Shown: positions 1 to 64,000, counted from the first letter of the stretch. The stretch: DNA of 64,000 nt from Ramazzottius varieornatus (GCA_001949185.1 BDGG01000005.1:992001-1056000), one strand, 5' to 3'. Made by a program: numbers and translations. Notes: generated from the sequence alone by a model not told the origin.

Positions 1-765
1 TTCGGAACCAGGACGTCTAGCTTGTGCTAGGCTTTTTGTTTCTTCACCTTTTCAAAACTTTTTGAAACGAAAATCAGTGAAATAGAATACTGTAATTCAG
101 GCCATGTGTGCAGGCCTAGTAAACAATGCACGAACATCAGCACTAAGAAAGGATACTGTATCCCGAAATCCGCCCTCCAAAGCCGACGATAAACGATTCT
201 ACTTTCCCTCCCTTTCTACCGGTACTTGACCAATTTTCTACTGATTCGAATTCGAGGCGAATTTTTCCCTAGAATTATAGTTTTGTAGGGTATACTACCA
301 GTTTTATTGACCGAAAAATTTCAGACGAAACAGAACGGAAAACGATCATACAGCTCTCGTACATACAGTGGTAAACATGGTGTTGCAAAACTTCATTCGC
401 CGCAAGTTGCAAAGTTGCTGCATGGTCAGTCTTGGTCATTGTCAGGTTCATTTGCGGTTTTATCGCGACCGCCATTGAAAGGCACGAGGGATCGGACATT
501 CTCCGATTGAGCTTACCATCTTCGGATGTCTGACGTCGTCCTCTCATTATGACTTCCGTCGGAAGACAGATTGCTTTTATGCTTCGCGCTGGGACAAACA
601 CTCGGGTTTCAAACCTCACTTTCGAAAACCCCAAGAGAATAGTACACAGATTTTGTGGCAGAGTGGAGTCAGTGGATAACAGACATTCTACGGAAGTCAG
701 AATTAGGACAAGGAAAAGAGTTCGTTGAGATCTACATACGATGGAGCGGAATCGCGGTTCGAACC

Positions 766-1496
766 TCAGAAGATGTCGTCGTCACCACCTCCGCCAGCTT
801 CGTCAAAGCCACCTTCATCGTCGTCAAAACCGACAGCTTCAGTGTAGTCGTCAGCAGAATCGTTGTCGGCTACTTGTTCCTCGTCTTCGTCTTCCGTATC
901 TTTAGTTTCGGTAGGATCAGCATCCATTTCATCGTCCTCGTTCTTCTTGGCGGCCACTCCAACTTCTTCGTCCTCTGTGTCAAGATCCGCGTTCTTCTCT
1001 TCCGCTAGCGCATCCAGAACCTTTGGCGCTTTGGCCCGGCTCGATGCTTTGTGCTTTCCATCGGGAGCACTGAAGTCCGGCCGTACTAGAACACCACCTG
1101 TAATGAAAGCTACCACGTGAATGTCTTCCTTCTTACGATTACATACAAATAGCCTCACTTGGTCTATAGTTCTGAAGAAGGTCTGTTCTTGTTTCGTCGA
1201 TCAGCTTCTTGTACTTCATCATGCCATTCAAGACCGCACGTTTTTTATCGCTAATGTAAGGCTCTGGAATGTTCAGAGGCTGAAAAGACGGGAGATTATT
1301 ATACCTAAGATAGACAGTATCAGCCAAACTCTCTTTAAGCAACGCAATGTCGATCAACCCTTGGGACGGGGCTAGATCCACTTACGGGATACAGACTAGT
1401 CGAAATTTCTTCGGCGTCTTTTCCGTGACTGCTGACGGATGTTATTCCAGGATGTCTCGTTGCTGATCCGGTTGGTGTAGTCGGACATGGTGCCAT
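766..1496 (-). CDS. RNA polymerase III subunit RPC7/C31 (POLR3G-like), 3 exons
   Basis: Splicing joins MAPC...SLYP | PLNIPEPY...NYRP | SGVLVRPDF... via GT-AG introns. The very acidic tail ends DDYTEAVGFDDDEGGFDEAGGGGDDDIF, like the DY...YFD...D tail of RPC31/POLR3G. Confidence 0.6.
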
Positions 1497-1990
1497 AGAA
1501 AAGCGTTGTTCACACGTCGTGCGGTCAGAGTTTCTTACGCCAAATGAGCATGCAGGATCCACCCGTAGGTATAAGAGATTCCGCAGTCCTCATAAACAAG
1601 AACTTGCTGTTCCCACTTCTAGACCTTAGGCTGAGAGGTCTCAGATCCAGTTCGGAAGTTCTGCGGTCCGCACAGTGTGACTTCCGGTTGAAGCCTTGAA
1701 GCTCAAATGAAAACAAATCAAACCTCTTCCCTCAATCAACCCAGTTGAGTGTCATGTTGTTATTGATATTACGTAAGATGTTTTACACTGGACATACTAA
1801 GATAAAAACTTGGTTAAGTTGGCTGTTGGTTTTCTCCACTTTTGCTTCTTCTGGATCTCGTCATTCTCGTACCCGAATCTCTCTCGCTGTTCTCTGTCTG
1901 CAGTCAGCTTCTAGGTGGATCCGCAACGCTGAATCGTGGACGGTTGGAGGATACAGCCGCGCCCTAGCTCTGGAGCCACCGACGGACAGG

Positions 1991-2795
1991 ATGACCGAAG
2001 AGGACCTGTACACGACCATCGAGGAGGCGGCCGGAAGAACGTCTCAGGATTTATCAATGGTTGGACAGAAGGCAGGCGGTCAAGATCTCAAGAACTTCAT
2101 CAAGAAGGCCTTCGTAACCAACAGGAACAGATTTGAAGACACGTACAGAAAGGTAAGCCTATTTTCGCTGCTTTCACCCGCAACCGGAAGTTGCAATACT
2201 CCCGTTTGCTTTCCTTTGGAGAATTTTCTTAGCTTTGGAGCTAAACCTTAGCTTCGGAACGATTACCGTTTGCTTTCCTTTGGAGAATTACCTTAGCTTT
2301 GGAGCTAAACCGAAGGCCAAAAAGAACAAGAAGAAAAAGTCTCCCAAAGGACTGTCCAGACGAGAAAGGAAGCTTCTGAAGGTGTATGACATCCCTAAAG
2401 AGCAGCAGAAGTACTCGTTAGTGGAGTCTCTTCACGAGCTGTGGTGCGGTTATATGGAGGAAACATTCCGTCTGTCTACCCTGCAACCTTCGCAAGTGTC
2501 AAATACACAAGAAGATTTAACCAAAGCTGATTATCATGGAGCGATGCTGAAAGTTCTGGAATCACCTAACAGCACTCTGGTGGGCCACGAAGGGATCGTC
2601 GTGAGAGAGACGAAGAACATGTTCCATATAATCAACCGCGATGATGAACTGAAGATCCTTCCTAAAAGCGTGTGTGTTTTCCAGTGTACTTGCCGCAATA
2701 CTAAAATCAAGATTTTTGGTAATAATTTCTGTGCGCGGCCAGCAGATCGGATCAAGAAGAAGTTGGGGAAACGACAGCCAATAAAAGTTCTGTAG
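1991..2795 (+). CDS. POP4: RNase P/MRP subunit p29 (POP4/RPP29)
   Basis: Motifs KGLSRRERK..YDIP, LHELWCGYM, KADYHGAML.V, GHEGIVVRETKNMF, LPKSVCVF and IFGNNFCARPADR are typical of Rpp29. The exon 1/2 junction is ambiguous because of a local duplication. Confidence 0.9.
2202..2311 (+). repeat. ~46 bp direct duplication at the POP4 intron/exon 2 boundary
   Basis: ccgtttgctttcctttggagaat....ttagctttggagctaaacc occurs at ~2202-2247 and ~2266-2311. Confidence 0.9.
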
Positions 2796-3268
2796 TCCTG
2801 CATTGAGCAATAATTCAATCTGCTAATTCCGCTTTAAAGACTTCCGATTTTCTTGATGTTCGAATTAATACCAAAGAGCTCGATATCGCCTTGAAAACCT
2901 ACGCATAAGTATGAGCAAAACTAGAGTTCTAGATCTGCCTTTCTTAGACGGAGTCTTGGTCAGTGGCCAACTCTGAAGAACTCGAGGGTGCTTCCGCGGA
3001 TGCTCGCGGGTGTCGGTTGACTCGGGTCGGTCATGGTACGTATAAGAGTCCGCCTCAGTTATACCTTTATCAACGCCATCACGAGCTGTTTTGGTTTTGT
3101 CTTTTTCCTCGGCCCTCATAAAATCCAGAATTCGTTTATCGCGCGAAGAGCATATCCTGCTCGTGGGTCTTTCCAGTTTTAGATGCCCTGACCATCTTGC
3201 TCGACGCACAACAGGAGCTGGGCTTCACCACTCACCAGGAAGCGCAGCGATCCAGTTTTCATCCGAAG

Positions 3269-6200
3269 ATGGAAGAGCAGCAGCATCATCCCATGGGAGG
3301 TGGCTCTGGAAACAACACGGAAAATCAACGTAAGTACCTTCACTCTGCTGCTCGCAATAAATGTTCCACCAAGAAGCAATGCTGTGTATGATTTACTGTA
3401 GTTAGGCTGTGAACACTGATAGGAAACTTGCGTTGATTGTTTCCGGTCTGTCCATGTTTCATGTTCTGGCTGGAGTAAGCGTTCTCTATGGAAATCAGCA
3501 TTCGTGACTGCGTGAAAGGCTTGCTTGAGGTTTTACGCAGGTAATAAAGTCTCGTTTTCTAGCTTGTTCCATGCGAGACATCGGGCTGGAATGTGCGGTT
3601 GTCTGGATGAAGTAGAGAAGCAATCACGGTGGCGGAATATTAGCAGGGGAAGATAGGTTATCAGGGCTCTGTTATCGAACAATTTCGAAGACTTTGGAGT
3701 TGTTATCATGCAGTTGTGAGTTTCGTTTACTCTCCCGATTTGTAGGGTTGCTCATCAGGCAAACTGTTAAGCTCGTGAAAGTGTTTCAGTCACACAACAA
3801 TGGACACTCGAGTGCTTTGCAAAGCGCAAACACCGCTTTCAAGTTCGACTTCCTTCTTCCCATTAAGTGCTGTAGATTGATGTCGTCATACTGTACGTCA
3901 GCTATCCGATTAGTGTTGGGTTGCTGTAAATCAGCCCGACGTGATGACATAGTGCGCTACTTGTGCGTGATCTGGCGTAGTTCAGTTGCTGATTGACTTG
4001 ATTAGCTTCCGTCACTCTTCAAAATTTGGTGATCACGCCATCGCGATGAGTGCCAAGAAGGGCAATCGTTTCGTCCGAATTTCTGAAAGTGTCAGCCTGT
4101 TCACATCTTGCCAAGGTTGGGAGATGGCTCCAAGTTTTTGGGACAGTTCCCTCATGCCATGAGGCTCATGGTATGGTTTATGTTGCAGATAAACGGGATC
4201 TGAATGTTGATGTAGATGTCTTGGACTCGTCGTTGTCAAGTCACATGGATCACCAAGAGTCGGTCCACATTAACATGGAGGCTCCACCGAATGACAAGGA
4301 GCAAGACGCAAAGACCGCTCCAACCAGCAAGTTTAACCTGCTGAAGAAGTTCAAGTCCAAGAGTTTCCTGATAAAGAAGCCCAAACCTGAAGCAGACAAC
4401 GCTGCCAATCTGACCACTAATGCTGACTCTAACGCTGGTCCCGATGCGAATCAAGACGAAGCAAACCTTGAGAAGAAGTTTGTGGAAAACGTTCCGGAAG
4501 AACTTTTCTGCGTATGGTCATTTCATTTCTTTCCCTGGCTTACAGGCGCGGTCTGTTTGCTCAAGGCGGACGAAGTCGAAGCTTCCCGAATCTCGGGCAG
4601 ATCATGGCTACCAAACTGAACGCTCTCAAAGAACTTCGAAACCATCACGAGGCGACGGAGGTCCCTCATCCTCTATCTCCCGGTGTGGAACTTTTCAGAT
4701 GTATGTTTATTTCTGATCAGCTTATTAGCTGTTTCGCTTTTAGTAGAAGCTGGTAAAGTGGAGTTTCCTGACATGATCAACTCACCGCCTCCTGGTGCCT
4801 CGGTTCCTCCCAATACGTCGAGCTCCGCGTGGGACTTTGAACCAATAAGCTTCCAGTCCGCTCTCACCGTTTCTACTGCGTCGTCCGGAAGTAAGAAGCT
4901 GGTCTTCGAAAGCCCTGGGCTGACTCCACCCAAGACCGCAGCCAGCGAGAAGCCGAGCGACGAACCCGCGGTAGAACAACCCAAAGACCTTACCGAACTG
5001 GCTGAAGCTGCCGAGAGCGCAAAGGGTACAATCCAGGTGAGCAAACGTAATAATACTCGAACAGGAAACTTAGTGTGGATAATCCCACGGCACACCTTTA
5101 ATACTTTTTAAAGATGATTGAATTTCCTTACCTCAGGAATTAGGCTGGATCAATTTTCTGGTGGACTGATTTTTCTGGATTTTCGTCACGGTCGATGCTA
5201 AGCTCTGGGAAAGTTGGGCTAAATGGCGCGATTAAGTACATCGCCAACGATGCCTAAAACACTGCAAAAAATTCTACCTGCTAGTAGGAGGCTCGAGGGA
5301 GGCCGGCAAGGTTCTTGATGGTTCTCTTCCCTTCATGGAGTGTGTGTAGGTTTCTGGGCAAACACTACTGTGGTGTGTGATGGAGACCAGTTGAAGTGGA
5401 AATTTTCTGTCAATTACCGGGCCGCTGTCGGCTCTCAAAGTGACACGGGAGTAGTTTAGATTACTCGTTTGAGTTTCGGCGTGCTTATCATAAGTGAGCA
5501 AGGAGGTGCGATGCATTATAAAGGAGGCATGTAGGCTTGCTGAAACGATTAACGACCACTGAGAGCTTCATGGAGGCCTCCTTTGGTCTTCCATCAGTTT
5601 CAGGGAGAGATCATCAATGGAAAGTCCCGTCGCGATCGATAGGCCAGCTAGATCAATACGAACATACATATCGTTGTTTTGCGTCAGTATCTGTCGAGGT
5701 CCTCCGCGACTGAAGGTCGGCATACGCGGCCAGAAAGCCCTTATGTTATGGTTAGTTTTACGAACTAGCGTGTGTATTTCACAAAATTGATGGCTTACAC
5801 AGTACAATACTCGAAAGCCTTAACAAGTTAACCACGCCCTTATGCAAACAAAAAAGCCGAATGCGCATTGCAGCCAGTCTTTTTCTTTCGGGGTCCGCGA
5901 CAGAAAACGTTTATACTATTGCGTTGCTTAATCTGGTCAGTTTTCCTTGCGCGTAGAATCATCTTGACTTGAGACAGCCGGCAAACCTTTTCCTTCCCTG
6001 TAACTTACGGATTCGGCACCTAATCGATTCTGTTTTCTGTGGGATTAGCATCGGTGTAAGCAGCTGGTTTTAATGACGGGATTTCCTCCCCCATTTGACG
6101 TGCGCAACATCGATGTGGACCGTCTTACTGATGTCGATTGATGATTACTGGCTGAGATAGAATTTTTTTCTTCTCGTTAATGCGTCTGAACCGGATTACC

Positions 6201-9200
6201 AATTTTTCGCCTTCATCTTGTCACACTGATATCGCGTGATCAATCGAATGTTGGGACTTCTTCCGGACGAGGAGCTTATGCTGTTATGCGAAGCGTGATG
6301 GCTCGCTTAACCCCAAAAACAAAGCCGGAAAATCGCTTCCGTTAACATTATTATTCAGGGAACTTTTGTGTCTGACTTTCTGGCTGGGAAAGACTTTTGG
6401 CTTGGCGGATTGCATGTTTGTGCACCGCCTTTTCTTCTTCGTGGAATTCCTTTGCTACAATGAAGAGCTTTCTTCGATCGTATGGCTCGCATAAGAACAA
6501 GAAAACCATCGTCGAAATTGAAGACGAGGCGGAATCGGAAGAAAAGCGGGTAACTCGATCTTTCTTTCCTTTATTGCAAACACAACTCAACATTGCCTTT
6601 GAGTAGAATGTTAATTACTGCATGTTTTTACCAGAATGCTTCCAACTCCTGCTTTCGTCTCCCTAGTCCTCGCTCGCCCTTTTCGAAACGTAAATTCGTT
6701 AAGCATCGCTCCGAAGCTGCAATTAACCCTTGCGTTAGCGAACGTCGGTCTTCCACATACTCCTGGCAGCGAAGTGCTAGGGGAGAACAGACTACAACTT
6801 CCGGTGGGGCTATTCGAGAAGAGAATGGCTTTGCTGAATCAGAGCCATCTGTGGGTTCTCTGCATGGCGATAAAGCCGTTGAGTCGACGGAACCTGCGGC
6901 TGCTCTTTCCGATTCTTCTGCCAAGACAATGAATGTCACTTCGTCGACAGCTGAAGAGGTGCTCTTTCGGTCGATGTGAGGTGCTTATTTCCGTTTCTAT
7001 ATTGCGTTACGGGTGCCGAACTTAATTCCTTCATGTCGCTTGAGTGCACCGAATATTGACTTTTGCGCGCAAACTTAAGTGACATTCCACACATTACCTC
7101 TGGGCATTTTACTTGATTGTTATTATTAAACATCTACAGTCAATTATCACTACTGATTAATTTTCCAATATTTTCTCTCGAATCGCGTGCACTTCCTCCT
7201 TCATTTCCGGTGTCTGCTCGGCTGGCTTGCTAGATAATCTATTCAGGGTCCTCTTTTCTATTATTGACATGTTGCTTTCGTTTTTGTTCTGAAATGTGGA
7301 GGTCGCGAAGGAGGAATACATTTAGGGAAAATACACTAGGGAGAAGTTCCCCCGTGCAAGGAACGTTGCTCGGTGGCTTATCTCAGTTACTACAAAATGC
7401 AGAGTGCATGCTTGACTGGGTTGGTTGGGTTGCCTCTCCGTTTCTCGTCCAAACAAACCATCCGCAAGTCTGGCTTGCCTGATAGATAATTATTAGTGCG
7501 GAAAACGGAAAACGTGAGACGTCAGCAAATGACTTGAACATAACCGTTATTCCAATTGGCGCACACTTTGAGCCAATAACAATGCCAACGTGCGTCACTT
7601 GAGATACTGATTTGCTGGCGCACCATTTTTTTGTTGAGTAAACGCTCTTCGTTAGTTTATTCGTGTGTTTCTGCTTTCTTAGAATAAGTTCTTGGAAGGC
7701 AAGCCGGAGCCTCCAGCTCGCACCGTTGGAGTGACCAAAGGTAAAGCATGGGTCAACAGTGTCACCATTTTCCTGTACGAAGCCAAGCATCTGCCCGCCA
7801 TGGACACCAACGGTCTCAGCGACCCTTTCTGCAAGTTCAAGCTGGGCGCCGAAAAGTACAAGTCGCGCACGGTCCACAAGTCACTCAACCCTCGATGGAT
7901 GGAGCAGTTCGTCCTGTATATTTACGAGTCGGACAGTCGCAAGCTGAACATCACCGTGTGGGACTGGGACCGCGGTATAAAGAATGATTTCATCGGCAAG
8001 ACCACGCTGGACTTGGACACGCTGGAGAGCGAGAAGCTGCACGACTTGTGGCTGGAAATTGATGATGACCACGGTGCACAAAATACCCTTCTCTTTCAGT
8101 GATTTCAGGAACTCGAAAATAATGAAGGTTTTTTTGCTCCCAGGTGCGCCTTGTGGCAGTGTTCACTTGTCGGTCATGATCAGCGGTAAAAAGTTGATCT
8201 CTGCAGCGGGAAAGACGGGCAAGGAGGGGGAGGTGACCAAAGAAGAAGTTGACGCTGCGTTGATAGACAAGTATGGCTTGAAGAACACGATGAAGTGCAT
8301 GGGCGATGTCGGAACGGTAACCGTTAAGGTAAAAGAGATTTTTTGGAACAATTGGGTGAACTTCGACAAAAAGTGAGTAATTCAGGGGATCGAACCAAGG
8401 CGGCCCAGTATCGTAGGGTTAGTCTGGTGGTTTGCCACTGTGCGGACAAATTTTCGCCGAGTCATGAATCAGGTGTATACGGTGGGAACATGAAAACCGA
8501 AATAATAGGAATTTGGATTTCGATTAGGTCTTTCGGGGATATGGTTTGCGCGCGGCTGATTTGAACGGGAAGAGTGATCCGTACTGTGTGTTGCAACTGG
8601 TGAATGCGCGTATGCAGACACAAGTGGAGCTCAAGACACTGGATCCCGAATGGAACCGCGAGTTTACATTTCCTGTCAACGACATCCACGCTGTGTTGGA
8701 TGTGACAGTCTATGACATGGATCAAGATAAAAAGTCGGATTTCCTGGGTCGTATCGCGGTGCCCCTGCTGAAAATCCATAATCGAGAGCGACGCTGGTAC
8801 GCCTTGAAGGATCAGAACTTAATTGGCCGTACCAAGGGATCGATCCTGCTGGAAATGGATATGCTGTACAATCCGGTCCGCGCTGCTGTACGGACCTTCA
8901 AACCCAGAGAAGCTCGTCTGAACCAAGAAGAAACGAAATTCCGCCGTCAGGTAAATTAATGAGAAATGATAATGTAAAAACCGGTCAAAAAATCGATCAT
9001 TTTTCAAACTACGCACGCGTCAAGCCAACCATACTGAAAACATGCGCCGGTTGGGAAAACAATCTTGTCGGGTGTATTTGCCGAACTCCCAATTTTTCTT
9101 ACTTATTTGACTGTATCAATTTTGTTTCAGGTATTGCTTCGAAATGTCCATCGAATGCGAAGTATCGCCGCTCCGTTTGGTGAAATGGCTCAGTTTGCCC

Positions 9201-10363
9201 GTAGTTGTCTTCAGTGGGAATCCAGAAGCCGCTCAATTACAGCCTTCTTCGTTTACATGCTTTCTGTATACTTTTTCGAGTTGTGGATGGCTCCGGTTGC
9301 CCTCCTAGGTATCTTCCTGAAGCACTATGTCAAGCAGCAGCTCGTCCAGACAACTTACGCCCGCGATCCTCACCATGACGAACTGATGGAGTACGACGAC
9401 GTCGTGCTAGAGGAGGACGAAGACTGGATGGAAGAAGACCCCAACAAACTTCCGTCGGTCGTCAACAAGATGGGGAGCAGCAACAACATCGTCCACAAGG
9501 TGAGCTCTTCTTGTGTACTTTCCACCATTCCCTAACATCTTTTAAAACATAAATGAAAGGCAAAGAACTGAACAGCCTAGTAAGCGCGCCCAACTGACAA
9601 CGGTCACCAACCTGCGTACATAAATCAACGTGTATGTAGACGTCTTGGCGTATGGTGGCTGGCGACTGTCAGTAGACTGAATACATAATGAACTGTATAG
9701 CCCATAGAAGAAAAAATGTATGCATGCGCAGAGTAAGCGACATGACGAAGCAACGGTGACCGTCATCAAGCTGCATACATCGTGGTGAGTATTGGCACGG
9801 TGCGATCGTATGCAAGTGGACAGAAACTGGGCCTTCTTGTTCTCCGATATCTAGAGTACCATCTTATGTTTCTGTTTGGAAGTTTGAAGTTGTTTTTGCA
9901 GGTTAAATTGGCTCAAGAACAGCTTCGTCTGGTCCAGAATCTTTTGGGTTTTGCCGCGGACTTGTGCGAGCGCATGCAGAACACGGTGGCGTTCGCGGTT
10001 CCCTGGTTGTCTCACTTAGCCGTCATCATCCTGGCCGTTGTAGCTGTCGTTTTGTACTTCGTTCCGTTACGTGCCATCCTCTTGATTTATGGCGTTCACA
10101 AGTTCACAAAGAAGTTGCGGAAGCCCCATAGTCTGGGCAACAATGAGCTGCTGGATTTCATGAGTCGCGTCTATACAGTAGAAGAAGTCAAGCAATACCG
10201 CGAGTTCCGTCCCCGTGAAGTTCCCGGCTTTGTCCCCAACCGCCAAGTGCGTGAGGCTGTCGAAGAAGATACCCCGTCGTCCGGTGAAACCAACGGTCCG
10301 GCTAAACTCTTCCATCGTGCTAGCACAAAGATTCGACTGAACCCACCACAGAGATTCGACTGA
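3269..10363 (+). CDS. MCTP: Multiple C2 and transmembrane domain protein (MCTP); N-terminal exon structure uncertain
   Basis: C2 domains LPAMDTNGLSDPFCKFKLGAEKYKS and LRAADLNGKSDPYCVLQLVN, then SCLQWES..RSITAF, hydrophobic helices and a PRT_C-like tail (VPWLSHLA...VPLRAILLIYGVHKFTKKLRKP...NNELLDFMSRV). Upstream exons 3269-3329 and 4189-5037 are inferred from splice sites. Confidence 0.9.
6460..6975 (+). CDS. Probable alternative first coding exons of MCTP
   Basis: ATG MKSFLRSYGSHKNKKT...EEKR|gtaact, then cag|NASNSCF... exon ending before gtgagg; lies in the long MCTP intron, same strand. Confidence 0.4.
7518..7620. mobile_element. Palindromic mini-element (TGGCGCA-N27-TGCGCCA family), MCTP intron
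   Basis: Core 7557-7597, tggcgca-27nt-tgcgtca; left arm gacgtcagcaaatgac. Confidence 0.7.
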
Positions 10364-11142
10364 ACCTGCCTTAGATTTCCTGTGCTTTTTTCCCCTAGAG
10401 CCTTTTGTGAACTGAGTTTCTCCATGTTTTAACAGTCCAACTTCTACCAAAGCACACGATAAATTTCTCGAAAATTTCTCCCATGTTAGATTTTATTCAA
10501 GAGGAGTTTTCGAGGGCTGCCGTCTTTCGTTCCCTAATAATGGATTAATTTTTAATTTTATCTTGTCTAACTTGCCGGTTCTTCCGCATTTTCCGAGTTC
10601 AGCTTTCACTAATCAACTCTGACGGTGAATAAAAGAAGAGTTTAATTATCAAACTGAAATTTCTAAATATGGAACTTGATTGAAACTACGTATGGCTGGC
10701 GTATGGGTGTTTAATTCTCCAGCCGCATTTTCCACATGCTTTCTGTGCTTTGCATAATTATATACATCTACTTTCAAGTTCAATCCACTGCGTTGCGGCG
10801 ACCCAGCTCTTCAGTCTTGCTGATGATATCTCTGACGAGACTAATGAAGTGGTTGTCACAGACTGTGACACTCGACAGCAAGGCCCTCGAGACCTGCCAA
10901 CAGCGAAAGGAAGTGCGAGTCCTTCTGATTATACCCCAGCTTATCGCTAACGAGCGGTGCCACTTCGGAACCAACGTAGCATGGCCTTGCTAGCAGGAGC
11001 TTCCTCGGCTACAGATACCACGTCGTACATAAAAAGTCTGCGAGATCCACCGCACCATCACACTGTCACTTTACGTATCGTACTGTAATCTGCCGGTTCC
11101 AAGTTTATTCTACCTGTAAAAGTTCAGACGACAGCAATCGCG

Positions 11143-11532
11143 ATGGAGTCCACGTTTCTGTGTGCTGTTATTTTCGCGATGGCGATTGCTTTGGCGCGTG
11201 AGTACAGTTTCCTTGACGTTGACGCGAAAAGAGCAGTAGCTATGATGTGGTAATTACATCTTGCGAGTCTAATGTCGGATCTTACAGAATGCGCACCGGT
11301 TGAGCGGGGAAGGCGAGGAGCTCTGGGCGGAGCCGCACTGGGAGCTGGAGCAGGCGCACTAGCAGCAGGACCGGTTGGTGCCGTCGTAGGCGGAGTGGTC
11401 GGCGCGATAGCGGGAGAAAAAATCAAGGACGCCCAAAAGGATGCGGCCAACGCCAACGCAGCCGCCCATGCTGGAGGCAACACCCATGCTTTGGCACCGG
11501 CGGCCAACAGCCAGGGTGCTGCAACCGGATAA
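11143..11532 (+). CDS. Small secreted glycine-zipper precursor, 2 exons
   Basis: Signal peptide MESTFLCAVIFAMAIALA, phase-1 intron gtgagt...cttacag, then QCAPVERGRR/GALGGAALGAGAGALAAGPVGAVVGGVVGAIAGEKIK. TATA-like tacataaaaag near 11026. Confidence 0.8.
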
Positions 11533-12355
11533 CCTATCGAAGAGCGGTCTTCTGTTCCCTCATGGCTCCACAAAGAAATCAAACCTTCAAGATTCATTGT
11601 CGATCCATACTAGAAAAAAAAACAACTGTCGTTTGACTTACTTCTCAAGGTTTAAACATGTGTAATTCGGCTTCGGATGATTGAGCTTCCGAACCTCATC
11701 AAACGTTTTGTAAAACTTCAAGCAAAATTCAATCTGGAAACAAATCTACGACAGGCGTGAGACGTCCCTAACAGGCTAGCTGGGTTGTTGCTCGCAGGGT
11801 AAAGTATAAATTCCGCCGCGGAATAATGTCATCTGAACCCATCATTTTCTGACCATTCATCCATTTTCGGCTCCATCACGATTAGCGAAGATGGGAATAG
11901 ATGTTGGCGGAAATCTGAAAAGCCCATTGGACGCACTGCCCATCTTGATCATTGTGGCCATCATGCCTCTAGCAATGCATGTGTAAATGCTTGGTTATTC
12001 CCACTATCGCGCCAAGCGCGCCCATCAGTATCAAAGCCAACCAGTAGTTGTGCAGCAGGATGACGCAAAGAAAAACGGGCCCGTGGAGACCGCAGTCTAA
12101 ACTCCCTAACCACAACCTAATTATGAGTTAGGGTTCCGCAGTTGGGCAATCGCCCGGAAAAACGCGTTTCATTCTCGTCATCCTCCCCGTTCTCGGTCCT
12201 GTTAAAGGGTCTGTTAAAGACAATGTTAGGAGTGAAGTGAATAGCCCCAGCTCAGGCCCATGTTTCAGTACAGTTTTGCAAACTTCAGAACCATCAATAC
12301 CGCAATCGGATACCATGAGCGAATGGTTGAACTAGCAGTTCTTGTGATCGAATAT

Positions 12356-12749
12356 TTTTTTCTTCCAAGCGGGGCGGAGTTGTGCGATATAAAACTGAAC
12401 ACAGTTAAAGTTGAGGCCACAATTTGATGGCTTGAAGTCGAGACGAATTTCAAATGCATCTATGCTTCTTCGCACTGCCAACAATTTCGCCGACAGGACG
12501 TGTGTCGGCCACCTTCCTTTTCCGAGATATTTCCCAACTACAGCCCAAAATTAAAAATCTGACTTTAAATTGAAGAATCAGAACCTGTGAGCAAGATCGC
12601 CACATGTCCTATCGGCGACATTGCTGCGGTGGCAAGAAGCATAGATTGCATTTTGAAATTCGTCTCTACGTCAAGCCGTCAAATTGTGGTCTCAATATTA
12701 GACGTGTTCAGTTTCATATCTCACAACTCCGCCCCGCTCGAAATAAAAA
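12356..12749. repeat. Fold-back inverted repeat (~150 bp arms, ~95 bp spacer), MITE-like
   Basis: 12356-12504 is the diverged reverse complement of 12601-12749; the ORF track gives the near-identical peptides LKFVSTSS(H/R)QIV...FSFISHNSAPL on opposite strands. Confidence 0.85.
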
Positions 12750-12929
12750 GGTGTTTTCCCAAGCCGCAGACGCTTTCTTACAACTTGTGATGTACTATAG
12801 TATAATGAAACTAGATACCGAAATCTACGAAATACTACCCCATGGTCTCTATGAAACTAAGGAGCATTAGTAAATACTGGAAGCAGGATGAGTGCGAACA
12901 AAGTTGCAGAGCCAGAAACTCACCGTCAC

Positions 12930-15900
12930 TCACGTCTCTTCCAGTGCTTTATGTAGAAGACTTCTCGGCGGTTTACTCCGCGATCCTTCAGCAGCTTTCC
13001 GCCTGTTGGTTTCTTGCTGACATTCATACTGGTGGATCTCAGCACAAGCATACCGCAGCAAAGCCAGCGGACTGATGGTCACCGTCAAGTGGTAAACCTT
13101 GTCAGAGTGCAGACAGACGGCGATCAGATCGTCCAAGACAAACATACCCTGAAGTCCTCTGGAGAACTTTCTGTCCTTCCACAACTTCCACGTGGTCTCC
13201 CGTCCGCCCAGCATATGAACCAACAGCGCATATGCGTACTTCTTGATATCATTATCCTTACCCTGAGGACCGAAATACGAAGCGATATTCTCCAGGGCTT
13301 TCGTCTTGATGTAGACGTGGTGGCCAGGTCGAAGCTGTGTTCGATCGGGTGCCGGTGTCCGCCAGTACTCTTGTGCTTCTAACAGGGCTACTGTTTCCGC
13401 CTTGGGTCGTTGGTCCAGTTCAGGGAGGTGCCAGCGCGTTATTCCCTTGTCGTACGGCGCCAACTCATTCTTGTAAAACTCCCGTGCGAAAGCTCGAACC
13501 TTGCTGATCGAAACCACTTCCGGTGCTTTGAACAGCTCCACCACGTGTTCTACAAGCAGGAAAACTAAAGCGAACTATGAACCACAGAAACTGTACATTC
13601 GCTCTTACCAATAATAGCTTCGTTAAGAGACGCATCCAAAACCGCCGGACTTCGTCCCGCCTTTCTTCTTTCCAAAGACATCTTCAAGAACGCTTCTTCC
13701 CCACCAACCGCGTGATGAACCAAGATCTTCAAGTAAACGGTCCAGTCTTTGTTTTTTCTCGAAGACTCCGGTCCCATGTATCGTTGGTACTCGGCCAGCT
13801 TGATCTTATCCATGTAGAATTCCGAGTTGAGCGAAAGGCAAGTTCGATGCGGAGCGGGTGTTGTCCAGTAGTTGTAGCCTGGTTTGGCTGGTGGATCTTC
13901 GGCGCCAGGTACCAATGTGAAAAAGCTTGAAGTACTCTCAGGCGGGAACAGGACAGAAGCCATAACGGTTGTGCATTCGGCAAGGTGAAACTTCGGTGCC
14001 CGGCATAGGTGACAGTCCGTTATGTGTGTCCGGAAATCCGACAGGGACATCTCATCCAAACGGAAAGTTTTCTTGGTCCTCACTATCAACATTTAAACAT
14101 TCGATTATAATTACCAGAGACAAAAAATCTGAGATAGAATTATGTGATTCAAAATATGTGATTATGTGATTCAAAATTATGTGCTCCAGCAAACCTGACC
14201 AGATTGTCATCCAAAGTGGCGCAGTCTTCCACTCCGTACCACTAGATAGGTGCGCCACTTGAAAACACGATCTGGTGGAGACTGTTTGCGGAATGCCGAG
14301 CTTCTATCAATAGCCCATTATTAGTAATTCTTACGGTAGACGGCTTCGACGATATCGTCTCCCAGAAGCGCCATTCCGCCTCTTGTGACATGTTTAAGTC
14401 CTTCTCTGTACACATCCATACCGCCAACCACTTCGGCAATGACTTCCATCCCATACCGGCCATAAGGGTTAGCGGTTTGTACTGTCCCGTCCCGGAATCC
14501 TTTCTCTATCTCCGTGAGCCTTTCCTTACTCACGAAGAAGTCGAAGCCGAAAGCGACTTGAGTTTTCTGCGGGTCGGGGTACGAGTTCTGCTTCAAGTGG
14601 TCTCGAAGGAAAAAATCGGACGGTTTCCGACCGCCCACAACGACGCTTCTTTCGTCTTTGTACGACGCATTCATTTTTGGGCGTAGAGCTGCCAAGGTCG
14701 CCTCACGCACATCTCCCGCTTTATCCAGTGAGAACGAATACTGCATATGCTCTACAACGACGAAAGGAACATTAGTATGAATTACTGCAAATATCAATTA
14801 GGTGACTATCGAAGATGTACCAATAACAGCGTCTACGACCCCGCAAACATGGTCCGTCAATTCTTCCTTCGTGATGGGGCAAGTGCCGCTGGCAGAGTAG
14901 CCGAAGCTTCGGACAATTGTCTCACTTCCGCCCAGCAGATGTTCCCCCAGCGCTCTACCATACTTCACACTCTCATCGAACAGCTCTTCTGCCGTTGTCT
15001 CCGAAAAGTTTGGAAGACCATCGAAAAACCCCTTATCGACGAAGACCGTCTTTGCGCATTTCAGCCTTACTCGATCAGGAGCCGACGACATCCAATACTG
15101 TGATGAGAAGATCGTCCCACCGCAAAGCGGGGAATCTCCTGGTACGGAGAGCTGCCCATCGGAAGCTGTGGGAGCCAGTTGACTACTGTCCGACTGTTGT
15201 CCAGACAGTCTGGTTTCTTTTATTTCTTTCCTCAGTAAGGTCCTCACTGCTTTCCGTCTTCTCCTACGCTTTCTTGGTTCCTCGTCGGCAACAACTGAAT
15301 ATTCGACCGGCTCTTTCGAAGCTTCCTCGCTGTCATCCTCCAGTCGTTTCTTCTTGCTCTTCTTATCAGTAAAGGCTTCCTCCGCTTGTCTCTTCCGGAG
15401 CCGTTTGAAAAGCGAGGGGAACGAGCTCTTCTGAAGTGCAGGCTGCTTTCTGGCTTTGGATTGACGTGCTTCTTCGTACCTGTTCTCCTGGTCTTCGACG
15501 AGATGATCCAGCAAGATCTGAAGGTCCAAAGGCGACGTCAGCGTCGTCTTACCCAGCAGTTCCGTCACGAGTGATGTGTCGGCTTTCTGACCACGAACGC
15601 TGAAGGTAGGGATCATGGAGTAGGCTGATGGGTCGGAGGCATCAGTGCGAAACTGTAGGCACAAACACTCGTTAACGACTGCCGTCTGTTCTTTGTAACC
15701 AAGCCTGTAGACTGTGAGGATTCGGTCCTCCTTCCGCACGTCGTACTTCCATCTGGCGCTTTCTTGTCCCACTTTCGGCACAACCAGCATGACGAAATCC
15801 GCGAAGAGACCAGCTTGCCGGTGGAACTTCTCGTAGTCCAATTCCGAATCGCGGCGGCTTTCCTGTGACGCTTTTGTGTTTGAACAAGGAACAGCACCAG

Positions 15901-17972
15901 CGTCGAGGTCGCAGATGTCAGCCATCAACTCGTCCAGCTCTGCATATCTCTTGTGTCGGTGGCTTTGACTGGTGGCTTTGCGAGCTCTATATTCTTCCAG
16001 TAGAGCAGCAAGACGTGCCTTGGCGTACCGAACGTCCAGAGGTATTTCGAAAATCTACAAACAAAAAACATATGTGGAACCAGTCGTTACGCGTATGACT
16101 CGGGAACGTAGGCAGATGAACTGGACCACAAGAATTTTCCAAGTGGCGCACACTTTCGGCTAACAACAAGGAGAACGTGCGCCACTTGGGACAGCAATCT
16201 GGTTTAGTACGTTCAATCGCGTCAGGTTTTACAAAAAGTTGACGAGGCCCTGCCCGCAACTTCACTCGAGTATTCGGAAAAAAATGGCAAAACTAACGCA
16301 CCGACCAGAATATACTCATCGTAGTAAAAGGACCGGACTTAGCTAGCTTACCGCATCGTCATTTATCCTGTCGACGATATCTCTCCACGCATCGCCAGCT
16401 TGCCTTCCCAGTTCATACTGCAACTTGACAGCTTTCGCCAGCAGAACGTCTTTCTCTAAACTGAATTTACGACGTCTTTTTATTTCGCGGCCAGTGTAGT
16501 CCGTTCTCACATTTCCATCTTGTGAAGCTTCGGTAGATTCTCGTTTCAGGAAAATGGGAGCCATACCCAAAATCTGAGCCAAGTGCTCGTCGAGTTTCCC
16601 ATCTCTGTAAGTGTCATCATCTGACGCACTTGCGTTGCGCGCCTTGAACTGGTTCACGAGAACATCGAAGCGATCTCTCACGGCCCGCACATCAAGAGGC
16701 ATTTCGAAGAGCTGCAAGCAAGAAAATTGCAGCAGAATATCATTTCATATTTTGAGGCCATAAACTTACAGGAATAGCATTCAGTTTAGCCACAATCTCT
16801 TTCCATGCTTCGAACTCGAGTCCCTCCGTTTCGAAATCAGGCCGCGACTTGACAGCTTCTGCCAGCAGAATGTCCTTTTCCAAGTTGAACTTTCGACTTT
16901 TTTTCTCTTCACGACCGGCCTTGTCCACTTTTAAGGCTCTGTTTTCTTCCGGTGCGGCAGAGTTACGTCGGGAGGTACTTGAGTCCACGCCTAAAATTTC
17001 CGCAAGCAGCCGATCTAGCTTCCGGTACTTGTCGTCTTTGACCGAGCGGCCGCCATTCGCTTCGCGAGAACTGAATTCTTTCACAAGAACGTCGAAATGA
17101 TTTCTTACTGCTCGCACATCCAGAGGCGTCTCGAAGAGCTATCAAGATACAAAAAAAACTTGAATAGTTAGTTCGACATCGTTAAGGCCCTCGCAAAGTC
17201 GGACCATCTCATGTTAGTCGGTCACCCCCTGATCTCAGGTGTGAAGTCAAGGGTGACCGATAAGGGCTGAATAGTCCGGCTTAGAAAATTTGCCCTCATT
17301 AAGTACGGAACTCCACTCCGCACTTCCCGGGGCCGGAAAGTGGAAACACCTAAATTTGATAACTAAACTGAACGGTAGACCCCGTGAAAACGCATAAACT
17401 TACGGGGATGTCATTCAGAGCCTCGACGATCTCTTTCCATTCTACGTGTGGCACGTCCGACTCGTAGGGATTATGCGACAACACCGCTTCCGCCAACAGA
17501 ACGTCTTTCTCCAAGCCGAACTTGCGCCGGGTGCTCTTTTCTCGAGCAGAATACTCCAGATGTGCAGCCAAGGAAGCAGAGCTCGGATTCATGTCCACAA
17601 TTTCTGTCATTAACTGGTCCAGCTGGTCGTATTTGTACTGGTCGTCTAAGGATCTTGCATTGGTTGCATCGCGCCTGTTGTACTCCTCCAGCAGAGTGAT
17701 GAACCGCAACTGCACCGCACGAGCATCCAGCGGTCTCTCGAAAAGCTATCATCATGAATAATTACGCCGTTGATCAACATCATGTAATAGACTTTGTAAA
17801 CAGTTAATCAACTTACCTCAATAGCGTTCAGCACCTCGGCAATGTCGTTCCACGCATCGTTCTCTCTGCATCCTCCGTACGGATTCCTCGCCTTGACTTC
17901 TTCCGCCAGTAGGATGTCCTTTTCCAGGTTAAAGCGACGTCGATAGCCCTTTATCGTAGGAGCTGCAGCCAT
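12930..17972 (-). CDS. ~1323-aa putative DNA-binding protein: 4x Myb/SANT-like + middle domain + basic linker + 4x BEN-like repeats ('gene A')
   Basis: Exons 17972-17817, 17745-17404, 17138-16770, 16711-16352, 16054-14821, 14751-14335, 14082-13609 and 13549-12930 all have GT-AG boundaries and compatible phases; total 3972 nt, open frame. Domain names are inferred from motif patterns. Confidence 0.8.
14186..14292. mobile_element. Palindromic mini-element, gene A intron 6
   Basis: Core 14217-14257, 27-nt spacer; arms ccagattg / cgatctgg. Confidence 0.75.
16104..16215. mobile_element. Palindromic mini-element, gene A intron 4
   Basis: Core 16144-16184, 27-nt spacer. Confidence 0.75.
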
Positions 17973-18058
17973 TACGTATACTAAGCTCGGAAAAACGTAA
18001 GCGAAAACTGAAGAGTCGAAGACAACAAAAAAGGTAAGTTCCAAAACGTAATATTATA

Positions 18059-19134
18059 GAGATTGCGAGGACAGGTCAGGTCTCATAAAAAGCCATTCTC
18101 ATTTTCCGGTCTCATGTTTCGCCGGGTCATGGGCCGGCTCGAACACGCTGAAACGCTGCTATTGGTCGGCTTGGAATCCGAGACTTCGATTCTGACATCG
18201 CGCCCGACTGGTCTCATGGAAAACTGAAATTTCAATGAGACCGATTTCTGAGACCGTCCGGTAAATTATCCCCTCTAACTTTTGCGTATCTCTGCGCGTT
18301 CCGGAGCCTGAAGACTACCCCTTTCGTGATTTTGGACCGCAGCGTGCGGTGTCGAACTTCTACAGGGGATTACGACATAACACACACGCATCTAACCTTA
18401 CTTCAGTGGCGCACTTCGAGTTTCACGATGCCCGAGGAATCGCGACTCAAGCTTGGAGATTTGCTATTATCCGTGAACTTCATAGCACCAGGATACTTCC
18501 AGATTACCAGAGGCTAGCAGCCTGGCTAGTCGGCTGACATTCGACGGAGGAGAGTCGCGGTATGACTTTCGGACTGTCATACAACCTCGGTGCTATGAGC
18601 ATTAAGTAACTGCTCAGGATTCGAGCAACCAAGGAGTCTGTGCTGATTCTGCTGCGATATGTGTTCTGCGTTGGTTTGTTTATCCGGGTAGCCAGGCTGA
18701 AGACAGTGGAAATCTCTGCTGAAGTTGCTGAGGTAGAGAAATTTGAACGAGAAAACAGACGTTCCCTGGTGTTGATTTACCAGAAATTGTCTTGCTGTGC
18801 CTCCTTTGACTTCTGTCCTCTTATGCGTATTGTAGCCTCCTTTTTTGTGTCATGAAAAATGTTAAGACTGGAGGCTCTGAGAGAGTCCAAGATGGTCAAA
18901 ACACCATTTACAGATCCAGTTTTTACTTCCGGTCGGCACAGCAATTATTGCGATATGAGAGTGCACAACGTGAGACCGCGAGGCGAAATTCTTCGCATGC
19001 ACAGATACCGACGTCACATTCAACTCTCATGAAGCTTGATTAGGGCGGAGTTGATTTGTTCAAATCTGATACTAGAAACTTAGGGTCGCAAATATGAGGG
19101 CAGTTCATGAGACCAGACGTGTCCTCGCAAACCC
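18059..19134 (+). mobile_element. Non-autonomous TIR DNA transposon, copy 1 (1076 bp)
   Basis: Imperfect TIRs GAGATTGCGAGGACAGGTCAGGTCTCATAAA ... TTCATGAGACCAGACGTGTCCTCGCAAACCC with TATA on both sides, repeated internal GGTCTCAT motifs, and an inverted second copy at 50924-52013. No transposase ORF. Confidence 0.85.
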
Positions 19135-19969
19135 TATATTATGTTGTATGATGTCATGTCAGGCCGAAGCCAAGGAGGAACGTAATGTGACATAAACACT
19201 TCGACAAGCTGCAGCCTGGATTCTGGAATCTGGAATGGCTTTCTCTTGCATCTCCTCAAAGATCAAAATTCTCTCCCTCCTGTTTTCCGATCCCCTCGGT
19301 CGAGAAAGGCTTCTGGACGCCATTCCAGTCCGAAGAAGGACAACGTAGTGGCGCAACAAGTCGCGCAGAAGCACCTGCACTGCACGGATCAGACCCCGAG
19401 ACCAGGGGGAGGATCATAGGGTAATATCGTAATCCACGCCACCCCCTCAGATTTCGCCCCACGATAGCTCATTCGACAGAACTCGACGAGCTGAATCGAA
19501 TGGCTGTATCCGTTTTGGGAAAATGCATTCTGGGAGGACCGCAGACAAGAAGAAAAATGCCTGTGATTAGAGCTTAGGACGCGGCCATCCCCAACCCCCT
19601 TCCCTCACCTAGACGCTCGTTCACCCTTCCCCACCCCCACCATTACCACTTTGGGAAGAGCCCACCGCTGCAACGGAAACGTGTCTTCCGGCAAAACTAA
19701 TTTCTTCCCCCTGACTCCAAAATGTGTTCTACCGGAAAACGAATGCGGCCATTCGACTCAGCTAGTCAAGATCTGTCGAATGAGCTATCAAGGGGTGAAA
19801 TCTGACGGGGTGACGTAGATTACGATTATACCGATCATCGTATGGTAGGATACCTTCGTCGCGCTTCCTGTCATCCTCTCGTTGTAAGCATCTGCAGGCG
19901 CAGCGTGCTCGACTTATCTTCCGATTGTGAACCTTACTGTTGTCGGCAATATGACAGATATCTTGATAG

Positions 19970-22888
19970 CCCTCCACCAACCCACTGGACAAGAATGCTT
20001 TAAAGAAAGGCTCATTGTCCTTCTGGAAGTTTACCCATCCCGACAGGTGATCTCCGTGAATTCTACAGACGGTTAATAATATTGGTCATCAGTCTAACGG
20101 CGGGCCTCATCGATCCTCGATGGATGAAATCTTAACGAAGAAGTCGGGCTGCGCCCTAGAGCCCGGACGAGGAGCGAAGAATATCCGTCCTTCCCTACCG
20201 TTCTCTCACGGATTCCATTCCCACGACATGCACGATGCTGATTTCTTTGCGGACTTTGTCATGCTGTGGTTGTGCCAAAGTTTGGACAAGAGAGCGCCAG
20301 ATGGAAGTACGACGTCCGGAAAGACGAAAGAACGCTGACGGTGTACAGTTTGAGCTATAATGACCAGACCGCTTTCGTCAGTGAATGCTTGCATTTACAG
20401 TATTGTTCGGATTCACTCGACCCGTCTTCCTACTCACTCATCCCCACGTTCATATCCAGAGGACGCCTAACTGAGCCGTCCCTCGTGCTGCGTCTGCTTG
20501 GACGGTCTTCGATCACGTCGCCGATGGACCTTCAGACCGTGCCGGACCATCTGGACAACGAGTGCGAAAACAGATATCGTGTTCGAGAACTCGATGTAGC
20601 GGAAGTGCCGCTGCTGTGTAATCTGCAGGTCGTCCGCAGTGGAAGAAAAAGAAAGCCTGTAAAACATAGGTCGGCAGGGTTTCCGGGTGGGGCTAAGGCC
20701 AAAAAGCGGAAAGTAGGCGAGAAGCCATGTACGAAAGAAGCGCCAGATATGGTTGGAACTCTGTCGACTATCCTGGACATAGCAAAGGATGCAATAGCGG
20801 AAGTGTCCACAGAGTCTCCCCACTCCGTAAGGCGCTTGTCGACAGGACCAGCGCATCCACATTCGGGCGGAACAATCATGTCGTCCCAGTACTGGACGAC
20901 TTGTGCACCCAATCGCGAAAGACTCAACAGCGACAAACCCATCTTTGTCGACGCTGAGTTCATCAATGGGCTGCCGGACGTAGTCAATGTTGCGGAAGCA
21001 TTGTGCTGTGACGAGACTATCAGATATGGGCGGGTGCTGCTTGAGCATCTACTGGGCGGAAGTGGGGCTGTCAGACGAAGCTTCGCTTACTGCTCCAGCG
21101 GTACATGTCCCATAACGAAGGAGGAGCTGACGAAGCACGTCATCAATCAAGTTCTCCAGGCAGTTCTCGGTACATGTGTGACATCTGGAACCCAGTGTCT
21201 CTGCTACGAAATACACGATGTTTTTGTTACTGTTGCAGAGCATATTCAACGCTTGTTTGGGACGGGTAGGACAGAAGACGTTCGCGATACAATCCTGTCC
21301 ATTCTGCAACCGAAAATGACAGCTTCGTACGCTGAATTGCCCACTGTCCTCGCGGTCGGTCGGGTCCCGTCGCACACTTTCCTTCGTCCGCATCTGAAGC
21401 ACAACTCCTACCCAGACCCGAAGAAAACTCAACTCGCACACGGTTTTGACTTTCACGTGAACACGAGAAAGCTCCAAGAGATAGTGAGACGCTACACGGA
21501 GGGAGAGCAGAAGCACCTGAAGAACCGCAATGGCAACTTTGGGATGGACGTGGTTGCGGAGCTGGTTGGCGATCTCGACGTGTAAGGGAAGGACTGAAAC
21601 ATGTCCCGAGAGGCTCGATGGACCTACTCGGCGAAGATATTCCAGAAGCCATTTACCGTAAGCTTCAAATGGTTCCTAAGAGTTTCGTTCGGCTTCTGAT
21701 TGACCGTAACTTCCTTATCCGTTCAGGAAGGGCGAAGAAAGTGTTCGATATGGCCAGCAGCGTTACGTTACCTGATTTCCGAAAGCAGATCGCGGAGTGC
21801 AAACGTTCGCGAGGGAACAAAAGTAACGTCGACGAGGGCGGAAAGGTCATGGCTTCAGTTTTGTTCGATCCAAACCCGAAGGCCTGCTGTGGGCGTATTC
21901 CTGACAGCGATGACCCACCAGCGAAACTTGGGTGCAACTACTGGACGACACCCACCCCACATCGAACCCGCCTCTCGCTCAACTCGTCCTTCTATATGGA
22001 CACGGTCAAGCTGGCCGAGTGCCAACGATACATGGGACCCGAATCTGCCAGCAAGAAGAAAGACTGGCATATATACGCGAGGATGCTGGTACAACACGCA
22101 GCCGGTGGGGAAGCAGCCTTCTTTAGAATATGCCTCGAGAGAAGAAAGGCGCAGCTGAAGCTGAATGTTCTCGACGCTCCCATCAGAGACGCCATCATCG
22201 GTATGGTGAGCTCAAACCGCCGTCTGTAGCATGTACAGCAACCTAACTCACTTCTGTTGATGTTGTAGAACATGTGGTCGACCTGTACAAAGCACCAGAT
22301 GCCGTACCTGACAAACTCGTTCGTCCCTTCGTCCTCAATTTCGTGCATTATGACATAAAGCTGTATGACAAGGGAATAACACGATGGTACTTCCCTGAAC
22401 TGGACCAACGACCCAAGGCGGAAACAGTAGCCCTGTTAGAAGCACAAGAGTACTGGCGGACACCGGCACCCGATCGAACACAGCTTCGACCTGGCCACCA
22501 CGTCTACATCAAGACGAAAGCCCTGGAGAGCATCGCTTCATACTTTGGCCCACAGTCCAAGGAGAACTGTATCAAGCAGTACAGTTGCGCCTTGTTGATG
22601 CACATGTTGGGCGGCATGAAAACTGCCTTCAACCTGTGGCAGGGCAAACAGTTCACCGACGGACTTCGGGGCATGTTCCTGCTGGATGACTTGATTGCCG
22701 TATGCTTACACTCAGATGAGTTGTTTCATCTGGCTGTATCCGTCAGTCCGCAGGCTTGTTTGCAGTTCTCCTCTGTTAGAATGATGCGCCACGGTCGGAA
22801 TGAAGTTAGGAACGAAATATGCGCCGCTAACGGAGGTCGACCTCGAGCGGCCAGAAGCTTGTTTCACTTCGCTCTCGGTGTGTCGTAG
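19970..22888 (+). pseudogene. Frameshifted paralog of gene A ('gene B'): decayed Myb-like exon, middle domain, 4x BEN-like
   Basis: Colinear with gene A and shares its intron positions. Lesions: +2 insertion near 20266 (ATGCTGTGGTTGTG vs ATGCTGGTTGTG), 1-nt deletion near 21585 giving TAA, and a broken PLDKNA..KERLIVLLEVY exon near 19970-20030. Confidence 0.8.
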
Positions 22889-23089
22889 TATACTTCTCTG
22901 ATCTCATATACTGGATGGCGTTTTCTCGTTTTCTCATATACTGAATATGTTAACTGAATATACTGAACTGTAAAATATGTTTTTGTGCTTGCTGCATTTC
23001 GAATATCATAGCCAATTAATTACTTCCGGTTGTCACCGACTCACCGCATGATGCGATAACATACTAATGACTAAGTAGTGGAACCTCTC

Positions 23090-24750
23090 CCATTGATTAG
23101 GAAAAGTTGGTCGTACACATGGGTGGAATCCTTAGCTCGGTTCTTGGTACATTGTTCTGTGTCCTTACGTGATTTAGTGATGGGAAATTTCCATCTTTGT
23201 GCTCTTCTTTGCAGGGCATATGGGGAGCTCATTTCCGTTGGATCTTACGGGGCACCTGTCTAAGGAAGTTATGGTACTGTTAGGGCCCAACATCGACAAG
23301 TCTTATCGAAATCTGAAGGAGCTCAACACGAAGCACCGCCGAGCATCCGACAGCTACCTTCGCAATCATCTGAAGAAGAGCAGTCATTCGAAGAAGGGCA
23401 ATTTTGAAGTCGCTCATGGCTTGGACTTCTTCATCGAGAGCACAAGTATGACGAAATCGAGATTCGGCATAAGGAGAAAGCAGCCAAAGTACACGAGAAG
23501 CCAAAACTCCGCTACTTGCACGCCCGATTTGTCTTTTATGTCATTCTGGAGGTGATCGGAGGAAAGAAGGGATGGGCTGAAGGGGTTCGTGGTTCAATGC
23601 AGGTGTTCGGGAAAGACCTCACGGAAGCTGCTTTCCGTAAGCAACTGCACACTGATCGATGAAGTTCCTCCGAATGATCAGTAAGCTGACAGAAAATTAG
23701 ACTGATTATATATATAGGTTAGTTCCCTTCTTCTTTCCAGAAAGAACGCAGAAAACGCTTAAAGTGGACGAGGACTACACACTTGACGATTTGTCGAAGG
23801 TGTACAGCGAACACTGTCAGGCGCGACTGATACACCCGGAATTTGCGCCAGCTGATGTGGGTGAGCAAGTGATGGCTCCTGTCCCGTCTCTCCGGCTGTT
23901 GCTGAAACATCTGCAGACCCACCACCGGAATATAGGCGCAACTACTGGACCACACCCGCCTCAAATCGAACTCGTCTGTCGCCCAACTCCTCCTTCTCCG
24001 TAGATACGGTGAAGCTGGCCGAGTACCATGGGCCCTGAGTCCGCACGGCAGAAGAAAGACTTTCATCTGTACCTCGTACACTTGGATGCTGTTACGACAC
24101 GGCATCGGTGGGGAAGAGAGGTTCATGCAAAGCCTTCTGCAACTCTGAAAAGCCGGCAAGCTGTACAATGGCCCGATCAATACTGAGGCTCCGCTGGCAG
24201 CTGCCATTCTCGATATGTCAGACCTAGAAACAGGTCGGGAAATTCTGACTTCCAACATGAAACTTTTGTCTGATTTCGCCTACAGCACATTGAGGACCTC
24301 TTCAAAAATCCCGAAAACATTACCACGAAGAAGATGACAGCTTTGGTGGTCGGCATCTGCAAACGGAAACTGATACAAACCGATAAAAGAGTTTCCCGGA
24401 GCTCGATCGACGTCCAAAGCCGAAAGCAGCACTTCTGATGAAAAAACCAAGAATATTGGCGGGAAGCGGTGCCTCATCGAACGCAGCTTCGACCTGGACA
24501 CCATGTCTACATTCGCACAGAGATACTGGAAAGCTTTTCACTCCATTTCGGACAATCTAAAGAAAACCACAACAAGAGATACGCTACTTATTCACATGCT
24601 GTGTGGGCTAGAAACAGCGTGGACGGTGTGGAATGGCAGACAGTTCTCCGACGGTCTTGGGGAATGTTCCTCTGCGATGATTTGATAGCGGTATGTTTGC
24701 ATGCGGATGGTGTCATTAGATTGTTCCTCCGGAGCATGGGATGAACCGGC
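23090..24750 (+). pseudogene. Third, more decayed paralog of gene A ('gene C'), BEN-like region only
   Basis: Fragments YLRNHLKK..EVAHGLDFFIE, NYWTTP..NRTRL, PHRTQLRPGHHVYIRTEILE and GMFLCDDLIAVCLHAD in shifting frames with stops. Confidence 0.8.
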
Positions 24751-25521
24751 AAGAAAGGAAGATCGCAGATGACACGGGTCTTTAACGGTGGACCATCGTG
24801 GAACATCACTGTAATATCACAGTCATCAGACGATACTGATTCCTCATTCCCTACTCTAGTTGTCTTCGCTTTCTTTCTCGTGTTCCCGTCGACTTGTCCG
24901 TGATCTTTCGCTTTGGTCTGTCTGAGGATGGGACTTTGTCCAAGACTGACTTTCGAGATCTTTTTGAAGAAGGCGATGGGGACAGTGGTGCGTCAGCCAA
25001 ACACGTCTCCTCTCTTAATATTTCCTTCTCAACCTTCGCGGTTCGAGTGAAGCTTCGGAGTCCTGTTTTGTCAAGATCTTAGGACTCCTGTCGTTGGGAA
25101 AGTCCGCTTAATGTTCATCGTCCAAGTAGTCTAGCGATCCCTTTTTATTCGCAACTGGGAACTACTTCGTGGGCTGGATCATCACCCAGTTTCGAGCCGT
25201 TTCGATATTTTGCTGGACACTTCTGTTTTTAATGCGATGCTCAAGCTGCGAGTCCGGATCAGGGAACCTTTCCTCCCTTCCCACCCCCAGCTGTGATGAG
25301 GCCATCTGAGTAACCTGCCACAGATCGTCCGAATACAGTACATGGGATTGGTCGCCGTGGTTTGTTGGTTTAGTAATAAAATGTAAACGATATTAGAATT
25401 TGTAGAATAAATACGGGACGCGAAGCCGGCTTACAGTACAGCGCTTATAATACCACATAGCGAAGCTCGGTAGTTTTGGAATAATTTTCCAACTCAAGAC
25501 ATTTGATAGGAACCTTTTGCT

Positions 25522-27128
<1,607 letters not shown>

Positions 27129-28584
27129 CTTATTGACTTGACGAACTCAAAGATCTACAGCCCAAGAAAACAGCACTTTCAAACAACCTGACATGGAACA
27201 CAGTTACTGGTATTGACAACTGCCTGGCATGTGATATAACGTCGACAAGGTGGCTCACCGCGCGATCGACTAATCGATCTTACATTGGCAAGATGGAACT
27301 GCCGATTAGGAAAGGATCATCTTCCAGATAACCCTGCTGCAGACCTCGGAAGACTGGAACAGTGGACCATAGACACTTTCCGCACTTTGAATGCATCAAA
27401 AAGTTAGGCACGCTGTGCTTCCGAACCCTATAGAGGCGGCGACTTCGTCATCACGGAACTGACCGTTACTGACGTGAACTGCTTAGAAGGTCGGTATCGA
27501 GACTTTATCGGCTGATGTTCACTTACGACTAATGTTGTTTGTCCTTTCTCGCAAAGTCCGGGTTGGCCTCAAACTGTTCACCTCAGCTAATTTTGTTCCG
27601 CAACGGTGTTGTAGTAGTCTGTCCGGCTGTTCAGTCTGGTCCGTCCTACGCCCTCCTGTACAGCTTGAAGGGGCTTGTGGGCTGAGAGCGAGGGAAAGAG
27701 GTCCCCAGAGACCTCTTCCTGGTCGGAGCCACATTTGGCCGCAATCAGTTTCGACACGGAAAATAGGATTTATCGTTAGAAGATGCAATTACGCTTTGCT
27801 ATTGTTGTGCGATTTAGTGGCAATCAACAATCCCCAGAGACCGTTGGCGGCTCTTAAGGGGGAAAATCAGGCTCTTTGGAACCCAGTATATACGCATCGT
27901 AAATAATATCCGTCAAATCATTCACGAAAGTTCTCTGCGTTAATTCGGCTAGAAATAATTAAGCATGAAAGAAACTCTACGAAAAAGGCAGTATTATAAA
28001 GCGATCATTTCTGTGGATTATTAGCTCATGAAATGGAGCATTTGATACACGATTAATAGCGAAAGATGTGGGTATGAAATGACCTGAAGTGAAGCAATTA
28101 TGGACCGGCGCATGTGATAGGCGGTAATCTGATTTCACACTTTGCAATCAATCGACTTCATTAGACATCGATATTATGTCGACTCCCAAGACAATTACTT
28201 GCTCGGCTCCCAGTAAACGATCGCTCTTGCTGAATGAACGTCTTTGTCCTCCTCTTCAACGGAGGCAAGCGGATACGACTCAGTGGGAACAGTTTGATGG
28301 CTACGCTACTGAATGTCATCACGTCGACAAAACGTCTTCTTAAATGTCCCCTTTTCCACATTTCCCTTCCATGATTATCCATCGACACTTTCGGTAAACT
28401 GCCATCTTTAACAGGTGCTGGATTGTTAGTTGTCTTTGAAGTGATTGACTGTTTCTTTACGGACCATTAGAAAAAAGGCGAAATCCGAACCAGGAAGTTA
28501 ATCCGCAGAATTCCCATTTGATCGTTGGTCGACTGGAAGTGTTCAAGTGTTTAACTGACTTGATTGTTTGATCAACGAAAAATG

Positions 28585-28662
28585 GGAGTGACCTCATCTG
28601 AGTGGCGCACGTTTTCATTGCTATTCGCTGAGAGTGTGCGCCAGCTGGAACACGGTCTGAGT
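28585..28662. mobile_element. Palindromic mini-element, intergenic upstream of NK1
   Basis: Core 28603-28643, 27-nt spacer. Confidence 0.65.
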
Positions 28663-29259
28663 AGATTAGTCTGCTGGCGTCCCAATGATTTTTCCGAAAA
28701 GTGTGGTGTATTCCCGGTAGTTAAGTAAACGAGTATGCAATTATTGGGCGGAAGAAAGAAAAGCAGTGTAATTTTCTTGAATAGATATTGACTTTTAAAG
28801 AAGGTTGCGACAAACGAGGGGCTTTTGCGGTCTGGTTTCCTCCGAGGGGAGATATTGCTCGATGACGGAGATGTCGTTACACTTGTGAAGAGAGCAATTG
28901 CTCTGGTTTGTGGTATGTTGCCCAAAGCCGGGCCTGTCAATCTGCCATGAAAAATGACTCCTAATAAGCCCATTATAGCTCCGTTTCATTTCAAACGCGC
29001 TCCTCTTTATCGCTTGAAAGCACCAGCATTCAGCTATCAAATGATGTCTCTAACGCGCAACACTCCCATCCTTCATGACATTTCCGTTTCTAATTAACTC
29101 CCGTCCGGTCCAACATACGGCACACTTGTACCAAATCTATGGCTCCATTCCTAAAACGAACGAGAGCAAACTGAGTTCACCCCACGTTGTAGTGCCACAC
29201 AACACGGCGCAAGCCGTGAAAAATTCAACCAATGGTTCGCTGAAGAAATTCGATCTCTG

Positions 29260-29336
29260 GAAAGTCGTTAGCCCCAAGTCGCGCAATTTGCTTTGTTGTC
29301 GGCTGAAAACGTGCGCGACCTGAGGTGACGGTCATC
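29260..29336. mobile_element. Palindromic mini-element variant, intergenic
   Basis: Core 29279-29318, tcgcgca-26nt-tgcgcga. Confidence 0.6.
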
Positions 29337-31094
29337 CCGAGTCTGTTGCCGGCCTTTCAAATAGTTGCAAAATTCTTTTAAGGTTGGAAATACAAAGAAA
29401 TAAAACAAGCTGGCAAAGATTTTCGGGGTTTTGATGAACAGAGCCGGATTACATTTGTATCGGCATGTACGATTATGCCAAAGAATGGGAAGATTTCCGT
29501 AAATAATGCTTAATCCTCATCGAGGGCCAGATTAGTCGGTTGCAACCTGCTGTCGTCCCATCATTTAGCTAACATTCATAATATCAAACGTCCCCTTGCA
29601 CCCTTGCGGGATTGGTCGAGCATCATCAGCTTACTCCGAGTAGACGATGTTTAATTCTTTCCCCAGGTTAAAAAGAGGGGGGTGGAGGGGTTGGAGCTTC
29701 CCTCTTTTCCCTTTTTTGGTGTGAATCTCGTTTCCTATGGGAAATCTGAGACTGACACCAGCAAGACTTTTGATCAAAAGGTGTTTTTACGTGCTTTTAT
29801 CCGACTACATTGGGTGGAATGTGTTGGCGCAAGAAGAATCGTTCTCCGGTGTCTTAAACATTAAATTACGTCTGTCCTCGCTCATAAGGGATACACGAGT
29901 GCAAGTAATCAATTAAGAATTACGCAGATCTGCGTAGCTTTCCGCTTAACACCCTTATGGACACGTGCGGTGTCCACGCTTCCGTAATCTTTATCTCGTT
30001 CCCCATTGTTCGACAGCCCATGATGTGGTTCTTGAGCGAAAAACATCCAAAAGCCAGGCGCGTAGTTCGGCAAAAACCAAATTCTTTCGATGCTGAGACC
30101 ACAGATGTAACGACGTCAAAACGGAAGAAGAGGTCGCAAGTTCTGCAGTGGAAAACCGAGCAAAGGCTTGATTTCAGCTTTCAAAACCCTATTTCAGCAT
30201 ACAAATTTCGATATGGCTAGGCCGAGTTCAAGCCGTCAACCAAAAGAACTTGCGTGGGATACGTAGGCAATCAACAGATCAAAAATGAACTCAGCTTTCG
30301 ATCCGTGGACTGGTTCCTTCTGACTTATCGCGAGATTTTCACACGAGTATGTCTACATTTCATTCGAGATTAATTTATCATTCGAACTTCCTTTCCCCAA
30401 GGCGTTTTTCCGCAGCAGGACGAGCAGTGCTTCTTTAGGTATTTCGAATAATATGAAATTATTTTGTATGACTGTTCAAGAAAGATTCTGTTGTTGAAAA
30501 AACGCCGTCGTCCAAAGCTGCGCGCACGGATGGAGAATCTGGGATGGCGGAGGATGCGAGAAGGAGGTTTAATGGCGTTGGGGTTTTTCGCATAAAAGGC
30601 CGATAAGGAGTCTAAAATGCCCTGTTCGGTGATGTTATTAGCGAACGATTGGCTCAGTGAGTCGCTGATGATGCTCGACCAATCCCGCGCCTGCTCTTCA
30701 ACTTCCATCCGTAAGTACAGCAATGAGTTACAGTGGCTGGTCCATCAACAAATCATTCTCATGATCTCTTAGCAGGCTGTGCGAAAAGAGGGATGGAAGG
30801 AAGGAAGTCGGTAGCATTAATTTGAACAGTTTATCGCAAAGGACTGGATCCGAGTAGGCCGTAGACCGGAAGGCTGAACAGCGACTGTTACAGAATAGAG
30901 GAGAACGAGTGGAGGGAGGAAGGAGAAGATTTGTGGATGGTCCATTCAAATCATCATTAGAAGCTGTGATTGCCATCGTCTGTTTCGCTAAAGAGAGTTA
31001 GTATATCAATCGCTTCATCCGCAGCTTCCGAATTAGTTTACAGCGGACAAAGCAGCGAACTTTTTCTTTACTTCATTCATTTCCCTACTCCAGA

Positions 31095-33799
<2,705 letters not shown>

Positions 33800-35739
33800 G
33801 TCACGCACCGGTTATTCTAACAGTAACTGCAGCAGTATGTTCTTCCAGACTGAAGAGTGCTTTTCAAGATTATTGCTTGATGAACTCGCTCTTAGAAGTT
33901 CGTTCTGGTTTGTAAATGGTCAAGTGTGACATTACGAGAAAATCTTGACGGGTGTTGAGTTTTGGGGCTTCGGCGGTCGATGGAGGAAATAACGGTATAA
34001 CCGACACAAATGTGGCCATTTCCGCTTTGGATTGCGCCCATATGTTTGAGTTATCTTCTGACGATTGGCCAAACGAGCGACAGATTGGCTGTGCATGCAA
34101 ATATGCGGAGAATGGAATAATTGCTAGTAGTTAACAGGGTCCCTTTTGGTAAATGGTGCGGAAGCGCCAGCGCAAGTGTCACTTTCTTGATCGAGTTATT
34201 TGTAGGTTAGAGATCGCTACAAGGCCTGAAGGAGCGCGCTTGTGACTCCCAGAGGGATCCATTCACTGCGGTCAATTAAGACACCCTAATGAAGAGCACT
34301 TGATGACATGGTACTTAAACAGACCAAAGTGTCACTCTGGACTAGCTCTAAACACCATTCAAACTTGTTTACGACACGAAACTGCCGCGGACTTTCGACG
34401 AACCCGGATGGCCCATTGTCCAGGTCGCCGTTACTCGTACACTGAAACTACATGGTAAGCACCAAAACGCCGTTCTTTTGTTCAATTTCCACGTATTAAT
34501 GCTTTCAACGTTTCTTATTATTTGGATGTTCATTTAAAATAAACGGTAAGGTTCTCCCTGGAGTACTGCAACCTTTATTTTTACTGTAGCAAATCGAATA
34601 AATTGTGAATACCTTAAGATTCCTTCCTTTGTCCAGACCATTGATAGCCAAATTATACTCGGGGAGGCAGCTCAAAAAGAATTTTGATAAAGTTCGAAAG
34701 AGAAGAATGCCACGAGGTCTTCAATTAGTGCTGTTTTTTCTGTCGTTCATCAGCAATATTTTGCGGGCGCCGTTGCTAATCTTCACCAGCGTCATCGCCA
34801 AATAACTGGCCAAGTGTGGGCAGTTATTAATCATTTACACGTCTATTTTCAATAGGCATGTTTACTCGGCAGAAATGGCGTAAGGGAAAATGTCGCTCTT
34901 GCGCATGTACTGTCTATTTACGCATGAGAGAAAATGCTATGAGTGAAATCAACGCTGCTGCGAGGATGGGTTCTTGGCACTGAAGTGACAGCACGCACAA
35001 AATGGAACAAGGATTTAGCAGACTCCTTTTGCTAAGATCAAGCGCTTCAGTTCCGGACGAACGACGATAAGCGTCTGTGAATCTCGACACCTCCCTGATT
35101 GCTCTAATTAGCATTTTCCATAAAGCTCATATGCAGCCATCCTCATTACGCAGCCGTCAATCAACGTCCTTTTTCTCTTCTTGGCTACTGCACAGTTGGT
35201 CGCACTCACATATGCATGTCCATCTTACCATTTCCTCTCAAGACTTCTCCAGGCATCCTCAGATGTCAGAACTAGACCATGAATCAACAAAATCCGCCCA
35301 TGATTCGGAAGCATCAAGCCTTGGGTCTCCAAGTCCAGTGGCACACACAGCAAAGCGGAAATACTCTTTCGTACAAACCTACGCATGCATAAAAGCTTTG
35401 ACATTTTTGTGGTTTTCGAAATTTTACTACAATGTGGCATGGAGAAACTCGACAATTTTCGATAAAGATATTAAAGAATAAGAACTAGAGAGACATGACA
35501 TAAAGTGAGATGGCGACACCGAGATTACAACACAGATTGAGGACGTGTCACTTACTTGTACATTGACTAGTACTCGAAGGAACACTGAAACAGGAACCGA
35601 AGCATCAATGGAAAAAGACATCACATGACGAGAATAAAAAAGGACGAGAACTTAAATTACCACAAGGAACGTATTATAGTAGAATACCCGACAGCTGTGC
35701 CTCGTTGGACCAAGGAATTTTCGGCGAAGGTGCAAGGCT

Positions 35740-37458
35740 TCATTTGGTCTTCCGGCCCGCGGTGATGTCGGTGCGGCTGGTGATAAGTCGAGTCTTCAGG
35801 TTACCTGAAAGGAGACCAACGGACTGAGCTGTAGACAATGCCCAGAAGATTTGGAAGGTTGATGGTACTGTATCAGCTTACCGATTAAGTCTCCAGCCGC
35901 CTTCAGCGCTCCTGCCTTGTGCATGCCCGGAGCCAGCAGCAAGAAAGTGGTCAACAGGTGTAAGAAGACCGTGTTGTTCACTTTAGCGAAGAACCAAGCG
36001 ATGGATAGGAAGATGAGTGCCAAGCCCATGCTGGTGGCTCGAGGCATGTCCTTTCGTAAGGTCTGACCAAAGACCCACAAGTAGGTGAAGTAGTTCTGCA
36101 CAGCCAAGATCCAGTTGCAGGCCTCGTCCAAGCGCTTATCATCCGAAGTACTCCTGCAAAACAATTCCTATATGGGACCGAGGTAAATGAACTCAGCAAG
36201 ACGCACGCTCTTGATCAAAACACCGTAAACGTGCGCCACATGGAAAACGTCTTCCCGGAAGCAACGAAAGAAACCTGAACGAACTTACCATTGTTCAGTG
36301 TTGATCAAGGCCGGTGCGACGAGAGGAATAGCGAAGTCAGCAGCGGTCACGAGGATGCCAACGAGAGAGAAGAGTGACAGGATGGACAGGTTCATTGACC
36401 AGATCGTCACGAAGACCACAGTGTTGGTTCCGATGAGGACAGCCGGGTGCCACGGTCGTTTCCAGTGTAGAACGTCCATCAGCATGACCACCAGTGGACG
36501 CCAGGCCACCAAGTAGTTCTTCAAATCTTTATGCTTGTCCGCAAAGCTCTTTCGAGCAGGCTGTTTGGCCGGGGTCTGGATCTGCGCCGAGAAAGTATCG
36601 CTGCCACCGGGCAGGGTACTGGCTTCGAACACGTCCGTGCTGGATGTTATGTTCAGGCCGGGACGTTCCGAGAACGCAAAGCTGACGTTGTTTCCGTTAT
36701 AGAACGTGTCGTCGTTAGGGTTGAAGTTGTTTGCCGGAATGTCGGCAGGCGCTATGAAGGAAAACAGAACTCAAATAGGAGCAATGAATCAAGCCAATCA
36801 ACAACAGCAAAGTCCGAATTTTACTAATTGGTCCGAAGACAGACCCAGTGCGCAGGTGTGCACTGTGCACCGGGTCAAGAGACACGAGAACGTCCGCGCT
36901 ATATGCACAGCGCAAAGAAATGCTCAGTGGCCACCGCCTACTGCATGCACCAAATGGCTCTGAATACTAACCAGACGGAAAGCGACGACTGTTGTCCTCC
37001 TCGAAGCTTCCTCCACTGCTTCCCTTTGCGTTCTGATTTCCACTGTCGGAGGGCATGTCGTCTCGAACTCTGGTGGTGGTCTGACTTTCAAAGCGAGATG
37101 TTTCACCAGCTGATCTGCCGTCGTCAGAGCCTCCACGAGCGTCGACGCTGTCATGCACTTCCGTCACCGAGCCTCGTCGTCCTCCAGCCACAGTTGGACT
37201 TCCGGAAGTTCCCTGTGGATGAGCGTGGGGGTAAGTGTCGATCTCAAACTTTGGCGTGTCCGTCTTGTGAGGCACCAGCACTTCAGAAGGCGCGCCGTTG
37301 TCGAACAGAGTGGAATCCAGAAGATGACGTCCAGTTGGAGTAAATACAGCACCTTCATTCTGAGATCCAGCTGGATGGGAGCTGCCAACGAAGGTACTGT
37401 CGATGAGCTTCTCATCCATACCGTAGTCCTTTGACAAGCTGAATCGAGCTTCAGCCAT
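35740..37458 (-). CDS. ARL6IP1: ARL6IP1-like ER-shaping membrane protein with long N-terminal extension
   Basis: W..LVVML.DVLHWKRPWHP, ADFAIPLVAP.L..EQWSTSDDKRLDEAC and AKVNNTVFLHLLTTFLLLAPGM align by eye with ARL6IP1. Four exons; basic C-terminus GRKTK. Confidence 0.8.
36181..36255. mobile_element. Degenerate palindromic mini-element, ARL6IP1 intron
   Basis: agacgca-26nt-tgcgccac; left arm ggtaaatgaac. Confidence 0.55.
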
Positions 37459-38118
37459 CCTGGAAGGAAAACAAGGTAGAAGAAAGTAGAACAGTCTTAT
37501 ATAGCACACCCCGAACTCTGACGGAAGCATCATTTCGTGACATTAAATTTTTGAAGTTAACCACTTACCTTGTAACTCAAGCGACGTGCTCTTTTAGAGT
37601 ACCACGAAGATATCAAGTTAGATGAGTACCTATGCCGGAATGGAACACCTCAGATCTTGATAGCTGTCAGGGTCAGACTGAAATAGTCAGAACACCAACG
37701 GGATGACTTCGCTGTTAAAGCTGAAGAAATGGCCCGTCTTATCTACCTATCAAAATTAATCAAACGGCAACAGCCAACAGGCAACAGCCGAAAGGCGGAG
37801 CTGGTGAAGGGACAACTGAAGAGAAAGCGAAAAATTCCCAAACAAACGTGACGCATTACGTGGCGTCATGCGCTGCAGGATTAAATTTTCTAGAAGATTC
37901 ATACAGTATACGAGCTGTTTTGGACGTTTTTCACGGGTTTTGCGATCAGTTTCGGGGACGTCGAGACGGAGTATTCTTAGCCGTTGTGTTCTCACGAGAC
38001 ATGAGTTGTTGTGTCTTGTGGATGCTTGGGAAGAAAGACGGAAGTCTAGCGGATCGGCAGAAGCTTAGCTCCGCTGCTCCAGCCTCCCGCTCATCGGCAG
38101 GCCGAAGGAAAGACACAG

Positions 38119-38460
38119 ATGGAAAGGATCAAGCACCGCAAGAAATTTCGCCTGGACAGCTTCGCCGATTTCGTGACGCTGACTGCCGAATAGGGTACAG
38201 GAAACCGCAACATGGAAATACGACGTGCGTGCAGACGCTAGAATGCTGACAGTATACAGGCTGACAGACAAAGAAGGAAACGCCATAATAACCGAGTGCT
38301 TACGCCTCGAACTCTGTTCTGTTCCTCCCGACAAACACGAATCATCCTTACAATACTTCGCTCCTACCTACCGCTCCCGCGGACAGAAGGTTGAGTCACC
38401 GGTTGTTCGGAATGTGATTGGAAAGCGTATTCTAACATCCCCCGCCGAGCTGCGATCAAC
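38119..38460 (+). pseudogene. Dispersed fragment of the gene A family (middle domain)
   Basis: MERIKHRKKFRLDSFADFVTL / frameshift / VQETATWKYDVRADARMLTVYRL...ECLRLEL...PTYRSRGQK...IGKRILTSPAEL matches gene A FADFVML..WKYDVRKEDRILTVYRL...LLGKTTLTSPLDL. Confidence 0.75.
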
Positions 38461-38708
38461 ACGACCGAAAATGTTTCCAGCGTAGCGATACTCAGACAGG
38501 TTTTTACCCATCGAAACATCCACGCACATATAGTGTAGTGGTTCCGTGAAGGAACATTCTTCTCTTTTTCTCTTCGTTTCTTCTCAACTCCCGAAATGCT
38601 TTTTTTTCTGCCAATTGCTTCTCGTTTTTGGGAAGTTTTGTGTACTAATTTGGGAATCGAATTGCGTTGATGGAAACCCCACTAAAGGCTCTCCGTCGAA
38701 GTCTGTAT

Positions 38709-38937
38709 TCAGGCCGAGCGAAGCCAGGCCCTTTTAAGTCTGTCGAGATTTTAATGGACGATCAGATTCTTCGAGCTTTCAGATATCGCAAACACAGTAC
38801 TGAAAAAAGACACGCCACTTGATCGGGGCGATTAAAAATTTTACTGGGGAACCGTACTGTAAGTCACAAGTAAAAGTGCTCGCTCTATGGTTTGCCTCCT
38901 TTGCTCGGCCTTTCCAGTGGTCAGAACCACTAGCTAG
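38709..38937 (+). mobile_element. Non-autonomous Helentron/Helitron-like element, copy 1 (~230 bp)
   Basis: 5' TC, subterminal IR aggccgagcgaagc.aggc / gcctcctttgctcggcct, 3' hairpin agtggt-caga-accact and CTAG|T end; second copy at 55418-55647. Confidence 0.7.
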
Positions 38938-39364
38938 TAAACTTATAGTATCCGTGACAGAACTGCATGAAAAACCGCACAGTTGCCGACAAATAAACCC
39001 TCCGGAAATGGATACATCATAAACTGAACGCCGAAAGTTCGCCAAGTTCGTCCCTCATACTCACGCTTGTGCTCAGGCACCCTTTCTCGCTACCGAACGC
39101 AGGCTTTCTGACAGTAGCAGCGAAAGGTCTTTATACGGATACATCCACAGAGAACTGCTGTCGATACAAGGCACGAAACTCCTCAAAGGTAAATATCTCA
39201 TCTCTGACCGGGCCATAGGAAACCTGAACGCTGCTCGTCGACGGAAATTGGATATGGCCAAAAACTGACCCCAGGATATCCCTCAGTGTACCACGGGGCA
39301 GGCCCTTTGATTCCTCTGCAGCCTGCTTTCGTTCAGCCCACCTAAACTAAAAATCCAAAATCGT

Positions 39365-40163
39365 CTAGAAAATCGTGCCCATAAACGAGGAACCTATTAC
39401 AGCCCTTAATACATAGGCGTGGGCAACTTGATAAAGGAGGATCTCGTTCTTCGGTTTGAAGCTCATCTCAGTTTGCTTGACAGTTTCTAGCAACATGTCG
39501 TAGCTGACGGTGTCCATTTCTTCCAGAGGAGATTCAACCGAGCGGCTCATTAGATCAGCCGACACTCGTGAAGCGGATCGCACAATTCCATGTTCAGCTA
39601 GTTCTCTCCCTATAATTGGCATTTAGGTAGACAGTCGCTGCACGATTATTGGAAACCATCCGTATTAAAGCACTTTTTTACCTTGGTAACGATGAACGGT
39701 AGCCTTTCACTGTCGAAGTCTAACTTCCGCACAGAGTTCAGAACAAAGTGCTCAGCGCACTTCAGCACGTCCATGACATTGAGCCACTCCATGTCGAATG
39801 TCCGGTTACTGTACAGAAACTGGAGAACGACTGGTAAAACTTCGGCAGAGTATTTCGGGATAGTTAATGCGATCTCTGCAGATTTCACGTTCGGTCCGTA
39901 GAACATGACGCAGCAGACTTTACTTCCGATTGCCGGGATCAGTCTAAAGAAAAACGAAGTTAGAACTGTTTTAAGATCATGCTTTGACCGGACTACATTT
40001 GAACCTAGCGTACTCGATTATGGGCCGGGACTTTCTCAAGCGCACGTTCTTCGTTCGGAGCACGAATGATTTCACCTGGAATAGATAGGTTCTCCAGAAG
40101 AAATTCGTCCCGCATCCGCGACTTCCTCGCTTTCCCCTATCATCCTCGATCGACGTTCCTCAT
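39365..40163 (-). pseudogene. Degenerate BTB/POZ-BACK domain gene
   Basis: VPAH..., AIGSKV..VMFYGP, IPKYSAEVLPVVLQFLYS and NVMDVLKCAEHFVL (BTB); MDTVSYDMLLETVKQTEMSFKPKNEILLYQ (BACK-like). Frame breaks and a stop near the start. Confidence 0.6.
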
Positions 40164-40609
40164 ATTCTGCGGGTCCGACTAATGACAACCGAGCGCTGGT
40201 TGCATGTATCTGGTTCAGTGTTCGAGAGGAACAACTGAAATCGAAATACTGGAGGAACTGGAAGTGACCGGAAGGGAATTTCAGTTTTCAACAAGATTCC
40301 TTTTGTTTATTACCGCGGTATTCAACAGCGACATTGCGCTTTGCCTGACCAGCTGTGCCTAATTAACGAGAGACCACGACTCTGCTCTTGTTGATTGATT
40401 GCATGATTGGTGGTCACAACGGGCATGAAGCGCAATTCCCATGATAACTGAGTGACGTATTGCGCAATGGCACCCAAAACTTATCACCAGCTGAAGGAGA
40501 ACGGTTTTCTTTGCAGTGTGCACCTGACCCGGGTACGGTCATTGTTCGATGAACGTACTCCATAATCTGCCGACAGGACTAGCAGGAAAAGCCAGTGCGC
40601 TCATGCATT

Positions 40610-43158
40610 ATGGATGGAGCAAGCAGGAAAGAGAATCCCAAGAGGAAGCTGGATCGACTGCAGAACAAAGTCAGCAAGCTGAAAGCCTTCTACGAGTTGA
40701 CGAAGCCGAAACGTAAGTCTTCCTGCTCCTAACTCAGCAGCCCTAAGTATCGTGTCGTTAACCTGGTTATGTAACTTTATAGCTGTTGAACCTGTGCGGG
40801 GCGGTGGCGATGATGAGCGGAAGCAAGAAAGCTCGCCCGACTCAGGCGTCGAAGTTGAACCGAAGTCACATCCGAAGATTCTCCCCGAAGATGAACTGGA
40901 GCATCTTCGTGCACGTCTACGTGCTCAACAGAAAGAGAAGCTTTCGCGACCGGTTCTGTTTCAGACTACCATACCCTCAATGTTACGGCCTGCCGATGTG
41001 CGGCAGCTGTTAATGTACGCTCTGGAAGGTGGCGGTGCTTCGGGAATTAAGCCAGAATGGTGCTCACTCATTCGATGGCAGAAGATCAGCCAAGTTATCG
41101 TCGTGTCGGTGGAAAATATGACCAGAGTCGACTGGGACAAGTATTCGCTGGCAAATCGTCAACTGAGGACGTTCTTGGAGGTATATGGACCATTGGAACC
41201 GCAAGACGAGAAACACCTGTCCAAATGCTTGCTTGAATATCCGCTCAGCATAACACGTCTGGAGAAGATGGGCAGAGGCACGAAGGAACGTCAAATATCG
41301 CAAGGTGATGTTTTTGGCATGTGCGCAGCGTTCTCGCAAAGCGGAAGATGTGATCGAGAGAAAGCCACGGGAGGATGATTATTTCCTCACTGTCTCGACC
41401 GAAGCGCCATATGACGTCTCGATACCGAACTCAAACTAATGTGGTGCTGCAGTGACGTCATGCGTGACTGTTGTTTGTTGGTACTGGGAAATTCACAGCA
41501 CCGTCAGCGTAGTTAGTCGTCCCGAAATCATCCAGCAGCAAAGAATGTTTGCTCTTTTGTAGGTTCTTTGTTTCCGATGTACAAAGCTTACACGCAAATC
41601 TCTCTACCCCCTCCACAGGACGACATTGGGGCAGACTGCCGGTTCGACCTGATGATGAGCATCGAGAGAATGGCCATGGAAAGATTCCCCATCCCGACAC
41701 ATCAGAATGGTCTTGACATTAGCTACTACGTCCCCACGAAAGGTGCTTACGCTCCCGTCACCTCGACGAGTCCTCTTTTCGGTGTCGACTGCGAAATGTG
41801 CATGACAAGCTCACGCAGACACGAACTCACGAGGATATCCATCGTCAACGAAACCCTCCAGGTGAAAATACCATCTTCAATCGCTTATTACTGTTTCCAA
41901 AATTGAAATCTTAGCAAATCTAGTTTTTTAGGTTGTGTACGACACGTACGTGAAGCCCTTTAACCCGGTTCTGAACTACCTGACAAAGTACAGTGGTATC
42001 ACGAAAGCCATCCTCGATCCAGTCAAGACTCGCCTCCACGACGTACAAGAAGCCATCCGGAAACTACTTCCACCCGACGCCATTCTGTGCGGGCAGTCGC
42101 TGAACGGTGATCTACACGCGCTCGAGATGATACATCCTTACGTGATTGATACTAGTGTCATCTACAACCTAACCGGAAGTCCGAGAGCCAAGACAGCTCT
42201 CAAGACCCTTTCGATGGTCTTCTTAGGAAAGAAGATCCAGGGAGCGGATAAGCGAGGCCATGACTCTGTGGAAGACAGTCGAACTACAATGGAGCTGGTC
42301 CTGTTGAAACTAAGACATGGTCCACAGTTTGGTGATGTTTCTCGAGGCTGGGAAATGCCGAGAAGCACGCCAGACAAAGCTGCAGAAAACAGTACCGACT
42401 TAATCAAGAACGAACCAGTCAACGATAAACCAGTAAAGCCTGACGCTGCCGATGAGCTCTCATTTAAAAACTCACTTCCCCCTTCTCAACCTAAGCCGTT
42501 CATAGACTCAAAGTTGAAGGCGGAATCTTTGGAGGAATTTTCAGGGAAGCCCGGTGAGAAAAGAAAAGCCGAAGAATCCCTGCCTGGAAAAAAGAGGAAG
42601 GCGCCAGAAACTCTCGCCGCTGATTTTGTCCAGTTTACGCCAGATACTCCTACCACAAATTGTCACTTCCGGGAAAGTATGCTGAAGTGTGCGGAACGAG
42701 CGAAGAAGACGACCTACGTCGTCGGCAGTAGTGACTACATTCAAGAAGTATCGACGAAGGACCCCAAGCGAGTCCACCACGTCGATTCGACGAGGACGGC
42801 TGTAAAGAACGCTGTCGAGAACCTGCCTAGTCATGACTTTTCCTTCGTCGAGCTCTCGTTGCGGATTTCGGAAGATGAGCATAGGCAACAGGTAAGAAGT
42901 TGCACTCGGGACTTTGATGGTGTTGTAATGCAGAGCCAAAGTGTAGCGCTTTTGCAGAAGAGGACCAAGTCGCTGATCAAGCAAGTACTGAAGCTGTTTT
43001 CAACTGCCGCTGACCGGTCGCTCTGCATGCTGGTGTTGTCTGGTAACCTAGCTTCTGAGTCCAGTGGTATTTGTTGCGCCGCTGTCAAAAACTCGATCAA
43101 GTTTGAAGCTTTAATGTCGTCAGATACGACTTCCGGTCCAGCGGAGGACCCAGAATAA
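40610..43158 (+). CDS. REXO5: DEDDh RNA exonuclease, REXO5/REXO1-like
   Basis: SPLFGVDCEMCMT, ELTRISIV, YDTYVKPFNPVLNYLTKYSGIT, ILCGQSLNGDLHAL, VIDTSVIY, GHDSVEDSRTTMELVLLKL. First exon MDGASRKENPKRKLDRLQNK from 40610. Confidence 0.85.
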
Positions 43159-43471
43159 CCTTTTATTCTTGCTGTTTTCAACCACATCGACGAAAAAATT
43201 CCGTTGAAAATTTTTACCTGTTGTCTCGACTTGTTTGCTCGTCACTCACTAGTCTGACGATTTATTAGGAAAAATAACTCAAACTGAAAACGAAATGCTA
43301 TGTTATAAAATATACGACGAATAGAAGCTCTCCAACTCTAAGACTAAGGCTCGACAGTGTCTGAAGAAACACACCAACTCAGCGAAGAGGCCAAATTACC
43401 GAAATCAGTCATACCGTATATGACTCATACGTTGATCTATAGGTTTGGAATTGTGGTTCTGTGACTTCTGT

Positions 43472-44540
43472 CTAGCGTCCTCCAAGGAGTCCGCCGAGAA
43501 GTCCACCGCCTCCTCCTTCTTGTCCTCCCTGAGCTGGCTGCTGGCCGCCTTGAGCCGGTGGGGTTCCTCCTTGGGCTGGTTGGGCCGGTTGAGCTGGCTG
43601 TTGTCCGTTGTTGCCGCCTAGTAAGCCGCCAACGACATTGTCCACTGTATTGCCAACATTGCCCAGCAGGCCGCGCCTTTGCCTACCTCCGAGAAGTCCG
43701 CCGACCGCTGGAGCTCCGGCCAGGACTTCTTTGGGCACTCGGGCATCGGTTAGTCCCAAGCAGTCGCAGACTCCGGCGACGCAAACAGCCAGTAACTGCT
43801 GGTCACATTGCAACCGTCCCATGCAGGACTTGGGATCGCTCACTGTAAAATGACCTGATGAAGAAAAGGTGTGGAAATCATTTTGCGCGGAATGATCACT
43901 ACTTACAGCCGGGGCAAAGAACGTTGGCTGTTCCAAGGAGACGATTTCCTGGTCCCTGTGGGCCTCCTTGTGGACCATCCTGCGCCTGTAATACTCCCGG
44001 GTTGTTTTGTGTTGTGTTGTCGGTCTTATTGGCTGAAACATCATTACAATTGTCAAGACCGGGTGCTTCGAGTGGATCTACCTCAGAAAGCCGACTAAGT
44101 TCGTCGTAAAATGGGAGCTGGGCAAAAACAAACATACAAGATCACTGTCTCTAGTGGCGCACGTTTCCATTATTACTGGCGGGATAAGGGCGCCACTTAA
44201 GATAGCAATCTTGTGAGTCATGTTTTCCCAGCTCCCAGATTATTTCGATGTTCGAATTATACAGAACCACCGTTCGATGTCATATGTATTTTTAACTTAC
44301 TAGCACTTGGCGGTGGAGGTGGAGGAGGAGCAGAGGAGCTAGGAGCCACAACTGTAAAGGAAAAGTAAGACTGCTGGTTCACCAATATGATTACGGTATG
44401 GCCAAATGATACTCGTACCGATAAAGAAGAATGAGGTTAAACCGCGAGAACGCTGGATACTTACCTTGGGCGCTGGCCAGGACGAGAACGCAGGTCAGAA
44501 CTGCGGAAAGAACAAGCATTTTGGTTGACATCTTTGCCAT
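43472..44540 (-). CDS. Secreted Cys-rich/Gly-Gln-Pro-rich orphan precursor, 4 exons
   Basis: Signal peptide MLVLSAVLTCVLVLASAQ, Pro-rich mini-exon, Cys cluster (LCPGCHF...SCMGRLQCDQQLLAVCVAGVCDC), RQRR site, GLLGG and QPAQ repeats; phase-1 introns. Confidence 0.75.
44113..44237. mobile_element. Palindromic mini-element, intron of secreted Gly-rich gene
   Basis: Core 44155-44195, 27-nt spacer; arms gggagctgggcaaaa / ttttcccagctccc. Confidence 0.75.
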
Positions 44541-45404
44541 CCAAGTAATAATGGTAAGTTTTCGAACGACGAGTTTGCGAGAACAGAGAGCGATACTCTA
44601 CATTTGTAATACATCGGTTTTATAGCGTCTCGGTACTTCTTTTTTGTTGTTTATGATCACATCATTCAGCGATTTTGTTTTGCAGATTGGAAAATCCCGT
44701 TGGCAACCATACTACGATCGTGATTTCCCAAGTGGAGAGCTTGAGAGGTGTAAGTAACGGGTTTGGCGGTTTTGGCCTGTTTCGGTCGCTGATGGGTTTT
44801 GAAGTGTCTTATTTTCTACTGCGCGGGTTGACTTGTACTGTAGTTGTTTGTTCATAGGAGGCTCTCGTTTTCAACCATGGATTTTCGATTCAACCGAAAC
44901 TCAATCGAAACTAAAAAGAAAAAATTGAGCTTCAATGAAGCTTCTATTTTCCCCGCCGGAAAAAAAGCTTCCTTGTTCCTTTAGCGCATGGAAAGGCGGA
45001 ATGGTTCCGACGACCAGAGCTGACAGCCAGGAAGTAAAGCGACCTCACTTGACGCGTGCATGTTCTGGCCGTAGCCCACAATAAATCGCTAGCACCTGGG
45101 CCATCAATCTAGTAAAATATCCCGTTACTGTTAGTATCCCCCCTCCGGACTGGAACAACTGACAGAAATGAGTATTTTAACCAATGCGGATCTGGACAGC
45201 TCATAATTCCCTGTAATTTCAGTGACAATATGTTACTCATAGACAAATTTTTCCCGTTTACCCAGACTTCATACGATAAATCAGTGCTTTCATTCTCAAA
45301 GGAATACTTCGTCCGAGCTGGGTTCTGGCGTTACTAAAACACGAATTTACCTTCCAGCGAGGTTCTTCAGTAGTTTTTGGGACATTTACTCCCGAATAGT
45401 CGAA

Positions 45405-46960
45405 ATGGACCATTTGCCGGTACCAGTACGTCCCCGAGAGTATAGAGAAAAGTCTGCCGACTACAACGATGGACCCGCTGCTCTATCAAGGACTTCGACC
45501 TATCCTCCTTCTCCGCGCAGAGTATCCTTGTTTTCGATTCCTCGTCCTCCGTCTCCACCGGACGAATATCCTGTAGAGTCCTCCAGCGCTCCGACCACCA
45601 CACACTCTTCTCCCGCCTTGTCGCATAGGTCCCGAATAACCATTGCCTCGGAATCCGATTTCTTCTACGGTCGAATTCCGGAGGTGCAGATGTTCAATTT
45701 GTTCTGCAATGAAGATTTTCCCGGTGTGGCTAACTTGTCGCTTTCTCGAGGCAGTACACCATCTGTCAATCGTATGCATCAGGAGCTTTCCACCTTTACC
45801 AGATCTCTGGAAGGACTGAGCTCGAAAGACATCAAAAGCATATTGGTCAGAAGACAACATGAATACGCGGACATCGACGTGAGCGACGACGATGTCAGCA
45901 CAGCACTTCAACCAGGTCCTTATTTTGAGCGACCCAACAACGTGGAAGACTACGTTCGTATCACGCAACGGAAAGTTACCTTTAAGGAGTTTCCACAGCT
46001 GACCGGGAACTACAAAATGCCTTCTCGTTCTCAAAGCCTGGATTACATTCCTGATCTCAAGCCGACCATGCATCTAGCCAGCTTACTCGTCCAAACTTCC
46101 GCCTACCGGCATCTTCGAATGGACTGGGAGGTGTGCAGTGAAGTCTTCTCGCTTCTTCGCCATAACAAAGACGGAAGCATCAAGTACAAAACTGCGTATG
46201 AGACCTTATCCCATATGGGTCTTCATTACATACGAAAGACTTCCGTCATCAGCCGGGAGAATTCTGGTAATATAATTGTTCGAGACAACTGGCGACCAAA
46301 CTCGAGAAGATCGCTTCTCTAAGTGGCGTACGCCTTCAGCCCATACCAATGAGATCGTGCGCCACCAGACAAAACGATCTGCCGACTTTGTTTGCCGAGC
46401 TTTCCAATTGCACAATGAACTTCGATTGTGGTGTTTCGATGGATTTCAGGGGTTACTCTCGAACAGTTTTTCCTGATGTGTCTGGAGTGCCGGAAGCAGC
46501 TGTGTCTCGTAGAAGTGCAAGACCCGTTAGCTAGGATGGCCTTTTGGATGCTGAAAAGAGATGCAACGAAAATGACCAGGGAGGAGGCGGAATTGCTTCT
46601 TACTCGATTCTTTGCAGATGACTTGATCCAGTCGCACATTACAAGCGATGTGAAAGGTCTGGTTCAGTATCTAGATCGGGAAGGTGACGACACTGTGCGG
46701 TACGAAGACTTTTTTGGGATACTGAAGAAGAAACCGAAGACGCTGGAGGATTACGAGCGGCAGGCGGAAGTGCAGAAACGAGTAAGGCGAGTTTTCTCGA
46801 TGACATTCAGCGACCTTGACCTGGCTTCGTCCTGGGCTTTCTCCGTGTATCACTGTAAATGTTGGCCGTCTTGCGGGCCTTACTGTAGGCAGATGTCCAG
46901 TTGTATCCGGGACTGTTTTCACGCTTGCTGCGGTGTCATGTAAACAAAAACCCGGATTAA
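45405..46960 (+). CDS. Protein with disordered N-terminus and divergent calmodulin-like EF-hand C-terminus
   Basis: Long first exon; degenerate loop FSLLRHNKDGSIKY and EF-hand-like YLDREGDDTVRYEDFF. Introns ~46267-46449 and ~46782-46888. Confidence 0.6.
46305..46385. mobile_element. Palindromic mini-element, EF-hand gene intron
   Basis: Core 46324-46364, tggcgta-27nt-tgcgcca; arms agatcg / cgatct. Confidence 0.7.
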
Positions 46961-47005
46961 AAATTAGAAAAAGGCGGTAACCGAGATAGAGAGGAAGCAA
47001 AAAGT

Positions 47006-47078
47006 CGCCCAACGGGGGGCTCGAACCCCCGACATCGAGATTAAGAGTCTCGCGCTCTACCGACTGAGCTAGCCGGGC
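47006..47078 (-). tRNA. tRNA-Lys (CTT)
   Basis: Reverse complement GCCCGGCTAGCTCAGTCGGTAGAGCGCGAGACTCTTAATCTCGATGTCGGGGGTTCGAGCCCCCCGTTGGGCG: 73 nt, intact stems and A/B boxes, followed by a T-run terminator. Confidence 0.96.
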
Positions 47079-47506
47079 GAATCAACTAAAAGGGATTGTC
47101 AACTTTAACCATCAATGACAAAGCACCGCTGAGCCGGCCGCTTTGAAATCTTGTCGTTTCCTGAAGTGAAGGTCTGAAACCCTAGGTCTGCGGAGTGCGG
47201 AGCAAGGTAATCTAGCAACTTCGAAGGCAGATCTTGAACCTTTGTTATAATAAATGAGCTATGGCATGGTGGCAACGAAACCCGCATTGATCACCGCAGG
47301 AGGTTCATCGAAGTGGCCAAACCTCCCTGTCTGAAGTTACCTGGCGCTGAAGACGCTGTCAAAACAGTTGCAGTTGGAGTTATGCTGAGGCCTCCTCTCC
47401 AACGCTCCGAGCACAGGTATGATGAACGTCGGAACGATAAGCAGCAGGTAGGGCTTCATTTCAGCCCGAAGAATCTTCCTCATTAGCGTCAATGGAAATG
47501 CTATAA

Positions 47507-48307
47507 TCAATGAGCCTCGTCGTTAGAATGGCTATCATAAGGCGGAAGCTGAAAGGAGGAGGGATCAAACTCAAGAAGTGACTTCAGAATCAAAGTAGCT
47601 CCGCTATCTTTGAATTCTTTGAGGTCAGCCCTCTCGTCAGGGACCGCAACTACCCTCATCCCGGCGGCCACTGCGGCCTGCACACCATTCAGCGCATCCT
47701 CAAAGACCAGACAGTTCTTTGGATCCGGAGCATCCGGAAAACGTCTCGCACACACGAGGAAAACATCAGGAGCAGGTTTGCCCACCTTTACTTCGGGATC
47801 GTCGCTTGCTAGAACATGGTGCTGAAACATTAAAAGGAAGTCTTTGTGGTTCATCGTCTTCTTTCCAAAGAAAAAGGTATCCGAGCCCGTTGCGATCGCC
47901 ATTGGAATCTTATGTCTGTGAATAATGTCCAGTTAAACTATTGAAATGTCTAGGAGTGTCTCACGGACATACCTATGTAAGTGTTGGACCAGTTTAACTG
48001 CACCGGGGAGAAACTTGCATGTAGGAAGTACGTGTGTCAGCTCCTGGCGTACATGTTTTATGTATTCGTCAACGGTGACAGGCAATCTTAAAGTTTCGAT
48101 GGCCACCAGCGCAGCTTCTCTTTCCTTTCGTCCCATTTGACGTTGCTTGACTTCCCATGTGAAGGCTTTTCCGTACTTGATGCAGTACTCTTCGAGGATT
48201 TGAGTGTAAAAGATTTCGGTGTTGAGCAGCAAGCCATCCAAGTCGAAGATAACGTGGGTTACTGGGACTGGGGCTTTTTCACGAGATGCGTCCGTATGAT
48301 CCGCCAT
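47507..48307 (-). CDS. PUDP: Pseudouridine-5'-phosphatase (HAD family, HDHD1/GS1-like), 2 exons
   Basis: VTHVIFDLDGLLLNTE, PMAIATGS, DDPEVKVGKPAPDVF, CLVFEDALNGVQAAVAAGM. Confidence 0.9.
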
Positions 48308-48809
48308 CGTGATGCTGTTGAAGTCCAGCCGGGAGTTACTAGTGCGTCCTTGGAACATGTCAGCCGAGCATTGTCCGCGCAAGTTAACGACGTCAATCGC
48401 AGGAATTGGTATTTAAGAAAGATCCGCAAATGAGCTGTTTGGAGACTTTGGCCTCGGCTCTGGCTACCGGAACCGGAAGTTAAGGTTGTTGTACTAACTA
48501 AAGTCAGGTACGGTCATGTCATATAAGTTGAACGTAAGGTCTGATCACGTAAGGACGTAAGGCTATATATACTGAAATGACTTTCGTTATTATTAATTTT
48601 TGTGTTTCCAGAATTCTGCTCCATCTATCTGGGTACCGATGTTCTCGCTCGTGGGACAGCATCCTCCATGGGTCCAGCATCGACGTGAGGACCATTGCCC
48701 AGCATCTTCTTCTTTGCGGACAGGGTGAGATTGTACGGACGCTTGTTAGGCGCTACAGCGTTTATGCGAGAAGCTCCATCTACACTTCCCACGCTGACCC
48801 TGCAGCATC

Positions 48810-50294
48810 AATGTCTCGGCGGAGATCATGGTCAGCTATGGCGGCAGTCGCTGTTTCTCTCGGAGGCTATTATCTCTACTCGTAAGAGCAGTGTCGATGT
48901 GTTTGAAGTCGACTTTATGAACCTTATCGTTGTTCCTTATGTTGTTTTAGTGAATACAATGGATGTACTTATAAAAGCAAAGAAGATGTATGGGACATCG
49001 TTAGATGATCCTGACTCACTTTATCGTGATGATGCTCACTGTAATCTGTTTCAGCTGAAAGGACATACCTTTATATTAACGGGAGCGACAAATGCCGGTG
49101 TGGGGAAGGAGACAGCTAGGGAGCTCGCTATTCGAGGTGAGTTGTTTTAATTATGGAGTTCGACTTCCGCCGTGGGCGCATGACAGAGTTTTAGACGTAT
49201 TAATTCTATTTTTCCTTCAGGTGCAACTGTGATACTTGGAGCAAAGAATCTGGATAGGTGTCATCAAGCGAGGCACCAGATTATCACATCTACCAACTTC
49301 CAAAATCGTGAAATCGAGTGCGTTCCACTGGACTTGAAGTCGTTATCGTCAATTAGAAAATTCGTCCAGAACCTACCAAAAGGTTCGTACTTTTCCGATT
49401 ACAAAATGGGTATCGTTCATTCAGTGTACGTACATCATAGATCTACCGGTGGACGCTTTGGTGAATGCCGCGGAAACCATAAAGAAAGATTCTCGCGAAG
49501 AAACGGTCGATGGACTCGAGAAACAGATGGGCGTTAGCCATTTTGGTACGCTCGATTCTGCTTTCTGTAACACAGAAACGCAAATTTCTATCGGTAGAAG
49601 AAACTGCCTTACAATGCTGTCGCGAACTGTGGAGCTAAGATTTGAAGTCGTCGGAGTTGTGAGCGTTTCAAAGTTCGCGAGACAGTGATCCATTGTCCAG
49701 GGTTTCCTTTGCATTTTTAGGGCATTTCCTGCTGACGAACCTCGTGGTCGAAAAGTTCAACACCATACCGGGGCTTCGAATAGTCAACATAGCTTTTCCT
49801 TCATCGAAAGAGGCTTCCATTAATTTCGATGATTTGAACTCGGAGAAGGATTATAATCCATCGCGGGTGTACCGGCAAGCTAAGCTAGCGACTCTCCTGA
49901 CGACCCTGGAAGCCTCGAAGCGGTTCGGACATGGTGTTACCGTAAATGCCGTCTATCCCGGGCAATGCAATACCGAAATCTACCGTCATGTTTCGGGCAA
50001 TCAATCTTTCATCGTGAAAATCCTAATGCAACCGCTGTTCATGTTTCTGTTCAAGTCACCGGAAAGAGCAGCGCAGACAGGTAGGAATTTGTTCGCTTCC
50101 GGTTGGCTCTTCCTTTGTTTCACCGAGTTCTTCTTCCTTCAGTTTTGTACGCTGCTCTAAATAAGGATCTGGAAGGAGTAACAGGCAAGTATGTTGCGGA
50201 CTGCATGGTGAAAGAGCTTCCCATTCGAGAAACGGAAGCTGCACAAAGCAAACGACTGTGGGAAGTATCGAGAGAAATTGTAGAGGGCGTTTAG
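48810..50294 (+). CDS. Short-chain dehydrogenase/reductase, retinol dehydrogenase 13/14-like
   Basis: ILTGATNAGVGKETARELA.RG, LDLKSLSSIRKF, DGLEKQMGVSHF|GHFLLTNL, INFDDLNSEKDY, YRQAK (YxxxK). Multi-exon; start codon uncertain. Confidence 0.85.
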
Positions 50295-50923
50295 TTCGAA
50301 TCTCTGTTCGGTGTTTGCGCTCTGTAATCTTGTTGAAAGTTCTGAGTTCTGACCTCGGCCTTTTATTCTGCTTTTAAAATTTTTCTGCATAATTACGGTT
50401 TTAGCTTTATATGTGGAATGTTCGTTTTGGCAAGACCTTGTGGACATCTTTAATTTTTACTTGTTTTACGTCTGGGTTACGACCAGAGTGTCCATTAAAC
50501 TGAAATTGTCCCGGTGATTGGAAATCGGCGTTGCTCTAGTCGGGATGACTATGTAAGATAGACAAAGAAAAGCCGTTGTCCAAAACAAATTTTAGTCTTG
50601 ATGAAGGAGGCGGCCAGTAAAGGTGGATGACTGGAATAAAACCACGAGCTGCGGAACCATCACTTCGTTTTACCGGATGAGGTCGCGCGTCATGTCATGT
50701 TGCGCGCCTACTGTCTGGCCTTATCACACACTGTGACTTGCATGACAGCCTCGATGTTCTGTCGCTGAACTGGCCGTTTCCCTACCATATTTGATTACGT
50801 CATACGTCCATGTTTGACGACGACCAGCGGGCAAAATCCCAGACCAGATAGTCAGCTGTTTTCCATTTCTGCATAAACAAACTTATCGCACGAAGTTTCT
50901 CCGCAGGCCATCAGGGCATTATA

Positions 50924-52013
50924 GAGTTTGCGAGGACAGGTCAGGTCTCATAAACTGCCATCATATTTGCGACTCTCAGGTTGTAGTCTCAGATTTAGGC
51001 AAATCAACTCCGCCCCAATCAAGCTTTATGAGAGTCATAAGTGCCGTCACCACCTGTGCATGCGAAGAATTTCGCCTCGGGGTCTCACGTTTGTGCACTC
51101 TCAGATCGCAATGCTTCTCTGCCGACCGGAAGTAAAAAACTCCGACCGGATCTGCAGTGGTGTCTTGACTCTTGACCATCTTCTACTCTCCCGAACTCTT
51201 TAAAATTTTGCATGGCACGAAAAGGAGACGACAACACGCACGATAACGCGAAAGTCAAAGGAGGCACATCAAGGACTTATCCGATAACGCGAGGGATACG
51301 CCTGTTTTCTCATTTTCTACTTCAGCAAGTTTAGTGCAGTTTCCTTATGTCTTAAGCCTGGCTAGCCGGCTTTACAAATACCCCCAGACCACATAATCGG
51401 CAGCCTCAACTGGTTGCTCCGGGGAGAAAGCGGCCATCGTAGATGACATGGAATCCTGAGCATTGTTGCTTAATGCTCACTGCGCCGAGTTTGCATGACA
51501 CTCCGAAAGTGATACCGCTCTCGTCCGTCGAACGTCAGCCGGCTAGCCAGGCTACTAGCCTCTGGTAATCTGGAAGTATCCTGGTGCTATGAAGTTCACG
51601 GATAATAGCAAATCTCCAAGCTTGAGTCGCGATTCCTCGGGCATCGTGAAACTCGAAGTGCGCCCCTGAAGTAGGGTTAGATGCGTGTGTGTTATGTCGT
51701 AATCCCCTGTAGAAGTTCGACACCGCACGCTGCGGTCCAAAATCACGAAAGGGGTAGTCTTCAGGCTCCGGAACGCGCAGAGATACGCAAAAGTTAGAGG
51801 GGATAATTTACCGGACGGTCTCAGAAATCGGTCTCATTGAAATTTCAGTTTTCCATGAGACCAGTCGGGCGCGATGTCAGAATCAAAGTCTCGGATTCCG
51901 AGTCGACCAATAGCAGCGTTTCAGCGTGTTCGAGCCGGCTCACGACCCGGCGAAACATCAGACCGAAAGACGAGAGTGGCTTTTTATGAGACCTGACTCG
52001 TCCTCGCAATCTC
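50924..52013 (-). mobile_element. Non-autonomous TIR DNA transposon, copy 2 (1090 bp), inverted relative to copy 1
   Basis: TATA|GAGTTTGCGAGGACAGGTCAGGTCTCATAAA ... TTTATGAGACCTGACTCGTCCTCGCAATCTC|TATA; homologous to 18059-19134 along its length. Confidence 0.85.
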
Positions 52014-52497
52014 TATATTTTGAAGTTCCTTCCGAAAAACGCGATTGTTTTTGACTTTCAGCAACACCACCTGACTTACCTGAGCTGTTTGTCTTTTCAC
52101 TTCACTGCGGCGATGATCGTGTAGACGTGTATCAAAAGTAGGTTTGTTGCAGAAATCGATAATCGTATCGTGTGTTTTGCAGAGTTATTTTTGTAGCTTC
52201 GGAAAAGAGGTCACGCGATCACATAGTGATCATAATTGCACTGCCAAGTTCTCAAGTTATACTGTTGCAACACATTCTTCGCTCCGAATACCACAAGAAT
52301 TCTAGTGGAAGAGCATCGGGAGCTTTAAGGTAAGACCATGTCCGCTCTGAGAGCGCTCATTGCAGATGGTTATACAGTCCTTCCTGGGGAGACCTTCGTC
52401 CATATGCGATGCCTGTTCTTATCTTGGATTCTTTCACGTTATCCATTTTTACAAAAGTCAGACATCTGGTTCATATTCCAGTGAAAAAGTTTCGAAG

Positions 52498-55193
52498 ATG
52501 GGAGGTGCAGTGTCCTCTGGCCGTGACAACGACGATTTGATAGGTATGAGTACGATACTGACCGTATTTTGCTCCTGTCCTGGGTTAATTTCCATCTGGT
52601 CATCTCAGATTCTATGCCCCACGCCCTTGGACAAGCTCATCGTTATTTTTTTCTAAATACGTTTCACCTACGAATGTTTCTTGCGCACGCAGATAATTTA
52701 GTGGAAGGAAACTTCATCAAGACCGAAGCTTTACAGCGGGTCTTCCGCTGCGTGGACCGTGCTCTGTATTACTTACCGGAAGAACGAGCACAAGCGTATC
52801 GGGATCAAGCGTGGCGCTATGGGACCTTGCATCTGTCAGCGCCATGCATCTACGCAGAAGTACTGGTAAGTACGTACTTCACACCGTATAAGGCATCACT
52901 CGGTAAATTTCCGAAAGTGTGTTGGACTCTTTTTCTGAATATGTTGGCTTCTATAGGGAAATCTCGGGCTGCAGCCAGGCATGTCCTTCCTGAACATCGG
53001 CAGTGGCACAGGCTACCTCAGCACATTGGCAGGTCTGATAGTTGGCTTGTACGGTGAGAACCACGGAGTGGAGATCCACGAGAGCAACGTCAAGTACTCG
53101 ATGGAGAGACTGCAGCACTTCCTCAAAGAGTCTGTAGCTTTACGCTACTATGACTTTGCCCAACCCAAGTTCATGGTTGGTAACGGGCTGGCTCTCGGAC
53201 CAGAGTTTCACGGAAGGTACGACCGCATCTATGTCGGTGCGGCTTGTGACGACGAAGAGTGTATTAAAAAGTTCTCGGAGATGCTGAAGATCGGAGGGGC
53301 CATGATTATCCCCACAGAACACTCGGTAGGACACTTAGTCGTTGTTCGCCCGTACTCAAGATTCATAACTGTGAGCGAAGGTTTTATTTTTTCTTTTCAG
53401 TTAGTCAAAGTGGAAAGAACATCTGCAACAGCGACAGCAACCACCAACTTAATGCAGTGTTCCTTCGCCTCGCTGATTCAACCGCAACCGTCCGCTCTCA
53501 GCGAATGTGTTCCTCGTAAGTATGGTGAAAAACTTCCGGTAAACCGAAAATGACGTGACAAAAATCCGGGATGTGGGCAAATGAATCGCGCCAGATCGTT
53601 CTTCCTCAAATGGCGCATCGGTCGATTTTTATTGGTTCGAAGTGTGCGCCACTTGGGAAAACCATTTGGTTCAGTTCATTTGCCCACGTCCTATTATCGT
53701 CTTACTCCATTTACTTATCTGTAGCTTTGAACTCTCCGCCGAAGTTGAAGTACATCTGCCGATCAGTGATTGTTCGGTCGATGCGGAACAGTGTCTTCTC
53801 CGAGTCGGCCGTTTACAGTGATCATCCATTGTGGATGCCGCGGACGACCAAGAAGCACGCCGAAGCGTCCAGTCGTCGACGATTGCATCGGGTGGTCTTT
53901 CCGTTGCTGTTGGCACAAGAGGATGGCGAAGATGAGCCGAGAATCGTTCTGGGTAATCCCATCAACACGAATGACAACGGCAACGATGCTCCCGCAGCTC
54001 ATGAGCTTCAGCAACCGGGGAGCTCACAGTCCGCCGAAGTGGCAGGAAGAAGCCAGTCGACCGGAAGTGAAGAGAGTGAAGTCGAACAAGCTGGTCAAGG
54101 TTTGGGCTCGTTGGAGATCGAGGTGACGGGAGACGCGGATACTGATGAAGATTTAGGTAGTAACGAAGATTTCTAGAATGATTTATTCCAAGCAATGTCG
54201 CACTGTCACTGTTTCTGTTAGTGCCGCATTCGGTCGCTTTCGAATACGCAGATGTGCGCTGGTTTGGCGAGTTTTATTTAGTGGCGCACTCTGCGGCGCT
54301 TTACCGTTGTGGTATGCGCCGGTAGCAATGGCTGCTTTATCGGTGGGGCATTCATCAGTGTTGTGATTTTTCTTTCAGAACTGCCTGATTACATCGAGGG
54401 CGGATATGGTCAGGGCATGGATATCGACGACCCAGCTCAAATAGCTCGAGATGAAGCTATTATGGCGGATCCCGTTGGTCGATTTAAGAACGGGAACTAT
54501 GACTTTTCTCCAGAAGTCCGTGCGAGAATGAGGAAACGAAGACTGTCAACTCGCACAGCGTCGGAGTCTCAGCCAGCCAACTCTACTGATCCGAAGCGGT
54601 AGGCGATTTTCTCCGCAATGTGTTGGACGGGGTTCTGTTGCCCTTTGTCTTATTTAGATGCCGCCCCAGTTGGTGCCGAGCACGACGTTGACGGGTGTTT
54701 TCATTGCGAAAAGCGAAAGCACTCTTTAAATCTGACTGGATTTTTTACTGGCCGTTGCACTGTTTTCAGAAGAACATCGACGGGACAGACTTCCACAAGT
54801 AGTCAGGCGTTACCTTCGACGTCCGAGAGGCCAATCGAGCTGGCTGCGCGTCGAGTGGCCGAGAGAGTGGGGAACCTCAGTGGGTACATGATGTCGGCCG
54901 AGATCGACGCTGGGTCAGAGACTTCATCGTCCAGCGTACAAGGAGGGACGTCGGAGAGGGCCATACTGACGCGACCACTAGGGGAGGATCGTGTGGGGGT
55001 CGAACGGGTGTCTACCGTGGTCGAGGACCCTGAGGTAGACGCAGTGCCGGATCCAAACTCGGCAGACTCGACACTTCCGTCAGCCTTGGCGATGGATGTA
55101 CGAATGGTGGAAGCTGTCCAGAGCCTACCCTTGCCGAAGTCCTTTCAGCGCTTCATCAACTTCGATCGACCTCTGGAAGAAGACTTGTGTTAG
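52498..55193 (+). CDS. PCMTD1: Protein-L-isoaspartate O-methyltransferase domain-containing protein
   Basis: MGGAVSSGRDNDDLI|DNL, AYRDQAWRYGTLHLSAPCIYAEVL, SFLNIGSGTGYLSTL, YDRIYVGA, BC-box PKLKYICRSVI and cullin-box SLPLPKSFQRFINF. Confidence 0.93.
53569..53692. mobile_element. Palindromic mini-element, PCMTD1 intron
   Basis: Core 53611-53651, 27-nt spacer; arms gatgtgggcaaatgaa / ttcatttgcccacgtc. Confidence 0.8.
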
Positions 55194-55417
55194 AACCACG
55201 GTCAACTACCCCGTAAGAGAAACTGTCGTTATCGCACTTTGCAAAGGTAGTAAAGAATCTTTCTAATTACGAGCATATTAAAAAATAGTTATCATTTTTC
55301 GTTTGGGTCTGTACTTTGACGGTGGAGAACTTTCTTGTTTTACTACAATTGTGTTTCGTCGAAGGTTTTGGGTGCTATTTTGTACATACGATACAGGCTT
55401 GTCTATCTCTTCGGTAA

Positions 55418-55647
55418 TCAGGCCGAGCGAAGCGAGGCCCTTTTGAGTCTGCCGAGATTTCAATGGACGATCAGATTCTTCGAGCTTTCAGATATCGCAA
55501 ACACAGTACTGAAAAACCACGCCACTTGATCGGGGCGATCAAAAATTTGACTGGGGAACCGTACTGTGAGTCACAAGTAAAAGTGCTCGCTGTACAATGG
55601 TTTGCCTCCTTTGCTCGGCCTTTCCAGTGGTCAGAACCACTAGCTAG
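55418..55647 (+). mobile_element. Non-autonomous Helentron/Helitron-like element, copy 2
   Basis: Highly similar to 38709-38937; A|TC start, CTAG|T end, same subterminal IR and hairpin. Confidence 0.7.
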
Positions 55648-56399
55648 TGTTTATGTGTGGTATGCTCCCGAAGTCAATAAAAATGGGTTCAGATGATTAA
55701 CGTCTGCGTTCTGATGATACGGACGACAGATGGGCGAATGCTAACATTAGGAGTGGATGGCGCTCGGTTCGAAGAGGATGTTTCCGGTCGTGATTTCAGC
55801 GAGATCACGATCCAGAGAACGAGTATAGTTAAGACAGGAATATGGATTAATTTTGTCTTGGAGTTTGGTTCAAGTCGTCTAGCTGCGATGTTTGACTGAA
55901 CTTCCGTTAAATATGTGTTTTATATTTGATTGGTGATTACAGTGATTACAGTCCGCCGACTGTTGTCTCAAACCACATAACGACCATAGATAAATATGTG
56001 CGGAAGTGTGGTGTACATTTGTTCAGCAGATGTGTTGCGTGCCGAATGTCTGTTGGAGGCTACAGCGGAAGATTAATGTTTGCCAGTATACAGCGCGTAA
56101 TTGTTGCGGCCCATCTGGCAGCAGTGGGGCGGTTCTCCCGTCACTGCCGCAAGTGCTAACCTCGCGACGGGTGGCCGCGCCATCTCCGAAAACCTTGAGC
56201 TAGACAAATACCATCATCGAGCGTGCCTACGCTTAAATTACCATATCCGCGGTCGACGCAATTGTGATACCCTTGGTTTCACACTGCATAATATTCTCGT
56301 TTTTTTTCACCAGACTGTTTTGTGAAGAAAAAGTTTCAAACCTTTTCAAATTTAGTTCAAGACCTCTGTATCGTTTTGTGACTTCCCAGCTAAAGTTCG

Positions 56400-57380
56400 A
56401 TTTTGAACTGATATGGATCGCTCCTGTGAGCCGACGAGGAAGAGACTCGACTGCCAGATTTGCGGTAAGAAGAATCGTACCGAAGGAGCTGATATACGAT
56501 TTGGTGGAAATCGTTTTGGAGATGCCGGAGAATGCTGAGCATATTAGATCATTTTGCAGGTTCCTTGTTCACTTCTCCGTCAACACTCAGTCGGCACAAG
56601 GATGTCCACTCAACAACGCGGCGCTTTGTCTGTTCCTTATGCGGGAAAGGCTACAAACAGCTAGCCGGATTAAGAGCTCATCAGACTGTACACACCGGAA
56701 ATGGGCACAAGTGCCAAATCTGTAGCAAAGGTACGCCGATTATGAAGTAATTCTGGTCAAGCGGTCATACCGCGCAATGCTCATCATCCCGATCGCTTCG
56801 CCTTTCTGCTTGTAGAATTCCGTCAAGATACAAATTTACGAATCCATATGAACGCCCACAGAAATATCAGACCTTACGGGTGCTTCAAATGCTCGAAGTG
56901 TTTTACACAGTCCAGCAACCTCAGATCGTGAGTATACAGATCGTGTAGTTTTGAGGTTTTCACTGAGTGGAACTTCTTCATAAAGTCGTTGCGTATCCGG
57001 ATCCCGAGGACCCTTACGTTGAACAATCGATGACACTCTGTCTTTTTATTAGTCACGTTTCGGCCGTACACCGCAGCTGTTACCGATGCTGGACTGAAAT
57101 TATGCCTAAGGACGATCTCAAGACCCACATCAAGGCATGCAAGACAGCTTGTGGTGTTGAGCCGTCCCGGAGCACTGAAATAGCAGAGCTCGACACCCAG
57201 CTCGTATCTCGCCTTCCATCCCGACTGTCACGATCTGTAGCGAACAAAGTCAGCGGGCTGAAGTCGGTGTTGGTCCTTTCCCAGACTGGTCTCAGAGTTT
57301 CGATGTCCGGGAACCGAAAGTGTCGTCTCCCTTATGAAAGGAAGATTCGAACTTATTCAGTTGCTGAAGCTAGAAAATGA
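56400..57380 (+). CDS. C2H2 zinc-finger protein (boundaries uncertain)
   Basis: FVCSLCGKGYKQLAGLRAHQTVH, HKCQICSK|EFRQDTNLRIHMNAH and RPYGCFKCSKCFTQSSNLRS across short introns. Confidence 0.75.
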
Positions 57381-57591
57381 TGACAGTAGCGAAGAAATTC
57401 GCAACGGGCCTTTGTCTTGTAGCCATGTAGCTGACTTTTCCAACGAGTTTGTTTAAACATTAAAATGTATAATGTGCACTGATGTAAAAGGCTAACATTC
57501 AGTAGACTAAAAAATAAACAAAAATTCGATTCAAGACGAAGAGGGATAAAAGGCGAGAGGACAAAGAAAAAGTAAAAAAGAGGAGCTAATA

Positions 57592-59870
57592 TCAAGCTGC
57601 CTTTGCAACAGCTACAAAAGGTATCTGGCTAGTTTCTACACACTGAAAATTATAGCAAGCTTTCCCACCCTTGGGATCACATAGCGTACCCGGAAGTGCC
57701 GGACCAAATTTCAGACTGTACGATGATCGAGGTTCGGCAACACTTTTCAGCCTGCATTCCAGAGCTTGGCACATGTCATTGCCCACACGGGTACCGGAGG
57801 CGAAAACCTCTTTGATATCTTGTCTTCTCCATTTTTTCGTAGTCATCCAGAATTCGCCGAAGAGAAAGTTGCACAAATTGCTTGGATCAATAGGTTTAGA
57901 CACCACACCTGCGGAAAGAGAGCCGAATAATCATCAAAATCAACAGCTATGTAATAATTCGTCCCAGTGACGTCACTGCGAAACCCAACGGTCAGAAGTG
58001 ACGAAGCGCGCGAGTTTGGTAGGTAAGCACAGCAACAAAGCGTCTGACCGTAGTAAATATGAGATCACACCTTTTATTGCTGTTTTGAATTCCAAGCTTG
58101 GGTTCGTGCGATCTGGTTCATCTTTCACCAAACAGCTGCTGCGGTCCTTCAAGGCCAATTTTAGTTCCTTGATGGCACACGGTGTGAGCTGCGGTGTGAT
58201 ACCTTTGGTAGCCCATGCGTTGCCGCTCCACGAAACGGATGACATGAAGGAGGACCTATTGGGATCTTTGGCTTCAAAGGGACAGGTACTGTCTTCTTCG
58301 TGATGGACACCAATGGAATGGAAGATTTCGTGAGCAGCAGAGAAGCTTGGTATGGCAGTGTTCATTTCAACGATGCTACAATGTCGCCGCTTTTGACAGG
58401 TGGTACCGATCCATGCCAGGCCGATGCAGTCGTTCAGTCGCTGCCCTTCCGGAATGTGTCCATGGCGCTTCGGCTGCTCGATACCCCCTGGAAACTTGAA
58501 TGGCTGCGGAAGATCCAACTGTGCTCCAGATCGCCTGTTCGATTGGTAAGCCACCAGACGCTTGGAGTTCACGTCGTAGATATCCAGGTAAGTCAAAGTC
58601 TGTGGAATGAAAGAAAATCGTGCAGTCTCCGTCGTCGATAGCATGAAAAATTTGACTTGACTCCAAAGATGATCGCAAGACTGCACATAGAATTGACAGT
58701 TGTGCTGTCGGTAAAACAATCAAACGAAAGGCGTATCGGGTTAAGCTGCTGGCATATTCTGCAATCTAGAACCCACGAAAGGCGTCCGCTATATTTTCGT
58801 ACCTGGACTTGGTCGTAGTCGATATTATTGTATGGTCCAGCACAAACGTTATCCAGGTACTGTTCCGCATGTTCAACTGCTCCCAAATCGTTTCTCTCTT
58901 GGGTGAAGAACCCGAGAGACTGAAGAGCCAGAGTCAACTTGACTTTCCTCCACAGGGTTCTCTCCTTATACATCAACTGGACGTCGTTGTAGAAACCGAT
59001 AACATAAAAGATCTGTTCTTCCTCTTTGGTGAATCCCCACTTCTTCAGCACTTCATACACACTATAATCAATCAGCACACCCAGCTTCATCGAGGCTTTT
59101 ATTGCTTTCTTCTTCTTCTTCTTCTTTTTCTTCTCGAACTGAAAAGCTTCTTCCTCGTCCTTTTCAGATACGTCCTGCGTCAACAGACTCGGTTGCATCC
59201 GGCTGACTTCGAACACGATGTGAGTAGCTAAATCTAGATCAGCCTCTTTCATGTCGAAATATGCCGCGAACTTTCGTACGAAACGTTCTTTTACAGGAAC
59301 TATTCGTAATAAACGGTCGGGTCCTTGGATCAAGCCGCGCATCCCATCTTTCGATATGGAGAACGCGCTGTTCGCTGCTTCGGCATCTTCACCGTCATCA
59401 TCAGCGTCAAAGTTATTCTCGGCGAAAGCATCGCTAGCCTTCGCTAAATAGTGTCTGCTGTAAAGATCCCTGTCTACGAGGTGTGTTCTACCTTCCTCGC
59501 CACTCTTGTCGTCGAAATACTTTACTGAGAACTCTTGCGATAACAGCCGATCATTCCGGTATGCATTGATTGTGTACTTCCGGTTGAAAGCTGTTATGTC
59601 AAATTCTAGTTTTGCGGGGAAGACCCAGTCGGTTTTATGTACGTAGGACGGGAAGTCACGATAAGCATCGTGGTAGGACGGAGAGGTTAGATCGTAGAGC
59701 GGCACTTCCGACGGATGGGATACACCGAAGTGATGAGCAAGATCCATTTGGTCCATATAGGTATGTATGTCATATTGAGGATTGAATGGACCCGCCAACA
59801 AACTATCGGTCAAAACAAGCAAGCAGAAAGATAAACCATATTCGGCTACAAAATTAACGTTAGCTTTCAT
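57592..59870 (-). CDS. Secreted reprolysin (M12B, ADAMTS-like) metalloprotease 1
   Basis: Signal peptide, prodomain, GLAWIGTTC, AAHEIFHSIGVHHE zinc motif, SFMS Met-turn, and Cys-rich tail GPALPGTLCD..KACYNFQCV. Confidence 0.85.
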
Positions 59871-60120
59871 TGCTCATTTTCTGAAAGTTCTTCTTTCCAG
59901 CAGCGGCAGTGTTCATTTCAATGCACTTCTGACCTCCACGAAAGAGCAAGGTCACAAACAGCGGGATCATTCATAGCAACCTCCACATTCGGCGAAGCAA
60001 TAACACGAAGGAAGAAGGATAAGAAGAAGAAGAATAAGAAGCAGAAAATTATGGAAGACTGATTCACACAAAACACTTCGAGAATTCGAAAACAGCATTG
60101 TAACTAGCCACATCACAACT

Positions 60121-63100
60121 CTATCCCAGCACTGGGTTCTTGGACGCAGCAGAAGTCGGGTCAGCCTTTGGTACACATTTAAAATTAAAACATACTTTTT
60201 CCCCAGATTTGTCACACCGCGTAGCAGTAAGAGCTGGGCCAAACACCCATTTAGATGGAGACGCTTTCGAATCTTTTTCCCGAGCCCCACACACTAAAGA
60301 TTTACAGATTTCTGGTAAGTCGGGTTTCTCGGCAAAGACTTGCGGGTCCTTCCAGCGCTTAGTCCTCTGGAACAACGAGTAACCCTTCGCTTTACAAACT
60401 TCATCTGCCGTTAGAACCTTCTTATCCAACACACCTAAAACAACAAGAGGAACAATTCAAAATAGGTCCAGCATAGTACTTCGACAAAAGTATGATATTC
60501 AATGTTTTAATACTTTTGAGATGTTTTTGATAGAACTTTCCACTATCACTTGCTGGACTCTTGATCAGACACTTCCCATCCCCTTTCAGGTAGTTGACCA
60601 ATTCCTGAACAGCGCATGTGGACACCGAAGGCGGCTGGGCAGACTCGCTCCACCCGGACTTCATCGGCTGATTGGGTACCACGAAAGACGTCGGGTTCTT
60701 CGCCAACGGACACCCATTGGAGCCTTCATGCTGCATCCCCAAAGCATGCGCCAACTCGTGAGCAATGTTGATACTGGGAGTAAAGGAAGCCATCTCAATC
60801 ACCGAACAGTGATGCTTGAACGAGCAGGTCGAGCCCAATAACGCCAGCCCGACCGCATCGTACACTCTCTGCTCTTCCGGTATCTTGCTCGAATCTGTGA
60901 TATCCCCTGAATACCAACTTTTCGTTGTTGTTTTGTTATCAAATTGCACATCTTTTTCGTTTTCTAGGTCGAGAGTCTCGTCGATGGATCTTCTGCGAAG
61001 TCCAGCTGTTGGGTTCAGTTCGAACAAGTCCAGCATGGTCAAGGCTTGGACGTGGTCGATGTTCTTCCTGGTTGGGCTGTTCAGCGGACCATTACACAGA
61101 CTGTGCAGGTAGTTGGTGGCGTATGGGTCGGGTTTCACGTCTTTTCCCTTTCCGTCTGCGATGAACTCGACAGCACCAATCTCGATAGTCATATCCACCT
61201 TTTGTGAGATGGGACTAGCTTTGTAGAAGGCTTGAACCTCGTTATACATGGCGAGAACCAGGAAGGTCTTCGTGTCTTTGTTCTTGATACCTATACCTTC
61301 CAGCGCGGAATAGTAGCTGTAATCCACAACCGGGTAAATAGAGATGACAGCACGGAGGGGAAAAGTGTCCAGCTTGGGCTTCTGCGTGGTAGTGGTGGGT
61401 ACTATTTTTGGTGTTGTCGGTTTTTTTGTGGTAGTGGTGGTTGTTCTCGTCGTAGTTTTGACCGTTGTTGTTCTTTTCCGTGTATGTGAAGGTTTCCGTT
61501 CTTCTTCGTTGCCACCAACGTTTTTCCTGCGCTTCTTGTGGTTGGTCTTTCTGTTGTGGTGTTCTCGATTAACCGGCTTTCTTGGCCGCTCTCCAGGAGG
61601 AGGGGGAGGTCGACGGGAACTGCTCTCCTCTGGTGGTGGGCGAGGTTTTCGAGGTCGTCGTTCTTGATTTGGTGGGCGCTTCCGACGCGGTGGCGGGCCG
61701 CCATCCCGGTTACCTTCTCGTCGTTCGGGTGGTCGCTTGCGATCGGGAGGACGGCCTTCTCCGGGGCGTGGCGGTGGACCTCGTCCTTCGAGATTATCGG
61801 CTGGTGGACGCTGTGGTGGTGGCGGTCTGTGGTGAGGAGGGAGAGGTGGCGGTAACGGTGGTTCGTGACGTGGTGGTGGTGGTGGTGGTGGTGGTGGTGG
61901 TGGTGGAGGTGGTGGTGGCGGTCCGCGATGAGGTGGCGGAGGTCCCGGCATGACAATAGGTGGTAAGTTGATGGGCCCGCGACCATGATGGCCTGGAGGT
62001 GGTCTGTGGTGTGGGGGGCCAGGAGGTGGACCAAAGGGTGACTGGTGCGGTGGTGGTCGGTGTGGCATGTTCCGAGGACCATCTCTGTCTTCGTGTCGTG
62101 GCGGCGGCCCATAAGCGTTCGTTGGACGAGCCGATCGGCCATCTTCCCGGTGTGGACGTCGAGGGTCATCGCGATCGCGGTCGCGAGAAGGTTCTGATGC
62201 TGATCTAGCGTAACCGCCTTTTGGACGAACTGACCTGCTCTCTTCTCGGTCACGAGCGTTGCTTTTTCGTGGTCGATCGCGGGATGGTTCCGATTGGGAG
62301 TTTGCGTAACCACCTTTCGGACGAACTGATCGCGGACCGTCACGTCGATCATCATATCCACGCTGAAATTCAAAGCCTCCTTGCTGCTCTTCTTCCGGAT
62401 AGTACAGGCTTCGACTGTACCTCTCGTGAAGATCCCGGACTGTTTTCGAGGCGACCGGGTAAATCAGGTGCAGGTGTTCGAATTGTTCGGGGGTATCGAA
62501 GTTGGCCAAATATCGTCGGGCGACATTGGGTCGTAACGGCACAAGGCGATACAGTTGGCTGTCTAGATCCAACAAGCCACGAAGTCCGGCTGCCGAAGTT
62601 GACAATGCCCCACGTGTAACCTCGGTAGACCTTTCATCTTCCGGGTATATTCGCTTGACTCGGCTTAGGTAATGACTACGTGTGACACTGTGCGGCGGGA
62701 TATGGGAAGATATGCGACCAGACGAGCTGTGGTGAACCTGATGCCAACAACAAGGAAACCTCTGGGCGGTGAAGATAACCACAGCGGAATAGGATATGAA
62801 TGGAACGGATGAAAATTAAGCATTTCGAGTTGTGGCGCACCTGATAGTAAAATTCGGGAGAAACAAGGACGTCGTTCCTGGTGGCGTGGATAGAGTATTT
62901 CGTATTGAACACTTCGATGTCGAAATGGAGTTTCGCTGGATGAACCCAGTCGCGTTCCTGTGCGTGATGAGGGAAGCTACGGTAAGGTGCAGCATAAGAA
63001 GGAGTGGATAAGTCGTAGTCGGGAACACGATCTACAGAGTCGACTCCAAAGTGGAACTGGAGATCACCAACTGTCATATACTTGTGAAGATCATACTGTG

Positions 63101-63212
63101 GAGCGCTTTCGACTTGCAGCAGGAAGGAAAAGAGGAAAGTGGTGCAACAAAGGAAGCACCAAGGAAGAAGTGATAAGTCGTGTATAGCGTCCGGTGAGAG
63201 CGAAAATCGCAT
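60121..63212 (-). CDS. Secreted reprolysin metalloprotease 2 with large Pro/Arg/Thr-rich insertion
   Basis: Tandem paralog of protease 1 (PQYDLHKYM...HFGV...VPDYDL), GLALLGSTC, IAHELAHALGMQHE, Cys-rich tail GPALTATRCD..KVCFNFKCV. Confidence 0.85.
61871..61918. repeat. (GGT/CCA)n coding microsatellite, poly-proline
   Basis: About 16 tgg units with one interruption, encoding the poly-Pro run of protease 2. Confidence 0.95.
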
Positions 63213-63650
63213 CCCTGGTATGCGCTCATTGCTATTGACTATGTCGAAGGTTCTCCCGTATAAACACAGTCACTTCCGCTTAGATTGAAAAAGCACTAGA
63301 AGCACAACACACCGACGCACATCTTTCACGTTATTAACCAGGTAAGTCGACAGTGTGAAGAATGGCTGCCGTTCGCAGCAAAAGTTGCTGTAACAACATC
63401 TACAAGTGGAAGATACAACACACCAATCTAAACATTTTCTCCGCCTGCAACATAACGAGCCTGCAAAATAACGAGACGAACGCCAGAGCACCAAAACCAA
63501 ATTTCATAAGGACGAAAGTTGGCTCCAGCAAAACCGATGTTTCGTTATAAACAAGTCAAACGAAAGACTGTAAAGCAAGCTAAACCTGTTCTTTCGGATT
63601 CTCCGCGAAAAAATGGGGATAAACCAGAGCAAAAAGTCCCTCCGAATATC

Positions 63651-64000
63651 TTATCCACAGGCAAGTTTCTGTTTCGTTAAGCCCGCAATACCCTTGGTGC
63701 TAGCATCGGCCACACCATGCATCATCCGTCGCCTGATGGCTGGATTGTCTTTCTGCATCTGCACCAGCGCCACAAAGTCCAGGATGTAGATGTGTCCAGC
63801 CAGCATCACTTCCAGGGAACTCTGGCCTTTACTAACGGCGTCGTCGATAGCTGCCGAAGTTCGCTCGTCATACTGCCACCAACCACCGCCTCGACCTTCG
63901 TAGAACCATCCCAGCGGGCCTTGAAGCGCAGAGGACTCGTCGTCATCGTCATGCAGGTGAATGACAGTAACTGTGGGAATGGTGGGTGGGGCCTTCTTGG
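63651..64000 (-). CDS. WWE-domain protein, RNF146/Iduna-like, 5' end outside window
   Basis: Manual translation gives GWFYEGRGGGWWQYDERTS..I...LEVMLAGHIYILDFVALVQMQKDNPAIRRRM...TKGIAGL, stop at 63651-63653. Confidence 0.8.
   Translation of the reverse strand, partial: KKAPPTIPTVTVIHLHDDDDESSALQGPLGWFYEGRGGGWWQYDERTSAAIDDAVSKGQSSLEVMLAGHIYILDFVALVQMQKDNPAIRRRMMHGVADASTKGIAGLTKQKLACG

What the first reader, a model, noticed from the sequence alone, without database searches (positions are those of the whole stretch)
12930..17972. Hidden 8-exon gene encoding a 4x Myb/SANT-like + 4x BEN-like multivalent DNA-binding protein
Seen: eight separate ORFs splice in frame into ~1323 aa. The key link is an exon starting at 16054 (IFEIPLDVRYAKARLAALLEEY...), upstream of the listed 15928 ORF. 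The N-terminus has four repeats RRKFxLEKDxLLAxxV...W.eI...lN|LFE.PLD.RAV..rF..L..ef...LD.L.aeI. The C-terminus has four ~130-aa repeats YW.t.aP.Rt.L....v(F/Y)v...L...Y...L..h..GG...A(V/I). Between them are a globular domain and NLS-like runs (KKSKKKR, PRKRRRRRK). Established: the first pattern resembles Myb/SANT-like (trihelix) domains of the kind carried by PIF/Harbinger transposons; BEN domains are DNA-binding repressor/insulator modules, and BEND3 has four. Inference: a lineage-specific chromatin or transposon-control factor with an architecture I do not recognise from any described protein.
Basis: partly seen in the sequence, partly recalled or inferred. Interest (0 to 1): 0.85.

Follow-up and report, generated by a model that had tools for sequence, protein, structure and literature searches.

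The report
Tardigrade Myb-plus-quad-BEN nuclear protein gene
The eight-exon gene is real and transcribed, but it is already annotated as an uncharacterised Ramazzottius varieornatus protein; it joins four Myb/SANT-like repeats to a pairing domain and four very divergent BEN-fold repeats, and it belongs to a gene family found so far only in this tardigrade lineage.

Summary
Spliced contigs from four studies show all seven GT..AG junctions, including the key 16352->16054 link, and give a 1323-aa product.

The gene is not hidden. It is public as hypothetical protein RvY_10178 of the tardigrade Ramazzottius varieornatus (GAU99135.1, 1327 aa; GAU99136.1, 1226 aa).

- **Myb/SANT-like:** supported. 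Pfam Myb_DNA-bind_3 scores 37.7 bits against a cut-off of 23.6.
- **BEN-like:** Pfam BEN and PDB sequence searches find nothing. An AlphaFold model of the last repeat (pLDDT 91.6) has BEN domains as its five best matches among 48,161 PDB chains (Z 7.9-5.1; next unrelated 4.9). The four repeats are homologous to one another.
- **Middle domain:** weakly RWD/UBC-like. A homodimer model passes its controls (0.38 against 0.15).
- **Family:** the "middle domain + four BEN-like repeats" unit occurs at about 15-20 loci in this genome. I found no named relative in any other organism. Only this member carries the Myb array.
- **Against "multivalent DNA binding":** most repeats are net acidic. Only Myb4 and BEN4 are basic.

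Other first-stage notes of this scan describe the same stretch (s1-795003, s1-812411).

Verdict: a new variant of a known kind, of moderate interest.

The parts
17817..17972 (-). Exon 1. Start ATG at 17972-17970. Encodes helices 1-2 of Myb/SANT-like repeat 1. The 5'UTR reaches at least 17996.
   Evidence: junction 17817->17745 in four runs; in-frame stop upstream at 18056-18054 with no earlier ATG.
17404..17745 (-). Exon 2. Encodes helix 3 plus the acidic helix of repeat 1, a linker, and helices 1-2 of repeat 2. Contains the internal Met used by public isoform 2.
16770..17138 (-). Exon 3. Encodes the end of Myb-like repeat 2 and the start of repeat 3.
   Evidence: the best Pfam Myb_DNA-bind_3 stretch (residues 258-315 of P0030) spans the exon 3/4 junction.
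16352..16711 (-). Exon 4. Encodes the end of repeat 3 and the start of repeat 4.
14821..16054 (-). Exon 5. Encodes the end of Myb-like repeat 4, the middle domain, a basic/acidic linker with NLS-like runs, and BEN-like repeat 1 (from about 15139).
   Evidence: The key junction 16352->16054 is present in all four runs.
15455..15877 (-). Middle alpha+beta domain, conserved in all family members. The fold is RWD/UBC-like and a homodimer is predicted.
   Evidence: AF2 pLDDT 84.5. Fold matches are to Mediator Med17-type, Listerin RWD, kinetochore RWD and E2 chains at Z 5-7, with none standing out. Homodimer score 0.38 against best control 0.15.
15344..15364 (-). NLS-like run KKSKKKR.
15251..15277 (-). 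NLS-like run PRKRRRRRK.
14335..14751 (-). Exon 6. Encodes BEN-like repeat 2, the most divergent; it lacks the YW..PAP motif.
   Evidence: Junctions; hhalign against the R3 and R4 profiles gives 92% probability, E about 1e-6.
13609..14082 (-). Exon 7. Encodes BEN-like repeat 3.
12930..13549 (-). Exon 8. Encodes BEN-like repeat 4 with a basic C-terminal tail, then the stop TGA at 12932-12930.
   Evidence: AF2 pLDDT 91.6, pTM 0.83. BEN domains are the top five of 48,161 PDB chains and the top four in the second look. The paralogues' tails are also basic.
12849..12923 (-). Optional 75-nt intron in the 3'UTR. It is spliced in X9 and X14 and retained in X1 and X2.
   Evidence: tables 5 and 8.
20266..22888 (+). 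Head-to-head inverted paralogue (middle domain plus four BEN-like repeats, no Myb array) with a frame break near its start. A further partial copy lies at 23199-24744. This is context, not part of the gene.
   Evidence: inverted repeats I1-I4, 71-79% nucleotide complementarity.

Best explanation
This is RvY_10178 of the tardigrade Ramazzottius varieornatus, an expressed eight-exon gene for a 1323-aa nuclear protein.

Shown: four Myb/SANT-like repeats; a middle alpha+beta domain; a charged linker with two NLS-like runs; and four homologous repeats whose modelled fold is that of the BEN DNA-binding domain.

Inferred mechanism: the protein enters the nucleus through the basic runs and pairs through the middle domain. 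It then contacts DNA or chromatin mainly through its basic modules, the terminal BEN repeat with its basic tail and Myb repeat 4. The acidic repeats would serve as protein or histone contacts. The result would be a sequence-directed repressor- or insulator-type factor, as known BEN proteins are.

Its C-terminal two thirds is one copy of a lineage-restricted, fast-evolving family of 'middle domain + quad-BEN' genes. This member alone gained an exon-duplicated Myb array at its 5' end.
For: - **Gene and transcript:** all junctions are present in four studies, and the public models are identical from exon 1 or 2 onward.
- **Organism:** hits are named RvY_* and their contig lengths equal those of G000.
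- **Myb:** PF12776 at E 4.2e-9, 37.7 bits against a cut-off of 23.6, in three stretches; PF13873 at 20.5 bits, just under its cut-off. The language-model neighbours that carry a family are Myb_DNA-bind_3/4 or MADF, though all score under 0.9 and are leads only.
- **BEN fold:** the exon 8 model has pLDDT 91.6 and shows two short strands followed by six helices. This is the topology described for BEND3-BD4 in PMC8887127.
- **BEN, unbiased scan of 48,161 chains:** NACC1 Z 7.9 (rmsd 4.1, 105 aligned), BANP 7.6, Bsg25A 7.2, BEND3-BD1 6.5 and BEND6 5.1; the next, unrelated, chain scores 4.9.
- **BEN, other searches:** Foldseek PDB puts NACC1 BEN first at probability 0.96. In the viral library the high-probability matches are bracovirus BEN proteins at 0.92-0.93.
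- **Repeat homology:** hhalign 92-98% for five of six pairs.
- **Pairing:** homodimer score 0.38 against best control 0.15. This mark was reached by 21 of 30 proteins solved as pairs of one chain and by 0 of 23 solved as single chains. On eukaryotes it was reached by 17 of 29 (animals 7 of 16). The runs agree in at least 90% of contacts and the partner's pLDDT is at least 56.
- **Family:** 57 six-frame matches to exon 8, 21 matches to the middle domain, and four full-length public paralogues without any Myb hit.
Against: - No sequence method links the C-terminal repeats to BEN. This covers Pfam on the exons and on the whole protein, PF10523 over the genome, a 44-sequence profile against PDB sequences and a profile against 5.8e9 proteins.
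- Z values of 7-8 are middling for helical domains by the tool's own caveat.
- Only repeat 4 was folded.
- No Myb repeat was folded.
- Net charge: Myb cores -2, -5, -1 and +3; BEN repeats -7, -1, +1 and +5. Acidic SANT-type or BEND3-BD1-type modules may not bind DNA.
- The middle-domain fold match has no standout, and the dimer is only a model.
- The contigs are labelled 'RNA?' by guess. That they are RNA is inferred from the intron-less joints.
- No binding or function data exist.
Confidence: 0.6

Rival explanations
1. The protein is a chromatin scaffold rather than a multivalent DNA binder. Most Myb/SANT-like and BEN-like repeats would be protein- or histone-interaction modules, like SANT domains or BEND3-BD1 (which binds PICH). 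At most one module would touch DNA, or none would.
For: Three of the four Myb cores and BEN repeats 1-2 are net acidic or neutral. BEND3-BD1 has the BEN fold, binds a protein partner and selects no DNA motif (PMC8887127), and it is among the structural matches at Z 6.5.
Against: BEN4 is net +5 and has a basic C-terminal tail that is conserved as basic in eight paralogues. This is the region BEND3-BD4 uses for base contacts. Myb4 is net +3 and opens with KRRRK.
Confidence: 0.25
2. The gene derives from, or is still part of, mobile or viral DNA. It would combine a PIF/Harbinger-type Myb-like DNA-binding protein with a BEN array of transposon or viral origin. The family would spread as, or act against, selfish elements.
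For: - PF12776 is the Myb type common in Harbinger-associated proteins (my own knowledge).
- The genome holds at least 136 DDE_Tnp_4 matches.
- The family is multicopy and clustered, and some copies carry stops.
- Strain differences are 23 nonsynonymous to 10 synonymous.
- In the viral library the best match, and the only matches with high probability, are bracovirus BEN proteins.
Against: - Paralogues are only 37-62% identical in protein, so the copies are old rather than recent.
- The gene has seven spliceosomal introns and ordinary UTRs.
- No terminal inverted repeats bracket it.
- No DDE_Tnp_4 match lies inside the window; the nearest is 12.6 kb beyond its end.
- A profile of the Myb repeats finds nothing in eight Harbinger loci nor elsewhere in the genome.
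Confidence: 0.1
3. These are two adjacent genes (a Myb half and a BEN half), or the ORF chain is a chance artefact.
For: None found. Before the read evidence, the 297-nt intron 4 was the only weak link.
Against: The joint 16352->16054 is present in all four runs, inside contigs that also carry exons 2-8. The public models are the same.
Confidence: 0.01

Closest known systems
BEND3 (vertebrate quad-BEN repressor)
   Same: It has four tandem BEN-fold domains in one nuclear protein. The last domain has a basic C-terminal segment, as does the DNA-binding BD4 of BEND3. BEND3-BD1 is a structural match at Z 6.5.
   Different: There is no detectable sequence similarity. BEND3 has no Myb/SANT array and no RWD-like middle domain. 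The tardigrade repeats carry a YW..PAP..R motif and a phase-1 intron inside the last helix. No orthology is implied.
NACC1/NACC2 (BTB-BEN) and the Drosophila BEN-solo factors Insv, Elba1/Bsg25A and Elba2
   Same: They are the best structural matches: NACC1 at Z 7.9-8.5, Insv at 7.7 and Bsg25A at 7.2. They share the logic of an oligomerisation module plus a BEN DNA reader: BTB in NACC1, Elba3 bridging in ELBA, and the predicted dimerising middle domain here.
   Different: They have a single BEN domain, a different pairing module, no Myb repeats, and are recognised by Pfam BEN.
Myb/SANT-like proteins of the Myb_DNA-bind_3/4/5 and MADF group, including PIF/Harbinger-associated DNA-binding proteins
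   Same: The Pfam PF12776 match is above its cut-off. The repeat shows a three-helix pattern with conserved F, W and F positions.
   Different: Here there are four tandem copies, each split by a phase-0 intron and each followed by an acidic helix. The cores are mostly acidic. There is no partner transposase and no similarity to Harbinger loci of the same genome.
RWD/UBC-like domains (Listerin RWD, kinetochore CENP-O/P and Ctf19-Mcm21, Mediator Med17 C-terminal domain)
   Same: An N-terminal helix, a four- to five-stranded antiparallel sheet and C-terminal helices; Z 5-7. Many of these domains pair through the sheet, as in the predicted homodimer.
   Different: There is no standout match and no sequence similarity. 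No E2 catalytic HPN...C motif is apparent in the sequence.

Membership tests
Myb/SANT-like (Pfam PF12776 Myb_DNA-bind_3) | Profile match above the curated gathering score | tested here: met
   P0030 (the public protein of this gene) scores 37.7 bits against a cut-off of 23.6, E 4.2e-9, in three stretches. P0028 scores 28.6 bits. Single exons give no hit because each domain is split by an intron.
Myb/SANT-like (Pfam PF12776 Myb_DNA-bind_3) | Three-helix bundle fold | not tested
   Each repeat spans an intron, so no window reference covers one whole repeat. The public proteins (1226 and 1327 aa) exceed the 1200-aa limit of the fold tool. Only the sequence pattern and weak language-model neighbours are available.
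Myb/SANT-like (Pfam PF12776 Myb_DNA-bind_3) | DNA binding through a basic recognition helix | tested here: inconclusive
   The net charges of the four cores are -2, -5, -1 and +3. Only repeat 4 looks basic. There is no binding assay.
BEN domain (Pfam PF10523) | Profile match above the curated gathering score | tested here: not met
   No hit at E up to 10 on the exons or the whole protein. The genome scan with PF10523 does not touch this locus. A family profile against PDB sequences finds no BEN chain.
BEN domain (Pfam PF10523) | BEN fold: two short strands followed by about six helices, superimposable on solved BEN domains | tested here: met
   The repeat 4 model has pLDDT 91.6. The five best of 48,161 chains are all BEN domains, at Z 7.9-5.1 with 77-105 residues aligned; the next chain scores 4.9. 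The second look gives Z 8.5 with rmsd 3.0 and 96 of 113 residues aligned. The topology agrees with PMC8887127. Repeats 1-3 are assigned by homology only.
BEN domain (Pfam PF10523) | Sequence-specific DNA binding through a basic C-terminal segment | not testable with these tools
   Repeat 4 and its paralogues end in an Arg/Lys-rich tail. This is suggestive only.
BEND3-type quad-BEN proteins | Four BEN domains in tandem, with orthology to BEND3 | tested here: not met
   Four homologous units are present. No sequence relation to any named BEN protein was found in 1.84e9 representatives or 5.8e9 clusters. The arrangement is analogous, not orthologous.
RWD/UBC-like fold | Alpha+beta sandwich superimposable on RWD/E2 domains, clearly above background | tested here: inconclusive
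   Z 5-7 to many RWD, UEV, E2 and Med17 chains with no gap to unrelated rows. Foldseek E is 0.2 or more.
PIF/Harbinger transposon gene pair | The Myb-like gene lies next to a DDE_Tnp_4 transposase, within terminal inverted repeats | tested here: not met
   None of the 136 DDE_Tnp_4 matches lies in C5:992001-1056000. No flanking inverted repeats were found. The Myb profile finds nothing in eight Harbinger loci.

The most novel reading that the evidence does not exclude
That element has 767 exact copies, and its 11-mer arm has about 7000, with copies in introns 4 and 6 of this gene and in introns of paralogues. This would be a lineage-specific protein-and-site system for genome-wide insulation or repeat control, built from BEN domains too divergent for sequence profiles to recognise.
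Probability: 0.08. Interest if true: 0.8.

Novelty: new variant of a known kind. Interest (0 to 1): 0.45.

Why it matters
BEN domains are a young and still poorly mapped class of DNA readers. This work shows that a whole tardigrade gene family, public only as 'hypothetical proteins', carries BEN-fold repeats that Pfam misses. One member combines them with a Myb/SANT array and a probable pairing domain, an arrangement I found in no named protein.

For tardigrade biology it offers a set of lineage-restricted, apparently fast-evolving nuclear factors to test in chromatin organisation or repeat control. For domain annotation it is a case where only structure prediction recovers the family.

It does not open a long-standing question, and the gene model itself is not new.

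Tried and rejected
- **Pfam:** no hits on single exons, apart from noise. No BEN hit on the whole protein.
- **Genome scans with Pfam models:** PF10523 over the genome gives one weak hit elsewhere. PF12776 over the genome in six frames gives nothing; its controls were also silent, so this is uninformative.
- **PDB by sequence:** nothing, with the whole protein or with the family profile.
- **ESM Atlas:** no usable hit for exon 8. For one Myb repeat it gave only leads under 0.9.
- **PKD hit:** a bacterial PKD-repeat protein (P0020) matched the middle domain at E 2e-4 in six stretches. I treat this as repeat-inflated chance.
- **Harbinger origin of the Myb repeats:** no support.
- **Vestigial half-Myb upstream of the neighbouring paralogue:** E 1.3, rejected.
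- **Literature:** no paper names RvY_10178 and none links tardigrades with BEN expansions. The 2008 BEN paper is not held.
- The sources of the unnamed ENA and Logan relatives (P0001, P0003, P0015, P0032, P0035-P0038) therefore remain unknown.
Searches ran exon by exon by reference, or on the public proteins P0028 and P0030 that a tool returned.
  - No Myb repeat was folded, for the reasons given in the membership test.
Full report
**1. The observation**

On the minus strand, eight open segments chain through canonical GT..AG introns. Every run shows the same seven joints: 17817->17745, 17404->17138, 16770->16711, 16352->16054, 14821->14751, 14335->14082 and 13609->13549. All have CT..AC ends on the plus strand, which is GT..AG for the gene.

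- **Contig span.** Single contigs carry exons 2-8 (X2, X14) or exons 3-8 plus the 3'UTR (X9).
- **RNA status.** The runs are labelled 'RNA?' by guess. Contigs that lack all seven introns are what shows they are RNA.
- **3'UTR intron.** X9 and X14 also splice a 75-nt intron, 12923-12849, which starts after the TGA. X1 and X2 retain it.

**2. Whose gene it is**

The hits carry names of Ramazzottius varieornatus, and their contig lengths equal those of G000. The gene is public.

It then adds MDRQ, through a donor two bases before the TGA and an acceptor near 11610.
- GAU99136.1 (RvY_10178-2, 1226 aa) starts at a Met inside exon 2.

So the gene is not hidden. It is named 'hypothetical protein' and I found no paper on it.

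**3. The N-terminal repeats**

The four units hit each other at tblastn E 1e-6 to 1e-26. Each is cut by a phase-0 intron at the same place, after the second helix and before (L/I)FE.PLD.

- **Pfam.** Because of the introns, single exons give nothing. The public full-length protein matches Myb_DNA-bind_3 at 37.7 bits (cut-off 23.6, E 4.2e-9, three stretches) and Myb_DNA-bind_5 at 20.5 bits (cut-off 21.7).
- **Language-model neighbours.** The neighbours of one repeat that carry a family are Myb_DNA-bind_3/4 or MADF, all below the 0.9 level, so they are leads only.
- **Fold.** I could not fold a repeat. No window reference spans one whole repeat, and both public proteins exceed the tool's length limit.
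- **Charge.** The cores are mostly acidic: net -2, -5, -1 and +3.

**4. The C-terminal repeats**

Each unit is roughly one exon. A phase-1 intron sits after (D/E)A(V/I)(I/Y), inside what the model shows as the last helix. Profiles built from paralogues of each unit match each other at 92-98% hhalign probability for five of six pairs; R1-R2 gives 52%.

No sequence method sees BEN. An AlphaFold2 model of exon 8, built with a 44-row family alignment, has pLDDT 91.6 and pTM 0.83. It shows two short strands followed by six helices, the topology described for BEND3-BD4 (PMC8887127).

| Search | Result |
|---|---|
| Foldseek, PDB | NACC1 BEN first (probability 0.96, E 0.23); Insv BEN also listed |
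| Second look at Foldseek's matches | NACC1 Z 8.5 (rmsd 3.0, 96 of 113 aligned), Insv 7.7, NAC1 6.6, BEND6 4.4, then 3.9 |
| Foldseek-independent scan of 48,161 PDB representatives | NACC1 7.9, BANP 7.6, Bsg25A 7.2, BEND3-BD1 6.5, BEND6 5.1, then 4.9 |
| Viral library | High-probability matches are bracovirus BEN proteins (0.92-0.93) |

The Z values are middling for a helical domain. What carries the case is that the top of three different searches consists only of BEN domains, and that most of each BEN chain is aligned. I file the repeats as BEN-fold, with family membership by sequence not met.

Net charges of the four units are -7, -1, +1 and +5. The last unit ends in an Arg/Lys-rich tail that is also basic in eight paralogues.

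**5. The middle domain and linker**

Residues encoded by 15877-15455 are conserved across the family. They fold with pLDDT 84.5 into a helix, a five-stranded sheet and two helices.

- **Fold matches.** Listerin RWD, kinetochore RWD pairs, Med17-type domains, UEV and E2 chains at Z 5-7, with no standout. This makes it RWD/UBC-like, weakly.
- **Homodimer model.** It scores 0.38 against a best control of 0.15.
  - *Calibration:* the mark was reached by 21 of 30 proteins solved as pairs of one chain and by 0 of 23 solved as single chains; on eukaryotes by 17 of 29, animals 7 of 16.
  - *Run quality:* the runs agree in at least 90% of contacts and the partner's pLDDT is at least 56.
  - *Interface:* it lies on the sheet, residues 44-98. 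This supports pairing but does not show it.
- **NLS-like runs.** The two are at 15344-15364 and 15251-15277.

**6. The family**

- **Copy number.** Exon 8 has 57 six-frame matches in the genome and the middle domain has 21. They cluster on C1 at 7.64-7.67 Mb, and on C3, C5 and C8.
- **Public paralogues.** Four full-length ones (893-1027 aa, 37-50% identical to one another) have the middle domain plus four repeats and no Myb hit.
- **Myb array.** A profile of the Myb repeats and an exon 4 query find nothing outside this gene, so the Myb array is particular to RvY_10178.
- **Neighbour.** An inverted head-to-head paralogue lies 2.3 kb upstream (20266-22888, 71-79% nucleotide identity) with a frame break near its start. 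A third partial copy follows it.
- **Distribution.** Exon 5 has 21 hits among 1.84e9 representative proteins, and the family profile has 9 among 5.8e9 clusters. The one outsider, a bacterial PKD-repeat protein, I treat as chance (section 9); the rest are R. varieornatus proteins or unnamed ENA/Logan entries.

**7. Constraint**

X9 and X14 differ from the reference at 33 listed coding sites, 23 nonsynonymous and 10 synonymous, with no frame break. Seven nonsynonymous and no synonymous changes fall in codons 758-790, in BEN-like repeat 1. This points to weak constraint, fast evolution or gene conversion. The numbers are small and six differences were not listed.

**8. Reading**

Shown: one transcribed gene; Myb/SANT-like membership by profile; a BEN fold for repeat 4; homology of the four repeats; a lineage-restricted family.

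Inferred: nuclear import, pairing through the middle domain, and DNA contact mainly through BEN4 and Myb4, with the acidic repeats acting as protein or histone contacts. This would make it a repressor- or insulator-type factor by analogy with BEND3, NACC1, Insv and Elba. In BEND3, BD4 is the sequence reader and BD1 binds a protein.

Rivals: a pure scaffold role (0.25), a mobile-element or viral origin or role (0.1), and two separate genes (0.01; contradicted).

**9. Limits**

Joined sequence was used only in the form of the public proteins returned by the tools.
- The bacterial PKD hit (P0020) I regard as chance.

Noticed in passing
window 16141-16187 (intron 4), 25958-26004, half sites at 14250-14260 (intron 6), 31665, 32230 and 53644; genome-wide: A palindromic element, AAGTGGCGCAC-N25-GTGCGCCACTT, has invariant 11-nt arms and a variable spacer. 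The window holds 8 arms against 0.03 expected. The genome holds 767 exact full palindromes (control 0) and 7002 arms (control 20), or 0.125 per kb. In 113 kb of family loci there are 31 arms, or 0.27 per kb, mostly in two loci. It may be a MITE end or a protein-binding site. Another first-stage note (s1-795203) links it to the BEN family.
   Followed up: partly
window 20266-22888 (+) and 23199-24744 (+): An inverted head-to-head paralogue of exons 5-8, public in part as RvY_10180 (330 aa), has a frame break around 20250. A further degraded partial copy with stop codons follows it.
   Followed up: partly
window 14822-14920 region, codons 758-790 of the gene: Seven nonsynonymous and no synonymous differences separate the reference from runs X9 and X14 within 33 codons of BEN-like repeat 1. 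This could be positive selection or gene conversion from a paralogue.
   Followed up: no
window 12357-12454 / 12652-12749 and 19420-19516 / 19736-19832: Two hairpin-forming inverted repeats of about 98 nt (85-86% complementary, loops about 200 nt) lie just downstream and upstream of the gene. They look MITE-like.
   Followed up: no
window 38183-38455 (+): An isolated fragment is similar to the family's middle domain (44% identity to exon 5 residues 92-179). It is far from any BEN-like exon.
   Followed up: no
G000 C3:1518000-1538000 (L010, L014): Tandem arrays of many BEN-like units lie without the middle domain, about 30-37% identical to repeat 4. They may be a gene or genes with more than four repeats.
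   Followed up: no
window 57973-62782 (-), 25950-26561 (-), 41935-43158 (+): The neighbouring genes are ordinary animal genes: a reprolysin/ADAM-type metalloprotease with its propeptide, tryptophan 2,3-dioxygenase, and an RNase T-type exonuclease.
   Followed up: no
genome-wide: At least 136 six-frame matches to the PIF/Harbinger transposase domain DDE_Tnp_4, many with long open frames. One lies 1.3 kb from the paralogue on C3 at 2.876 Mb.
   Followed up: partly
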